Source: Octopus vulgaris
Lineage: Eukaryota
Assembly: GCA_951406725.2 (NCBI GenBank)
Contig: OX597816.1
Span: 128,216,001-128,280,000, forward strand
Direction of reading: 5' to 3'
Length of the DNA stretch: 64,000 bases
This document shows, one piece after another, positions 1-64,000 of this stretch (position 1 is its first letter; each line of letters opens with the position of its first letter). The notes below the pieces were generated by a model. That model was given only the letters and a program-made list of their open reading frames with translations. It searched no databases and had not been told where the DNA came from. The position numbers were made by a program, and so were the translations under genes.

Positions 1-284
1 TCAATCGGGTGACTTACAACACCGTTCTTCGTCTTGAGTTGACTTGGTAGAATGCATTTGTTAACTTGACAAGGTCAGCTCTGATTGGCTGTGTGCAAAT
101 GAATTCAATACTGGGGTCTGGAATTGTGGGAAAAAAATTTTGCAACTTGGCAACCTTTTTAAAAACGTTCACAACACCAATATGTTATTGTTTTGCTACT
201 GTTAACTCCATTCTTTTCGTATCTATGGTTCTCTTCATCGCAAAGCTTATGTCTGTTCTTCTCTGATGTTATAAATGTTGCCAT
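1..284 (-). pseudogene. Degenerate FLYWCH zinc-finger N-terminus of a MULE-type transposase
   Basis: Manual translation from ATG at 284 gives MATFITSEKNRHKLCDEENHRYEKNGVNSSKTITYWCCERF*KGCQ, matching the FLYWCH pattern F..S.K...L....Y....YW.C.....C. There is a premature TAA at 161-159. Confidence 0.6.
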
Positions 285-329
285 GGTTGAGGGTTTCAAA
301 GTTCAAAGTTAAACTGAATAGGAAAAAAA

Positions 330-1043
330 ATATCTTTTCCTTTCGAACAGCAGTTTTCAACACAATTTCTAGTTAACTAAACACTTTTAAACTTCGTATA
401 CTGGTAGAATGTGTCAAAATAAAACATTTTTTTCTCTTGGCTTTCTTGAGAAAATTGTAATTTGTAAGTTTAATTTTTCGAATTTTAATCAATCAATCGC
501 CTCAATTGAGCTAAAATCATTTGCTGCCTCTAAAACCGAGACAACATCCTGTCACTAACCCTAACCCTAAATTTTAGCCTTTCGTTTTTTTTTCTTAATT
601 GTTAAATTAATTTAATTGTTACGCGTGTCTAAAATTCGTTTTGTTTTTTGTTTTGAGATATACGTGTATTGTTTAAACTATTTTCCATTGCTTTAGAAAA
701 AAAAACCCGAAAGCAATGGAAAATAATTTAAACAATTAACAAACAAAATAATTCTATAATTTTATACACACGCTTTCTGTACGTAAACATTCCGTACGTA
801 AACATAAGTGACAGGATGTTGTCTCAGTTTTAGACGCAGCAAATGATTTTAGCTCAATAGAGGCGATTGATTGGTTAAAATTCGAAAAATTAAACTTCGT
901 TAAACTTACAAATTACAATTTTCTCAAGAAAGCCAAGAGAAAAAAATGTTTTATTTTGACACATTCTACCAGTATACGAAGTTTAAAAGTGTTTAGTTAA
1001 CTAGAAATTGTGTTGAAAACTGCCGTTCAAAAGGAAAAGATCC
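330..1043. mobile_element. Fold-back non-autonomous DNA transposon with ~225-235 bp inverted arms
   Basis: 332-556 is the near-perfect reverse complement of 807-1041. There is an inner hairpin at about 669-737 and a candidate 9-bp TSD GGAAAAAAA (321-329 / 1044-1052). Confidence 0.8.
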
Positions 1044-1460
1044 GGAAAAAAATTGGCAGTACGGTGAAATTCAGTTAAAGAATTAGTAACAATGGCATAA
1101 ACCTATACTTTAACTAATGTCTAATTAGTTGAGAAGTGTGTAACAAAGGCGTGTGTAATTAGATTTCTATAGACTGTTTAATGTAGTTGAATTTCCCTTA
1201 GTGGAATATACCTAGCGTGAAATTTTACCGTAGTGGAATTTACCAGTCACGTTAACTGCTTAGTCTGGTCTGCATAGGCATGGACATATGCTGTCCTTAA
1301 CACCAAAATGTATTTTGTATAATGTGATAATTGTCATTGGTAATACACAGCTATGGGAAAGCAGACTAGGAGACAGCATTGTTAAAGAGAGAATGGCCAC
1401 TTTAATATGTTTCCATACCTTTACTTCTTCAACAAGTTGTATATAAATATATATATATTA

Positions 1461-1804
1461 TTACGGCACTCCATTGGTTACGACGACGAGGGTTCCAGTT
1501 GATCCAATCAACGGAACAGCCTGCTTGTGAAATTAACGTGCATGTGGCTGAGCACTCCAAAGACGTGTACCCTTTACGTAGTTCTCGGGGAGATTCAGCG
1601 TGACAGGGTGTGACAAAGCTGGCCCTTTAAAATACAGGTACAACAGAAACAGGAAGAAAGAGAGAGAGAAAGTTGTGGTGAAAGAGTACAGCAGGGTTCG
1701 CCACCAACCCCTGCTGGAGCCTCGTGGAGCTTTATATGTTTTCGCTCAATAAACACTCACAACGCCTGGTCTGGGAATCGAAACCGCGATCCTGACTGCG
1801 AGTC
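1461..1804 (-). mobile_element. tRNA-derived SINE
   Basis: The minus strand has a B-box-like GGTTTCGATTCCC head near 1773-1785 and a GC-rich body. It lies between TA repeats. Confidence 0.65.
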
Positions 1805-2033
1805 TGGGCATATATATATATATATATGAGTGTGTGTGTATACAATAAATGAATTGAATTGAAAAAATGTCCGGTATTGTGTATGTGATAATTTAAAGTT
1901 TCCACGGTGTAAAGCAGAAATAATATATTAATTATAAGATAAGTTCATAGTTGTTACAAGCAGAAAACGTGAGAACACAAGGCAGTTCTATGTAGCAGCT
2001 GAAGTCACACTCACTTCGTAACTTCTAGGAAGC

Positions 2034-2051
2034 TTTGGCAGAACTATTTTG
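2034..2051. repeat. Left target-site duplication of the Tx1 element
   Basis: TTTGGCAGAACTATTTTG, identical to 7319-7336. Confidence 0.95.
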
Positions 2052-2308
2052 TATTTCTTTATTATGATTATACAATCGTTACATAGAAGGACAAATACAA
2101 TACATACATGTAAAAAACAGTTAAGAGGTTCGATTTAAAAATTTTTCATAACATTTAGATTATTCATTATAAAAATCGTCTGTAAATTGTCCTTTACGTG
2201 ACTAATAAAATATTGTAACATTTACATAAACTTTCGATCTTACCGAAGTTATAAACCCCGGCAATTTATGAGGCCCCGCAGCTTTTGTTTTCTCTCCTCC
2301 CTCCATAG

Positions 2309-4321
2309 TTAAGCTGGGTTTCTGACGCCCACCTTTTTTTCCACTTCCTTCCATCTTTTCTCATACACACCCCGTGATAAGATCCTCTTTTCCAGCCCCA
2401 TTTTGCTCTTCAGATGATATCTGAAGTAAGTGAGCAAGCCGGGGCCCGAGACAAAGGATCCTATCGCGACTCCTTCCATTCTTGTTCGCCACATACACTC
2501 TTTTGCTACTGCAACCGTGCAGTGAAAACATGCCTCACCTTCCTTCGAGAGTCCAGTTGGCGGTATCATCTTGATCATAGACTCAGCCGACAGCTGTACT
2601 CGTCCCAGATGCGATAACACGTGTTCTGCGTAACTTATCAAGTCGGACAACTTCCGACAGTGTACAAATGCGTGCTGGACGGTTTCATCGTCCAACTCGC
2701 ACCTTGGACACGTCGGTGGCACCGGAATTCCGTGCCGCGATAACTTCTCGCGAACAGGTAAAGCATTCCTATAGCACTGCCAGGCCAGGGATCTTTGGAA
2801 ATTATCCAAATACCCCGTCCTGAAAGTCTTTTTAAACAGGTTGATAAGCTGGTCTTCGTCAAACCCCAGAGCCCCTCCAAGGACGTCGTCGTTTTTTACC
2901 TCTACCAGCCTTCTATAAAATACCGAGGTGGTATTTCCGCAGCCGGCCTTGCCCGCCTTGTGGATCAGCGTGAGTGCCTGTCGGCACTCCTTTTGCCATG
3001 AAGTCAGTTTCCATCTTCTGATGAGACCGGGTTTAAAATTCACTAAGGAGGCCGGACTCGGGAAAAATCCCCCTGCCAGCGGACTCCACACCTTATCACC
3101 CTCCAGGTGGTGCCAGAGATGCTTCAGCCTCAACGCATGTCTGCGCATCATCAACCAAGGCATTCCTAACCCACCCTTCAACGGTTCCTGGCAGCAAACG
3201 GAGCGCCTCACAAGTGGCTTTCCTCCCTTCCACAAAAAGCGGAAAAGGATTCGTTCCAACTTGCTAAGCCATGAGTCGGGGCAAGGGACAACGGTCAGGC
3301 GGTAAGTGATTACAGATGCAATGAACATCTGCACCACCTCCGCCCTTCCTTTCAAGGACAGAAACCTTCCGGACCAGGTCCGTACTATGGCCTCTACCTT
3401 GCTCGTCACTTCACTCCAGTTCCTCTCCGTTTGGGAGTCTGGCCCAAACCAAACTCCTAGCAACTTAACAGGGCCATCCGTCCAGTGTCCCACGACACTG
3501 GACGATATCGTCTTGCTCCTCCAGGTGCCGAGGTGCAAGCCAACCGACTTGTCCTTGTTAACCTTTGCTCCTGCCACCGCCTCGTATCCTCTGATAGCCT
3601 CCTCCACACAAGGTAGCTGGGCCTCATTGGACACGATGAGGGTGACGTCATCCGCATAAGCAGTAACCGTCCTCCCACCTCCGATCTCATCCGAGTTGCT
3701 TCCCAGTCTCTCCAACCTTCGCAGCAATGGCTCAAGAGCCAATACGTACAAAAGTGGTGACAAGGGGCACCCTTGACGAACTGAACATCCGATCGAAAAC
3801 GGTTCCGTTAGGTAACCGTTTATCTGGACGGTGGACTTGATGCCGCTATACATAGCGGAGATCCACCCGCGAAATTCAGGGCCCAGTCCAGCCGCTTCGA
3901 GGGCCGCCGCCAGGTACCCATGGTCTACCCTATCGAACGCTTTACTTTGGTCTAAATGGACCATCACCCCTCCCTTGCCGGTTAATTTACCCACCCTATC
4001 TAAGGTGTAGCGTATAAGGTGAAGGTTGTCCTGGATCGACCTGCCTGGAATTGCACATGTCTGTGTTCTCCCTACAAGTTTCTCCACGGCAACCGTCAAC
4101 CTTTTTGCCAACACCTTGGCCAGAATCTTTAACTCTACATTAAGTAGAGTTATGGGCCTGTAGTTGCTCGGGTCTTTCTGGATTAGCGTCACCACTCCCC
4201 GGCTTACAGAACTGGGAATCCTCCCGTTCTGCTGCCAGTTCGTGTAGACGCCTGCCAATATTCCCCCGAACAAGTCCGGCATACTTTGGTAAAACTCGTA
4301 GGGCAGACCATCCAACCCCGG
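2309..4321 (-). pseudogene. ORF2 C-terminal part: reverse transcriptase and CCHC zinc finger, frameshifted from the endonuclease part
   Basis: Motifs (PGL)DGLPYEFY, NYRPITLLN, LDQSKAFDRVDH, RQGCPLSPLLY, AYADD, KLLGVWF, GGLG and CPRC..DETVQHAFVHC. The listed 'M' at 4315 is a TTG inside PGLDG. Confidence 0.92.
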
Positions 4322-5666
4322 CGCATCCGGCCAGCATCCCCTCTATCTCCGCGGGAGTGATCGCTTCTTCACAGCACTCCACCTCACGCCCCGAGAGCCG
4401 CGGCCCGCCGGCCAGGAAGTCCTTTAAGGCCCTCCCGCGCTCCGGCGCCACACCACCCCCGAACACGCGGGCGAAATGCTGGTGAAGAAACTTTTGCATC
4501 TCCTCCTGTCCATAGATCTTTTGTCCCTGTTCGTCAGTTAAAGACTGGATTGAGGCTTTGTTACCTCTCTGACTCTCCACTCGACGGGCCCATCCGGCAA
4601 CGTTAATACCTTCTCGTTTCCCAGCGCGTAGCTTAGCTCTGACTCTGCAACCTTCGTGTTTGGAGTTAAGGTGACGGTACAATACCGTCCTTGCCGCCAA
4701 CACTCCGGATGCAGAGCCAGCTTCCATTGCCTCGTTTAGATTCTTAACTAACTCGTCCTCTATCCTAGACCTATCTATCCTTAGCTGATTGCTAAATCTG
4801 ATGGACTCTGAACGAATGGCTCTTTTGAGGGAGTGCCACCATCTATTGTTAATGATGGTGCCACACAATGCCCTCTGTACTAACACCTTAATCCGGGTAC
4901 GGAAGTCTTCACAATTCAAAATAGCCTTGTTCAGCTTCCAGTACCCGGGTCCCTGTCTATGACATTTGTCTAATTGCATCCTACACGTCACAAATTTGTG
5001 ATCCGTGTAAGGCACAATGTGAAATTGTGGACAACTAAACGTATCCTTATCTCTTTTCTTAATAAATATCCTATCTAGATACGATCTGTGTGAGCCGTCG
5101 TTGTTACTCCACGTCCACTGTGGAACGCTCGGCTCATCCAGTCGGTAACGGTCCACTAGATCAAAGCTCTCTAGTAGACCCTTGAGGCTAGGGTTCCCCT
5201 TCCTATTGGTTGAGCCAACACTGTCGACCCGCGCTTCAAGGACAGTGTTAAAGTCCCCTACTAGGATTACCGTTTTCGACGTCGCTAAAAAGGGCTCCAG
5301 GTTCCGAAAGAAACCCGTCTGTTTACTCTCGTTCGGAGCGTAGACAGCTACCAACCTGAAGGACTGTTTACTTACGTGGGTCACATCCAGAACAACCAGC
5401 CTGCCTTCTGGGTCCAGAAAGACAGTACTTACCTGCAAGTCCAAGCTCTTCCTGATAAGGACTGCCACGCCTCTGCCTCTTCCTCGGCTAGGAGAAATAA
5501 ATTTCTCGAACCCATTTAGAAGAGGCGAGAACGCTTGGGCCTCGTTCATCTTGGACTCGGTTGCAATAGTTATGTCTACTCCGTGTGTCGTGAGGTCGTT
5601 CAGGAAACAAATTTGTTTCCGTTTCGACCCCATTCCACGTACATTCACACAACCCAGCTTAGCCAT
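4322..5666 (-). pseudogene. ORF2 N-terminal part: apurinic-like endonuclease and linker
   Basis: MAKLGCVNVRG, ATE, GVAVL, VYAPN, GDFN, SYLDRIF, TDH and GPGYWKLN (typical of L1/Tx1). Likely ATG at 5666, with an alternative in-frame ATG at 5714 overlapping the end of ORF1. Confidence 0.92.
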
Positions 5667-5692
5667 TGTTGGTGAGAGAAAAAGAGATGAAC

Positions 5693-7123
5693 TTACGATT
5701 GGGAAAGGGAGCATGACAGTTTTAATCTGCCCGCTTCCCCTTCTTCCTCCCTTGTGGTCGTGGCTGCAGGGCTCTTAACCGGCGTTGCCACCGGGCTCTG
5801 GGTAGGTGTGGTTGCCGGGGTTATGACGAGTTTGCCCTCCAGAACTTCTTTTGTCACATCTCTAATCAGTCTATTCTTTAGATGTTCTTGAAGAACTTCC
5901 TCCTTCCACTCGTCTTCCTTTATTTTCGCGAAGCGAGTGGTTGCTTTTATGTCTGTGGCCTTGCTATATAATTTAAATTTTGAAAATTTATAGTATTTAT
6001 ATACCCTTTCATTTTTCTCATCAAAAGCGATGATCTTATTCTTTTTTAAAGACTTTTTCACATCTTGTTTTATGGGGAGGGGCTTGGCGAACTGTTTCCC
6101 AATGAAAACAGTGCCATGGGGGTAGGGCTGGGGGATTTGTTTCATGTGTGTGTCTGCGGTGCTTGCTGGTTTTTTCCTTGTTTGGGGAGGGGAGTCCAGG
6201 GTGTTGTCTTTTTTTCTTTTGTGTGTTACCTGTGTGTAGTCCATGTGTTCGGTACAATCCGTTGCTGTTTCTATACTTGTCGTCGTCTTGTTATCCTTTT
6301 CTGCCTTCTCCCCTTCAGTGATTGAAGCACTTTGAGGAGGGGCTTCATTGGTTTTCTTCTTTTTTATGCAGTTCGAGCAGACGTGACCCTTCTCTTCACA
6401 TTTAAAACATCTCGGTCTGCGTCCCTCTACTGATACTCTCATTGATGTTCCATCTTCGTTGAATATCCTATCGGGTAGGTTCTCTAATATCTTGTTTTCC
6501 GCTTGGACGAGGAGCTCCAGCGTCTGTCCCTTCCAGCGTACCTCCTCTTTCCTTCTCATCTGCAGAATCGAGATTTCCCGCTCTATATTATGCAGGACCG
6601 CTGCTGCTACCCACATTATATCGTATCCTCTCGGTATGTCCTCTACCAGCAGTTTCGCTGTTCTTTTTCCCATGTATGAGGGTAGCAGCATGATCTCATC
6701 ATTTTTCAGGGTCAACGATGATACCTCTCTTGCTATCTCAGCCGAGTCAAAATGTACCTCAACAGTAGCGCTACGAGCGCCTCGGACGACATGGCGAATT
6801 TTGTCCCACACCGGGGACAAGCACTTTTCAACCAATTCGTTTCTAACGTCCATAATTTTCTTTTCTTTGTAGCTATACACTTTATATATGACTGTTTTCT
6901 CCTTTATTTCTTGTACCTTCGCCTGCGGCGGCACAAGTTTGGCTTCGTTTCCTTCCATTTTTACCAGGTTCCTGAATTCGAACAGTTGTTCGATCTTGAA
7001 TTCAACGTCCATCATAGTTCCGCCTACCGCGGCCGAAAAGGACTGTTTGGTTACTTCCGTTTCCTTTAATTCACTTGTTCCCATCGCGGGGAAGTCATTC
7101 TTCGACGCCAAGTCGAAATCCAT
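5693..7123 (-). CDS. Tx1 ORF1 gag-like nucleic-acid-binding protein
   Basis: Intact ORF of about 476 aa from the first ATG (7123, MDFDLASK). It has the zinc knuckle CFKCEEKGHVCSNC, a basic C-terminal half and a T/P-rich tail, and lies directly upstream of ORF2. Confidence 0.88.
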   Translation of the reverse strand: MDFDLASKNDFPAMGTSELKETEVTKQSFSAAVGGTMMDVEFKIEQLFEFRNLVKMEGNEAKLVPPQAKVQEIKEKTVIYKVYSYKEKKIMDVRNELVEKCLSPVWDKIRHVVRGARSATVEVHFDSAEIAREVSSLTLKNDEIMLLPSYMGKRTAKLLVEDIPRGYDIMWVAAAVLHNIEREISILQMRRKEEVRWKGQTLELLVQAENKILENLPDRIFNEDGTSMRVSVEGRRPRCFKCEEKGHVCSNCIKKKKTNEAPPQSASITEGEKAEKDNKTTTSIETATDCTEHMDYTQVTHKRKKDNTLDSPPQTRKKPASTADTHMKQIPQPYPHGTVFIGKQFAKPLPIKQDVKKSLKKNKIIAFDEKNERVYKYYKFSKFKLYSKATDIKATTRFAKIKEDEWKEEVLQEHLKNRLIRDVTKEVLEGKLVITPATTPTQSPVATPVKSPAATTTREEEGEAGRLKLSCSLSQS

Positions 7124-7318
7124 CCCTAAAGAGTGTTTCAAAAATTACCTCGAAGGTAATAACAATTTTAAATACAGAATTTTCTGCCCCGTAGGGCGAA
7201 AATTACCGTTACACAACGGGCACTGTTCAAATAACAGTTAACACAAACAACGATAAGCAAAAAATCCGAACTCTCTCAACAAAGGCAGCAATCTCTCAAA
7301 ACGCAGATGAAAAAGCAA

Positions 7319-7336
7319 TTTGGCAGAACTATTTTG
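7319..7336. repeat. Right target-site duplication of the Tx1 element
   Basis: TTTGGCAGAACTATTTTG, identical to 2034-2051. Confidence 0.95.
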
Positions 7337-8396
7337 CAGAAGTTCCACATGACTTTCTTTTAAGTATAACACTTTATTGGTAGCAGCCAATGATAACTGG
7401 TCAAACTATATTTACATAAGCATTCATACCTTTGTATGGTAAAACAATTATTCATACCTGGTCTTGCCTTTTATGGAAATATTGTTAGGCTGTGATTCTA
7501 AACCAGGAAGCTGAGCAAGATGGTTCGAATCTAAGTAAAAGCTTTGCGACAAAGTTTTTAAATAAAGACAGTAATTATCATTTTCACATTTGCCATACAC
7601 GTTTTCATAGATTCTCCTCCAAGACTAAAAGGTCAATAAAATACTTGGCAATTCCACAGCATATATATTAAATTATACTAGTAGTATCCCTAACAAGAGA
7701 TAATTTGGCATCATGAGATATTCTATAAATAGCAGCCAAAAAATGGGAATATAATCCTGAAGACAGAGGAACATCATTGTGTTTTGGTCTACTTTATAAG
7801 AGCTGGTCTTAGGTTAAACAATGATGACAATTAGTTGTACGTGTGTGTGTGTGTATACACACACACACACATAAATATAGTTGAAATTTACAGAAAAACA
7901 AAAGACAAAGACTGGTATCTGATACACACACACTATATATATATATATAAAATGAGAAATACACATTGTGTACAGTGCATCACCAGCGAGTAAAAGATAC
8001 GTAAACACACGAGAGAAAAGTACAGGACAAAATACCAAAGGAAGATAATTCCTCATCAGTTGTCGGACTGTTTATTACTTCTATTTCATGCTTTTAACGA
8101 CAATTTAGGGAAACTTCATGAGAGAGCAGCATCCAGAAATTTTATAAATATAAAATTCCTGAAGAGTTTGAGCTTTGAACGAACAAACAACGACAGAATG
8201 GACGTACAGGGTAAACAATCAACGAAGACAAACATTAAGGGCCGTTAGGTCAAGACGTTGTGACGAGTAACACCTGGGCGAAGTTCTTACAGCTACACAC
8301 ACATACATACATACATACAAATATATATATATATATGCAATGGTTTTTGGTAAACAACATCGATTTTTACAATTCTGTAAATAATAACAATAGTAT

Positions 8397-8587
8397 TTAT
8401 AAGCTTAAAGCGTATAAGCGATCACCGTGCAATGGCTAAAGAAAATAATCTAATAATGGGGCATATATGGCCTCGACGGGGAAAAAGTAGATTTTTCCCA
8501 TATGCATGAGATGTGTAAAAAGTTAGCACACTTATCATGGGCTTATATGCCCCATTGTTAGAGATCACGTATAAGCTCTAAGCTTAT
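8397..8587. repeat. Short imperfect fold-back element
   Basis: AAGCTTAAAGCGTATAAGCGATC pairs with GATCACGTATAAGCTCTAAGCTT, and TCTAATAATGGGGCATATA pairs with TATATGCCCCATTGTTAGA. There is an inner GGGAAAAA/TTTTTCCC stem. Confidence 0.7.
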
Positions 8588-8598
8588 GTATATATGTG

Positions 8599-8640
<42 letters not shown>

Positions 8641-8643
<3 letters not shown>

Positions 8644-8974
8644 TCAAACATATAAGGGACGGCCATACTAGGACATCCGTGGTGGATTTTGAAAATTTAT
8701 AGCATATAGACTCGAGGCATGTTTATCATCACCTCGTGGATATATGTTAGTCCTTGGCTTTTCTGCTGACGAGGCAACGCCAGTGGTAAATGAATTAATT
8801 AAATTAATTTATTTACCTAAGATTGCCGAAACTATGCATAGTCCAGAAAGGAAAGGGTAAACGTTTTTATTTCTTTTTCCATTTCAGAATTACAACTATT
8901 AGTGGTTTGGAGTTTGGCTGCTCTTTCTAGTGAGTCGGATGTCCTTTTATGGCCGTCCCTTATATGTTTGAATG
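8641..8974. mobile_element. 334-bp element with 39-bp terminal inverted repeats, at a (TA)n tract, carrying a hammerhead ribozyme
   Basis: 8641-8679 matches the reverse complement of 8936-8974 at 37 of 39 positions. TA repeats flank both sides. Confidence 0.85.
8758..8851 (+). ncRNA. Type I hammerhead ribozyme with canonical core
   Basis: Stem I CTTTTCTG/CAGAAAGG, core CTGACGA, stem II GGCAA/TTGCC with a long AU extension, GAAA, palindromic stem III ACTATGCATAGT, and a GUC site (predicted cleavage after 8843). Confidence 0.85.
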
Positions 8975-9094
8975 TATATTATATAGTCTATTGACTTTTT
9001 TTTTTCTCACTTGACCGATGGTAGCGGAGAACTCTTCTAGAATTTTTTGCTACCCTAAAATTTATTAATTAATATATATATATATCTTTTATTT

Positions 9095-9487
9095 TTTCTG
9101 TTACTTGTTCTAGTCATTTTAGAAGTGCACCAGCATGGGCTGTGACTATGCTGGAGCACTGCTTTGAAGGGCTTCATTGAACAAATCAACTTCAGTACAT
9201 ATTTTTAGGTCTAACTCTTATTCTATCAGTATCTTTAGTTGAACCTCTAAATCATGGGGTTGCCAAATGGTGATGGGGAACAAACAAAAAGACACACACA
9301 CACACACACACATGCACACACACACACGCAACAGGCTTCTTTCTGTTTCCATCTCCCAAATCCACTAACAAAGCTTGAGTTATCTTGGGGCTATAGTGGG
9401 AAACACTTGCCCAATGTGCCATGCAGTGGGATTGAACCTGGGACTATAGTTGGGAAGCAAGCTTCTTACCACACAGCCATGCCTGCA
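9095..9487 (-). mobile_element. tRNA-derived SINE, family A (head GGCATGGCTGTGTGGTAAGAAG...GGTTCA.TCCCACTG), with internal (CA)n and tail
   Basis: A/B-box-like head. Homologous to copies near 10285, 19225, 19757, 31489, 39160, 46660, 58157, 58985 and 61395. Confidence 0.8.
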
Positions 9488-9769
9488 CATACACATACTG
9501 GTATGGCCATGTAATGCATATGGACAAGAACAGCTACATACACACACACACATACTTGCAATGCATCCCGGTGTTGCCCAGGTGTTATGACCTATAGCCA
9601 TATTGTATTATTTGTTCCTTTATGGGCAGAATCAGCACAGCTGATATATAGTGAACTGGATTACTGGCATAATGGAAGTTATTGTTTGTTTAAAAGGAAA
9701 GAGGAGAGGGTACAATCTGCATGGGTTTGCATGAAAGTGCTTTCTGTTCTTAAGAAGGATCACCATATG

Positions 9770-10254
9770 AAAGGAGGTTAATACGATTTTGCCCAGAAAT
9801 CACGTTTTACAAAATTTTAGTCCCCCCCCCCCCATCCCCACTTTCTTCATTTATAACTTTTTTATGATTTTTTTATCCACGTAGAAAAATACAGAGATTA
9901 CGAATCTGAGAAATATATATTTTTTTAAAGTTTAATTTTTCTTAAAGAAACACTCAATGCCCCTTCCCCCACCCACCACCTACTTGCTTTCAAAAAGCTA
10001 AAAACACTCATTATATCACATTTCCCTGAACCTAACACTTTTGCTTCCCTCTCACTTTATCATGTAATAGCCCAACTCCCATACTCAGTCCATTATTGAT
10101 TTTTATTGAAATCCAATTAACCTATAATTGAACTGGATGTTAGTTCAACATGTATACAAAGTTTGGTGAAGATTGCTTCCCTGGTTTGGGCAGCAAGATA
10201 GTAACAGACAGGCAGACAAACTGACAGACAGAAATTGCCATTTATATATAAGAT
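9770..10254 (-). mobile_element. Possible non-autonomous Helitron/HINE-like element
   Basis: The minus strand begins ATCTTATATATAAATGGCAATTT followed by (CTGT)n and an ACCAAACTTTG motif, as in DINE-1/HINE-like elements. The far boundary is uncertain. Confidence 0.4.
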
Positions 10255-10284
10255 ACACACACACGTATTTATATACATATATGA

Positions 10285-10442
10285 CTGACTTCTTTTAGTT
10301 TCCATCAACCAAATCCACTCAGAAGGCCTTTGTTGATCCAGGACAATAGAAGAAGACACTCACCCAAGGTGCCATACAATGGCACAGAACCCCAAAACCA
10401 TATGGTTGGGAAGCAAACTTCTTACTGCACTATCACACCTGC
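10285..10442 (-). mobile_element. SINE family A copy
   Basis: CCAAATCCACTC...GAAGACACT...CCAAGGTGCCA...TGGTTGGGAAGCAAACTTCTTAC. Confidence 0.75.
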
Positions 10443-10723
10443 ATCACTGTCAGAAAATTTTTAAATTAGTGCCTTGCTCATTGGAAATCAGTAACCAGCA
10501 GAGTAGTGTTCACTAATTACAATATAAAATAAAGAATAAATAAGTTAGAACTAGATAGATTTGGCCATTGGGACTTAAATGTCCTTTCAATAGACATAAT
10601 GCAACATTAGTAAATAGATATCAAGTGCTTTTCGCCCTTTCAAATATAATTAATTAATTTTTGTTTCCTTTTACCTTTTCATGGCTATATTTCTAATAAA
10701 ATATTCTGCCCATGTGTTTCAAT

Positions 10724-10812
10724 TAATTTTGAACAATTTATAAGTATTTATTTAATTTTGAAAAATTTATAAGTATTTATTTAATTTTGAAAAATTTATA
10801 AGTATTTATTTA
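10724..10812. repeat. Three tandem copies of a ~29-30 bp AT-rich unit
   Basis: (T)TAATTTTGAA(C/A)AATTTATAAGTATTTATT repeated three times. Confidence 0.85.
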
Positions 10813-10904
10813 AACAACTACTTCATTATTATGCTAGAGTTTTGAATAAAAGATTTTACATAGAATTTTGATAAATACCTTAAATTTACATATAAACTCA
10901 TTAA

Positions 10905-11124
10905 CCCTGTTTTTACCATATTTCTGTTGAAATACACTGCCTTTGTTTCATTTGATTTGGAAACATGAAGACTTTGGTAAAATAACTTTGTTATTAATTA
11001 AGCTGGCATTTGGAACACAAACTGACATAAAAATTTTATGGAAGGTTTTAATTTGTATCACTTTAAAACAGGAAGCTTGGATCATGGAACCAGAGGAGTC
11101 TCAGGCAGGCTGGTATCAAAAGGG
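10905..11124. mobile_element. piggyBac-like MITE, older copy
   Basis: TTAA|CCCTGTTTTTACC...GGTATCAAAAGGG|TGAA. Homologous along its length to 44691-44910. Confidence 0.7.
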
Positions 11125-11923
11125 TGAAAATAATCTGAGATAAACCACACGTAGATTGTTATCAAAGGACTAAACAGAATTTACAGTATTCAGCTTCTTA
11201 AATCCATTTTCTTTTATGTAATTCGTACAGAAACAGGGTTTTGTTTCTATGAAGACTTTCTTAACAGTGAAACTGTATTTCTCTAATTTGATTTATCATT
11301 TCAAATCTTGTCTAAGTTGAAACTTTTGTTTGTTGCACTTTGTTGAATGGCCTTATTTCTACTCATGCATTGTTTCAATAATCTGTCCCTAACAGGTTAA
11401 TATGCTAAAGTGAATAACAGAATCGAAACAAAGTTAGAGTCTTAAATCAATGTTACTGTAAATTTTATCAAAGATGTGAGTACCTTCAAGCAACTGGAAA
11501 TGTTAAACAAGCATTCAGTACTATGCAAAGGTTTTCAGTGTACTACATTCTTGTCTTCAACAATTCTCATCGACTAGAATAAATAAATGAATAATAATGT
11601 CTTAACACTTGATAACTTGTTATTGAGATATTAACTTCTCTGCTGCAATAATTCACTTCATTTAACAGTCATTGTATATGCAATAGAATTTGTACCATTT
11701 AATTTAACACTGTAATAATCTTTAACTACTTTATCATAGTCAGTTGAACTGTCCAATATCACAATTGCACTGTTACTTTCTTATCTCAAAGAATCAAAAG
11801 GACTAGATCAGCTATTTTTCTAGAAGTTTTCTGTAAGCTGTTGAATAAATCCTGAAAAGAAGCTGGTGTACAGATATCCTGTCATTTTGTATGTAAATAT
11901 GTACGTTTCCACATTAAAAGCAT

Positions 11924-11988
<65 letters not shown>

Positions 11989-12169
11989 CGATTGTGTATA
12001 AAGGGATATATATTATTCAAAGAAATTCCAACTCTTGTTTTTTATATTTTATTTATATTCTTTATAATATTAATGTAGAATATAGAATATATAGTATAAA
12101 TAATATATATATAGTAAAATGAAATGATGTATTGATTGAATAGATGAAATATTGAATATAAAATATTAA

Positions 12170-12213
12170 GGGACTAGTATACTTTCTTGCATTAAAGCAG
12201 TCTTCAAGGTCCC
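12170..12213 (-). ncRNA. Minimal type I hammerhead-like motif with variant core
   Basis: Minus strand reads GGGAC-CTTGAAGA-CTGC tttaat GCAA-GAAA-GTATAC-TA-GTCCC, with a 5-bp stem I and palindromic stem III AGTATACT. Confidence 0.65.
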
Positions 12214-13190
12214 AGGTTGTGACAGGAGTGTTTCAACTGTATATATATATACATACATACATGAAAATGGGAAATTGTGGCATTCATATATCGCCCAACA
12301 TACGAGAAGTTGATATTCCAATTGAAAATTTAGAACTAATGAATTTAGATTACTCTATATGATGACAGAAATATTATCAATAATAACAAGAATTTTATTG
12401 TAAGCTTTATTTTAGATATTGATTAACAGAACAAGGAGAAATGGAATCCAGATATTGCTAAAAGAAATGGAAAAACCAAAATCAGTAAATATACCAAGAT
12501 ATTCTTTGTTTAAGGTAACAAATACACAATTCCTAGATTATATGCATAATGGATTTTTGCTATTTTTACATATAGTATGGAAAGTGATCCATCTCTCCAC
12601 CATTTACCCTCTTCTATGCACACACAGTACATTTATACTGATTCATAACTCAGAGAGCTAAATGTAATATGTGTGTGTGTATACAATAATGTTAAATATA
12701 AGAAATATTCAATATAAACTCTTATAAACAGATGCTTGCAAACAATTGAGACATGAAACACTGATATGTTCATAAATACAAGCACACATTTATAAGCGAT
12801 ATACATGAGTGTATGAATGTAATGACAGACCACATTCATGGACACAAACTCAATGCATACATATATGAATAATTAGTTAGTTACATGCATACAGATGGAA
12901 AGACAGGCAGACAGTTATAAATCCACATGCATATACATACTTACATATGTACATATATACTTATGTATGCATATATGTATGTATATATGTATGTACATCT
13001 GTATGTACATATATACTTACATATGTACATACATATATACATATATATATATACATATATATGTATGCATATATGTATATATCTGTACAGGAACAGATAT
13101 ATACAAATACCTAAAAATAAGATTTTTTATCATATCATAGTCTAGTTAAATAAGTTAAAGAAGACTATACACTCACTTATACATACACCA

Positions 13191-13238
<48 letters not shown>

Positions 13239-13799
13239 CATACATAACATACACACACATACATATGCACATCAAGACCAAGATTAATTTTATCTGAATC
13301 TCAACTCCCACTTCACTCAGTGCAGAAATATTTATAAGGAAAACATCAACAAATAAGTTTTAAATTTCTAATACTATCACAGTGCTATGGAAAAAAAAAA
13401 TTAATTTACAATGTCTCAACTGAAGCCTAGTAAAACTAAAAGAAATTTGCTCTGCTTATATTTGTTGAAGCAAAATTGAGCCAGAAGAAAAAAAAAAAAA
13501 GAAAGAGTTGGAATTGGGCAGCTAGAAATATATGAGAATAGAAGTGAAATCTATTTTAAAAATTTACATTGATTTTTCAATGTTACTGACCAATGAATGA
13601 AATGTAAGTAATATATCCCATAAACCAATGGAAACTTGAGAGGAAACAAAAAGCAGTACATTTAATATGAAATAATATTTTACAATAATTAGGTGATAAT
13701 GTTGTTTTCAGAAAACTGATTAATTTAAGTTAATTGGATTTTAAAATTTATGAATATTTTTAACATACTAATTATTGGTTCGATAGATAGGGGTGTTGC

Positions 13800-13839
<40 letters not shown>

Positions 13840-14397
13840 ATGTATGTATACATATATATATATGTGTATGTATGTATAGATATATATATATTTGTATGTA
13901 TGTATACATATATATATTTGTATGTATGTATAACCTTTCCCATTGATCAATCTATTATTAGTAAAATAACAGCCAGCAGTAATAGAATGACTCATAGAAA
14001 GTAACTAGTTTTATGCAGTTATGGTAGCTTTAAGAGTTTAGGTCAGTAAAACATTTATCAGCAATAACAAGATTCAAAGAGACCAAGATCCTGTGTAAGT
14101 CATTGGTAAAGGAGGACTGAGAAACCAAGACCTGACTTGAATTTTAATTGGATTCAAGTCAGAAAAATGTGTACGCATGTTAAACCTTTAGTTTCTCATC
14201 CAGAAGCACTTGAAAATCTTCAGCTAATATATTTAATAACACAATGCAATGCTTCTGTACATGATTCCCAGTTGATATCACTGTTGCTATCAATTCACTT
14301 GGTTACTTGGGAAAATAATATAGTCAATTGTCTTAGCAGAAATTATTTTGCCAGGAATAATCAATCTATTTATCTGTCTGTCTGTCTGTCTATCTAT

Positions 14398-14643
14398 ATC
14401 ATCATCAGCATCGTTTAATGTCCATTGTTCAATGCTGGCATAGGTTGGATAGTGTGACCAGAGCTGGCAAGTTGGCAGGATGCACCAGGCTCCAGTCTGA
14501 TTTGGCATGGTTTCTATGGCTGGATGCCCTTCCTAATGCCAACCACTTTACAGAGTGTGCAGGGTGCTTTTCCATGATGCCTCATGAGTACTTCTATGTG
14601 ATGCCACATGGATATACATACATTTATATATATGCATATATAT

Positions 14644-14702
<59 letters not shown>

Positions 14703-14862
14703 GACATATGCACTCATGGAGTGGTTGGCGTTAAGAAGGGCATCCAGCTATAGAAACACTGCCAGATCAGACTGGAGCCTGGTGCAGCCTCCTGGCTTCC
14801 CAGACCCTGGTCAAACCATCCAACCCGTGCTAGCACGGAAAATGGATGTTAAACAATGATGA
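14398..14862. mobile_element. Two oppositely oriented copies of a SINE with a (GAT)n-ending RTE-like tail (family B), around a (TA)n tract
   Basis: 14398-14575 (minus) and about 14717-14862 (plus) share TGGTTGGCGTTA.GAAGGGCATCCAGC...GGA.GTTAAAC.ATGATG. Confidence 0.75.
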
Positions 14863-14872
14863 CACATACATA

Positions 14873-14914
<42 letters not shown>

Positions 14915-14963
14915 ATATATATATACACATACACACAGACATACATACACTCACACACACATG

Positions 14964-14994
<31 letters not shown>

Positions 14995-15016
14995 CATACA
15001 TACACACACACACACA

Positions 15017-15052
<36 letters not shown>

Positions 15053-15054
<2 letters not shown>

Positions 15055-15245
15055 TCATCATCATTTAATGTGCATTTTCCATGCTGGCATGTGCTCTGCG
15101 GCTTGACAAGAACTAGCAAAACCACTGGCTGTACCAAGGTCCATAGTTCATTTTGGTTTGGTTTCCACAGCTGGATGCCCTTCATAATGCTAACCATTTT
15201 ACAGAGTGTACTGGGTGCTTTTTACATGGCACAAGCACCAGCACC
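15053..15245 (-). mobile_element. SINE family B copy
   Basis: CATCATCATTTAATG...CATGCTGGCATG...CTGGATGCCCTTC. Confidence 0.7.
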
Positions 15246-16869
15246 AATGTTTTTTATGAGGTAGCTTGGTTTTAGGATAATAATTCTGATGCAGTGGGCA
15301 GGTTTTCTTGAATTCAGTAATGCACCATACATAGTCACCTGAGCTATTTAATATGGTATTGAAATACTCCATCCACAACAAAATTCCTACAGTTTTTTTC
15401 AAGAGAAGCATATATTTAAGCCTCAATCCAAGAACCTAAACTAACCATTATTCCCATTCCTCCATCTCTATAATGTAGTGGAAGTCTCTTCTCACCCATA
15501 CTTTTGTTGCCCAAGTCAACTTGCAAATGTTCAAGCTAAGCACAAACCATGTCCATCATCTCATTCTTAAAGGGCCTACAAAGATCAATAATCAAATATC
15601 CACTTCCTGCTGACTTAGCCATAACAATGGACAAAGTAGGTTCCACTCTTTCTTCACTATCAGCTGGTTAATGAAAACAGAAGTAACTAGCTTCAACAAC
15701 ATACAAAAGCCCCAAATTTACAAAACCATTGTATTCTGTTACATAAAAATACATGTAGACATATTTTTTAAATATATATGTATTTTAAAAAAAAACACAT
15801 ATCATATGATAAATAACTCATTTGTGTCAAATTGCAGCTTTCATTTTTGTGTTTAAGATCTTAATACTTTATACACCTTCATTCATACTCTTCTTATTTC
15901 ACACCCAATGTTAAATGTCTTCCAAATTATTTCAACAAATAAAATCTCAGATTTTACCAATGCAAAAAAAAAAAAAAAAAAAAATCAAGTTATAAATTTA
16001 ATGAAGAACCATTTCTCAGTTCTCTTTTTATTGGAGTTGACAAGGTTTTAAACAATTTAATATTAATCTAAATATTCATTTATCATTTAAAGTTGATTCT
16101 CTGCAAGTAAAAAATAGTTCAACTAATTTCACTTTCACTACCATAGCTTCAGTTGTCTTTACCTACCTACCTACCTGCCTGCCTGCCTGTCCATCCGTCC
16201 GTCCGTCCACCCACCCATCCATCCATCCATCTATCTATACACACACACAGATATATGTGCACACACAGGCATATATTTGTTTATGTACGTATGTATATGC
16301 ACATACATCTGTATTTGTACAAATGTTTGAGTGTGTGTGTGTGTGTGTGTGTGTGTGCACATGCACATATGTGTGTCTGTGTATCCTATTACCCTTAGTA
16401 TTATGCATAATATATATACATATTTTTTATCATGGATTCCAAGACTCAGTGCTTCCAGCCTTCCTACTTCCCTCTTCTAATCACAAACTGACAGAACTAC
16501 AAAATAAATTTTTAATATTGTAAAAATGCAGAATATAATGTAACTGATGATAATCTGTGTTGAAAATGATAAGTTTATAGAAGCCTTCATAGAAAGTTCA
16601 GGCGCATTAATTGCTACAAAGAGTTACAAAGAGCCTAATATTTCAAACCTCTACTTTCCATTTGAAACAGGAAACAAAGCACAAAGTATTAGATCTTCTG
16701 ACCGAGACCTTTGGCAGCATGCTGTGCTTGAGAAGACCCATCAAGCCAAGTGAAATTGTCATCACTGATGTTGGTATCACGTAACTGGCACCCATGCCAG
16801 TGGCACGTAAAGAGCGCTATTGGAGCATTGAGCCTCACAGAGACAAAGCGACTGGTTTACAATCCTAGT

Positions 16870-18310
16870 AACTAGGCCATAGCCCACACCACCTAGATAT
16901 TTTAAGCATCTCAGCAGTGATTTCTGATGGGCCAGAGGCTTTTCTTGGCTTCATATCCTTAATTGCTTTATTTACCAGGGTGCTGTCTATTCGAATAGCT
17001 GGTCTCTCTACTGGATCAACATTTGGCAGGCTCTCCTCCTCCCATTCATTTTCCACTTTCAGCAGTCTTTCATAATGGCTTCTCCAAGCCTCTTTTTTTT
17101 TTCCAAATCATTAAAAGTAAGTGCACCATCATCCATGCGATCACATTTCTCTCCTGTGACATCACAATTTTCTCTCACACACTGTCTTGCAATCCAGAAT
17201 ACTTTGGTTCTTTGGTTCTCGCGTCACTGGACATTGGTAAACTTTCCTGCTTTGCCCAGCCTCCCTTTTGGCTATCTGGTACGGTTCCGTGCTGCCCCAC
17301 CCTTCCAGGCTTTCTTGGCCTGTTTCTTTGCTCTGATTGTTTTGTCTCCCATATTATTCCACCACCACGTTACTCTAGGTCTGGAAGGGACTTTGCACCA
17401 TCCACAGACTTGGTTTGTGGCACTCAGTAAGCTGTCCCATAAGAATTTCCAGCTATCTTCTATGTCTGAGGTCTGTAGCTCCTCATCCCTCTCATCAGAT
17501 TTCTTGATGAGGATGTCCCTAAATCTCTGACCATGTGAAGGGTTCTTTAGCTTCTAAATCCTTCTCTTCTGGATTGGTCTGCTTCTTGGCATCCTTCTGG
17601 TCTTGAGTCAAAAGTCACTAATGACTAGTCTATGCTAGGGGGTGCATTCTTTACCTGGGAGGGTCTTTGTATTTTAGAGCAACCCTATGTCCCACTGTCT
17701 GGTGAGGATGAAATCAATCTGGCTAGCAGAGTCACCTGATTGATAGATTATCAGGTGGCTGTCTGGCTCCCTGAACTTAGTGTTGCAGATTAAAAGGTTA
17801 CATGCATCACAGAACTCCAGTAGCCTAGTTCCCTCATCGTTCCGGGAACCAATACCATGGCTTCTATGTACACCAGTGAAGATACTGGATTTCCATCCAA
17901 CAAGCCCATTAAAATGTCCAGTTGCAAAGATGAGGCTATTGCCACTCGTCTTTGAGGTAGCCTGTAGAAGGGTATCATAAAAATGGTCCTTCTAATTATT
18001 TGGTAACCCTGCTTGTGGGGCGTAGGCAGAGATAATTGTGCTGTGCTGTTCTGCATACCCTGACAACCTCTATGACCTTATCCACCCATTTCTCCACAAA
18101 GAGTATGCCTATTCTCCCTACTCCATTCATGTTACCTTGTCAGAATACTTTATACCTATGTGCCTTGCCAGTGGGGACCCTAGCTGAAGCTCCCCTCCAT
18201 CTTACCTCTTGTATGCAGCATACATCAACCCGTCTCCTTTCAAGCATCTCTACAATCTCACTAGACCTGCCTCTCAGTGTGCCTACATTGACAGTGCCAA
18301 CTCTGGAAAC
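16870..18310 (-). mobile_element. Decayed RTE-clade LINE fragment (endonuclease and linker, up to the start of RT)
   Basis: Translations RVGTVNVGTLRGRSSEIVEMLERRRVDVCCIQEVRWRG and VNKAIKDMKPRKASGPSEITAEMLK, with multiple stops and frameshifts. Confidence 0.88.
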
Positions 18311-18740
18311 TGGGGAAGGAATGTGAGGTGAGGCATGGGGAGGAGAGATGTTATTCAGCACCTGAAAAGAAGAGGGAGGTTGTATTCATTTTTTAGGCAT
18401 GCTTTACCTGTTTTCACTCCCAACCTGACATCATTCAAACAGTCAAGCATGTTAAGATTGTTGCCACTACTGGAGGTAGGAGCAGGTGTTAGCGGCATTG
18501 TAAGCATATGCATTATGGTCATCGAATAATGTAAATTTAAGCAGTGTAGCAAAATATAGATATTACCTGCACAGGTGCAATGGGTGCTACATGTCAGATG
18601 TCAAAATGATTGCAGAGCAACATGAAATGAAATATTTATATAAATATTTATGTATGTACATATATATAATAGAGGATAAAACTTTTTTTTTTAATTTCAA
18701 CAGTGGCCAGCATATAAAATGAAACCAATTAAAGTGAAAA

Positions 18741-19205
18741 TTATATGAATAATTATACTAAAGACTTAGAAATAAATTTTGTAGCCTATAGCAAATTTCT
18801 GGGTCTGCCCAAAGGCTCTCCCATCTTCAGCAGAAACATACTTTAGAAATAAATGAAATATTTATATATACTTCCTGTGAGTATATATAAATATTTCATT
18901 TATTTCTATAGTATGTTTCTGTTGAAGATGGCAGAGCCTTTGGGCAGACCCAGAAATTAGCTATAGGCTACAAAATTTATTTCTAAGTCTTTATTATAAT
19001 TATTCATATAAGACGAGAGAGCCTTTGGGCAAACCCAGAAATTAGCTAATATAGAACTATCTATCTTATAAAAAATTTCTATTGGCTTGTTGCTTCGAAT
19101 TCAACACATGTGTTTGTGACTTCTTTGAATGGTGAGATGATTTAGCATCTATTTCTCAGCATATAGGCTAGAAAATTTATTTCTAAGCCCTTATTATAAT
19201 TATAT
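18741..19205. mobile_element. Fold-back (arms ~130 bp, 18741-19011) plus a third direct partial copy; hammerhead-bearing, Penelope-like arrangement
   Basis: 18741-18872 is the reverse complement of about 18880-19011. The segments 19012-19050 and 19163-19205 repeat the right arm. The arms contain CTGAAGA-TGGG...CCCA-GAAA. Confidence 0.8.
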
Positions 19206-19418
19206 GTATATTGCAGGCTGACACGCAGTTTCTGTCAACCAAATTCATTCCTTAGGTATTGGTTAGCCCAGGGCTATAGTAAAAACACTTACCCTAAGGT
19301 GCTGCACAGTGGGATTGAACCTGAAACCACAAGATTGCAAAGCAAGCTTCTGAACTGCACACTCTACATATGAACATTTAATAAATATACATTTTCTCCC
19401 ACTGTGTAAATAAACCTT

Positions 19419-19551
19419 GTGGTTAAAATACAGAGCTCTCTCTGCAGCAGAAACCTAAGAACAGCATGGTTAGTTTTGACTGTATACACTTTTATGAAGA
19501 GAATCTATTTCTGTCCATTACGCAGAGAGAGTACAGTGGTTTAACCACAGA
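19419..19551. repeat. Imperfect short fold-back
   Basis: TGTGGTTAAA..CTCTCTCTGC..CAGAAA pairs with TTTCTG..GCAGAGAGAG..TTTAACCACA. Confidence 0.6.
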
Positions 19552-19667
19552 TTCTATTTACATTGTGGAGCTGAATGCTTGTTTATCAAATGTACATAAG
19601 CAAATTTATTCATGATTTATCCATATACATACTGTTTCACATTGCATGTATGTGTGCATGTGTATCT

Positions 19668-19709
<42 letters not shown>

Positions 19710-19756
19710 GTGTGTGTGCATATTCACACATGCATATACAAATATATACATATTTG

Positions 19757-19911
19757 CAGGCATAGCTGTGTGGTAAGAAGTTTGTTTCCCAACCACATGA
19801 TTCCAGGTTCAGTCTCACTGCATGGCGCTTTCAAAAAGTGTCTTCTACTATAGCCTTGGGCCAACCAAAACATTGTGAAATGGATTTGGTGGATGGAAAC
19901 TGAAAGAAGCA

Positions 19912-19912
<1 letters not shown>
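19757..19912 (+). mobile_element. SINE family A copy
   Basis: GGCATAGCTGTGTGGTAAGAAG...GGTTCAGTCTCACTG...GGAAACTGAAAGAAGC. Confidence 0.8.
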
Positions 19913-19959
<47 letters not shown>

Positions 19960-20429
19960 AATAATAATAATAATAAGCTATGGATGGAATTTATAAATAT
20001 TTTAATGCATTGCTACATGTGTTTCCGCAAACCATATATTCATAGAATATTTATAAATTCCTTCCCTGGATTATTTTTATTACTATATTAACCTTACATA
20101 ATCTCAGCACAACTAGGTACAGCCCCACCAAAACTGCTATTGCCAGTTGGTATCATTATTCTGTAGGCAGCATAATAAAGTGGGAGCTTTTATATGCATA
20201 TTTAAAAATGTTCCTGTAAATGAACTTAAAGGATATATAAGAGGGGGTACTCAAAATAAAACCAGGATTTTGCATTATTATTTTATTCACATAGCTTTAT
20301 ATGTTTACACTTTTATCACCTTCAAAGTATTTTCCATTTCAAGCAATGCATTGGTCCAGACTTGTTTTCCATTGTTCAAAGCAGTCCTGGAACGTATTCA
20401 TAAGACGTTCAGGAAAGGAAAGAAAGGGT

Positions 20430-20464
20430 GTTTTACATTTCAAGCAAAGCTCTTCATCAGAAAC
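20430..20464 (-). ncRNA. Minimal type I hammerhead-like motif
   Basis: Minus strand reads GTTT-CTGATGA-A-GAGC ttt GCTT-GAAA-TG-TA-AAAC. The TG is consistent with CpG decay of an ACGT palindrome. Confidence 0.65.
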
Positions 20465-20556
20465 AGGAGGCAGAAGAAAGTCCAAGAAAAAAGGAAAACA
20501 TAGGAAAAGATTCGCCAACAGTCCACATGTAATTATATATATATATGGAAAGATAT

Positions 20557-20590
<34 letters not shown>

Positions 20591-21911
20591 GAGAGAGCTG
20601 AAGTCCACAGTTTACAGTTACCTATTTCCACTCTCAAAGTATTGGTGAAACTCAGGCTGTGAGAGGAGATACTTGACCAAATTGCTAAGCAGGGAATGAA
20701 ACTTAGAACCATATAGTTGTGAAGTGAACATCTTAATTACACAACCTTGTCTACAGCATATGTGCATTTAATGGATTATTTTTAATCAGTTATCTCTTAA
20801 GTTTATATAACTCCATAAATTTAAGAAATAGTCTTGGATATAGCTGTAATGACACAGAGTACCATTCTTTCTAAAACTAGAACTAATGAGAAAACGGTCA
20901 GGGCAGAAAATACTATGTTAACCTATTATTGTGGATCCATAAATGGGTCCCAATCAAATAGACTTATGATCATAGATAGTTTTAACCCATGCCATCCTTT
21001 TTCCTTTTCATTTTTCAAGCACAACACATTTCATACTATATTGCCAATTAAGTCAATCTATTTTTAAATAGTGTGGTATTTTTAACTGATTAAATTTCTA
21101 CAATGGGAGGCTCTCATTAACTAAATGTTGTCAGTGTTCCTGTTGTATCTATACACATCGTAGTTTTGAGCAACTCAGTAGATATTTTATACTGACCAAA
21201 CTCACTATCATACATTTCTTTAAATTTCCTGTGTCTCTATATAATTTCATAGTTTCTTGTAATGAGAGATTAATCCAGGCTATTAAATCTTCACTTTCTT
21301 CGGAAGCAAATAGATCCAAATTTAGAAGTCACATTGAGCATTGATTTTGTAAGTTTTACTCCAAGTGTTTTCATCATAAACTCATTCTTACCTGCAAGAA
21401 TGATTTCAAAATTATTTATCCATATAAATTAGAATTCTAGTGAGAGATAATGTAGTGGATATCTTCAATAAAAACTATGCATTATCTAAACAAAAGTAAT
21501 TATACTCAAAAAGTCAATTATTCCTACATTTCCAAGAATGAAGCAACCATAATTAGATAACTTTATAATTGGAAGGAGGTAGTAATTATATCAACTAACA
21601 AAAGCAATGTCACAGTTGTTTGGCTAAGACTTTTATGAGCAGGATTACTACTTACTAATATTAATTTCTATAATCCTATCAATCCTAAATAATACATAAT
21701 CTCATTTATACCCAAGAACTTCTACCTTCTGCAACTGATTTAATAAAATATGCACAAAGTAATCTAAAGAATTGGAAATATACTTTGGGGAATCTCCATA
21801 CTTAGACATTCACACATTTAAGCTGGCTACAACAACTCTTGAAACATAAGTTTTTTGTGTAGCAAACTTAATAAGTATAGCCACAGAGTCTTATCACTCT
21901 TCCAAAACTTA

Positions 21912-22800
21912 CAAAGGTGGGCTGAAAGGTTCCACAAAGCTGAAGGAGTGATGCTAGAGCTGTGAAAGCTTGCATGCATTAATTTCAAATCTTCTTATTA
22001 ATAAATGCATTGTTTCTTTCCAGGCAAACTTGCATCTGACTGTCCGAAGAACATTTCAGAAGTAACTAGAGGGACTCCTCTTGAAAATGGACAAAATTCT
22101 TGGTTGGGTGTCTCTATGATCAAGTGCTATAAGTCTTAAATTAAATACGTAAATAAAAGAAGACAATGTAGACAAGTGACTTTCCTATATGTAAAAGCAA
22201 AGAAATCTTACAAGCTACTATATATGACATGATATACCTTATATTACCTAGTAGTCCAAGGATTATGTAAATTACAGTCTATATGTTATATCATCAATGG
22301 ACATTTTGTTTGTAAAGTCAATGTAAACAAACATCCATACAAAAGCCCATTTGTTTGATATACTTCCTCATGGATACTCAGCATGTTTATTCCCAACTTC
22401 ACACTTAAACGTCCTTAATTTTACTGATCCAGTAATTAAATGTTTAGAAAGAAGTTTTCTAATCAATGTTACAACTAATCAATAAACACTTTGCCACCAG
22501 CCAGGTTCAAAATTTCCCCAAGACACCTGATGAAGGCTGGAGGGTATATCAGCCGAAACGTTGTGTAAACAACAAACAAGATGAGGACAAATATCTGTCA
22601 AATGTAAATAATATATCTATTGTTGATGACTTTTTTAACCACAAGATGAAAGCTTCTTCATCAATGGGATCCAAGAACTGCAACTTGGATAGAAAGAAGT
22701 ATGTGGATTGCAAGGAGGAGTATGTTGTAAAATAAACCACATTTAGTCTCATTCCATGAGAATATTTTGGTCAGCCTATGAATTTTTCAGCTGACCCTCA
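21912..22800 (+). mobile_element. Deleted Tc1/mariner element, interrupted by another insertion
   Basis: TA|CAAAGGTGGGCTGAAAGGTTC ... GAATTTTTCAGCTGACCCTCA|TA form imperfect TIRs with TA flanks. 22655-22735 encodes a mariner-like C-terminus (FFINGIQEL.../KKYVDCKEEYVVK*). Confidence 0.7.
22523..22566 (+). ncRNA. Minimal type I hammerhead motif in a repeat also found at 43445-43796 and 50420-50570
   Basis: ACAC-CTGATGA-A-GGCTG gagggtatat CAGCC-GAAA-CG-TT-GTGT, with palindrome AACGTT. Confidence 0.72.
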
Positions 22801-24869
22801 TAATCTAAAGTTTGCTAAATGCTTTAGAACAAGCCTCTGGGCCTGGAGTTGCTGATGTAACTTCACAGCTATAAAGAAAAAGGTATATATACTCTGCCTT
22901 GTGTTGAGCTTTAGTTCACTCCTTTTTAAAACTGCACCTATATATGTATTAATATTTTTTGCTGTTGTATATCAGAGGTAAAAAGTTGATACATCAGCAC
23001 TTTTAAATAAAAATACCTTGTATTTCTTCCTCCTTTGTCACACTTGCCATTGTAAATGCATCAAATTAGTAATAAGTCTCTTGGAAATCTGTAGCCAATG
23101 ATGCTATATTGTATGCATAAAACAATGTACAGTATAAATAAATAAAATATATTAGACTTATTCTTCAGTATGAAATTTAAAAGCTATATGGTTTGCTTGT
23201 CTTTCAGTTAAGGTTAAAGTTTACAATAATGCAATTCAAGTGAAGTATCATAAAGAATAAACTCCTGAACTTTAAAAATACTAAACAAAGAAAAGTAAAA
23301 TCTCACAGATTCATCAATATATTATTACCAATGTGGAGGTGAAAAAGCAGATATCAATTATTTAAAATCTCTTTAGCCATGATGTGAATTTCTACAAGAA
23401 ATAGGTTTGAAAACTGAGCTCAGGCTGGGGAGAATTATAAACAGCATCATAAACCACCTGAATAATCAGGATTTTCAATCATTAATCATTTAATCTGGAA
23501 TGTTTCTTATTCGCAAGAAAAATAGTTCTAGCAACATGATTGACATCATCATTTATTCGTGCATATGCATATGATTATGTATAAGTACAGGAGTAAGTAC
23601 ACATGCTTGCATTGGTATTTATGTCTGTGAGAATGAATGGAGTTAGATCGATGTGTTTATAAATTGTTCTCAAGAAGTTTTTTTTTTATTTTCTTCCTTC
23701 CAACACATTCATACGTATAGATGTATGTACATATGTATGCTTGTCTGCATGCATGTGTGTAAATATGTTTTCATCATAGGTATATAAGATGTACATCTTT
23801 TTTTTTTATGAAAACAAAGTATAAAAAAACCTTCTGGCAACAACTTATAATGAAAAATAGATTCAAGATGATAGACTGCATAACTAAACATTTCCACCTC
23901 CAAAGACGAGCATTTTATATTCAAGGCATAAAGTTGAAAAATAGTTTCAACCAGTTATCTTATTTATCCACTTTTCTGAAGAAATAAAGAGAAAAATATT
24001 AAAAGCTTCAAAACATAGAACATAAGTCAAAATAAATCCTCTGACAGGTATCCATAAGGGAGGAACTGCTATCATGTATTCTCATATAGTTTTTTTCTTT
24101 ACTCTTGAAGAAATGTTTATAAAACCACTGCCTGTTCCAAAGCAGCCAGCATCTCATGCATAACAAAACTTATTGTACATTATAACCTACAATCTACTTT
24201 TGAAAATTATTCTTTTCTAACATTAGCCCTTGCTCATTCTTTAGTTTGTACTCATTTTGTATAATTTACTGATGAAATCATATTAAAATATGTTTATTTA
24301 TGATGAAACTAAATATAACTGGCTAATGTAATTATTTGTGCTTGTTTTTATAAACTTGCTGTCACATTTATTTATGAGAACATACTTTCAGTTTATTAAG
24401 TTTTTGCTGGTAAATTTCCAAAATTTGACCGCATATGGTTGCATGGTTAAAAAACATGACTTCACGTCCACAGGATTCTAAGTTCAATGCCATCATCATG
24501 GGAATGTGCCTTCTAATGTAATCATAGACTGACCAAATTCTTTATCAATGGAATTTCTAAAGGCTTGTGAAATTCCATTCATAAATTTATTTTATTCATG
24601 TGTATAATATTTACCAAATACACATACACACACATATACATACATATATATATAATTATATATACATTTATTTATATATATACATACACATCTATATACA
24701 TAATTATATATACACATATATATACACACACACAGATATATGTATATATATTATTTACATATAGGCATATATATATAAATATATATCATGACATCTACAG
24801 ACTATCATATGTTATTATAAACCATTGGTCCCAATGCTTTTCCTTGCATTGTTATAGCATTTGAATAAT

Positions 24870-25414
24870 GGCACCCTGCTGGGTTGGTGGGTGGGCCAAC
24901 ATTCACACTGAACAGATGCCAGCCCACTACAGGGTTAACTATTTATAGCTGAGTGGACTAGAGCAAAATGAAATGGAGTATTTTGCTCAAGAACGAAATG
25001 TGCACCCAATTTGGAAATTGAAGCCTTGATCTTGCAGTCATGAGTGCAGTACTCTAATCATTTGGTTATACAGCAGTTCAGTAAAAGAAACTGATAAGCC
25101 AAGTGCCAGGCTTAAAAAGTAACAAATGGGGTTAATTCATTCAACTGAAATTTAAGATTCCAGCATGGCCACAGTCAAATGATTGAAACAAGTGAAAGAA
25201 TAAAAGAATGTATGTGTGTGTGTGTCTGTGTTTGACCCCTACCATCGCTTGACAACTGATGCTGGTGTATTTACATACCCGTAACTTAGTGGTTCAGCAA
25301 AAGAGACCGATAGGATAAGTACTAGGCTTACAAAGAATAAGTTTTGGGGTCGATTTGTTTGACTAAAGGTGGTGCTTCAGCATGGGCACAGTGAAATGAC
25401 TGAAACTAATAAAA

Positions 25415-25417
<3 letters not shown>
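24870..25417. mobile_element. Cluster of SINE fragments
   Basis: A minus-strand tRNA-like head fragment (~24870-25070) is followed by two plus-strand family A tail segments ending ...CAAATGA.TGAAAC..GT.AAAGAATA. Confidence 0.6.
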
Positions 25418-25453
<36 letters not shown>

Positions 25454-26989
25454 GCCTATGTCAAATTGTTAACAAATGTTAAACCATTAAAATGAAATTT
25501 GGCAATTTAAAAGTTTAAGTTAAGATTAAGGTCACGTTTACTTAGAAGTTTTGCATAATTTTTTTTTCTCCAGAAACCATACAATGATTTATTCAGCCCA
25601 ATATTTAGAAAGGAATAACTAATAATGCATTAGCTCTGCAAGACAGACTGGCTGCTATTCTAATTTTGCATTGTTATTTTATTATTTTTATTTAAATGCA
25701 TTTCTTTTTGAAATTAAAAAATAATAATAAAAACTGGTATCATATTTTCCGGTGAAAGTGACCATATTTAAGAACAATGAGAATTTCAACAGGTGTCAGA
25801 ATATGAAAACATATTTGTCAGTTGGATTCCCTTTCTTTTATTTTAAAAATTCAAAACTTTTTCACATAAATCATTCCAAAGAACTTGAAGAAATTTCATG
25901 CTTAAAATAATAAACACATTTTGCTGTGATGCAAAAATTAAGTGATCCTTCTAAGAAACAAGTGACATCCAACTCTATTTTTGAAATAATTCTGGTGTAG
26001 CATCAAAGCAAGGAAAGAATACTGTATATCTTTTTATTTCCTTTGATTAACATGAACAATATAAAAACATATCCAATAAAGAATAAGAATAAAGCATATC
26101 ACTTGCTTATAGAGTACAATATCATTTCTCAAAAGCACTAAATTACAGAAAACTGTGATAAGTATAAAAGGAGCAAGAAGGTAATTGGCAAAAGCAGTAA
26201 ATACAGGAATATCAGAACATACAGGAAGTTTATCATTCTGATATCATGTTTTTCAAAGAGACCATGAAAGACATATAACCCCTGTGAATGAAAAGCCTGT
26301 AATCAGGTCTACTATGATAAATTAAATATCGAACTGAGCAAACCATATTACTCAAATAAAAGAGAAAGTGTTAGGAATGGTCAAAAATAAAGACAATAAA
26401 TCATACCCATACAGAGTCTATTATACAAAATAAAATCAGTTACATGAAATATCAAACTGTTAAATTGAAATTTGGCAAGTTAGAACACAAGTAAATCTGG
26501 CATCTTACAAAAGAAAAATCAATAAGGAAACGATAATGGTACTTAATAGACCAAACTATCCTAATTGACAAATGTCCAGACTTTGATGACATTCTGACAT
26601 GGATAGACAAATTCTCTCAGGAAATTTTCCATGCATAGATTGCGTATTTATGAAGTCTACTTAGAAACATTTTAAAACTGAGTAACACTTTACAGAGGTG
26701 AAATATCTAAATTACAAGAATAAAAGACATCTGAAATTTAAATATGTTTTTAAACATGTAAAACATATTTGCACAGGATCTTTTAATATGAGTTGTAATC
26801 CTGGTAACGCTACACAAAATAACCCACAATCACACATGTATTCAAAGAGACATATAAATTTATACTAGACAATTGGAATTTGATGCAACTTTCTGGCTTG
26901 CCAGATCCTGTCAAACTGTCCAACCCATGTCAGCATGGAAGAAAAGATGATGATGATGAAAATGATGAAATACATTATTACATTTGAGT

Positions 26990-28155
26990 AATATTGGTTC
27001 CAAATTTTGTCACAAGGCCAGAAAATTCAGGTGGAGAGTGTTCAACTGGTACTTATTTTATCAACACTAAAAGGATGAAAGACAAAGTCAACATTGACAG
27101 AATTTGAATTTACAAATGTAAAGACAGACAAAATGCCACTAAAGATTTTGCCTGGTGTGCTGACAATTCTGCCAGCTCACTGCCTCAAAAGATGTAGATA
27201 TTCTTCCTTGGGTGGAAACATCTATCCTTAAATCCTTAAAAGTGTTTTAGCCCAAAGGCCGCGGCCATGCTGGGGAACCACCACTGATCTGAGTAATATT
27301 GTTTTCAAATTTTGGCACAAAGCCAGCAATTTTGGGGTGGGGTGGAGTAAGTTAATTAAATTGGTCCCATTACTCAGCTGGTACTCATTTTATTGACCCC
27401 CAAAAGGATGAAAGGCAGAGTCAAGCCCAGCAGAATTTGAATTCAGAACATAAAGGTAGATGAAAATGCCACTAAGAATTTTGCCTAACATTTTATAAGC
27501 AATTTTGGAGATGACACTGATTTACAGTATCAGTCTGTTGTTGTAAGTTTTATTATTTTTGGCATAAAAAGATATAACTCAATACAGCATATTTAAAAAC
27601 ATGGCTGTTAAGATTTTTTTAGATAGATTATTAAACAGAAATGTAGAAATTTTCCTTTTTACTTATCTTTTTGTATGAGGCAAAAATAATGAATTCAAAA
27701 TTTGGCACAACACCAGCAATTTTAAGGGGAGGGGTAAGTCAATTACATCATTCCTAGTACTTGAATAGTACTTTATTTTAATGATCCCAAAAGACAACAA
27801 GCAAAGCTCAGCTCAGTGGAATGTGCACTTGGAGGTAAGGAATTGGATAGAAATGTTGCAAATCATTTTGTCCAATAAGCAAATAATTCTTATTTCTTTA
27901 TTACCCACAAGGGACTAAACATAGAGGGGACAAATAAGGACAGACAAAGGGATTAAGTCGATTACATCGACCCCAGTGCGTAACTGGTACTTAATTTATC
28001 GACCCCGAAAGGATGAAAGGCAAAGTTGACCTCGGCGGAATTTGAACTCAGAAGGAAACAGCAGACGAAATACCGCTAAGCATTTCACCCGGCATGCTAA
28101 CGTTTCTGCCAGCTCGCCACCTTTAAACAAATAATTCTGCCAGCTCATTGCCTTA
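26990..28155 (-). mobile_element. Cluster of four co-oriented family C SINEs (body GCCTTTCATCCTTT.GGGGTCGATAAA...AAGTACCAG, Meta-domain-like)
   Basis: Repeated GGTACTTA...AAAGGATGAAAGGCAAAGT...GAATTTGAA...CTGCCAGCTC motifs at about 27050, 27380, 27770 and 27985. Confidence 0.8.
27891..28127 (-). mobile_element. Young family C SINE nested in an older copy, 11-bp TSD
   Basis: TSD CAAATAATTCT at 27880-27890 and 28128-28138. The 3' end is TAATAAAGAAATA and CpGs are retained. Confidence 0.9.
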
Positions 28156-31100
28156 TGAAATAAAGATAGCAGAAATTATTTTGAATATCTTCATTATCAA
28201 ATAGTTTCATTCTATAAATACTGTGGTAAAAGCTAGAAATAACAGGTCAATTGACATTGGGATGTAACTTACCACCTTTAAAAAGGAAGAACATGTTATA
28301 GTGTAGCTCTAGATACATTATGTCACAAAAACAATGAGATGGCTAAGTCTGAAACACCTTTGATCCTAGATCTGCTAGTTCAATATTAATCTGGTATTAA
28401 ACAACAAGAAAGTTCATCACAATGTTATTTGTTGCTTTTCTTAGATGATATAGAAACTATATGTCACCTTAGATAAACATGAATGGACGACTGTCACTTT
28501 TATTGAGCATTACTAATTATGAGTGACCACACAAAAGTTCCTTTGTGATTCACATTGAATTTTGCTTCAGTTAAGAGTGACGTGGTTTTACTATTAAAAA
28601 CATTATCTTCTCATTAAAAGTTATATAATTAAGAAGCAAGTGTATTCGTATTAAAGTATTGGATAAAGAAAGTAAATCAATGGAACCTGTGTTGTAAAGT
28701 AATGCTATGAGAATGTCTAATTAATTAATTAATATTTTAGGTAAGATAAGACAAATTATTCAATATTTTTTAAAAGAATATATAAAATGAGTTTCTTGGC
28801 AGCTAAAACTGGGATTTGGGTTGAATTCTTGCAGTATGTTGCTTGTTTGGCACTGGTCAGAGAATATTCATAATATTTGTTGTTTTTAGATAAGAAAAGG
28901 AATTTTAAATATTCAGTTCTGTTATTTAACTATTGACTAGAAAAATATAGAACTTTCTTTTGTCTGAATTAACCTCATGCTATTTTCCAGTTGAGTTAGG
29001 TTAAGTAACAACTTCTAAAATGAGAGAAATTATTTTGTAATTTCTCAAGGCTATCGAAATTACAACTAAACTTCTAACAAAGTCACTTGGTTTATCTCAG
29101 TAGTAAATTAAGCCTTTCTATCTTGGGTATTTCCCCTCATAGTCAATCTCCCCCAGTGTCCTTTAAGGTGTTTCTTGAGCAAATGGTTTTCTATTCTCAT
29201 TATAGACTGGATCAGCCTCGTTCCTATTGTCTTTCACTCACAGTATGTTCTGAGAATGTTCTCCAGTAGCAAGATCAACATGTTGGCTGTGGTTGACAGT
29301 ATGATACTGAGGTTTGCCACCTTTTCAAAAGGTTTCAGCATTTTGGTTAGTAACTGGACAGATCAAACTACATATATACAAAATATATAAAGTGCAAAAT
29401 AATAGACAAATACTAAAAATTAGTTGGGCCTAAAAAAAAGCTTCTGAGAAGAATAAGCACAGTTTGAAAAACAAAACTCTTCTACAACTACCAAACAAAG
29501 TAATACTTAGAATAAAGGAAGTAAAACAAGACTTGGGAAATAATCTACTTGAGCAAATGGTACAAATTGTATAAATAAGTTAAAGATTGATGTATAGAAT
29601 TCTTTACTGAAATTCCTATTCTCGTTGGAGAAAATATATTTAAAAGAACCTGGTCACAGTTATTAGAAACTGTTGATGAAAAAGGGAGAAAAATTTTATT
29701 AGATTAGCAAAATCTCTCAACATTGATTTACATGCTTAGGAAAAAGCCTGATCTTGCAGGCAAGAGTTAGCCATGAACATGTTTCAGTGGAGGCCTCATG
29801 AACATAGTATCTTGTATTCAAATCTGTTTTATTTGTTGACAAAGACTTTTCCATAAAGAAAAGGGTTTACAAACTGCACAGTGTCACTTGTAATTTTTTG
29901 TAGGGGTGGGGGTGAGGTAGGAAGTCATTTATGTAAAGTCAAGAATTCATCAAAATATTGTGCTTGGTAATGTATTTGGAGAAAACAGTCAGTTGTATAG
30001 GGTAACACTGGAGAAGTTAAAGGGATTCATCATCATACCTTAAATGAGGACAAAGATGATTTGGGCCATAAAGGAAACACAAGAACATTTGCTTAAAACC
30101 CCTCTCATAGAATACTTGAGTAGATCAGCAGTAAAGACAGTGATTCTTTATCTGCATTCTGTTGTCATATTATAGCATTAAAATATCTCTTGAAATGTTC
30201 ATGCCAAATATCCAACACACTAGTTACTATAAACAGCCATAACCTCTTCCCTCCTAAAATACATCATCGTCATGTATATATGCCTCTACCACACAATTTT
30301 TCTCTCCATCAGCATACATTTCTCTTTTTACTCAATTAACCAAACAATATTTTTGCAATTCTTTGTTGGTTGTTCATAATACTTTCCTACCTTGCATTTC
30401 ATAAATGTTGCATAAACTACAAAGTTAAGATCAATATTAACTGCAGTAAACTCAATGTTCTCCATAGATTTTCAGGGCTCACTGAGTTAATAGTAATGTC
30501 AGCACATAATTTCAGAGCCAGCTAAACTTTTTTCACATATCACCACATATTGTAATGTGAGAATATATTACATATAGCCAATAATTAAAATCTATACAGA
30601 TATATAATATGTATGTATCTGTGTATATATCATATATAAAATATATCTGTATATGTACATATATATATTTGTATATGTATTATATATATATATATATAGA
30701 ATATACATATCTGTATATATGTATTTAATATATATATATATATACACATAAACACACACACATATACATACACACACATACAAACATACACACATATATA
30801 TGTATGTATGCATACATACTGTGTCTTTCAGGGGAAACTTCTTTTGACACTAATTTATTGCTTGATTTGAAATGCTATAGATTGCTTGGAATCTCTCTTT
30901 AAAAAGATACATCCCATCTCAATTTCAGCCAGAGTAGAAGTGGTAATTCTTAGTAACCATATTTCTAATTCATTCAGTTTTTCTTCCTATTGTTGTACAA
31001 GGTAGAACTATCCCCTGTGTGCAATACAGGGATAATAAAGAGTAATAAAAGAAAATATGTTTCCTAAATATCTCAACATTTTTTTTTTGAAAAAAGAATT

Positions 31101-31488
31101 TCCCATCTGAATTCTGAATTGATTATTCAGAAATATTTCACCAGTCAAAGCTTCAGTATTGAAAATTGGTTCATTGCCATCTGACACCTTTTAATTTTGA
31201 TAAATAGCCAAAATAGTCAACATGTTTTAAAAAAAGATATGTGCAGTTTCAAAAGATCTCAGGCTTTTCTTTTTGACACCTAAATAAAGTCAATATGGAA
31301 ATATCCTCATCGCTCAAAGTTTTACAAAAAATACATCATGCATGATCATGTTACTCAGTGATACAGATCTTATTGGGGTATTTCAAATATATTTTATTTA
31401 ACAGATAAATAGCTTATATTATACAGTTCCTAACAAAAGAATATTAAAAATTTATGCCATAAAGATTTATAAATATAAAAGTTTATGA

Positions 31489-31878
31489 GGCACAGGCATG
31501 GCCGTGTGGTAGGAAATTTGCTTCCCAACCACATGGTTCTGGGTTCAGTTCCACTGCATGGCACCTTGGGTAAGTGTCTTCTACTATAACCTTGGGCTGA
31601 CCAAAGCCTTGAGTGTAGATTCAGTAGATGGAATCTGAAAAAAAGCTCATTGTATATGTGTGAGTGTTTGTTACCCATCCCTGCTTGACAACTGGTGTTG
31701 ATCTGTTTGCATTTCTGTAACTTGGCAGTTCGGCAAAAGAGGCTGAGAGAATAAGTACCAGATTTAACAAAAACGAATAAGTAAATAAAATATGTACGAA
31801 GGGGTCGATTCATTCAACTAAAAATTCTTCATGGCAGTGTCTCGGCATGGTCACAGTCTAATGACTGAAATGTGTAGA
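31489..31878 (+). mobile_element. SINE family A, near full length
   Basis: GGCACAGGCATGGCCGTGTGGTAGGAA head, GGTTCAGTTCC B-box, and tail ...TCTAATGACTGAAA. Confidence 0.8.
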
Positions 31879-32232
31879 AGAGCCCAAAGTGAACCTGGAA
31901 CCATGTGGTTGGGATACAAGCTTCTTACCAGACAGCTATGCCTGTGCCTATAAATACAATGAATTTATAAGGTGAATAAATACTTATTCCTAAAAAAGTA
32001 ACTTATCTTTTGGTTATTTTTTCAATTTAAGTAAGTTATCATATTTTTATGCATAATTGCATAAAAACATATTCATGATTGAAATTGTTTTCAACAAACA
32101 CAAAAGACCCACACAAATCTCTAACATCCATTTAAGTGTTAGAATTGAGCAGAGAATAACCTGGCACATATATCCTTTTCCATAACCTTGTGAGTGGAAA
32201 TGGTAGAAGGAAACTAAAAGAAGATCATCATT

Positions 32233-32268
<36 letters not shown>

Positions 32269-32713
32269 TAGAGACAGGAAGGGCACCTGGCTTTTTTTAA
32301 CTTCCTGATTAACTGATGCAAACATAAAAATGAATGTTAAATAATGATAATAATATATATATTTATAATTTTCTGTGTGTACAGTTAGATGTATGACTGC
32401 CACTTGTGAATTTAGGGTTCTACACATATAGCATCTTCATCCAGACTGCTTCCAGTAAGGCAGTGTGGTCACTACTGTATTTAATAGCATTACTCATTAT
32501 AGAATATAGGAAAAAGAAAGCATTTGTTCAGTGTTAATATAGTGCAATAAAGTATAACTCTGAGGAACCACTGTGGATCTTCATCCAAACACACTATGAA
32601 CACCTAGTGGAGAGAATGCAAATAACAAAAATGGTAAAACATGTGTAAGGAATAAAGGGTGTAGACTGCAACTTGTTTATTATACTTTTTCATAGCCACA
32701 TCACACATGCATG

Positions 32714-33335
32714 CATCATCATCATCATCATCATCATCGTTTAACGTCCGTTCTCCATGCTAGCATGGGTTGGACGGTTCGACCGGGGATCTGGGAAGCC
32801 AGAAGGCTGCACCAGGCTCCAGTCTTATCTGGCAGTGTTTCTACAGCTGGATGCCCTTCCTAACGCCAACCACTCCGTGAGTGTAGTGGGTGCTTTTTAC
32901 GTGCCACCTGCACAGGTGACAGGCGAGGCTGGCAACGGCCACGGTCGGATTGGTGTATTTTATGTGCCACCGGCACGGAAGCCAGACGAGGCGGTGCTGG
33001 CATCGGCCACGAGTCGGATGGTGCTTTTTACGTACCACCAGACCAGGGATCCTGGCTGGTTCAATTCGATTTCGATTTCGCTTGCCCCAACATGTCTTCG
33101 CAAGCAAGGGGGTTGGCATAGGTGCCTGTTGTACGGTCAGATTGGTGTATTTTACGTGCCACCGGCACGGAAGCCAGTGGAGGCGGTGCTGGCATCGGCC
33201 ACGAGTCAGATAGTGCTTTTTACGTACCACCAGACCAGGGAACCTGGCTGGTTCAATTCGATTTCGCTTGCCCCAACATGTCTTCGCAAGCAAGGGGGTT
33301 GGCATGGGTGCCTGTCGTACGGTCAGATTGGTGTA
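32714..33335 (-). mobile_element. Young family B SINE with an internal ~190-bp tandem duplication
   Basis: (CAT)n end and CpG-rich body. Units start at 32941, 33133 and (partial) 33319. Confidence 0.85.
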
Positions 33336-33341
33336 TACTCT

Positions 33342-33395
<54 letters not shown>

Positions 33396-36300
33396 TGTGT
33401 GTGTGTCTGTGTGTGTTATTCTCTATCAGAGAGCCAGTAATGACATTTACTTAACATTTAATCTTAGCTTCAACCACCAATTGATTCTGAGGGTTTTAAC
33501 ATTTAAATTTTGAATATTTTTCACTACTTGATTTGTCTCAACTAATTTTTCTGACTCTCATGCAGTTATAGAAATACTATTACCATGAACCAACACTTCT
33601 TCAATTGACCATCTTGTCATTAAGTGCTGGTATATCAAAGCAAATTCTATAGGTAATTTTTCTGGCTCTTGGAACATATAAAATATGAAATGTTGTTGAC
33701 ATTGTCAAATATTATGAGCAGAGTTAAACAGATAGAATTTCTAACATTTTTAACTTGGTATTATAACCAATATTGTTAACTTGGATCAAACCTCATATAC
33801 TGTGTTTTTGCTTCTAAGAATTTAAATTCTTTGTTTTCTCCCTTTTATAGCTAGTAGACTGCTGACTGGTTGCTGTTCTTTTCATTAACCATATCCTATC
33901 TGTGATCCAATGACTACCTAATGGATTCACCTTCCTATCCTTGTAATATTTTATCCATCAAAATGTTTTTTAACTTCCTGATCAACTGACTTCAGTACTG
34001 TTATTTACTTGCTTCATTTCATTAGTTAAATTGTTTATTTATAATGGAAAACAAGAAATATATTGCCTCTCCTTTTGAGGAACACTTAAATATCTTTCCA
34101 TGCTTCTACATGTTAGAAGGAACTATTTGAAATTACAATATCCTCAATATAATACTACCATAAAAAATTACTATATACAATAAAAATAATTTTTGACAGA
34201 GCCTTTCCAATGTCCATGCGCATAAAATGTTAAAATAACTTTTATATCTAAGCTGGTGCACTTTCCTTCAATTAGCCCAACTGTATACAAAGGAAGAACA
34301 TCTGCTACCGACAAACAAGCCATGTTTAATAAAAGGATAATGCAACTGGCAGTTTGTTCAAGAAAATAACTATGAGAATAGAATGTGTTAGATGTATTCA
34401 TAATCATAGAGTATCTTCACTGAAGAAATTGTTGTTTGGTATGGAAACATACATTTAAATTCTTGCCTCAATAAAGCATTTAAAAGGCCATAAAATATGT
34501 AGCATAAAGGAATATCTGTACAACTCCAAACATTAATCTAATCATCAACAGTATTGTTGACACAACTTACAGTTTATTTGTCTTATCCATTTTATGTATC
34601 CTGTACACAGTTTACTTATGCAAATGTGTATTTATAATTTCTACTATTTTTTTATAATCCAAACATATGCCAATATCAATAGCATTTATTCATCATTTCC
34701 ATTGATAAACTTGTAAGTAAAACCTCTGTACCAATTATTGCTCTTTTCGACTAGCATCTGTACATACATTAACCTGAGTACATACTAATTCCAGATTTTA
34801 GAACCTTACTGCTCATAGGAGATGGGTGGAGAAAACAAAAAAAATATCAGCAAACATTCTTAGCCTGACTATAATTGCTTTGATGTCGTATATGCGATTA
34901 TATTGCTGTTAGTCTCTGTTCTCATATCTGTTCAGCTTCCAACACTTTCTGATACTATCCTTTCAAAAGAATGTGTTTACAGTTATCTGAAATCAAAATT
35001 GCAAAGATAGCTGTCGGGATGGAAGCAAAACACTTTTGAAATTTTTTGGTACAGTATAGTTTGTATCAAATTAGTTAGGACTACGTTTCCATCAGAACAC
35101 ATTTATATTTTGTTTTCTTAGAAAAGAAGAGAGAAATTTGTTGTTCTGTGAAATTCTTATAAGATCTGCTAATGAAATTATTCTAAACAATAGATGTTAA
35201 TATGTTTAAAGTATTTGCCTATTTGTTTGTGTTGCAAGAACATGTGCTTGTTCTTAGAATACTTGAATATTTTGTTTGATCTAGTGATAGCAATAATACA
35301 CCATTGGTAAAATTGTTTCCTTTCTTCACTTTCACTAATCTTTGTGGTTTTTCTGACATACAGAGTAGTAACATTTGAATCTAATTTTCAGAAACATAGT
35401 AAAACAAGGTGTATATCTAGGTAAGATTAGATAATAACTGTTAACACACTTTCCATAGGAAAAAAAATGCAAGAAAATGTTAATGTGTTCTTCTGGTTGA
35501 AAGATAAAACATGAACTACAATAAAGATGGCTACTTCTTCCAATAATTTCATATATTATCTATATTAAATGTAAGAAGAATGTATGATTATTTACACATC
35601 ATTGTGTAAATATATTAAGTAATTAATGTATCAGGAGTAATAAAAATAAGCATTAACTTATTAAATATTTTATTTCTTCAAATGATGATGAAAATGTCCA
35701 ATTAATTAGCTTCTGTGTTTTGTTTATTTACATAAAATAGATTGGTCATTTAGGAGAGGATGCAAAACCTAAAAGCCAGGATAATTTATAACATAGCCAA
35801 ATATTAATAATTTGTTCAAAACTGTTTTGGACACATACACACACACACACACACACATGCACACACACACACACACACACACACGTGCACTCATTTCCAC
35901 TCACTCATACATAAATTATGACAGTAATATTTTATATATTACTTGTGCATTTCTCTAATCTAGTGCATACTTAAATGGAATTGATTTTTAAAAATAGTGT
36001 TATTGTAAATTATTAAAATTCTTTTTCTAAAGATTTTATTAATATATTTTTTGATGTAGCAATTCAAAATTTTCTGGGCAAAAATAAAGTTTTAGTTATA
36101 TAAATTCTATAATTCAGAAAGTATTATAGTATAATTGTAGTTCCAGTTTACCATATTATAATCCTGTTTCCATGTAAACATGCATAGAGTGGCTTTTGTA
36201 AGACAATGCAATAGGATATGTGGCCAATTGATAAGAAATCTCATTTTAGATACATCACATGTACTAAAGGATTAGTATCACATGAAATCCTCCAAATGCT

Positions 36301-37065
36301 TGATAAGATTTCTAGGAACAAGTTGTTTCTGTTACCTAAATTGACTTACGATGGGATTGTAATGGGGAAAAAATACAGTAAGATAAGCAAGGAAGAACTT
36401 CAGGGAGTTTTGAAGTTCATCTTATTTTTAACAAATGATATTAAGGCCAGCAAGTTCATATATGTCTTATATCTGGGCTGATGCACTTTTACCACACACA
36501 TACAAGAATACATTCTCATCTTCATCAAAGAGCAAGCCACCCACTTGATAAGTAATACTTTTATCCTTTTTAAGTATTCAGGCCTCCATTGTATTATACT
36601 TCCACCCAACTATCTTTTCCTCAGTCTTTGATCTTCTCTTATACCACAACTGCAAAAATCTATTTGATATTTTTATTTCTCTTCTTTGCATTAATCTTAC
36701 AATAACTCCTTTCCAGTCATACTTTCCTACATGTACAGTTCTCCATATTTTTTAGTAAGTACCTATCTGCAACTCATTCAATTCAATATTGATATTAACC
36801 ATGTCTAAACCAGACAATTTGTCCTTTGTCAAAGTAGAGGTCAAAGCAGCTGTGAATTTTAACCCTCCTTCCTTGATTGAAAAATTACAAAGTAGAGACA
36901 GTGGTTATAGCAATATCAATTCTGCAACCAGTATTATAGCATATAAAATTTACAACAATTCTTATGTACAAAAAAAAAATGGCAAACTGCAGAAAAAAAT
37001 ATGCATCAATTCTGTAAAACAACAGAAAATAATAATAATATTAATAATGATAATAATAATAAACA

Positions 37066-38138
37066 TATCCTGATGCAGTACCAAGCAGTGGTTCTCATGG
37101 CTTTTGATCTTTACTGATTGAAAGTGTTATCATGTACATTGTTTTATCTTAGTACAAAAGATGGGCTACAGCAAATATTCTGCTCAATACCACAAATTTG
37201 CTTGTCACTTGTTTGACCGTAACCAGTTGAGCATGTCCCTTAGTGGCTGACAATATGAGCAGAAGCCATTGGGGAGCATCATAATCATGTGTTGAGAGGG
37301 ATTCTTTGGGGTTTGAATACTTCACCTCTGGAAACATGTATGTTTCATTCATTACCCTAAACATATTGAGTAGCTGGATGGGCTACTCAATATGAAGAAA
37401 ATTCTAACTGGGCCCCTCCTGCAAGGTCATATACTGTTTATCTTGGTTTGAGATCACCATGTCGTGCACAAGTCGGTGTGATGCATGTGCCTGGTATACC
37501 TTTATCAGATGGGTAGTCATGATGCATATATTGGCCTTCGTATATTTGTACCCCAGTGTCACTCTGATGGCGTGCATTGCTCTCTCACTCAATAATAATA
37601 ATAATAATAAATACCCTGATGCAGTGCCAGGCAGTAACTCGAATTATTTCTCATCTTAACTGATTAGAAGCATTATCATGGATATTGTTTTGTCTTGGTA
37701 TAAAAGATGGGTTGCAGCAAATATTCTGCTCAGTACCACAAATTTGCTTGTCAGTTGTTTGACCATAACCAGTTGAGCATATCGCTTGATGATATATACA
37801 TCTCTGATCATGAGCAGGAGTAGTGGGGAAGCATCATAACTGTGTATTGAAAGGAATTCTTTGGGGTTTCAATAATTCAACTTTGGAAACATAGGTGTTC
37901 ATTATCCTTAAACAAACTTTATTCAGAGACATTTTGTGTTGGATGGGCTACTCAACCTGAAGAAAATTCTAACTGGGCCCCACCTGCAAGGTCATGTGCT
38001 GTTTATCTTGATATAAGATCACCATGACATGCACATATGGTCATGATGCATGTGCCTGGTGTTCCCTTATCAGATGGATGGTCATGATGTATATATTGGG
38101 CTTCTTAGATTTTATCCCAGTGTCACTTTGATGGCATG
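37066..38138 (-). repeat. Two diverged tandem copies of a ~530-bp element, each next to an (AAT)n tract
   Basis: About 37066-37590 and 37611-38138 are collinear (CCTGATGCAGT.CCA.GCAGT ... CCCAGTGTCACT.TGATGGC). Confidence 0.85.
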
Positions 38139-38139
38139 A

Positions 38140-38865
38140 AAAGTGGAAAGGCAAAGTTGACTTTGGCACAGTTTGAACCCAGAATGTAAAGATCTTTAGG
38201 AAATGCTGCTATGCATTTTGCCTGACAAACTAAAACTTTTGCCAGCTTGCCACCTTAATAATGATTTCAAATTCGGGCACAAGGCCAGCAATTTTCGGGT
38301 GGGGCTAAGTCAATTACATCAACCCTAATATTCTACTGGTACTTTATCAATCCCAAAAGATAAAAGGCGAAGTTGACCTCAGTAGAATTTGAACCCAAAA
38401 TGTAAAGACAGATGAAATACCTATTTCTTTACTACCCACAAGGGGCTACACACAGAGAGAACAAAGGGATTAAGTCGATTAAATTAACCCCAGTGCGTAA
38501 CTGGTACTTAATTTATCGACCCTGAAAGGATGAAAGGCAAAGTTGACCTCGGCGGGATTTGAACCCAGAACGTAACAGCAGAAGAAATACGGCAACGCAT
38601 TTCGCCTGGCATGCTAATGTTTCTGCCAGTTCGCCGCCTGATGAAATACCACTAAGCATTTTGCCTGGTAAGTTAACAATTCTGGCAGCTGGCCACATTA
38701 GTAATAAGAATAATTTCTAATTAAGGGGTAAGGTCAGCAATTTTGAGAGGACTAGATTAGTCAATGCTATCAACCCCAGTACCCTAGAACTTGGCTATTA
38801 CTTTATTTTATCAATCCTGAAAAGATGAAAGCTAAAGTTAATCCCAGCAAGGTTAGAACTCAGGA
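38140..38865 (-). mobile_element. Second cluster of co-oriented family C SINEs
   Basis: Four occurrences of the AAAGGC.AAGTT.A...GAA..TGAAC motif. Confidence 0.8.
38422..38639 (-). mobile_element. Young family C SINE nested in an older copy, 11-bp TSD
   Basis: TSD GATGAAATACC at 38411-38421 and 38640-38650. The 3' end is TAGTAAAGAAATA. Confidence 0.9.
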
Positions 38866-39159
38866 CTTGCCCAATAATTCTTGTGGAACCCAGTAAGCAT
38901 GTTTTCTGCCCCTACTTTGAGGTTAAGATCAATTTTCCTAAGGTTTGCTTCCAAATTTTTTTGCCACCGTTCCTAATTCAGCAGTATCTTCACTTCACTG
39001 TACCAGATTTTGAGGACTCAATAATTCTGATCAGTACAATACCCTACATTTTATTTTACCATTCTTTTAATCCTGGTATCAAACAAACATGCCATAACAA
39101 TTACAATACAAAGTTCCTTTTTATCTGGCCTGTCATGTTCTAGTTTTTTTTTTTTTTGG

Positions 39160-39530
39160 TTTCCTTTATCTTTTACTTGTTTCAGCCATTAGAATGGGAC
39201 CATGCTGGTGCACCACCTTGAAGAACTTTTAGTCAAAGGAATCAACCTCAGTACTTCTTTTTTTAAGCCTGATACTTATTCTATTGATTTCTTTGCCAAT
39301 CTGCTAAGTTATAGGGACAATAACACACCGACATTGGTTGTCAAGCAGTGTCAGAGGACAGAAACACATACACACACATATCTGATGGGCTTCATTCAGT
39401 TTCCATCTACCAAATCCACTCACAAGGCTTTGGCTGTCCTGAGGCTATAGTAGAAGGCACTGAACCCAGAACCATGGGGTCAGGAAGCAAGCTTCTTACT
39501 ACATACTACACGGTTATGCCCATGCCTATG
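39160..39530 (-). mobile_element. SINE family A copy
   Basis: Homologous to 58157-58572. Confidence 0.75.
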
Positions 39531-41010
39531 GCTTGTAAGTCCCACAACAATCTCATTTTATTATTTTCAAAACATTCCTGTTCCCACAAGGTTATAGCTC
39601 TATTTTTGAAAACAATAGCAAATTCTTGCAAACCTTTGCGGTTGTCTTATCATAGTTACAGTTTTTGCATTCATTTTGAGCTTACAGCAGATTTTCTAAA
39701 AGAATGTGAGCTACAACTTTATCTAAATTGTTGCACAATCTACATTTGGATGAAAAGTTCTTCTGATTTATCGTCCTTGCAATCTAATTTACTCTTAGAA
39801 CCTGTTCTTTTGCTTTGAAAATCATTCCCTCAGCCTCTCGTCAATACTCTATACTTTAACCATGGCAGTTGTCCTTGACATCCTTTATTTCTTTTGTCTG
39901 TTTCCTTTCAAAATTTGATTTCATACTTTCTACATTTTCTTGCCTTCTCTTTTTAGGTACTACAAATTCTATATATAACCCCTGTTTATTACCTCTTTAA
40001 GGTGGTGGTGGTGGTGGTGGTGATGATGATGTGAAGCAGCTGAAATAGTTGAGTATATTCTTCATGTCAAAGACTTCAATCATTTACATTGAATTTAAAT
40101 CCTGTTAAGATTGAATTTTACTTTCATCGTTTGAATCTACCTACAATATACTAAGGTCAATTCCATCAGCTTTATACTATTCATACAAACTTACCATTAT
40201 ATGCTAATCTAATATACCGACATAAGAGATTTAAGTCGTTGGACTATTGATCACATGTATCTTGTCAAGGTACATAATACTCTTTCAATGTATATGATTG
40301 ATAACAGGTCTTGGTTCTATTTTAGTGTTGAATTGCCAACAGTAAGAAAAACATTCACTTATAAAAGAAACTGCTCAGATTAAAATCCTTCCTTAAAAGA
40401 ATGGAAAAAATAAAATATTAATGAAAAAGAAACACCAAAATAATTTCAGGATCAAGAAACTCTAATATTTACATTTCTCTATCCTTACTTATTTAAAGCC
40501 ATATAACTACTTAGGACATGTAGTTATATGTAGTGTCGCTTCAGTGGCACCCGTATCAGGGGAATGTAAAGAGCACCCACTACACTCTTGGAGTGGTTGG
40601 TATTAGGAAGGGTATCCAACCATAGAAACCATGGCAAATCAGATTGGAAACTATTGTAGCTCCCAGGCTTACCAGCCTTCAGTCAAATCTGACATTAAAT
40701 GATGATGATGATGTTGATATCAATATTAATTCAATGACAATATTTTGTTTTGACCCAAGTATGAGTATAAATCGATCCCATTATAAAGCTTCAGCATGGT
40801 AAATATGATAACTCATTGCTACAACTACTTCCAGGGCACATTAGGATATGGTGAACCATCTGTACCTCTAAATCAGGGTTTCATAAGACTCTAATAGGAG
40901 ACAAGACTTACTTTCTAATGTTTGCTGGAAGAAGGCCATAATGAGTATTCTAAAAATCAAATAAATATTTTCTCTTGCGGTAAACAAAATGATATTTCTT
41001 CTCTCTAGAA

Positions 41011-41532
41011 CAGGGGTGGGGAAACCCCGTCTGTGGGTACAATTGCACCCACAAGCCCATTTTATTTTGCCTACAGGCTGATATACTCGTACGTAGTAAA
41101 TTTTTCAATTACAGAATTTATAAAATATTTGTATGCCAATTTGCAACATATGTCATGTTTCCACTACAACTTAAAATGGTTAGACTCGAACAGAAATTCA
41201 TCTGGTAATTGCCATTTGAATGGAAATTTTGCTTTCTCTATAAAACACATATTGCAAGGTTTGTACCAGCCCCTTGAGACTCAACTACGCTCTAGCTGAA
41301 AAATATAGAAACCTCATAAGTAATATAAATGTCCTAAATTCAGTGGTGGCATTAATGAAGATGTTATGCATTAATTTAATGTGTTAAACTTATCTTTTTT
41401 TAATGTATATTGAATTATTTATAGATATATACAAGATCTACACAGATATAAGACTTAGAACTTGTGATCCACCTATGAACCTTTTTCTTTGTAAATTTTT
41501 GCCTGCCACACTAAAAAGTTTCCCCACCCCTG
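41011..41532. mobile_element. hAT (Charlie-like) MITE
   Basis: Perfect 15-bp TIR CAGGGGTGGGGAAAC/GTTTCCCCACCCCTG and 8-bp TSD CTCTAGAA (41003-41010, 41533-41540). Confidence 0.92.
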
Positions 41533-43444
41533 CTCTAGAACAATCAATGCATGCTTCTTGGTGAAGTGATGGTAAAATAAGTGATGTGAAGTGACTGTGG
41601 CTTACAATTTTCAAAACGAAATGTCTTAAGATTTAATAGAAGTAACACCTCAACATGAGAATCATTTGAAATACTATTTATTACTTTAACTAAGCCTTAT
41701 CTTATATTTTGGTTTTGGCATTTCAATGTTTTCCCAGCAATGTAATAAACTAGTGAAGCACTTTTATCACAGTGCAATATGTATAACATTAAGACAAGCT
41801 AAACATTTAGACCAGTAACTCCCAAATTGTGTGCCATGAGCTGTTTCTAGTTGTGCCTCTAAAATAACAAAATTATTTTTAAAGAATGTGAAAAATACAA
41901 ATAAATTAAAATTCTAAATTTAAAGCTTCGTATTGTATAATGATATAAGTACTTTGTAATTTTCTGTAGTTAAATTATTTATATTTACTGGCTAATTATA
42001 TATAAATAAATACCTTTTTCTAATGCATAAGGGATTGAATATTTACATTAGCTCTGAAATACACTGTGAGTAAAAATGGTTTGAGAACTGTTTGATGTCA
42101 TCATTTCCTTAGAATTATCATTTCTTTGATTTAGACATTACCATTTATTGTCTTCTTTACCATAACTGGTAAAATAAAGGATTTCCTGATCTTTTATCCT
42201 AACAGAATGCATGCAATTAAGCATTTTATTAACTTTTAATAGTGAACTTTCAGTTGGCTTCTAACATAAATAGGAATTTAAATCATAAATTAACGTCTGT
42301 AGAGAGGAAAAAATAAAAAGAATCTATGGAAAAACTGATAGCATAAAAATTCTACAATTCTTTTTAACATTTTTCTTTGTATTTTGGATCCCAAATTCAT
42401 TATTTTGGTTTCAATGTACATTAGCAAAAGTTTAGAAAAAAAAAAGAGAAAAAATTTATGCTGGATTGATCAAGAATTTAGTAGGGATTTATTTGAAGTG
42501 CTATGGGTGGAGTCACAATCAAAATATGCTTCAAAGCTGAAAGCTTGCTAATGGTTAGAGTGTAATATGTTTCCTCTAAAGTATTCGTAAATTAGCAGAA
42601 AATTGTAGGTTTGCATTCTAACAAAGGTAATGAAGAGAGATTATTTTCAGATAATCATGAAATTATTTAAAAGCCTTTCTTACCCAATGTTTTTTTTTAG
42701 CAATTATCTTTTATTGCCCATTTTCTAATTACTACCGCTTCATCCATATAAAGGCTTTCTTGTGTTAAGGAGAATGAAAAAATATATATTGGTATTTTGA
42801 TCATTGTCAGTTACAGAATTTCACCTTACTCACATCATTGACAAGCTGGTATATTCACAAAAGCTCATATAAATTAATATCATTTCAGCCCCATGTTGTA
42901 CAAATATGATAATGAATAAATGATTTTATTCATCATTATATTCTTTTTCTTATTCAATACTAATATTTACAATTAAACTGATCTCATATTATCTTTGTCT
43001 CTAACATCTCAATTCATTAGTTTTTAATACTACTACTAAGGATAAAAATAATAATATCAACATCCTTTAAATTTAGCATTCTCTTATTATTATTTAACTA
43101 ATTCAATGCTCATTGGGGAAAAGGAGTCTTTTCAATTGCTATTTTCAGAAACACTGTCAATTCAAGGGTTATGAACAAATTCTAGATATCTTTAGTCCTC
43201 GTACCATCAAAAGGCACCAAGAGTTTAAGCTGGACAGGTATGACAATAATGGATGTGTCTGAGATGTAAAATTAGCAAAATAGTTGTAAAGTATTCATAT
43301 AAGACTTTACGTTGAATAACTACAACTAAATGTTAGTTTAATCTAGTTAGGAGTCAAGTAAGTCTGTTCCACTAATTATTACTGTACAGTTCTTCTAACC
43401 TTACAAGGATGAACAGTTCTATATTTAAGAGATGAGGAATTATG

Positions 43445-43605
43445 TACATTATTTACATTTGACAGATATTTATCCTCATCTTGTTTGTTGTTAACATAAT
43501 GTTTCAACTGATACACCCTCCAGTCTTCATCAGGTCTCTTGGGGAAATTTCAAACCTGGGTTCTTATTCCTAGGGTATTTTTCAATGTTATTCAATTCCA
43601 GGCAG

Positions 43606-43654
<49 letters not shown>

Positions 43655-43796
43655 CAACATCGAAAAATACCTTAGGAATGAGAACCCAGGTTCGAAATTT
43701 CCCAAGACACCTGATGAAAGTTGGAGGGTATATCAGCCGAAATGTGTTAACAATAAACAAGATGAGGACAAATATCTGTCAAATGTAAATAATGTA
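43445..43796. mobile_element. Inverted pair of a hammerhead-bearing repeat joined through an (AAT)n tract
   Basis: 43445-43590 is the reverse complement of about 43652-43796. Each arm has CTGATGAA...GAAA (43711-43742 plus; about 43502-43533 minus). Confidence 0.85.
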
Positions 43797-44690
43797 AATA
43801 AGGATGAACAGTGTTAATAAAGGCCAGTTTACTCTTTGTTTGCCAGTGACAACATTCAATATAAAATTTTCATCTACTTTTCCGCAAAGAAGGAAGATTA
43901 TGAGAAAAGCCTTCCCTTTTAGCATACTTGACACTTCAATTTCAAAGTAAGACAAAAGAAAATATACAATAAAACTAAAGCTTAACTCCTGATTTACCAG
44001 CATATTTTATGGAAAATTATAGAGTTTCATAATGCAGGTCTGCCTCAGTACTAATAGTTATCCTCCTCATCCTCCTCCCCATCATCATCATCATCGTCAA
44101 CAACAGCAACATCATTTTGTAATGATCACTTTAATGTCACATTGCTATTGACGTGTCCTATTTCCCTTTGTGCATAAAAAAATTTACTTTCATCTCAATG
44201 TGATCAAATTTATTGGTTTCAATGTCATTAATAACATTTGTTGCCATGAATGGAAGAATTAGAAGTGTTCTAAAAGAGAGTGTCATCTGAACAGACCACT
44301 TGATATCAGTTTTATAATGTTACAGCTATAAAACCAAGTTCAACAATTATTTCCAGAAATAAAGAACATGTTTTTTTCATTCACTAGATTCACTCTTATT
44401 TGATCATCACCACTATCATCATCATCAACAACATCATCGTCATCGTCATCATCATCATTTAATGTCCATCTTTCATCGCTGGCTTGGGTTGAGCAGTGTG
44501 ACAGGATCTGATAAACTGCAGGACAGCACTGAGGTTCGAAGATCTGCTTCAGCATGGTTGATACAGTTGGATGCCCTTCCTAACATCAACCACTTTATAG
44601 TGTGTACTGGGTGCACCAAGTACAATGGTTTACTTTTAGAAAAATACTTTTCTGATACAAGTAAAAATGCAAGTTCTAAAATCTCTTTAA

Positions 44691-44910
44691 CCCTTTTGTT
44701 ACCGTATTTCTGCTGAGATGCTCTGTGTTTCTTTCAATTATTTTAAATATAACAAAGAATTTATTAAAATAACTTGGTTATCATTCAGCTAGTGTTAGGA
44801 ACATAAATTGTGACTAAGGTTTGGTGGAAGATTTTAATTCAAAACTTATGAAAACAAGACATTTGTACTCAGAGCCAGAGCCGGTTTCAGCCAGGTTGGT
44901 AACGAAAGGG
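44691..44910. mobile_element. piggyBac-like MITE
   Basis: TTAA|CCCTTTTGTTACC ... GGTAACGAAAGGG|TTAA, with TTAA TSD and CCC termini. Confidence 0.88.
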
Positions 44911-45439
44911 TTAAGAGATCAATGCAGTAGCTGTGCTGACAAGTAATATTTGTAGCTACTTTAACATGGCTGTCCATTCAAGTGGACTATACCACAATTT
45001 TTTAACTTCAAGAGGACATCTCCTCTAGCAGGTTAAAGATGCACAGCTGCATCCAATAAAATTGAGAGCAGGGGAGTGAACCCCTTCCATTTCCTAGTGA
45101 TGGAACAAGTGAACCAGTCCTGGTTTGGGGCTATTTCTGCCACTCCTCAGTATGTCTTACTAAGAAGATGGCATCAGTAGTACTTCTTACTCACACAAAA
45201 ATTAAACTGTATCTTGTCCAGTCTAATTCTCTTCCTAACTAATTGGGCTATATAACTCTTTATGTAGCTTTCATGACCTGGGCCAGCAAAATTGATACCT
45301 TGATTTAACTTGATACTTCTGTTAAAGCCATCTCCTTTACACTTATAACAGCTGACTATAATGTCATTACACCAACTGTTTACAATGGCACTTTCCTATA
45401 AAACCTGATTAACTACATGGGTGACTAGGCATACCTTAC

Positions 45440-45860
45440 TCACCTAGATATTTTAAGCATTTCAGTAGTAATTTCTGATGGACCAGGAGCTTTCTCTCCC
45501 ATCGTATTCTTAAATGTCTCCTCTATCATACTACTGTCTGCTAGGATAGCTGGTCTCTCCCGGTTGTGTCCACATTTGGAAGGCCTTCTTTCTCGCAAAC
45601 ATTCTCCATGTTTGATAGCCTTTCACAGTAGCAGTTCCATTCCTCCTTCTTTTCAGAATCATTAAGTGGAAGTGTACTATTATCCATCTGCACACACTTC
45701 TCACACAGCATCTCTCTGATACACTGTCTTCCAAGCCAGAACACCTCACATGCTCTTGATTCTCACACTTTCAAACATCAGCGAATTTCCTTTCTACTTT
45801 TCCCGTTGCTATGTGAACCTGTTGTCTAGCTCCTCTTCTGGCCACCTAATATAATTCTCT
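45440..45860 (-). mobile_element. RTE LINE fragment, same region as ~16885-17290
   Basis: Shares CACCTAGATATTTTAAGCAT..CAG. Translation EKKEEWNCYCERLSNMENVCEKEGLPNVD. Confidence 0.75.
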
Positions 45861-45917
45861 TTTGATTACAAACACACATGCACACACACACACACACACA
45901 TACACACGCACACATAT

Positions 45918-45957
<40 letters not shown>

Positions 45958-48549
45958 TATATATATATGAACTTTGTTAATTATTTTCCTTAGATTTTAA
46001 TAAAATTAATCTTTATCATATCTTCTACTTTTTACAGTTGTTGGACTACTACCCTACTGAAGCACTGTTCTGAAGGGCTTTAGTTGAAAAAATCAACCCC
46101 AATATTTATTTTTTAAGTCTGGCAATTATTCTGTTGTCAGTTTTGTCGAACCACTAAGTTACAGAAACATAAACAAATGAACACTGGCCGTGAAACAGTG
46201 GAGTGGAGACAAGCAGACATAAATACAAACACATGGATATATATATATATATATATACATTGGGATTCAACCAGAACCAGATCGAGACCCATAGAGCTCC
46301 AAATATATATAATTCAAAATATAAACAATAATAAACTATAAAATAGATTTTTATTTTTAAAACGTAGCAAAACTAACAGTAAGATCAAAAATAATGTTTT
46401 TTGTATACTTCCTCTTAATTTATTTTTGAAAAGTTTTCTCCACCTTTTTTTAAATTATAAAATCTTTGATCAGATCCTCAAAATCAATCTTACACAACAC
46501 ATTTGCCTCTATACATAGCAGAGATAAGGCCTCCTGCATATCATTTTAGCAAGTTTAAAGTGATTTCTTTTGTGTCATAAATCATTTATCATTCCTGTAG
46601 TATCCCTGCGTTCCTTGATGCCCTAAGCATGTGTTTATTTTGCTTAATGTTTAATCCAGTGCTGGCTTCTACACAGTTTCTGTCCATTAAATTCACTCAC
46701 AAGACATCAGTCAAACTAAAGCTATAGTAGAAGACACTTGTCCAAGGTGCCGCACAGTGGGACTGAAACCAAAACTACATAGTTGCAAAGCAAGCTTCTT
46801 AACCAGACAATTCAACATTCTTTTAGTTGGAAAAGAGAAAGATACTGTTACAATTTTTTTTATTCTTTCATTCAAAGATATTTACATAAAAGTTTAGAAT
46901 CATATTGAAAAATCAGAAAGACTCTTCCAGCAATTCTATGGAAAAAGAGTTATAATCAAACAAGTAAAAGAACTTTGATTTATTTATTAAATCTAACAAC
47001 CAAATACCTCTTGATAAACTGCCCTATTTCAAGTGATGGTAAGTTGTAAATCATAGTGCTACATACTTTAATAAAAGTTGATTGGCCACAGCTAGGTTAC
47101 CAACATACTTAAATTGATTGATTTCATACTGTAGGCAGAACTAACCAGGGTATCTCAGCAACAACAATCATGGAAGCATAAATATCAATGCTCAAGAATG
47201 GAATCATAATGGTAATTGGTAGAGATACACATAACATGAAAGAGTTTAAATATTTTTAAGATGACTACACTCCAAATTTAAGATATGAAATTAGCCAAAC
47301 TGTTGACTTATTCACATATATATGGTGAAGATTACCCCCTCAGTTATTTGTTTATTTTATGAAAGAATTAGGTTTTGCTTCCTTGCTTTCATTTATGCTT
47401 TTACCAGACTGTTGACAGAAATAAAGTTGGGGAAGAGGAATTAATTGCAATACTTCATTCTTTCCACAAGATTACGATGTACCACTAGTCAAATTTTGTA
47501 TCCAACAAATGATTAAACTTAGAAACTGGTATATGTTCTGTTACTTGTATGATTCAAAATTGTCAGCCCTGGCTGTCTGGTCATGTTACTTGATTTTCTG
47601 AATTGCATCTTGTATATTGTGCTCTCTTCTCTGAGGATATGGCTGAGGAGATGGCTCATAGTGGTCAGCTATATGCCATGGTCACAACAGATGGGAAATA
47701 TCTCACAGAGATGAGGACTAACTGAAAAACTGCTTGATTCATTGTCTAGGATGACCTGAGCAAATACTAACAAATGGTGGATACAGAGACAGACATTCTC
47801 CGTACCCAATCTGACCATCATCCTTTACAAAACCACAAAAATACAGGCTAATACTTATTCTTTCTATTTGGATTTTTAAATCTTGGTAGTCAGTAATAGG
47901 AAAAGACTGCTACAAAATCTCAATATGCCAACGTCTTTTCCTTTTACCTATTTTATCATATTGAAGAAAGATGTTGCAGTTGGATCAGTCATACATCAGA
48001 AATTCTCCCATTAGCTGGTAAGGAAATATTAGATAAAATACTTGTGCTCATACTTAAAGGTTTTCAAAGCCTATCACCATTTTTTCCACATCTAGTAATA
48101 GAAGGTGGGATTTGAGCTCAAAATGCACAGAAGTGGAGCAGATACCATAAGGCATCTCATCTGATGCTTTCTATTGCCTCCTCCAAACTATTACTCTTAA
48201 CTGGTACTTTATCGACTCTGAACATAAGAAAAGGCAAAGTTGTCCTTGACAGGGTGCAGAAATCCAGCAATACTACAAAGTATTTCTACCCCAGGGTCCA
48301 ATAATTCCACCAATTCACTGACTCAAGAGATACACAGTAACCATTATATGTGACAGCACCAAATTGAGATTTAAAACACTTAAATATATAAAACCAATTT
48401 ACTTTCCTTTGAAGTATTTAAATAACTAAATAGATGATTATTTTTTATTATTTCAAGAAAAACATATTTACATTATTAGATTTATAGCAAATGTGAAAGA
48501 GTGTAAACAAATTTCTTATAAAGAATCATATCTTATTCAAATATCTTAT

Positions 48550-48740
48550 TCATAAAGAGTTGAGTGAGTTGATTTGCCATGAGGTATGAAAATTTTCAGC
48601 TTTTTGAACACTTGACCTTCTCCAAAGAGTAAGAGGATAGAGAGAACCTCTACAATCTTGTTCTCTGAAGAAAGACAAGTGTTAAAAGAAACTAATTTTT
48701 CCCTCCTTGTGGCAAATCAACTCACTGAACTCTTCTATGA
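48550..48740. repeat. Old fold-back element with decayed CTGAAGA...GAAA motifs
   Basis: GAGTGAGTTGATTTGCCATGAGG pairs with CCTTGTGGCAAATCAACTCACT. The inner arms also pair loosely (AACACTTG.C.TTCT / AGAAAGACAAGTGTT). Confidence 0.7.
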
Positions 48741-49289
48741 ACACTTTATGGCTTAAATTTTTGTTGACAGACTATAACTAGTTTCCTTAGTTTCTCTATT
48801 TTGCTGTTTCTTATTTATTTAACTGTGGAGTCAGACACTCTGTAAAGATCACAATTTTGCCAAAAGAGATATCTGAATAATTTAAGAGAAACTTTATTTG
48901 TATGTCAACAGTTTTGTGCTGTGTAGCTGTGTTGTTAGGCACCTAAGTATAAGCTAGCATCATTATATTTCAGAAACAACAAAGTTTTATGTTTTGTCTC
49001 TGTTTATTCATCAAGTATCTATTTATTTAGTTCCTTAGGAAGAGTAATAAGATCCCTGTTATCAAACAAGTGGAGAAAAAGAAATCAAATAATGGACAGG
49101 GTTTATCATGAAATCTGAGCTTAGTTTTCCTTAAAATGTAAGTTAAATTTATGCAGAATTTCTCATAGATCTCTCTCTCTCTATATATATGTGTGTGTGT
49201 GTGTATACACATGTACACACAGATAGATACATTGATACATAGTTAGCCATACACATATACCCATCTGTCGCGCTCTCTTTCTCATTATA

Positions 49290-49366
<77 letters not shown>

Positions 49367-50419
49367 GTAAAATTACTGCTACAATTTTATACGATGGTTA
49401 TAAGAATTCTCTATTTAGTGCTATTAAGGATGTCTAAACTTTAATTAAAATTGCGCATTTTCTGTCACATAAAATTTTAGCAATACAATTATCTGATCAA
49501 AACTAACATACCTTATATCCTACACAATGTTCATTTGGGATGGTGCCATATATGACCAGAATAGATCTGTCAAGACAACTTGGACGACTTGATATTAAAG
49601 TGAAGTAGTGCAACAAATAACTACTATAACGACTGAAGCATTGTCTTAGTAATAAGAGAAATTTTAGAGTAATTTGGTTTTGAAACTTAAACAGAAAATT
49701 AAATGAGAGTTAATTTTATTTTAATGCTGCTACTGAAGAAAAGTTTAACAGCTGTTAGTCCTTGCAGGGAAAGTAAGTAATCAAGATATCAAGTTTATTA
49801 AAAGTGACACTGAACGTGTGACTCTATTTATGTTCTATTTGATCAATATTTAAAATATATTCTGACATGAGGCTTAAAACAAATGACATTTGGATAGCAT
49901 TAGTGCAAAGACTGATCAAGAATCTAATAAAATTGCAGCAAGTTATATTCAGTAATGTTCAGATGACAGAACTGTGGATATTAAACTCTGGTAAATGAGA
50001 CTATTCTCCTTCAGTAAAATATCTCAAAAAGACAAGTAGCTTTAAAGTCAAAGAAAACCTGAGAACTCTGAAATAATTACCACAGGGTTTATACATAATT
50101 CAGTTTCAAAATATTTAAAACATTTAACATCTTTCAAATATTAAACCATTTCATAATATATTCAGCACTGCAATAAGATGACCAAAAAATAGGAGTGGAT
50201 ACAAGAGAGATTAACAGTGTAGATTTAAAGATAAGATAATGAATCTATGGAGATTGATGAACTTGTAATTCTTAATACTTAGTTTGTATTGAGTTCAAAT
50301 CTGGAAAGGTGAAATATGATGTTGTAACTGTAGCATACAAATAAAAAATAGATCCAACTTGTAAATTTTCTGTTTTAAGTAGTAGAATGATAAAAGATAA
50401 TGGTAGGGATAAGGGTTCA

Positions 50420-50620
50420 ATACATTATTTATATTATTTACATTTGACGGCTATTTGTCCTCATCTTGTTTGTTGTTAACACATTTCAGCCGATATACCC
50501 TCCAGCCTTCATCGGGTCTCCTGGGGAAATTTCGAACATGAGTTCTTATTCCTAAGGTATTTTTCGACATTAGTCATCGTCTTCTTCTTCTTCTTATTAT
50601 TATTGTTATTCAGGTCACTG
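50420..50620 (-). mobile_element. Further copy of the hammerhead-bearing repeat, core decayed
   Basis: Minus strand reads GAGAC-CCGATGA-A-GGCTG...CGGCT-GAAA-TGTGT. Homologous to 22500-22612. Confidence 0.8.
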
Positions 50621-50634
50621 TGGGGTTCAATACT

Positions 50635-51480
50635 GAGAGATTCAAAACCCAAACTTCATCAAGACAACCATTCGAAGTCCATTTTGCCACACATGCATTG
50701 GTTGACAGATTTCCAGTACTACATATTGCCATGCATCATGGTTCTTTGTCATCTCCTTCATGAGATTCAATTTCTGGAGGTCAGTCTTCACCACCTCAAT
50801 CCATGACTCTCTTAGTTTTACACTACCATAGATTTCCTCTAATTTGTGTCATTGACACTTTTTATACAATTGATATCCTTTATACATGTCACATGCCTGC
50901 ACCAAAGTAAACTTCCCTATTATGCATTACATCAGATTCTTGGGTTTGCTTCTATGTCTCATTTTCTTCTTTAAAATTCCAACAGATTCATCAATGAGAA
51001 CTAAAACATACATGAATTTCTGTGGACTACCCGTCTTAAATTCCTTTGCATGTTTTGGGGGCTATAATAAGCAAATCAAGACTGAAAACTGAGCCTTGGT
51101 AACCCTCTATCTGCAAGGTAAATTCTTCACTAACTCAGCTAACTCACGCCTTACTAACAGCTCTTCTGTAACTAGTTTGCACAGCCCTCACAAACCGTTC
51201 ATTTACTTCTAGTTTTGTTATACATAAGAGTGGGTACCCTATCAAAAGCCTTCCCTAGATTAACAATTGTTAGGTCCAGTGGCTTATTCATAGTCAAGTA
51301 TTCTGTAGTTCTTTCACATAGAAATGAAATTTGTAGTAACTCTAACTGGCATAAAGCTAAACTACATCTCAACTAGGTTGAATCTCTCTCTAATCAGTTG
51401 TGTTATATCTCTTTCCATAAATTTTGTACCTTGGTCCATTAATTTTATGCATCTATAGATGAGTATCTTTACTCTTGTAG
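50635..51480 (-). mobile_element. Highly decayed RTE LINE RT fragments
   Basis: Remnants such as GTTAATCTAGGGAAGGCTTTTGATAGGGTACCC (VNLGKAFDRVP, a form of the DLEKAFDRVP motif) near 51235-51265. Confidence 0.6.
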
Positions 51481-52859
51481 CAGTTAATGTTATTGCAGTA
51501 TCATTATCATCATCATTTCAGATGCAATCTTTGATATTGTAGCATAGTGGCATAGTGAGAAGAGGGATAAAAGCACCAGTAATCTTTTTGTAGGACCTCA
51601 GAGACTGTGTTGAGGGAAGTCTCAGAGACAGCATGAGGGGAAAGGGAGAAGAATTCATAATTCTTAGGTTATGACAGACCTTGTTTGGATGTTTGTAACA
51701 CAAGGGTTTCTGCTTTAAATGTCAAATGCTGGAGTTAAGTCAGGTAACAGATTAAGTTTAACATTCAAGAACAAGTGCTGTCTATTTGATAGGTTTTGGC
51801 ATCATTTCTGTCAGTCTAAATTTCACACACAAGGTTTGAGTTGACCTGCAGCTATGGTAAAAGACACTAGTCTATGCAGTAGGATTGAACCAAAAAGAAA
51901 ATGTCACTGCCTGTAAGTGAATGCATGACAATGCTTACACTCTGTACTTAGCTGACAAGAAATTTTGCTTTTCATTTGTGAATATATTGGCATTTAATTA
52001 TATACTGTTTGTTCATTTGCTTTATGTCAATTTCCCCATACTAGCATGAGTTAGATTAATACATTTTATTGAGTCATTGTTTTACAACTTTATTCCCTTC
52101 CTGTTACTAATCCTTTTCCGATTTTCAAGTAAAGAGTTTTTTTCTTATTCCATTTGTCTTCAAAAGCACAAGCTAGAAGTTCTTTTAACAAGGGAATGTT
52201 AACAAATGTCACCATCTTCTGCTCAATGTTTTCCTGTGAAGCAGTGCAGAATGTAAACATTGTTACAAATGTACATACACACACATACTAATGACAATAC
52301 TCCATGTAGTTTCACTGATTGATTCCAATCTCGATGCTACAGTAAAAGATACTTGTATAAGGTAAGTGAAATAAAGGTCTTAAGACAACATGGTAACAAA
52401 GCATACAGCATATATGTATGTGTATATCTGTGTGTGTTGAGGATATATACACATATGTATGTATATATATGTATGTATGTATCTATCTATCTACCTATCT
52501 ATCTATGTGTGTGTGAGAGGCCTTGCAAATAACCTTACACTTAAACACACACACACATACATACATATAATATATTAATTTTCAAGGTGAATAAGGCACT
52601 TAAATGGTAATGCACTGGGTTGGGTCAAAATTAAAATGCATACACAGCAAATATTGATGAATACAAACATTGGTACTGAAGTACAGGCAGAAAGATATTC
52701 TGGTTATGTATACAATTAACTGAACTCAGCAAAGTATGTTATCAGCTCTCAAGCCAATCCAGAAATGTACATTGTATTAAATATACAGTCCATAATTATT
52801 CTTTGGAACACACAAAGTCCAGGCTCTGAGAGAGGTGAATCATAAATAAATAAATATTA

Positions 52860-53171
52860 AACAACACCATCTGAGCATGACCAATGCCAGTACCCACTGA
52901 CTGGCCCCCATGCCAGTGGCACATAAAAAGCACTATCTGAACGAGATTGATGCCAGGTCCGCCTGACTGGCTCCTGTACTGGTGACATGTAAAAATCACC
53001 CACTACACTCTTGGTTGGAGTAGTTGGCATTAGGAAGGGCATCCAGCTGTGGAAACATTGCCAGATCAGATTGGAACCTGGTGCAGCTGCTGGCTCTCCA
53101 GACCTCTGTCAAACCGTCCAATCCATGCCAGCATGGAAAAACGGATGTTGAACGATGATGATGATGATGAT
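52860..53171 (+). mobile_element. SINE family B copy with (GAT)n tail
   Basis: GGCATTAGGAAGGGCATCCAGCTGT...CATGCCAGCATGG...GGATGTTGAACGATGATGATG. Confidence 0.8.
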
Positions 53172-53940
53172 ATGATTGCTGTTATCTTATCTACTATGGT
53201 TTTTTCATAACAGCTGTTCAAGACATTCTACATCCTATATACCACAAACTACCAAAAAAAAAAAAAAAAAAATGACAGCACCTAATATGCTGACATAGCA
53301 CATTAATAAAGAAATTTTTCTTCCTGCAAGATTCTTACTCACACATGAAGGCATATAATTTATTATATATAAAACAATAAAAATTAACATCTCTTTTTCT
53401 GCTTCAATACTATTGAGTATTATCCGTCTCTGAGGTAATCACTTCCAATGCAGAACACCATAAAACATCGACCATATTTCACTAATTCTTTACAGTAAAA
53501 TTAACAAATTTTGGTTTCAGTGAAAAATTTGTGTCATATTGTATAGTTAAGACAGTAAATGTACATTATTTTAGACAGTGAAAACATTTAACTAGTTGTT
53601 GAATAGAATGCTACTAATGAATAAAGCATCACTACTAGAGATCTCTAGGTATAGTTACAAATTATATGAGAGGAAACTAAAAAAAAAAAAAAATTTAAGA
53701 CATAGGAGTATAAATAAATTATAAAAATACAGCTTTCAGTTTAAGGGAAATCATCAAAAATTTGAACAATCTAAAGAATGTATTTTAAAACAATTTTCAT
53801 TCTGATCTCATTAAAATAGAAATATTTTGAAATGCTCACATCATAGCTTTTAAAGATTTCAAAATACACTGAAAATCTATTTTCATGCTTGAAATTATCT
53901 CTACACACATCTGCATTCCATTAAAACCTCACAAACAGAA

Positions 53941-54026
53941 TTAATAATAATAATAATAATAGTGATGATGATGATGATGATGATGATAGTAATAATAATA
54001 ATAATAATAATATAATAATAATGATG

Positions 54027-54079
<53 letters not shown>

Positions 54080-54097
54080 TAATTCTTTTTATTTTTT

Positions 54098-54145
<48 letters not shown>
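53941..54145. repeat. Compound (AAT)n/(GAT)n microsatellite
   Basis: Seen directly. It generates the spurious poly-L/Y/I ORF. Confidence 0.95.
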
Positions 54146-54151
<6 letters not shown>

Positions 54152-54701
54152 TAACAAATAGAAAAAAAAAACACTGTTTTCTCTTGTGCATTCACTTAAA
54201 CTCTGAAAGACATTTTGAGGGCATAATTTATTTGTTATAAACATTACACATGCCTCACTTCAGAAAAGTTTGGATAAAAAAAAAAAAGAAAAAGAAAAAG
54301 TGAAAGATCAAATAAGCAAAAAGAATTGTACACAAGTAACCTAATGTAGTTTCTCAAAACAGAGAGTAAATAAAAAGCAACAGCTCTCAGTACAGTTTCT
54401 GAAAATGATGTACATTATGAAAAACAATTTTTTAGCTATGCACGTACATAAGATATTGAGTAATAGAACAAAACACAGCAACATTTAAATTATTCTTTGT
54501 AATTACACATTTTAAAGTGGGGTAAAATTACACTATATGATAAATTATAATAAGTTTCATATTCTGAAATAAATGTATTTAGGAAAAATATGTTCTGTCT
54601 CTTTATTACTCCTATAATGGCTTCTGCTCCTCAGAGATGGCTGATGATAGATCTTTAGCCACTACACACATTTTTTTCTCTCCTTGTTTTTTTCTGTGTC
54701 C

Positions 54702-54737
54702 CTTTCTGTAGAAGAGCATAGGCTCGAAATGTAAAAG
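54702..54737 (+). ncRNA. Hammerhead-like motif with non-canonical core
   Basis: CTTT-CTGTAGA-A-GAGC atag GCTC-GAAA-TG-TA-AAAG. Same architecture as 20430-20464, but core position A6 is T. Confidence 0.5.
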
Positions 54738-55528
54738 ACTTTTTCAATTCCCTGTACACCACCTGTCTTCATCTTTTGCTTTTTTCGTGAACTCTCCTCA
54801 TACTTACAAACTCCAACATGCTTAACCCACTCATCTTTCTTCTACATGGCAATCTAGTTACATCCAGCTACCCATGCTCCCACCACCATCAACTTGCACA
54901 ACTCCCCATCCCAATCCTTCTTTCCCAAAGCATTTACCCTCTAGAATCTACTCCCTGCTCATGTCTTCTCTGCCCGTGTTGACTTTCAATAGTTTAAACA
55001 GAACCTTAATGACATCAACCTCACCAGTCTCAGAAGACCTACAAAGTCAAGGGCTCTGTCCCTTCCTTTTGATTCAGTAAGTAAACGAAAAAAATTATTT
55101 GACTCTACTTTTTTTCTCAGATATGTTAGAACACAAGGAAGTATTCACTTAAAAAGTGCTTCAGTAGGTCAAAATGCAGTCACCGGAATAACAAACGGTC
55201 AGTTAAAGAATTGGCATATTCTATCACAATAGAGCATTGTGTTGTTGTGTCCATGAGAAACACATTCAATTCACAATGACCTAATGCATTTATTATATGA
55301 GCTGAGGCTATATGTACTGAATGCAAATCCTCTCTTGGGGTAAACTTATAGCAGAGTAACATTCTTAATTAAAAAGATGTCTCTCAGCCCCTTAGCACAA
55401 TGACAACCACAAGGTCCAGTATACCTTGCCTGCTATGTAATGCACATCTCATATTCAAGGTATATGCATGTGAGTGTGCGAGTACATATAGATATGTATA
55501 TATGCATGTTTGTATGTGTGTGTATGTT

Positions 55529-55564
<36 letters not shown>

Positions 55565-55678
55565 ATAAATGATTTATATATGCATAAATACATACGTATA
55601 TGTACCTACTTCATGTTCTATGTACCCGTACTTCAGATTTTTTGTTGTACACATTTCATGACATCCAATGCTCACATA

Positions 55679-55715
<37 letters not shown>

Positions 55716-55733
55716 GTATAGATGTAAGTATGT

Positions 55734-55778
<45 letters not shown>

Positions 55779-55870
55779 TATATATATATTGATATCATTA
55801 TATGGCTGAACACCATGCATCCTCTTCCAAGTAAGTTTTATATATATATATATATATACACACACGCACA

Positions 55871-55936
<66 letters not shown>

Positions 55937-56879
55937 ACAGAGTAATCTTTGGAAAAGGATCCTGTACTTATCAGAGTTAAACAACAATCTCTTGCATTAC
56001 CCCAAGTCTATCTTAGTTCAAATATTCTCCATTTTACTCATCAGTGAAATGAATCATATCTTAATGACTAAAATTAGGATACTTCAATTCAAAAGTTTGC
56101 TTAATATAATTCCTTTAGCTAGAATAGTTTCCAGAAAATAAATTTTCATCAATATTATTTATGCGTATTCAAATATTAGTTCTATAATTCAGGTCACCAT
56201 TTTCTTTCTTTTTCACTTTTTTACATGGCTATTTGCATTATTATACTCCAATAAGGGCATTTTGTTTTATATATATTGAAAGAGAAAAATATTTTTTGAA
56301 AGTTACTGCTACAGCAAGTTATGATGGATTCAGTAAGAACTCTCAGCAACAGACAGATTGTAATAAAAAGCCAATCAACCAATGGATTTTCACAAAAAAA
56401 CTAAAACAAAAAATACTTATGCTAAAAGGTATCTTACATAACCTATATTCTTTTGTGGAGGAAAATGCATATATGTAGGACACATTTCAATCAACATGAT
56501 TGTTCTTAAGTTAAGAAAGTAACAATAGGAATAATCTAGAAATAAAGAGCAGTGACCAAGAATGTTTGTTGTGGCATTGTAAGAGATAAAAACTGATAGA
56601 TAGCAGTTGATAGAACTATGTGTAGAAATAAAACATTTCTGAAAATAAGAACATCCATTTCTTCTAAGCTAATATCAAGACTACAGATTTTGAAAGAATT
56701 CATATGTATAATGATTCCAGTAATTCATAAACTAATGTCTTTTGCTTGGATTTTATACAAACATTCAGTTTCTCTAATTAAACTTTGTTGTAAATAACAA
56801 ACCAAATTAGCAATTATTTTTATTTAATATTTTATTAATTGTTTCCTCTTTTGTTCAGACTTTTTCTACAAAAATCAAA

Positions 56880-57420
56880 GCAAGCATCATCCTTATATTC
56901 AACAAGGGTAATAGGAATGAATGCAATAAGTGTCAAGAGATTTCTCTACTTGCTATTGTTAAGAAGATCAAGAGTGTGGCTCAACAGAGTGAGTTCAAAA
57001 ATCACAGTGGCTCTACTTGAAACTCAATGTAATTCTAGAAGAAGAACAAATCTAGTAGATATGATGTTCTGTTTCTGAAAGAGCCAGGGAAAATAAATGG
57101 AACAAATAAGGTATTGCATGAGGTTTTCATTGAATTGACAAATTCAACACATTAAAAAAGTCAAGTCTGTAGCAAAAACTCAGGTTTTGGTGTCCAGAAA
57201 AGTTCACTCATATGATAGTCCTTAGATATTTGGTGTGAAGGCTCAGATCACACAGATAAACTCCAGGTCAGTACAGTTTTATGTCATTGCAAGAGTCAAG
57301 CAAGGAAGCATTCTAGTGCCAATATAATTCTTACATTTTAACTTGTTTAAAAAGCCAGATCTCAATGCCAAGATCAAAATCATATATGAGTTAGTCAAAG
57401 AAATGTTCTTTCCGGATAAC
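56880..57420 (+). mobile_element. Ancient RTE-like LINE RT remnant
   Basis: Frame pieces IILIFNKGNRNECNKCQEISLL and VWLNRV...LLETQCNSRRRTNLVDMMFC correspond to RTE motifs KGDR..C.NYRGISLL and LPESQCGFR..RST.DMIF. Confidence 0.7.
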
Positions 57421-57465
57421 TGTAATCTTTATTTCCATAGTGCAGAAGACAGATAGAACTTGAGA

Positions 57466-57634
57466 ATATTCTTTTCTACTCTGGGCACAAGGCCTGAAAT
57501 TTTGGGGTAGGAGGCCAGTCGATTAGATCCACCCCAGTACACAACTAGTATTTAATTTATCAACCTTGAAAAGGATGAGAGGCAAAGATGACCTTGACAG
57601 AATTTGAACTCAGAACATAAAGACAGACGAAATA
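57466..57634 (-). mobile_element. 5'-truncated family C SINE with a different tail
   Basis: Family C body, with tail AATTTCAGGCCTTGTGCCCAGAGTAGAAAAGAAT. Confidence 0.75.
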
Positions 57635-58156
57635 GAGCTTGCAAGGAAAATTAATACACACAAGTGCAAAATCTTTGGATCCCATTATTATTGAAAAGAA
57701 GCCTATATAATCAAACCAATTTAGAGAGAGAGAGAGAGAGAGAGAGAAAGTGGGGACTTTGGAACAAGAAGCACATGTCAACCAATTGAAGTGCAAAATA
57801 CATTGTAGCAATAACATTATATACCCTACTTTATAGATTAGAAGCAATGATGATATATCACAAATAAAAAAGCTGCATTTATAAAATACCTTTGACAAAT
57901 CATAAGCAATACATGAAAAGTTAAGGTCATGAACACTTTCATTCAAGTATAGAAGAAAGAAAGATGCAACAAAACCTTGCCTGTGTTGGTCATGTCCAAC
58001 TAATGGCAGAAAAAATATTCTACTCACAACTAAATAATGTTACAAGAATTCAGAGTAGATGCCCCACTAAGACAGACAATGTGTCTAAATGAGGAGATTG
58101 GATTTTACAGCATGCTCCTGATTGACAGAAATAGTGAAGATAAAAAGAAAAATTTA

Positions 58157-58312
58157 CAGGCTTGGCTGTGTGGTAAGAAGATTCTTTTCCAACCACATGG
58201 TTCCAGGTTCAGTCCCACTGTGTGGCATCTTGGGCAAGTATCTTCTACTATATCTTAGATCTGACCAAAACCATGTGAGTGGATTTGGTTGATAGAAACT
58301 GAAAGAAGCCCA

Positions 58313-58351
<39 letters not shown>

Positions 58352-58572
58352 CATACAGTATATATGTGCATGTGTGTGTCTTTTTTGTCTGTGTTTGTCT
58401 CTCCATCGCCACTTGACAACCAGTGTTGGTGTTTTTATGTTCCTATAACTTAGTGGTTCAGCAAAAGAAATTGATAGAATAATTACTAGGCTTAAAAAAT
58501 AAAGCCTGGGGTTGATTTGTTCAACCAGCGTAATCACAGTTTATATGACTGAAACAAGTAAAAGAATAAAAG
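58157..58572 (+). mobile_element. SINE family A, full length with internal (CA)n
   Basis: GGCTTGGCTGTGTGGTAAGAAG head, GGTTCAGTCCC B-box, tail ATGACTGAAACAAGTAAAAGAATAAAAG. Confidence 0.85.
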
Positions 58573-58934
58573 TATACTGATAGTACAATGTCCAAAATTT
58601 CATACAGACAGTCATTATCAACAGTAAATGGATTGCTTATGTACATACATACCCACAGAATATATGATTTGTGATTACTGTGTTAGACTCACAGCTGTAA
58701 GACTATGTGTTTTGGCATTCTGTATCCTTGAGCACAACATTTTATTGGAAACTGTTTCAGTCAAGCTAACTGAAAACAAGTACCAGTAACAGCTGATGCT
58801 GTTCATCTTGTGGTCTCTTGTCCTCTTCATTAGAGAAAGTCTTGCATTTTTTTTGTCAATTGACTCTTCAGAAATCAGGAAAGGCTCTGGCCTAATTAGC
58901 TTGCATGCTTGATAATGATGATGATGATAATAAT

Positions 58935-58971
<37 letters not shown>

Positions 58972-61394
58972 GCATATATGACAGGCTCATGCATGATTTC
59001 TGCCCACTAAATTCTACTCACAAAGCATTAGTAACACTGATATTGCAATAGAAGACACTTGCCCAAGGTGATGTACAGCAGGATCAAACCTGGAACTATG
59101 TGCTCGTGGAGCAAACTTCTAAAGCACATAACTACCCATACATACGGCATAAGTTTGTAAATAAATTTACATGCGTATGCTTAATAAATATTCCTTTGGC
59201 TTCACTATACAAATAGACCACAACTTTAAAATTTGGGACAGAATAATTACAGGTAAGTTTATAAACACATTAAAAGTATGTATGTTTAACAGCTATACAT
59301 TTTGCTTTTATGAGCAAATTTATGTATAATATAATCCCACTGTATCGTTATTTTAGGTAATTAATCTACAATACTAATAAATAAAATAATATACAAATAA
59401 GCAAAAGCAATGCCTGTTGTCCATTGCATTTCTCTTAAATAACTGTAAGCTGCCCCCTCCCATCTCTCCCTCTATAAATAACCTGAATTTAGAACTCTTG
59501 ATGAGCTGGTAACAACAGGCAAAATCAGACACTGATTTACATGCATTAGGATCTAAGAGAAGTATGATTTCAACTATTGGAATGATTAAGCAAACATAGC
59601 AACTAAAGATATTTCTTCCAATTTCCAAATTGTATTACAAATATATATTAAAAATAAGTTTGTATATCTATGAATCTGCAAAAAAAATTATTTGATTTAT
59701 TCTGTCAATACCAACTAACCTTGGAGAAAAATTTGATAAAAATAATGAATTCTACCTCTCAAACATATCTCACAGAGAATATGAAATTTAGGATAAAGTC
59801 AAAATTCTATGTGATGATGAACTAGTATGTTGAATTCTTATATTTCAAATTCCCATCACTTATGAATATTAAACAGAAAAGAGAAAGAAAAACAAATTTC
59901 ATCTAATACCTGACATTGAAGCTGCTCTGGAGTATAAAACTTCAACAACTGGGTTGTACTAACATTTTATTTTTATCTCTGATTGCCAGTATAAATCAAT
60001 ATGGTATCATTTTGCTCAGTATTTCAAACCAGACTTTCTTATCTGTTGATCAAATAATATATTCTCTCTGTTCATTCTATTCTATTTTCTGGTTTGAATT
60101 AATATAGAAAAATGAAATCATGTCTCTTATTGTAGTTTAGTAAATTATCAGATATTTATTTTTATACCTTATATAAAGATCAAAGACAATTGCAAGTGGA
60201 AAAAGGAATATGCAAAAGAAAATTATGGCTATCAACAGGAGTGGCAAAATAATCACTTTTTCTTTGAGCATGTTAATAAGATTACTTGTTTTATTTCCCA
60301 GACATGTATTTCACACTTCAAAGCTTTGAATTTGTAATGCTATTTCATTACAAGACATGCATATATTCATCAAAGCTTCTGATCTCTACAGTTTAAAACT
60401 TCAATATTTGAGATAAAAATAAGCGTACAAATCAAATATATTCCAATTGATGACAAACTGTCAGTGGTAGTTTAATTTGCCAAGTCTCAAATCTTGGCAA
60501 ATATGCTATTTTCTGTTCTGGAGGAGATTTGACAGATTTCAGCTTCAAAATACAATCTCAGTAACGTGACCAGAAAATGAAAAATTACAGAGAGCAAATA
60601 TTCTTTAGAAATTTCACAACGAATTAAAACCTGAGCCTTTTCCTGTTTCATGTATTCTTGTTTCCCTTATTGCTAATATGAAACAAATGTCTATTATCAG
60701 CTAATGAATAGCAATGGGAGCTGTCAATTAGAATTATTAACAATAGCTAAATGTTGATAAATTCATTTTGTTTTATAAGGACTACTTTATAAGAATTGAA
60801 AATTGGGAAAAAATATATCTTAATAAAATAATCCAGTAGATTAACAATAATCAGATAAACCTAAGGAGCATTCTTTGTTACTCTAAGATTCTATATTCTA
60901 TATATTTCAATAACTTGATCCTTATGATAGACAAATGAGTTTTAATTATATTTATTTCAAGGATTTTATTTCTAAAGTTAACTATGCTATATTATATTGT
61001 CTTTCATTTCCAGTAACTTGAAACATGGACCCTAATGTGAAAATCCCAAGCCAACAGAGATGCTTTTATGTCAATGATTCCCAACCTAAAGACCATGGAA
61101 TCTTGTGACGCCACAAAGGTATGACTTGCAATCTAAGAATTGAGCTCAAATCTTTAAATAAGTTAAAATAAAATGCATCAATTTTCAGTTGCATATAATT
61201 ATTCAGTATTATAATATCTTTCAAATGATTTGAGAAATGTGTTTGTTGTTAGTTTATTTGACAAAATTGGTTTATTCAGTTGGTAACTATTAAAAATAGT
61301 GTTTTTAACACACCAAGTCCATAGGAGATGTTGGAGTGACAAACACACACAAATATATACATATACATACATACACACACACATATATACAATA

Positions 61395-61547
61395 AAGTTC
61401 TTTCAGTTTCTGTCTATCAAATCCACTCACAAGGCTTTGGTCAGGTCAAGGCTATAGTAGAAGACACTTGTCCAAGGTGCCATGCAGTGGAACTGAACCC
61501 AGAACCATGTGGTTGGGAAGTAAGCTTCTTACAACACACCCATGCCT
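61395..61547 (-). mobile_element. SINE family A copy
   Basis: Clear homology to the family A head and body. Confidence 0.8.
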
Positions 61548-62603
61548 AAAGAGAGAGATGGAAGATGCAAAAATTGCTGTAATCAATAAAAATTCTTGTA
61601 TCTTTCATATCTCTCAGTAATCAAATACTCAACCAATACTGAGCCAGTGAACATGCTTTACCAGCAAACTACCAGGTGTCTACCATACAATTTATTAACT
61701 AATATATATATATGTGTGTGTGTGTATGAGACACAACATATTCGTCATGATCTTATCTGTTTCTGTTGAAAAGGGGTGGACATATGGGACAACTGAAATA
61801 CAATCTTGTTGCAATGTTGATTCAGCTCATCCTCTGAGGATCAAAGTATTCTGTGATGTAAACTCATCAGTAGCAACTAGACCATCATTGGTCTGCTTTT
61901 AGTGTGTATAACCTACATCAGGCAAAACTTATTTTGTACAATAACATATATATCAGTCGTTCATATTACACATCCAGAAGAACAAGTAGTCATCTCTCCT
62001 GTTGTTTTTTCTGTTGCAACCTATCCAGTTTAGAGTTAAAAAAAAAAAAAGATGAAAAAGATGGTCCTAATCAATTTTCATCACTGCTGCTAGGCAAGTA
62101 TGAACCATAGAGAATGATAAGTCATCATGTCAGAGCAATTTTCTTTTCATTATTATTTCTCTCTATAGCTGCATACTGCATTATTTTGAAGATCAAAAGT
62201 TAAATATTTCTATCCTTTATGGAATGTTTTCTGAAATTGGTTTAATATATTTCTATTTTCTTAAAGTGCAAAAGTTCAAATTGGGGCTCAAAAATCTAAA
62301 TTTTCAAATATTTGTAATATAATTGAAAAACTCAAACTCAAAGCTTTGGGCTAGTTTAGTTTCTGTGATAGAATCCCAGAAACATTTTATGTATGCACAT
62401 GCACACACACATACACACACATTTGCGGACAAACTGTCACACATGGATACATAAATACATTCATACACAAAAATTCATACATACATACATACATAGATAC
62501 CTACACACACACACATATAATTGTTAAAGAGGACAAAATACGTTAAGGCAAGGCAAACATCTGAAGTCATATACATTATTATTACTATTGGTAAAGATTC
62601 AAA

Positions 62604-62659
62604 GTCTTACAGCTGTATCTGGGATATCCCAGAATATGGGATATTCCATCATCGGAGAC
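62604..62659 (-). ncRNA. Decayed type I hammerhead motif
   Basis: Minus strand reads GTCT-CCGATGA-TGG(A)ATATCCCA...TGGGATATCCCA-GATA-CAGCTG-TA-AGAC. It has two core substitutions and the palindrome ACAGCTGT. Confidence 0.6.
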
Positions 62660-63140
62660 AAATGGGGAAAATGAGAAGGGTATAGATTAATGAAATTATG
62701 ACATAGAGGACAGGAGAAAAGGAATAAGGAGATGAAAAAGAGAAGAAAAAGAAGTATAAACGTTTACAGTTCAACTTACCGATCTGGTAGAAATAAGGAC
62801 TTATGGACTTCTAACCCCACTAGGTTTCCCACTGTGGGGATGAGGTGAACCGAGAAAAAAGGGCCTGTGACATAAGTGGCTGAGGGGCTCTACTGGAAGA
62901 GTAGGAGTGAGAGATGTTACATGAGTGGAAGTAGGACCAGCGTAGGCCTCTTCATTTTGGGGAGATCATGGCAGATGGATGCGTGTGGATGTATGAGCTA
63001 GAGAGGGAATTTGGTAAGTTCTGGTGATAGATTAAGCAGGTAGGGCACTTATCAGATGTAACACAGCTGGATAGTCGATGTGGCAAAGGAAACTGGAAGG
63101 TAGGTGACTCACACTTTGTTCCTCATACAACACCCATCCT

Positions 63141-63186
63141 TAAAAAAAATACATGTCAAGTGTTAAAAAAAATACATGTCAAGTGT
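63141..63186. repeat. 23-bp tandem duplication
   Basis: TAAAAAAAATACATGTCAAGTGT occurs twice. Confidence 0.9.
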
Positions 63187-63452
63187 GAAAATACCTCAAG
63201 TTGCTTCTATCCAACAAGGCCACTTACTTTGACAATAATCCTTACATTAAAACATTACACTACAGAACATTGTCTCTTTACTCAACAAACCTTTGAATCT
63301 CTCACTCTCTAAAGGGACATACTGAGACATTTAGATATATGTTGTAGAGTATTGCATTCTCAAGAAAGGCAACTCTTTTGACCCAGCCAACTATCATCTC
63401 ATTGCTCTCACCTCCAACATCTTCAAGTTAATAGTGACAGACATTAACAATG

Positions 63453-63813
63453 GTGGAGGCACGTGGCTTAGTGGTTAGGGTGTCAGCACCATAATTGTAA
63501 GATTGTGGTTTTGATTCCTGGACCGGGCAAAACACTCCTTTCACATTGCTCCAGTCCACACAGCTGGCAAAAATGAGTAAAAAGGTGGCAAGCTGGCAGA
63601 AACGTTAGCATACCGGGAGAAATGCTTAGCGGTATTTCGTCTGCAGCAACATTCTGAGTTCAAATTCTGTGGAGGTGGACTTTGCCTTTCATCCTTTCGG
63701 GGTCGATAAATAAAGTACCAGTTACGCGCTGGGTCGATATAATCGACTTAATCCATTTGTCTGTCTTTGTTTGTCCTCTCTGTGTGTAGCCCCTTGTGGG
63801 CAGTAAAGAAATA
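63453..63813 (+). mobile_element. Composite (dimeric) SINE: a tRNA-like left monomer fused to a complete family C SINE, single 14-bp TSD
   Basis: TSD AGACATTAACAATG at 63439-63452 and 63814-63827. The left head is GTGGCTTAGTGGTTAGGG...GGTTTTGATTCC and the right monomer starts near 63581. The element ends AGTAAAGAAATA. Confidence 0.88.
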
Positions 63814-64000
63814 AGACATTAACAATGTCATTTTTTATCCCCTTCAATCCCTCCCTCTTTTCATTGAACCAGATCCACTGGATACTTACTTATTTCACTC
63901 AGCATTGGGCTCTTTCCTTAGAGAAGTTTGGGGAAAATAATGTAATTGCTCAAGACATCAGCAGAGCCAGACTGTACTTAGCATACATATCAGAGCTACC

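What the first reader, a model, noticed from the sequence alone, without database searches (positions are those of the whole stretch)
2052..2098. Tx1 LINE and family C SINEs share a poly(A)-less 3' module with a sequence-variable hairpin: candidate stringent LINE-SINE pair
Seen, on the element strand up to the TSD: Tx1 ends TATTTGTCC-TTCTATGT aac GATT-gtat-AATC a TAATAAAGAAATA. The SINE at 27891 ends TATTTGTCCCCTCTATGT ttagt CCC-ttgt-GGG TAATAAAGAAATA. SINEs at 38422 and 63813 end ...CTCTGTGTGTAGC-CCC-ttgt-GGG-(T/C)AGTAAAGAAATA. All stop at the same AAAGAAATA with no poly(A). Two conserved blocks are spaced 15-16 nt apart by a hairpin whose sequence differs but whose pairing is kept. Established: stringent LINEs (L2, CR1, RTE) recognise a 3' stem-loop that their SINEs copy, whereas mammalian L1 uses poly(A). 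Inference: this Tx1 family, or a close relative, is the engine of the currently youngest SINE subfamily and recognises a defined 3' RNA signal. I cannot check whether this pair is already catalogued.
Basis: partly seen in the sequence, partly recalled or inferred. Interest (0 to 1): 0.85.

Follow-up and report, generated by a model that had tools for sequence, protein, structure and literature searches.

The report
Octopus SINE tail from Tx1-like LINE
An octopus-type jumping gene (LINE) and a family of short passenger elements (SINEs) stop at exactly the same tail sequence with no poly(A), so the SINE likely borrows the copying enzyme of this LINE lineage, probably a sister family rather than this one.

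Summary
A full-length L1/Tx1-group LINE (2052-7318, minus strand, 18-bp TSD) and three tRNA-type SINEs end at the same AAAGAAATA, directly on their TSDs, with no poly(A). They share a terminal 12-13 nt block and an upstream block (joint chance roughly 1e-5 or less). Public reads from four runs add support: LINE-family depth starts at 2052-2053 in all four, two other junctions lack poly(A), and the family's majority letters at 2100-2101 extend the match to the SINE. The LINE-versus-SINE 'covarying hairpin' is weak: the spacers share 1-3 of 15 letters, and the LINE hairpin is no better than shuffles. The better-supported hairpin lies elsewhere. Family C and five older sibling SINEs keep one loop (NUUGU) and one spacing to GAAA, with three compensated stem pairs, and this LINE has another loop. 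Three LINE junctions share a nearby GAACTA that the three SINE sites lack. So the tail is homologous, and a sister Tx1-like family is the likelier engine. No such pair turned up in the papers searched; Repbase and Dfam could not be checked. The scan noted an analogous protist case (e1-7200422), not this one.

The parts
2034..2051 (.). 18-bp target-site duplication at the LINE 3' end
   Evidence: identical to 7319-7336
2052..7318 (-). full-length L1/Tx1-group LINE, 5,267 bp
   Evidence: TSD, ORF1, and ORF2 with endonuclease, RT and zf-RVT
2052..2063 (-). terminal block AATAAAGAAATA shared with family C SINEs; defined end, no poly(A)
   Evidence: depth boundary 2052.0-2052.8 in 4 of 4 runs
2064..2079 (-). 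LINE spacer; possible weak hairpin (5 of 6 pairs, loop GUAU) closing just before AAUAAA
   Evidence: not better than shuffles
2081..2108 (-). upstream pyrimidine/UG-rich block shared with the SINE tail (core 2081-2097)
   Evidence: majority letters of other copies at 2100-2101 match SINE 27891
2309..4342 (-). ORF2 3' part: RT and zf-RVT
   Evidence: Pfam PF00078 and PF13966; 56-59% to the closest relatives, one from Argonauta hians
4140..5774 (-). ORF2 5' part: APE-type endonuclease; the frame breaks near 4320-4345
   Evidence: Pfam PF03372; tblastn frame switch
5693..7123 (-). ORF1 with one CCHC knuckle
   Evidence: translation; only homologue found is Octopus sinensis LOC115216432, 50% identical
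7319..7336 (.). 18-bp TSD at the LINE 5' end
27891..28123 (-). family C SINE copy 1; 11-bp TSD; hairpin 27903-27915
   Evidence: A- and B-box-like motifs, no internal T4
38422..38639 (-). family C SINE copy 2 (14-nt deletion in the upstream block); 11-bp TSD; nested in an older sibling SINE; hairpin 38434-38446
63583..63813 (+). family C SINE copy 3; hairpin 63789-63801; its 14-bp TSD brackets a second SINE head from 63454 (dimer)
57483..57495 (-). older sibling SINE tail hairpin, loop CTTGT
38275..38287 (-). older sibling SINE tail hairpin, loop CTTGT
27703..27715 (-). older sibling SINE tail hairpin, loop GTTGT
27313..27325 (-). older sibling SINE tail hairpin, loop TTTGT
27008..27020 (-). 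older sibling SINE tail hairpin, loop CTTGT

Best explanation
The family C SINE and this LINE share a homologous, poly(A)-less 3' end, and the SINE is likely copied by the ORF2 protein of a sister family in the same octopod Tx1-like lineage, which would start reverse transcription at that defined end. Shown: shared blocks, identical end point, TSDs, no A-tail, and a loop-conserved, stem-compensated hairpin in two SINE tail types. Inferred: family C arose when an older SINE (same head and body) swapped its tail for the last ~60 nt of a Tx1-like LINE. Inferred: both RNAs run on past the end (the SINEs have no internal T4, and AAUAAA lies only 6 nt from the end), so ORF2p must find the end by sequence or structure rather than by poly(A). 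Inferred: the NUUGU loop is the specificity mark, as loops are for zebrafish L2 elements, and the window's family has drifted to another loop and perhaps its own target preference.
For: Joint chance of the two blocks roughly 1e-5 or less (2 of 217 sites x about 1e-3). Four of four ends in the window are exact. In public contigs, LINE-family depth begins at 2052.0-2052.8 in 4 of 4 runs; a shared A-tail would be expected to align over the TTTT at 2047-2050 and shift this (my inference about the aligner). The two listed loose ends at 2052 are not A-tails. Out-of-sample check: at 2100 and 2101 nearly all other copies carry the letters that match SINE 27891, e.g. 16,606 of 16,606 and 16,481 of 16,606 depth in X9. 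Family C and its older siblings share head and body and diverge right after CGACTTA, as expected of a tail swap. SINE hairpin: 29 of 32 cells paired, 3 of 4 pairs changed on both sides, TTGT invariant in 8 of 8, best slid control 53%; RNAalifold predicts the same helix. Sister families exist: ORF1 at 50% in Octopus sinensis, ORF2 at 56-59% in four other records. Loop specificity in stringent LINEs: PMC4176376 passages. Stem-variable, loop-conserved L1-clade tails in maize: PMC3472496.
Against: No sister LINE with the CUUGU loop was seen: scans of the metagenome, genome and viral collections gave nothing, and no genome is held. The SINE covariation is one comparison of two lineages, not eight independent ones, and 7 of the 8 rows had matched a pattern that asked for pairing. 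The terminal block contains AAUAAA, which a LINE may keep for mRNA processing alone. SINE TSDs (11, 11, 14) are shorter than the LINE's (18). Only 2 other LINE junctions were visible; 148 loose-end rows and 75 substitution rows were hidden. Blocks may be conserved by recent descent rather than by function. No mobilisation data.
Confidence: 0.55

Rival explanations
1. This very LINE family is the engine of family C. ORF2p reads the two conserved blocks plus any short stem, and the loop sequence does not matter.
For: The terminal 12 nt are identical in LINE and SINE 27891; the stem closes at the same place before AAUAAA in both; the family has many copies with intact ends; the four indel rows listed within 2052-2098 sit at 2073 and 2078, the unpaired spots of the LINE hairpin (placement next to A-runs is ambiguous).
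Against: Spacers share 1-3 of 15 letters, and the SINE loop is kept across two SINE tail types but not in this LINE. GAACTA lies 5-6 nt from 3 of 3 LINE junctions (window) and at 0 of 3 SINE junctions; its frequency at three offsets is 0.0007, though it was picked after the fact. TSD lengths differ.
Confidence: 0.22
2. The family C tail is a mosaic. It kept the functional hairpin of the older SINE, is mobilised by that SINE's unknown partner (possibly not L1/Tx1), and picked up the Tx1-like blocks by recombination.
For: Loop and spacing to GAAA are shared with the older tail. In the hairpin part, family C matches the older tails at 5-9 of 15 letters and the LINE at 1-3 of 15.
Against: It needs LINE-like sequence patched in on both sides of the hairpin. 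Three of four stem pairs differ between the two SINE tails, which fits long separate evolution rather than simple retention. Family C ends at the LINE's exact end, whereas the older tails run on into ATT-rich sequence.
Confidence: 0.12
3. The direction is reversed: the LINE lineage captured a truncated SINE tail as its 3' end, for example as a poly(A) signal, so the match says nothing about the SINE's engine.
For: SINEs insert into other repeats in this window, and the block contains AAUAAA.
Against: A captured copy should keep the spacer about as well as the blocks, yet the spacer shares 1-3 of 15 letters and the terminal block 11-12 of 12. It would not explain why LINE copies end at exactly the SINE's last base without poly(A).
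Confidence: 0.07
4. The similarity is chance or convergence of AT-rich, poly(A)-signal-like ends.
For: The blocks are short and low in complexity; blastn gives only a 13-nt hit (E 0.5-0.6); copy 38422 alone is not significant in the upstream block.
Against: Two independent blocks in order, at matching spacing, anchored at exact ends, plus the out-of-sample extension at 2100-2101.
Confidence: 0.04

Closest known systems
Maize/sorghum ZmSINE2 and ZmSINE3 with LINE1-1_ZM (stringent L1-clade pair; PMC3472496 first third read, PMC3747384 passages and tables)
   Same: L1-clade LINE and tRNA-SINE share about 50 nt of 3' end; hairpin with variable stem, conserved loop and conserved 3' flank.
   Different: Plant rather than animal. 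The hairpins there are strong (-10.8 to -17.7 kcal/mol) and aligned between LINE and SINE. Those SINEs end in (T)n; here the end is a bare AAAGAAATA and the LINE's loop differs from the SINE's.
Chlamydomonas SINEX-3_CR with L1-1_CR (PMC3747384 passage)
   Same: tRNA-SINE with an L1-clade tail.
   Different: Both end in poly(A); green alga.
Crocodilian SINEU with Tx1-Mar (PMC4494074, parts 1-4 of 5 read)
   Same: A SINE assigned to a Tx1-clade LINE in an animal.
   Different: SINEU has a poly(A) tail and an snRNA head, and no LINE shares its 3' end; the pairing rests on a shared target. Here the pairing rests on a shared tail, and a shared target is not seen.
Zebrafish ZfL2-1/ZfL2-2 and eel UnaL2/UnaSINE (PMC4176376 passages)
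   Same: Works like it (inferred): defined 3' tail and a stem-loop whose loop gives family specificity.
   Different: L2 clade; shown by assay; longer stem-loops, and their tails carry repeat units.
Octopus SINEs OK, OR1, OR2 and the 'tRNA-Deu' / 'tRNA-Core' classes (cited)
   Same: Octopod tRNA-type SINE; family C probably falls in the tRNA-Deu class (its body recalls the Deu/Nin/Inv domain; recalled, not tested).
   Different: No sequences were available to compare; no partner LINE is given in the passages seen.

Membership tests
L1/Tx1 group of non-LTR retrotransposons | ORF1 plus ORF2 with APE endonuclease, RT and C-terminal zinc-binding domain; TSD | tested here: met
L1/Tx1 group of non-LTR retrotransposons | RT closer to L1 than to R2-type RT | tested here: met
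   phmmer vs PDB: human L1 ORF2p about 145 bits, R2 proteins 69-82 bits; CR1, L2 and RTE references were not in the comparison
Tx1 clade (as distinct from L1) | RT groups with named Tx1 elements | tested here: inconclusive
   Tree of 46 RT rows (1 of 47 dropped for short overlap): the window sits in a 100/100 clade with Argonauta and unnamed rows; deep forks are open and no row is a verified Tx1 reference. BAC82613 scores 242 bits; that it is a Tx1-group element is recalled.
Tx1 clade (as distinct from L1) | ORF1 with CCHC knuckle | tested here: met
   one C-X2-C-X4-H-X4-C in the translation; no significant Pfam hit; that this marks Tx1 among animal L1-group elements is recalled
Tx1 clade (as distinct from L1) | target preference (many, not all, members; PMC4494074) | tested here: inconclusive
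   GAACTA near 3 of 3 junctions; two outside flanks are 16 of 19 alike; that flank is not in the window
tRNA-derived SINE (SINE2) | short, dispersed, A/B boxes, no internal T4, TSD | tested here: met
   3 copies of 218-233 nt with TSDs; B-box-like in 3 of 3 and A-box-like in 2 of 3 by pattern; no T4 in 3 of 3. ARAGORN finds no tRNA gene.
Deu/Nin/Inv-domain SINE | central conserved domain | not testable with these tools
   no reference alignment could be read; resemblance recalled only
Stringent LINE-SINE pair | shared 3' tail sequence | tested here: met
Stringent LINE-SINE pair | no poly(A); defined 3' end across copies | tested here: met
   4 of 4 ends in the window; 4 of 4 runs and 2 of 2 listed junctions; 148 loose-end rows hidden
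Stringent LINE-SINE pair | stem-loop conserved between LINE and SINE with compensatory changes | tested here: inconclusive
   not shown for this LINE vs the SINE; shown between two SINE tail types
Stringent LINE-SINE pair | shared insertion signature (TSD length, target) | tested here: not met
   TSD 18 vs 11, 11, 14; motif at 3 of 3 LINE vs 0 of 3 SINE junctions. Small numbers, and it bears on this family only.
Stringent LINE-SINE pair | tail needed for mobilisation by the LINE's ORF2p | not testable with these tools
   needs an assay

The most novel reading that the evidence does not exclude
Octopods carry a stringent Tx1-like LINE lineage, the first animal L1/Tx1-group lineage with a SINE that shares its poly(A)-less tail. 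Its ORF2p reads a minimal signal (4-bp stem, NUUGU loop, 6 nt, GAAA) that two successive SINE generations kept while changing stem and flanks, and sister LINE families have since diverged in loop and target.
Probability: 0.4. Interest if true: 0.72.

Novelty: new variant of a known kind. Interest (0 to 1): 0.5.

Why it matters
Ohshima's survey found 3 SINEs with L1-clade tails among 58 pairs, all in plants or algae, and proposed that ancestral L1-clade elements were stringent and later relaxed to poly(A). An animal L1/Tx1-group pair with a bare, defined end would extend that idea to animals. It would also give a very small RNA signal for tests of how an L1-type ORF2p starts without poly(A), with human L1 ORF2p structures at hand for comparison. 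SINEs make up 11.6% of the O. vulgaris genome, and 13 L1-Tx1 families are recently active there, yet the passages read name no partner LINE for them. The kind of system is known, so the surprise is moderate.

Tried and rejected
No own genome is held, so no genome-wide census. Tail-pattern scans of viral and metagenome contigs gave 0 hits; ORF2-profile scans of all three collections gave 0 confirmed loci from 162, 27 and 42 candidates; SINE-body scans of genome and viral contigs gave 0. These collections hold little animal DNA, so the blanks say nothing about the pair. No RNA holder was listed; run X2 is RNA only by guess, so its contig with 101 nt of flank is not used as proof of read-through. 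Rfam: 114 matches, all below gathering score, none at the tails. ARAGORN: 0. MAFFT could not align the LINE spacer with the SINE spacer. Whole-tail folds (49-60 nt) are no better than shuffles, z +0.29 to -0.81. I first took the SINE body for a Meta domain; the BivaMeta and BivaMD alignments in part 1 of 4 of the MetaSINE supplement show nothing like it by eye, and a motif search of that file found no body motif. The outside flank motif is not enriched in the window (one search used a pattern one letter too short and is disregarded). The protein atlas gave only generic RT clusters. Five other long ORFs have no Pfam match, and tblastn shows no second LINE of this kind in the window. For the hairpin alignment, 5 of 8 older body hits were used; left out were one with a decayed tail (hit 38803-38839) and two with no recognisable tail. 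One search stopped at its last comparison, so 9 of 10 old-copy identities were obtained. Literature: nine searches were answered and none showed an octopus SINE-Tx1 tail pair. Repbase, Dfam, SINEBase files, Ohshima and Okada 1994 and subscription journals were not searchable.

Full report
What is there. The finding is the 3' end of a 5,267-bp element on the minus strand, 2052-7318, flanked by an exact 18-bp duplication. It has an ORF1 with one CCHC knuckle and an ORF2 with endonuclease, RT and zf-RVT domains, broken into two frames near 4320-4345. The only ORF1 homologue found is an Octopus sinensis protein at 50%, and the best ORF2 relatives, at 56-59%, include Argonauta hians, so the host is very likely an octopod. 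The RT scores about 145 bits against human L1 ORF2p and 69-82 against R2 proteins. A 46-row tree puts it in a well-supported clade with the Argonauta sequence but does not resolve Tx1 against L1. I call it Tx1-like.

The observation. Three SINE copies (27891-28123, 38422-38639, 63583-63813) and the LINE all end in AAAGAAATA directly on their TSD, with no A-run and no overlap that could blur the junction. AATAAA is followed by GAAATA at 2 of 217 sites in the window, both these elements. The upstream block is matched by 7 and 6 of 20,000 shuffles for two SINE copies; the third has lost 14 nt there and is not significant, at 1,261 of 20,000. Multiplying the two tests gives roughly 1e-5 or less. 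The SINEs have B-box-like motifs in 3 of 3 copies, A-box-like in 2 of 3, and no internal T4.

Other copies of the LINE. No genome is held, so I laid contigs of four public runs from three coded organisms on 1940-2540. Run X1 holds this insertion's junction with no difference over 1940-2072. Depth in X1 rises from 62 to about 4,200 at the element end. Solving the 2045-2065 bin for the boundary gives 2052.3, 2052.8, 2052.7 and 2052.0 in the four runs. A widely shared A-tail should align over the TTTT at 2047-2050 and move that boundary; this is my inference about the aligner. Two loose ends are listed at 2052, and neither is an A-tail; 148 loose-end rows were not shown. At 2100 and 2101, nearly all other copies differ from the window copy, and their letters (CC on the element strand) match SINE 27891 at both places and SINE 63813 at one, extending the shared stretch to about 57 nt. 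That is a modest but out-of-sample confirmation of homology. The window copy differs from nearly all laid copies at about 17 of the 40 listed places, so it is an older copy or a minor subfamily.

The hairpin. Between LINE and SINE the evidence is weak. The LINE's local hairpin is -0.6 kcal/mol with z +0.66. A 4-bp stem appears in 15% of spacer shuffles, and the end-anchored 5-of-6 form in 6.8%. The spacers share 1-3 of 15 letters and do not align. One small point in its favour: the four indel rows listed within 2052-2098 fall at 2073 and 2078, its unpaired spots.

A better-supported hairpin turned up among the SINEs. The window holds older siblings with the same head and body and another tail, which diverges right after CGACTTA. 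Five of eight such hits have a readable tail. All five, like family C, carry a 4-bp stem, a 5-nt loop with TTGT, six bases, then GAAA or a near variant. On the eight ends, 29 of 32 cells pair, 3 of 4 pairs are changed on both sides, 0 of 500 shuffles reach the score, and the best slid control pairs 53%. RNAalifold predicts the same helix. This is one contrast between two lineages, and seven rows had matched a pattern that asked for pairing, so it is suggestive rather than proven. The LINE's loop, GUAU, is not this loop. In zebrafish L2 elements the loop gives specificity and stems can be swapped (PMC4176376, passages).

Insertion signature. GAACTA lies 5-6 nt from the junction in the window's TSD and in both outside flanks, which are also 16 of 19 alike, hinting at a preferred or repeated target. 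None of the three SINE sites has it, and SINE TSDs are 11, 11 and 14 bp against 18. For SINEU, a shared target was the argument for a Tx1 partner (PMC4494074); by the same logic this family is not the best candidate. The numbers are small.

Mechanism. Shown: homologous tails, a common defined end, no poly(A). Inferred: family C arose by tail exchange with a Tx1-like LINE. Because the SINE has no terminator of its own (first T4 at 17-98 nt downstream) and AAUAAA lies only 6 nt from the end, both RNAs likely run past the end, so ORF2p would have to start at a fixed internal position, guided by the terminal block and hairpin. The engine is more likely a sister family with the NUUGU loop (0.55) than this family (0.22), a non-Tx1 partner with a mosaic tail (0.12), reverse capture (0.07) or chance (0.04). 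Homology of the tails alone I put near 0.9. Family C is younger than its siblings in the window (87-90% pairwise against 72-84%); nothing shows that it is the youngest in the genome.

What is known. Ohshima lists 58 SINE-LINE pairs, three with L1-clade tails (maize and Chlamydomonas), and the table shows none in molluscs and none naming Tx1 (PMC3472496, first third of the text; PMC3747384, passages and first part of the tables). SINEU is tied to Tx1-Mar by target only, has poly(A) and shares no LINE tail (parts 1-4 of 5). Bivalve SINE partners are CR1, CR1-Zenon, L2 and Nimb (PMC11481361, passages; PMC4824008, passages). Octopus repeat papers list L1-Tx1, tRNA-Deu and tRNA-Core classes and name no pair in what I saw (PMC13282606, first third and a supplement search; PMC8967140, PMC12988792, PMC5804259, PMC4758252, PMC5786205 and PMC3531059, passages only). 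Nine paper searches found no octopus SINE-Tx1 tail pair. Repbase, Dfam, the SINEBase supplement and Ohshima and Okada 1994 could not be read, and any of them may already hold the pair or the SINE's name.

Verdict. A real shared tail and a credible new variant of a known kind: a stringent-like LINE-SINE pairing in the L1/Tx1 group of an animal. Interest 0.5.

Noticed in passing
window 63439-63827: The 14-bp TSD of family C copy 3 brackets a second SINE head (63454-63582, with an A-box-like motif and a stretch resembling the BivaCORE-SINE2 primer), so the two moved as one dimer or were joined by template switch.
   Followed up: partly
window 27880-28145 and 38257-38699: Two of three family C copies sit inside older SINEs of the same head type.
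   Followed up: partly
window 2037-2051 vs 28128-28142: The LINE's TSD and the target of SINE 27891 look alike (TGGCAGAA-Y-TATTT) but in opposite orientation relative to the elements; chance, or one nuclease cutting either strand.
   Followed up: no
runs X1 and X2, loose ends at 2052: Two other LINE copies have flanks 16 of 19 alike, suggesting insertion into a repeated target or carriage inside a larger repeat; the motif is not in this window.
   Followed up: partly
run X16 record 9 (1940-2050): A contig from organism C follows the left flank and then leaves the reference at the TSD, as an empty site would; the letters were not shown.
   Followed up: no
window 332-1041: MITE-like element: about 225-bp inverted arms, 93% alike, with a short TTAGGG-type run near 556-570.
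   Followed up: no
window 18741-19011: Near-perfect long hairpin: 132-nt arms, 96% complementary, 7-nt loop.
   Followed up: no
window 43440-43801, 22501-22623, 50422-50576: A roughly 150-bp repeat, 85-91% alike, next to (TAA)n runs; present as an inverted pair at 43440-43801.
   Followed up: no
window 37065-38138: Tandem duplication of about 530 bp, 78% alike.
   Followed up: no
window 9337, 10240, 19758, 31494, 39358, 46674, 58158, 61398: Another dispersed repeat family of about 150 bp, roughly 69-84% alike; not classified.
   Followed up: no
P0165: A close ORF2 relative is filed under a Herbaspirillum genome bin on a 1.8-kb contig, probably animal DNA in a bacterial bin.
   Followed up: no
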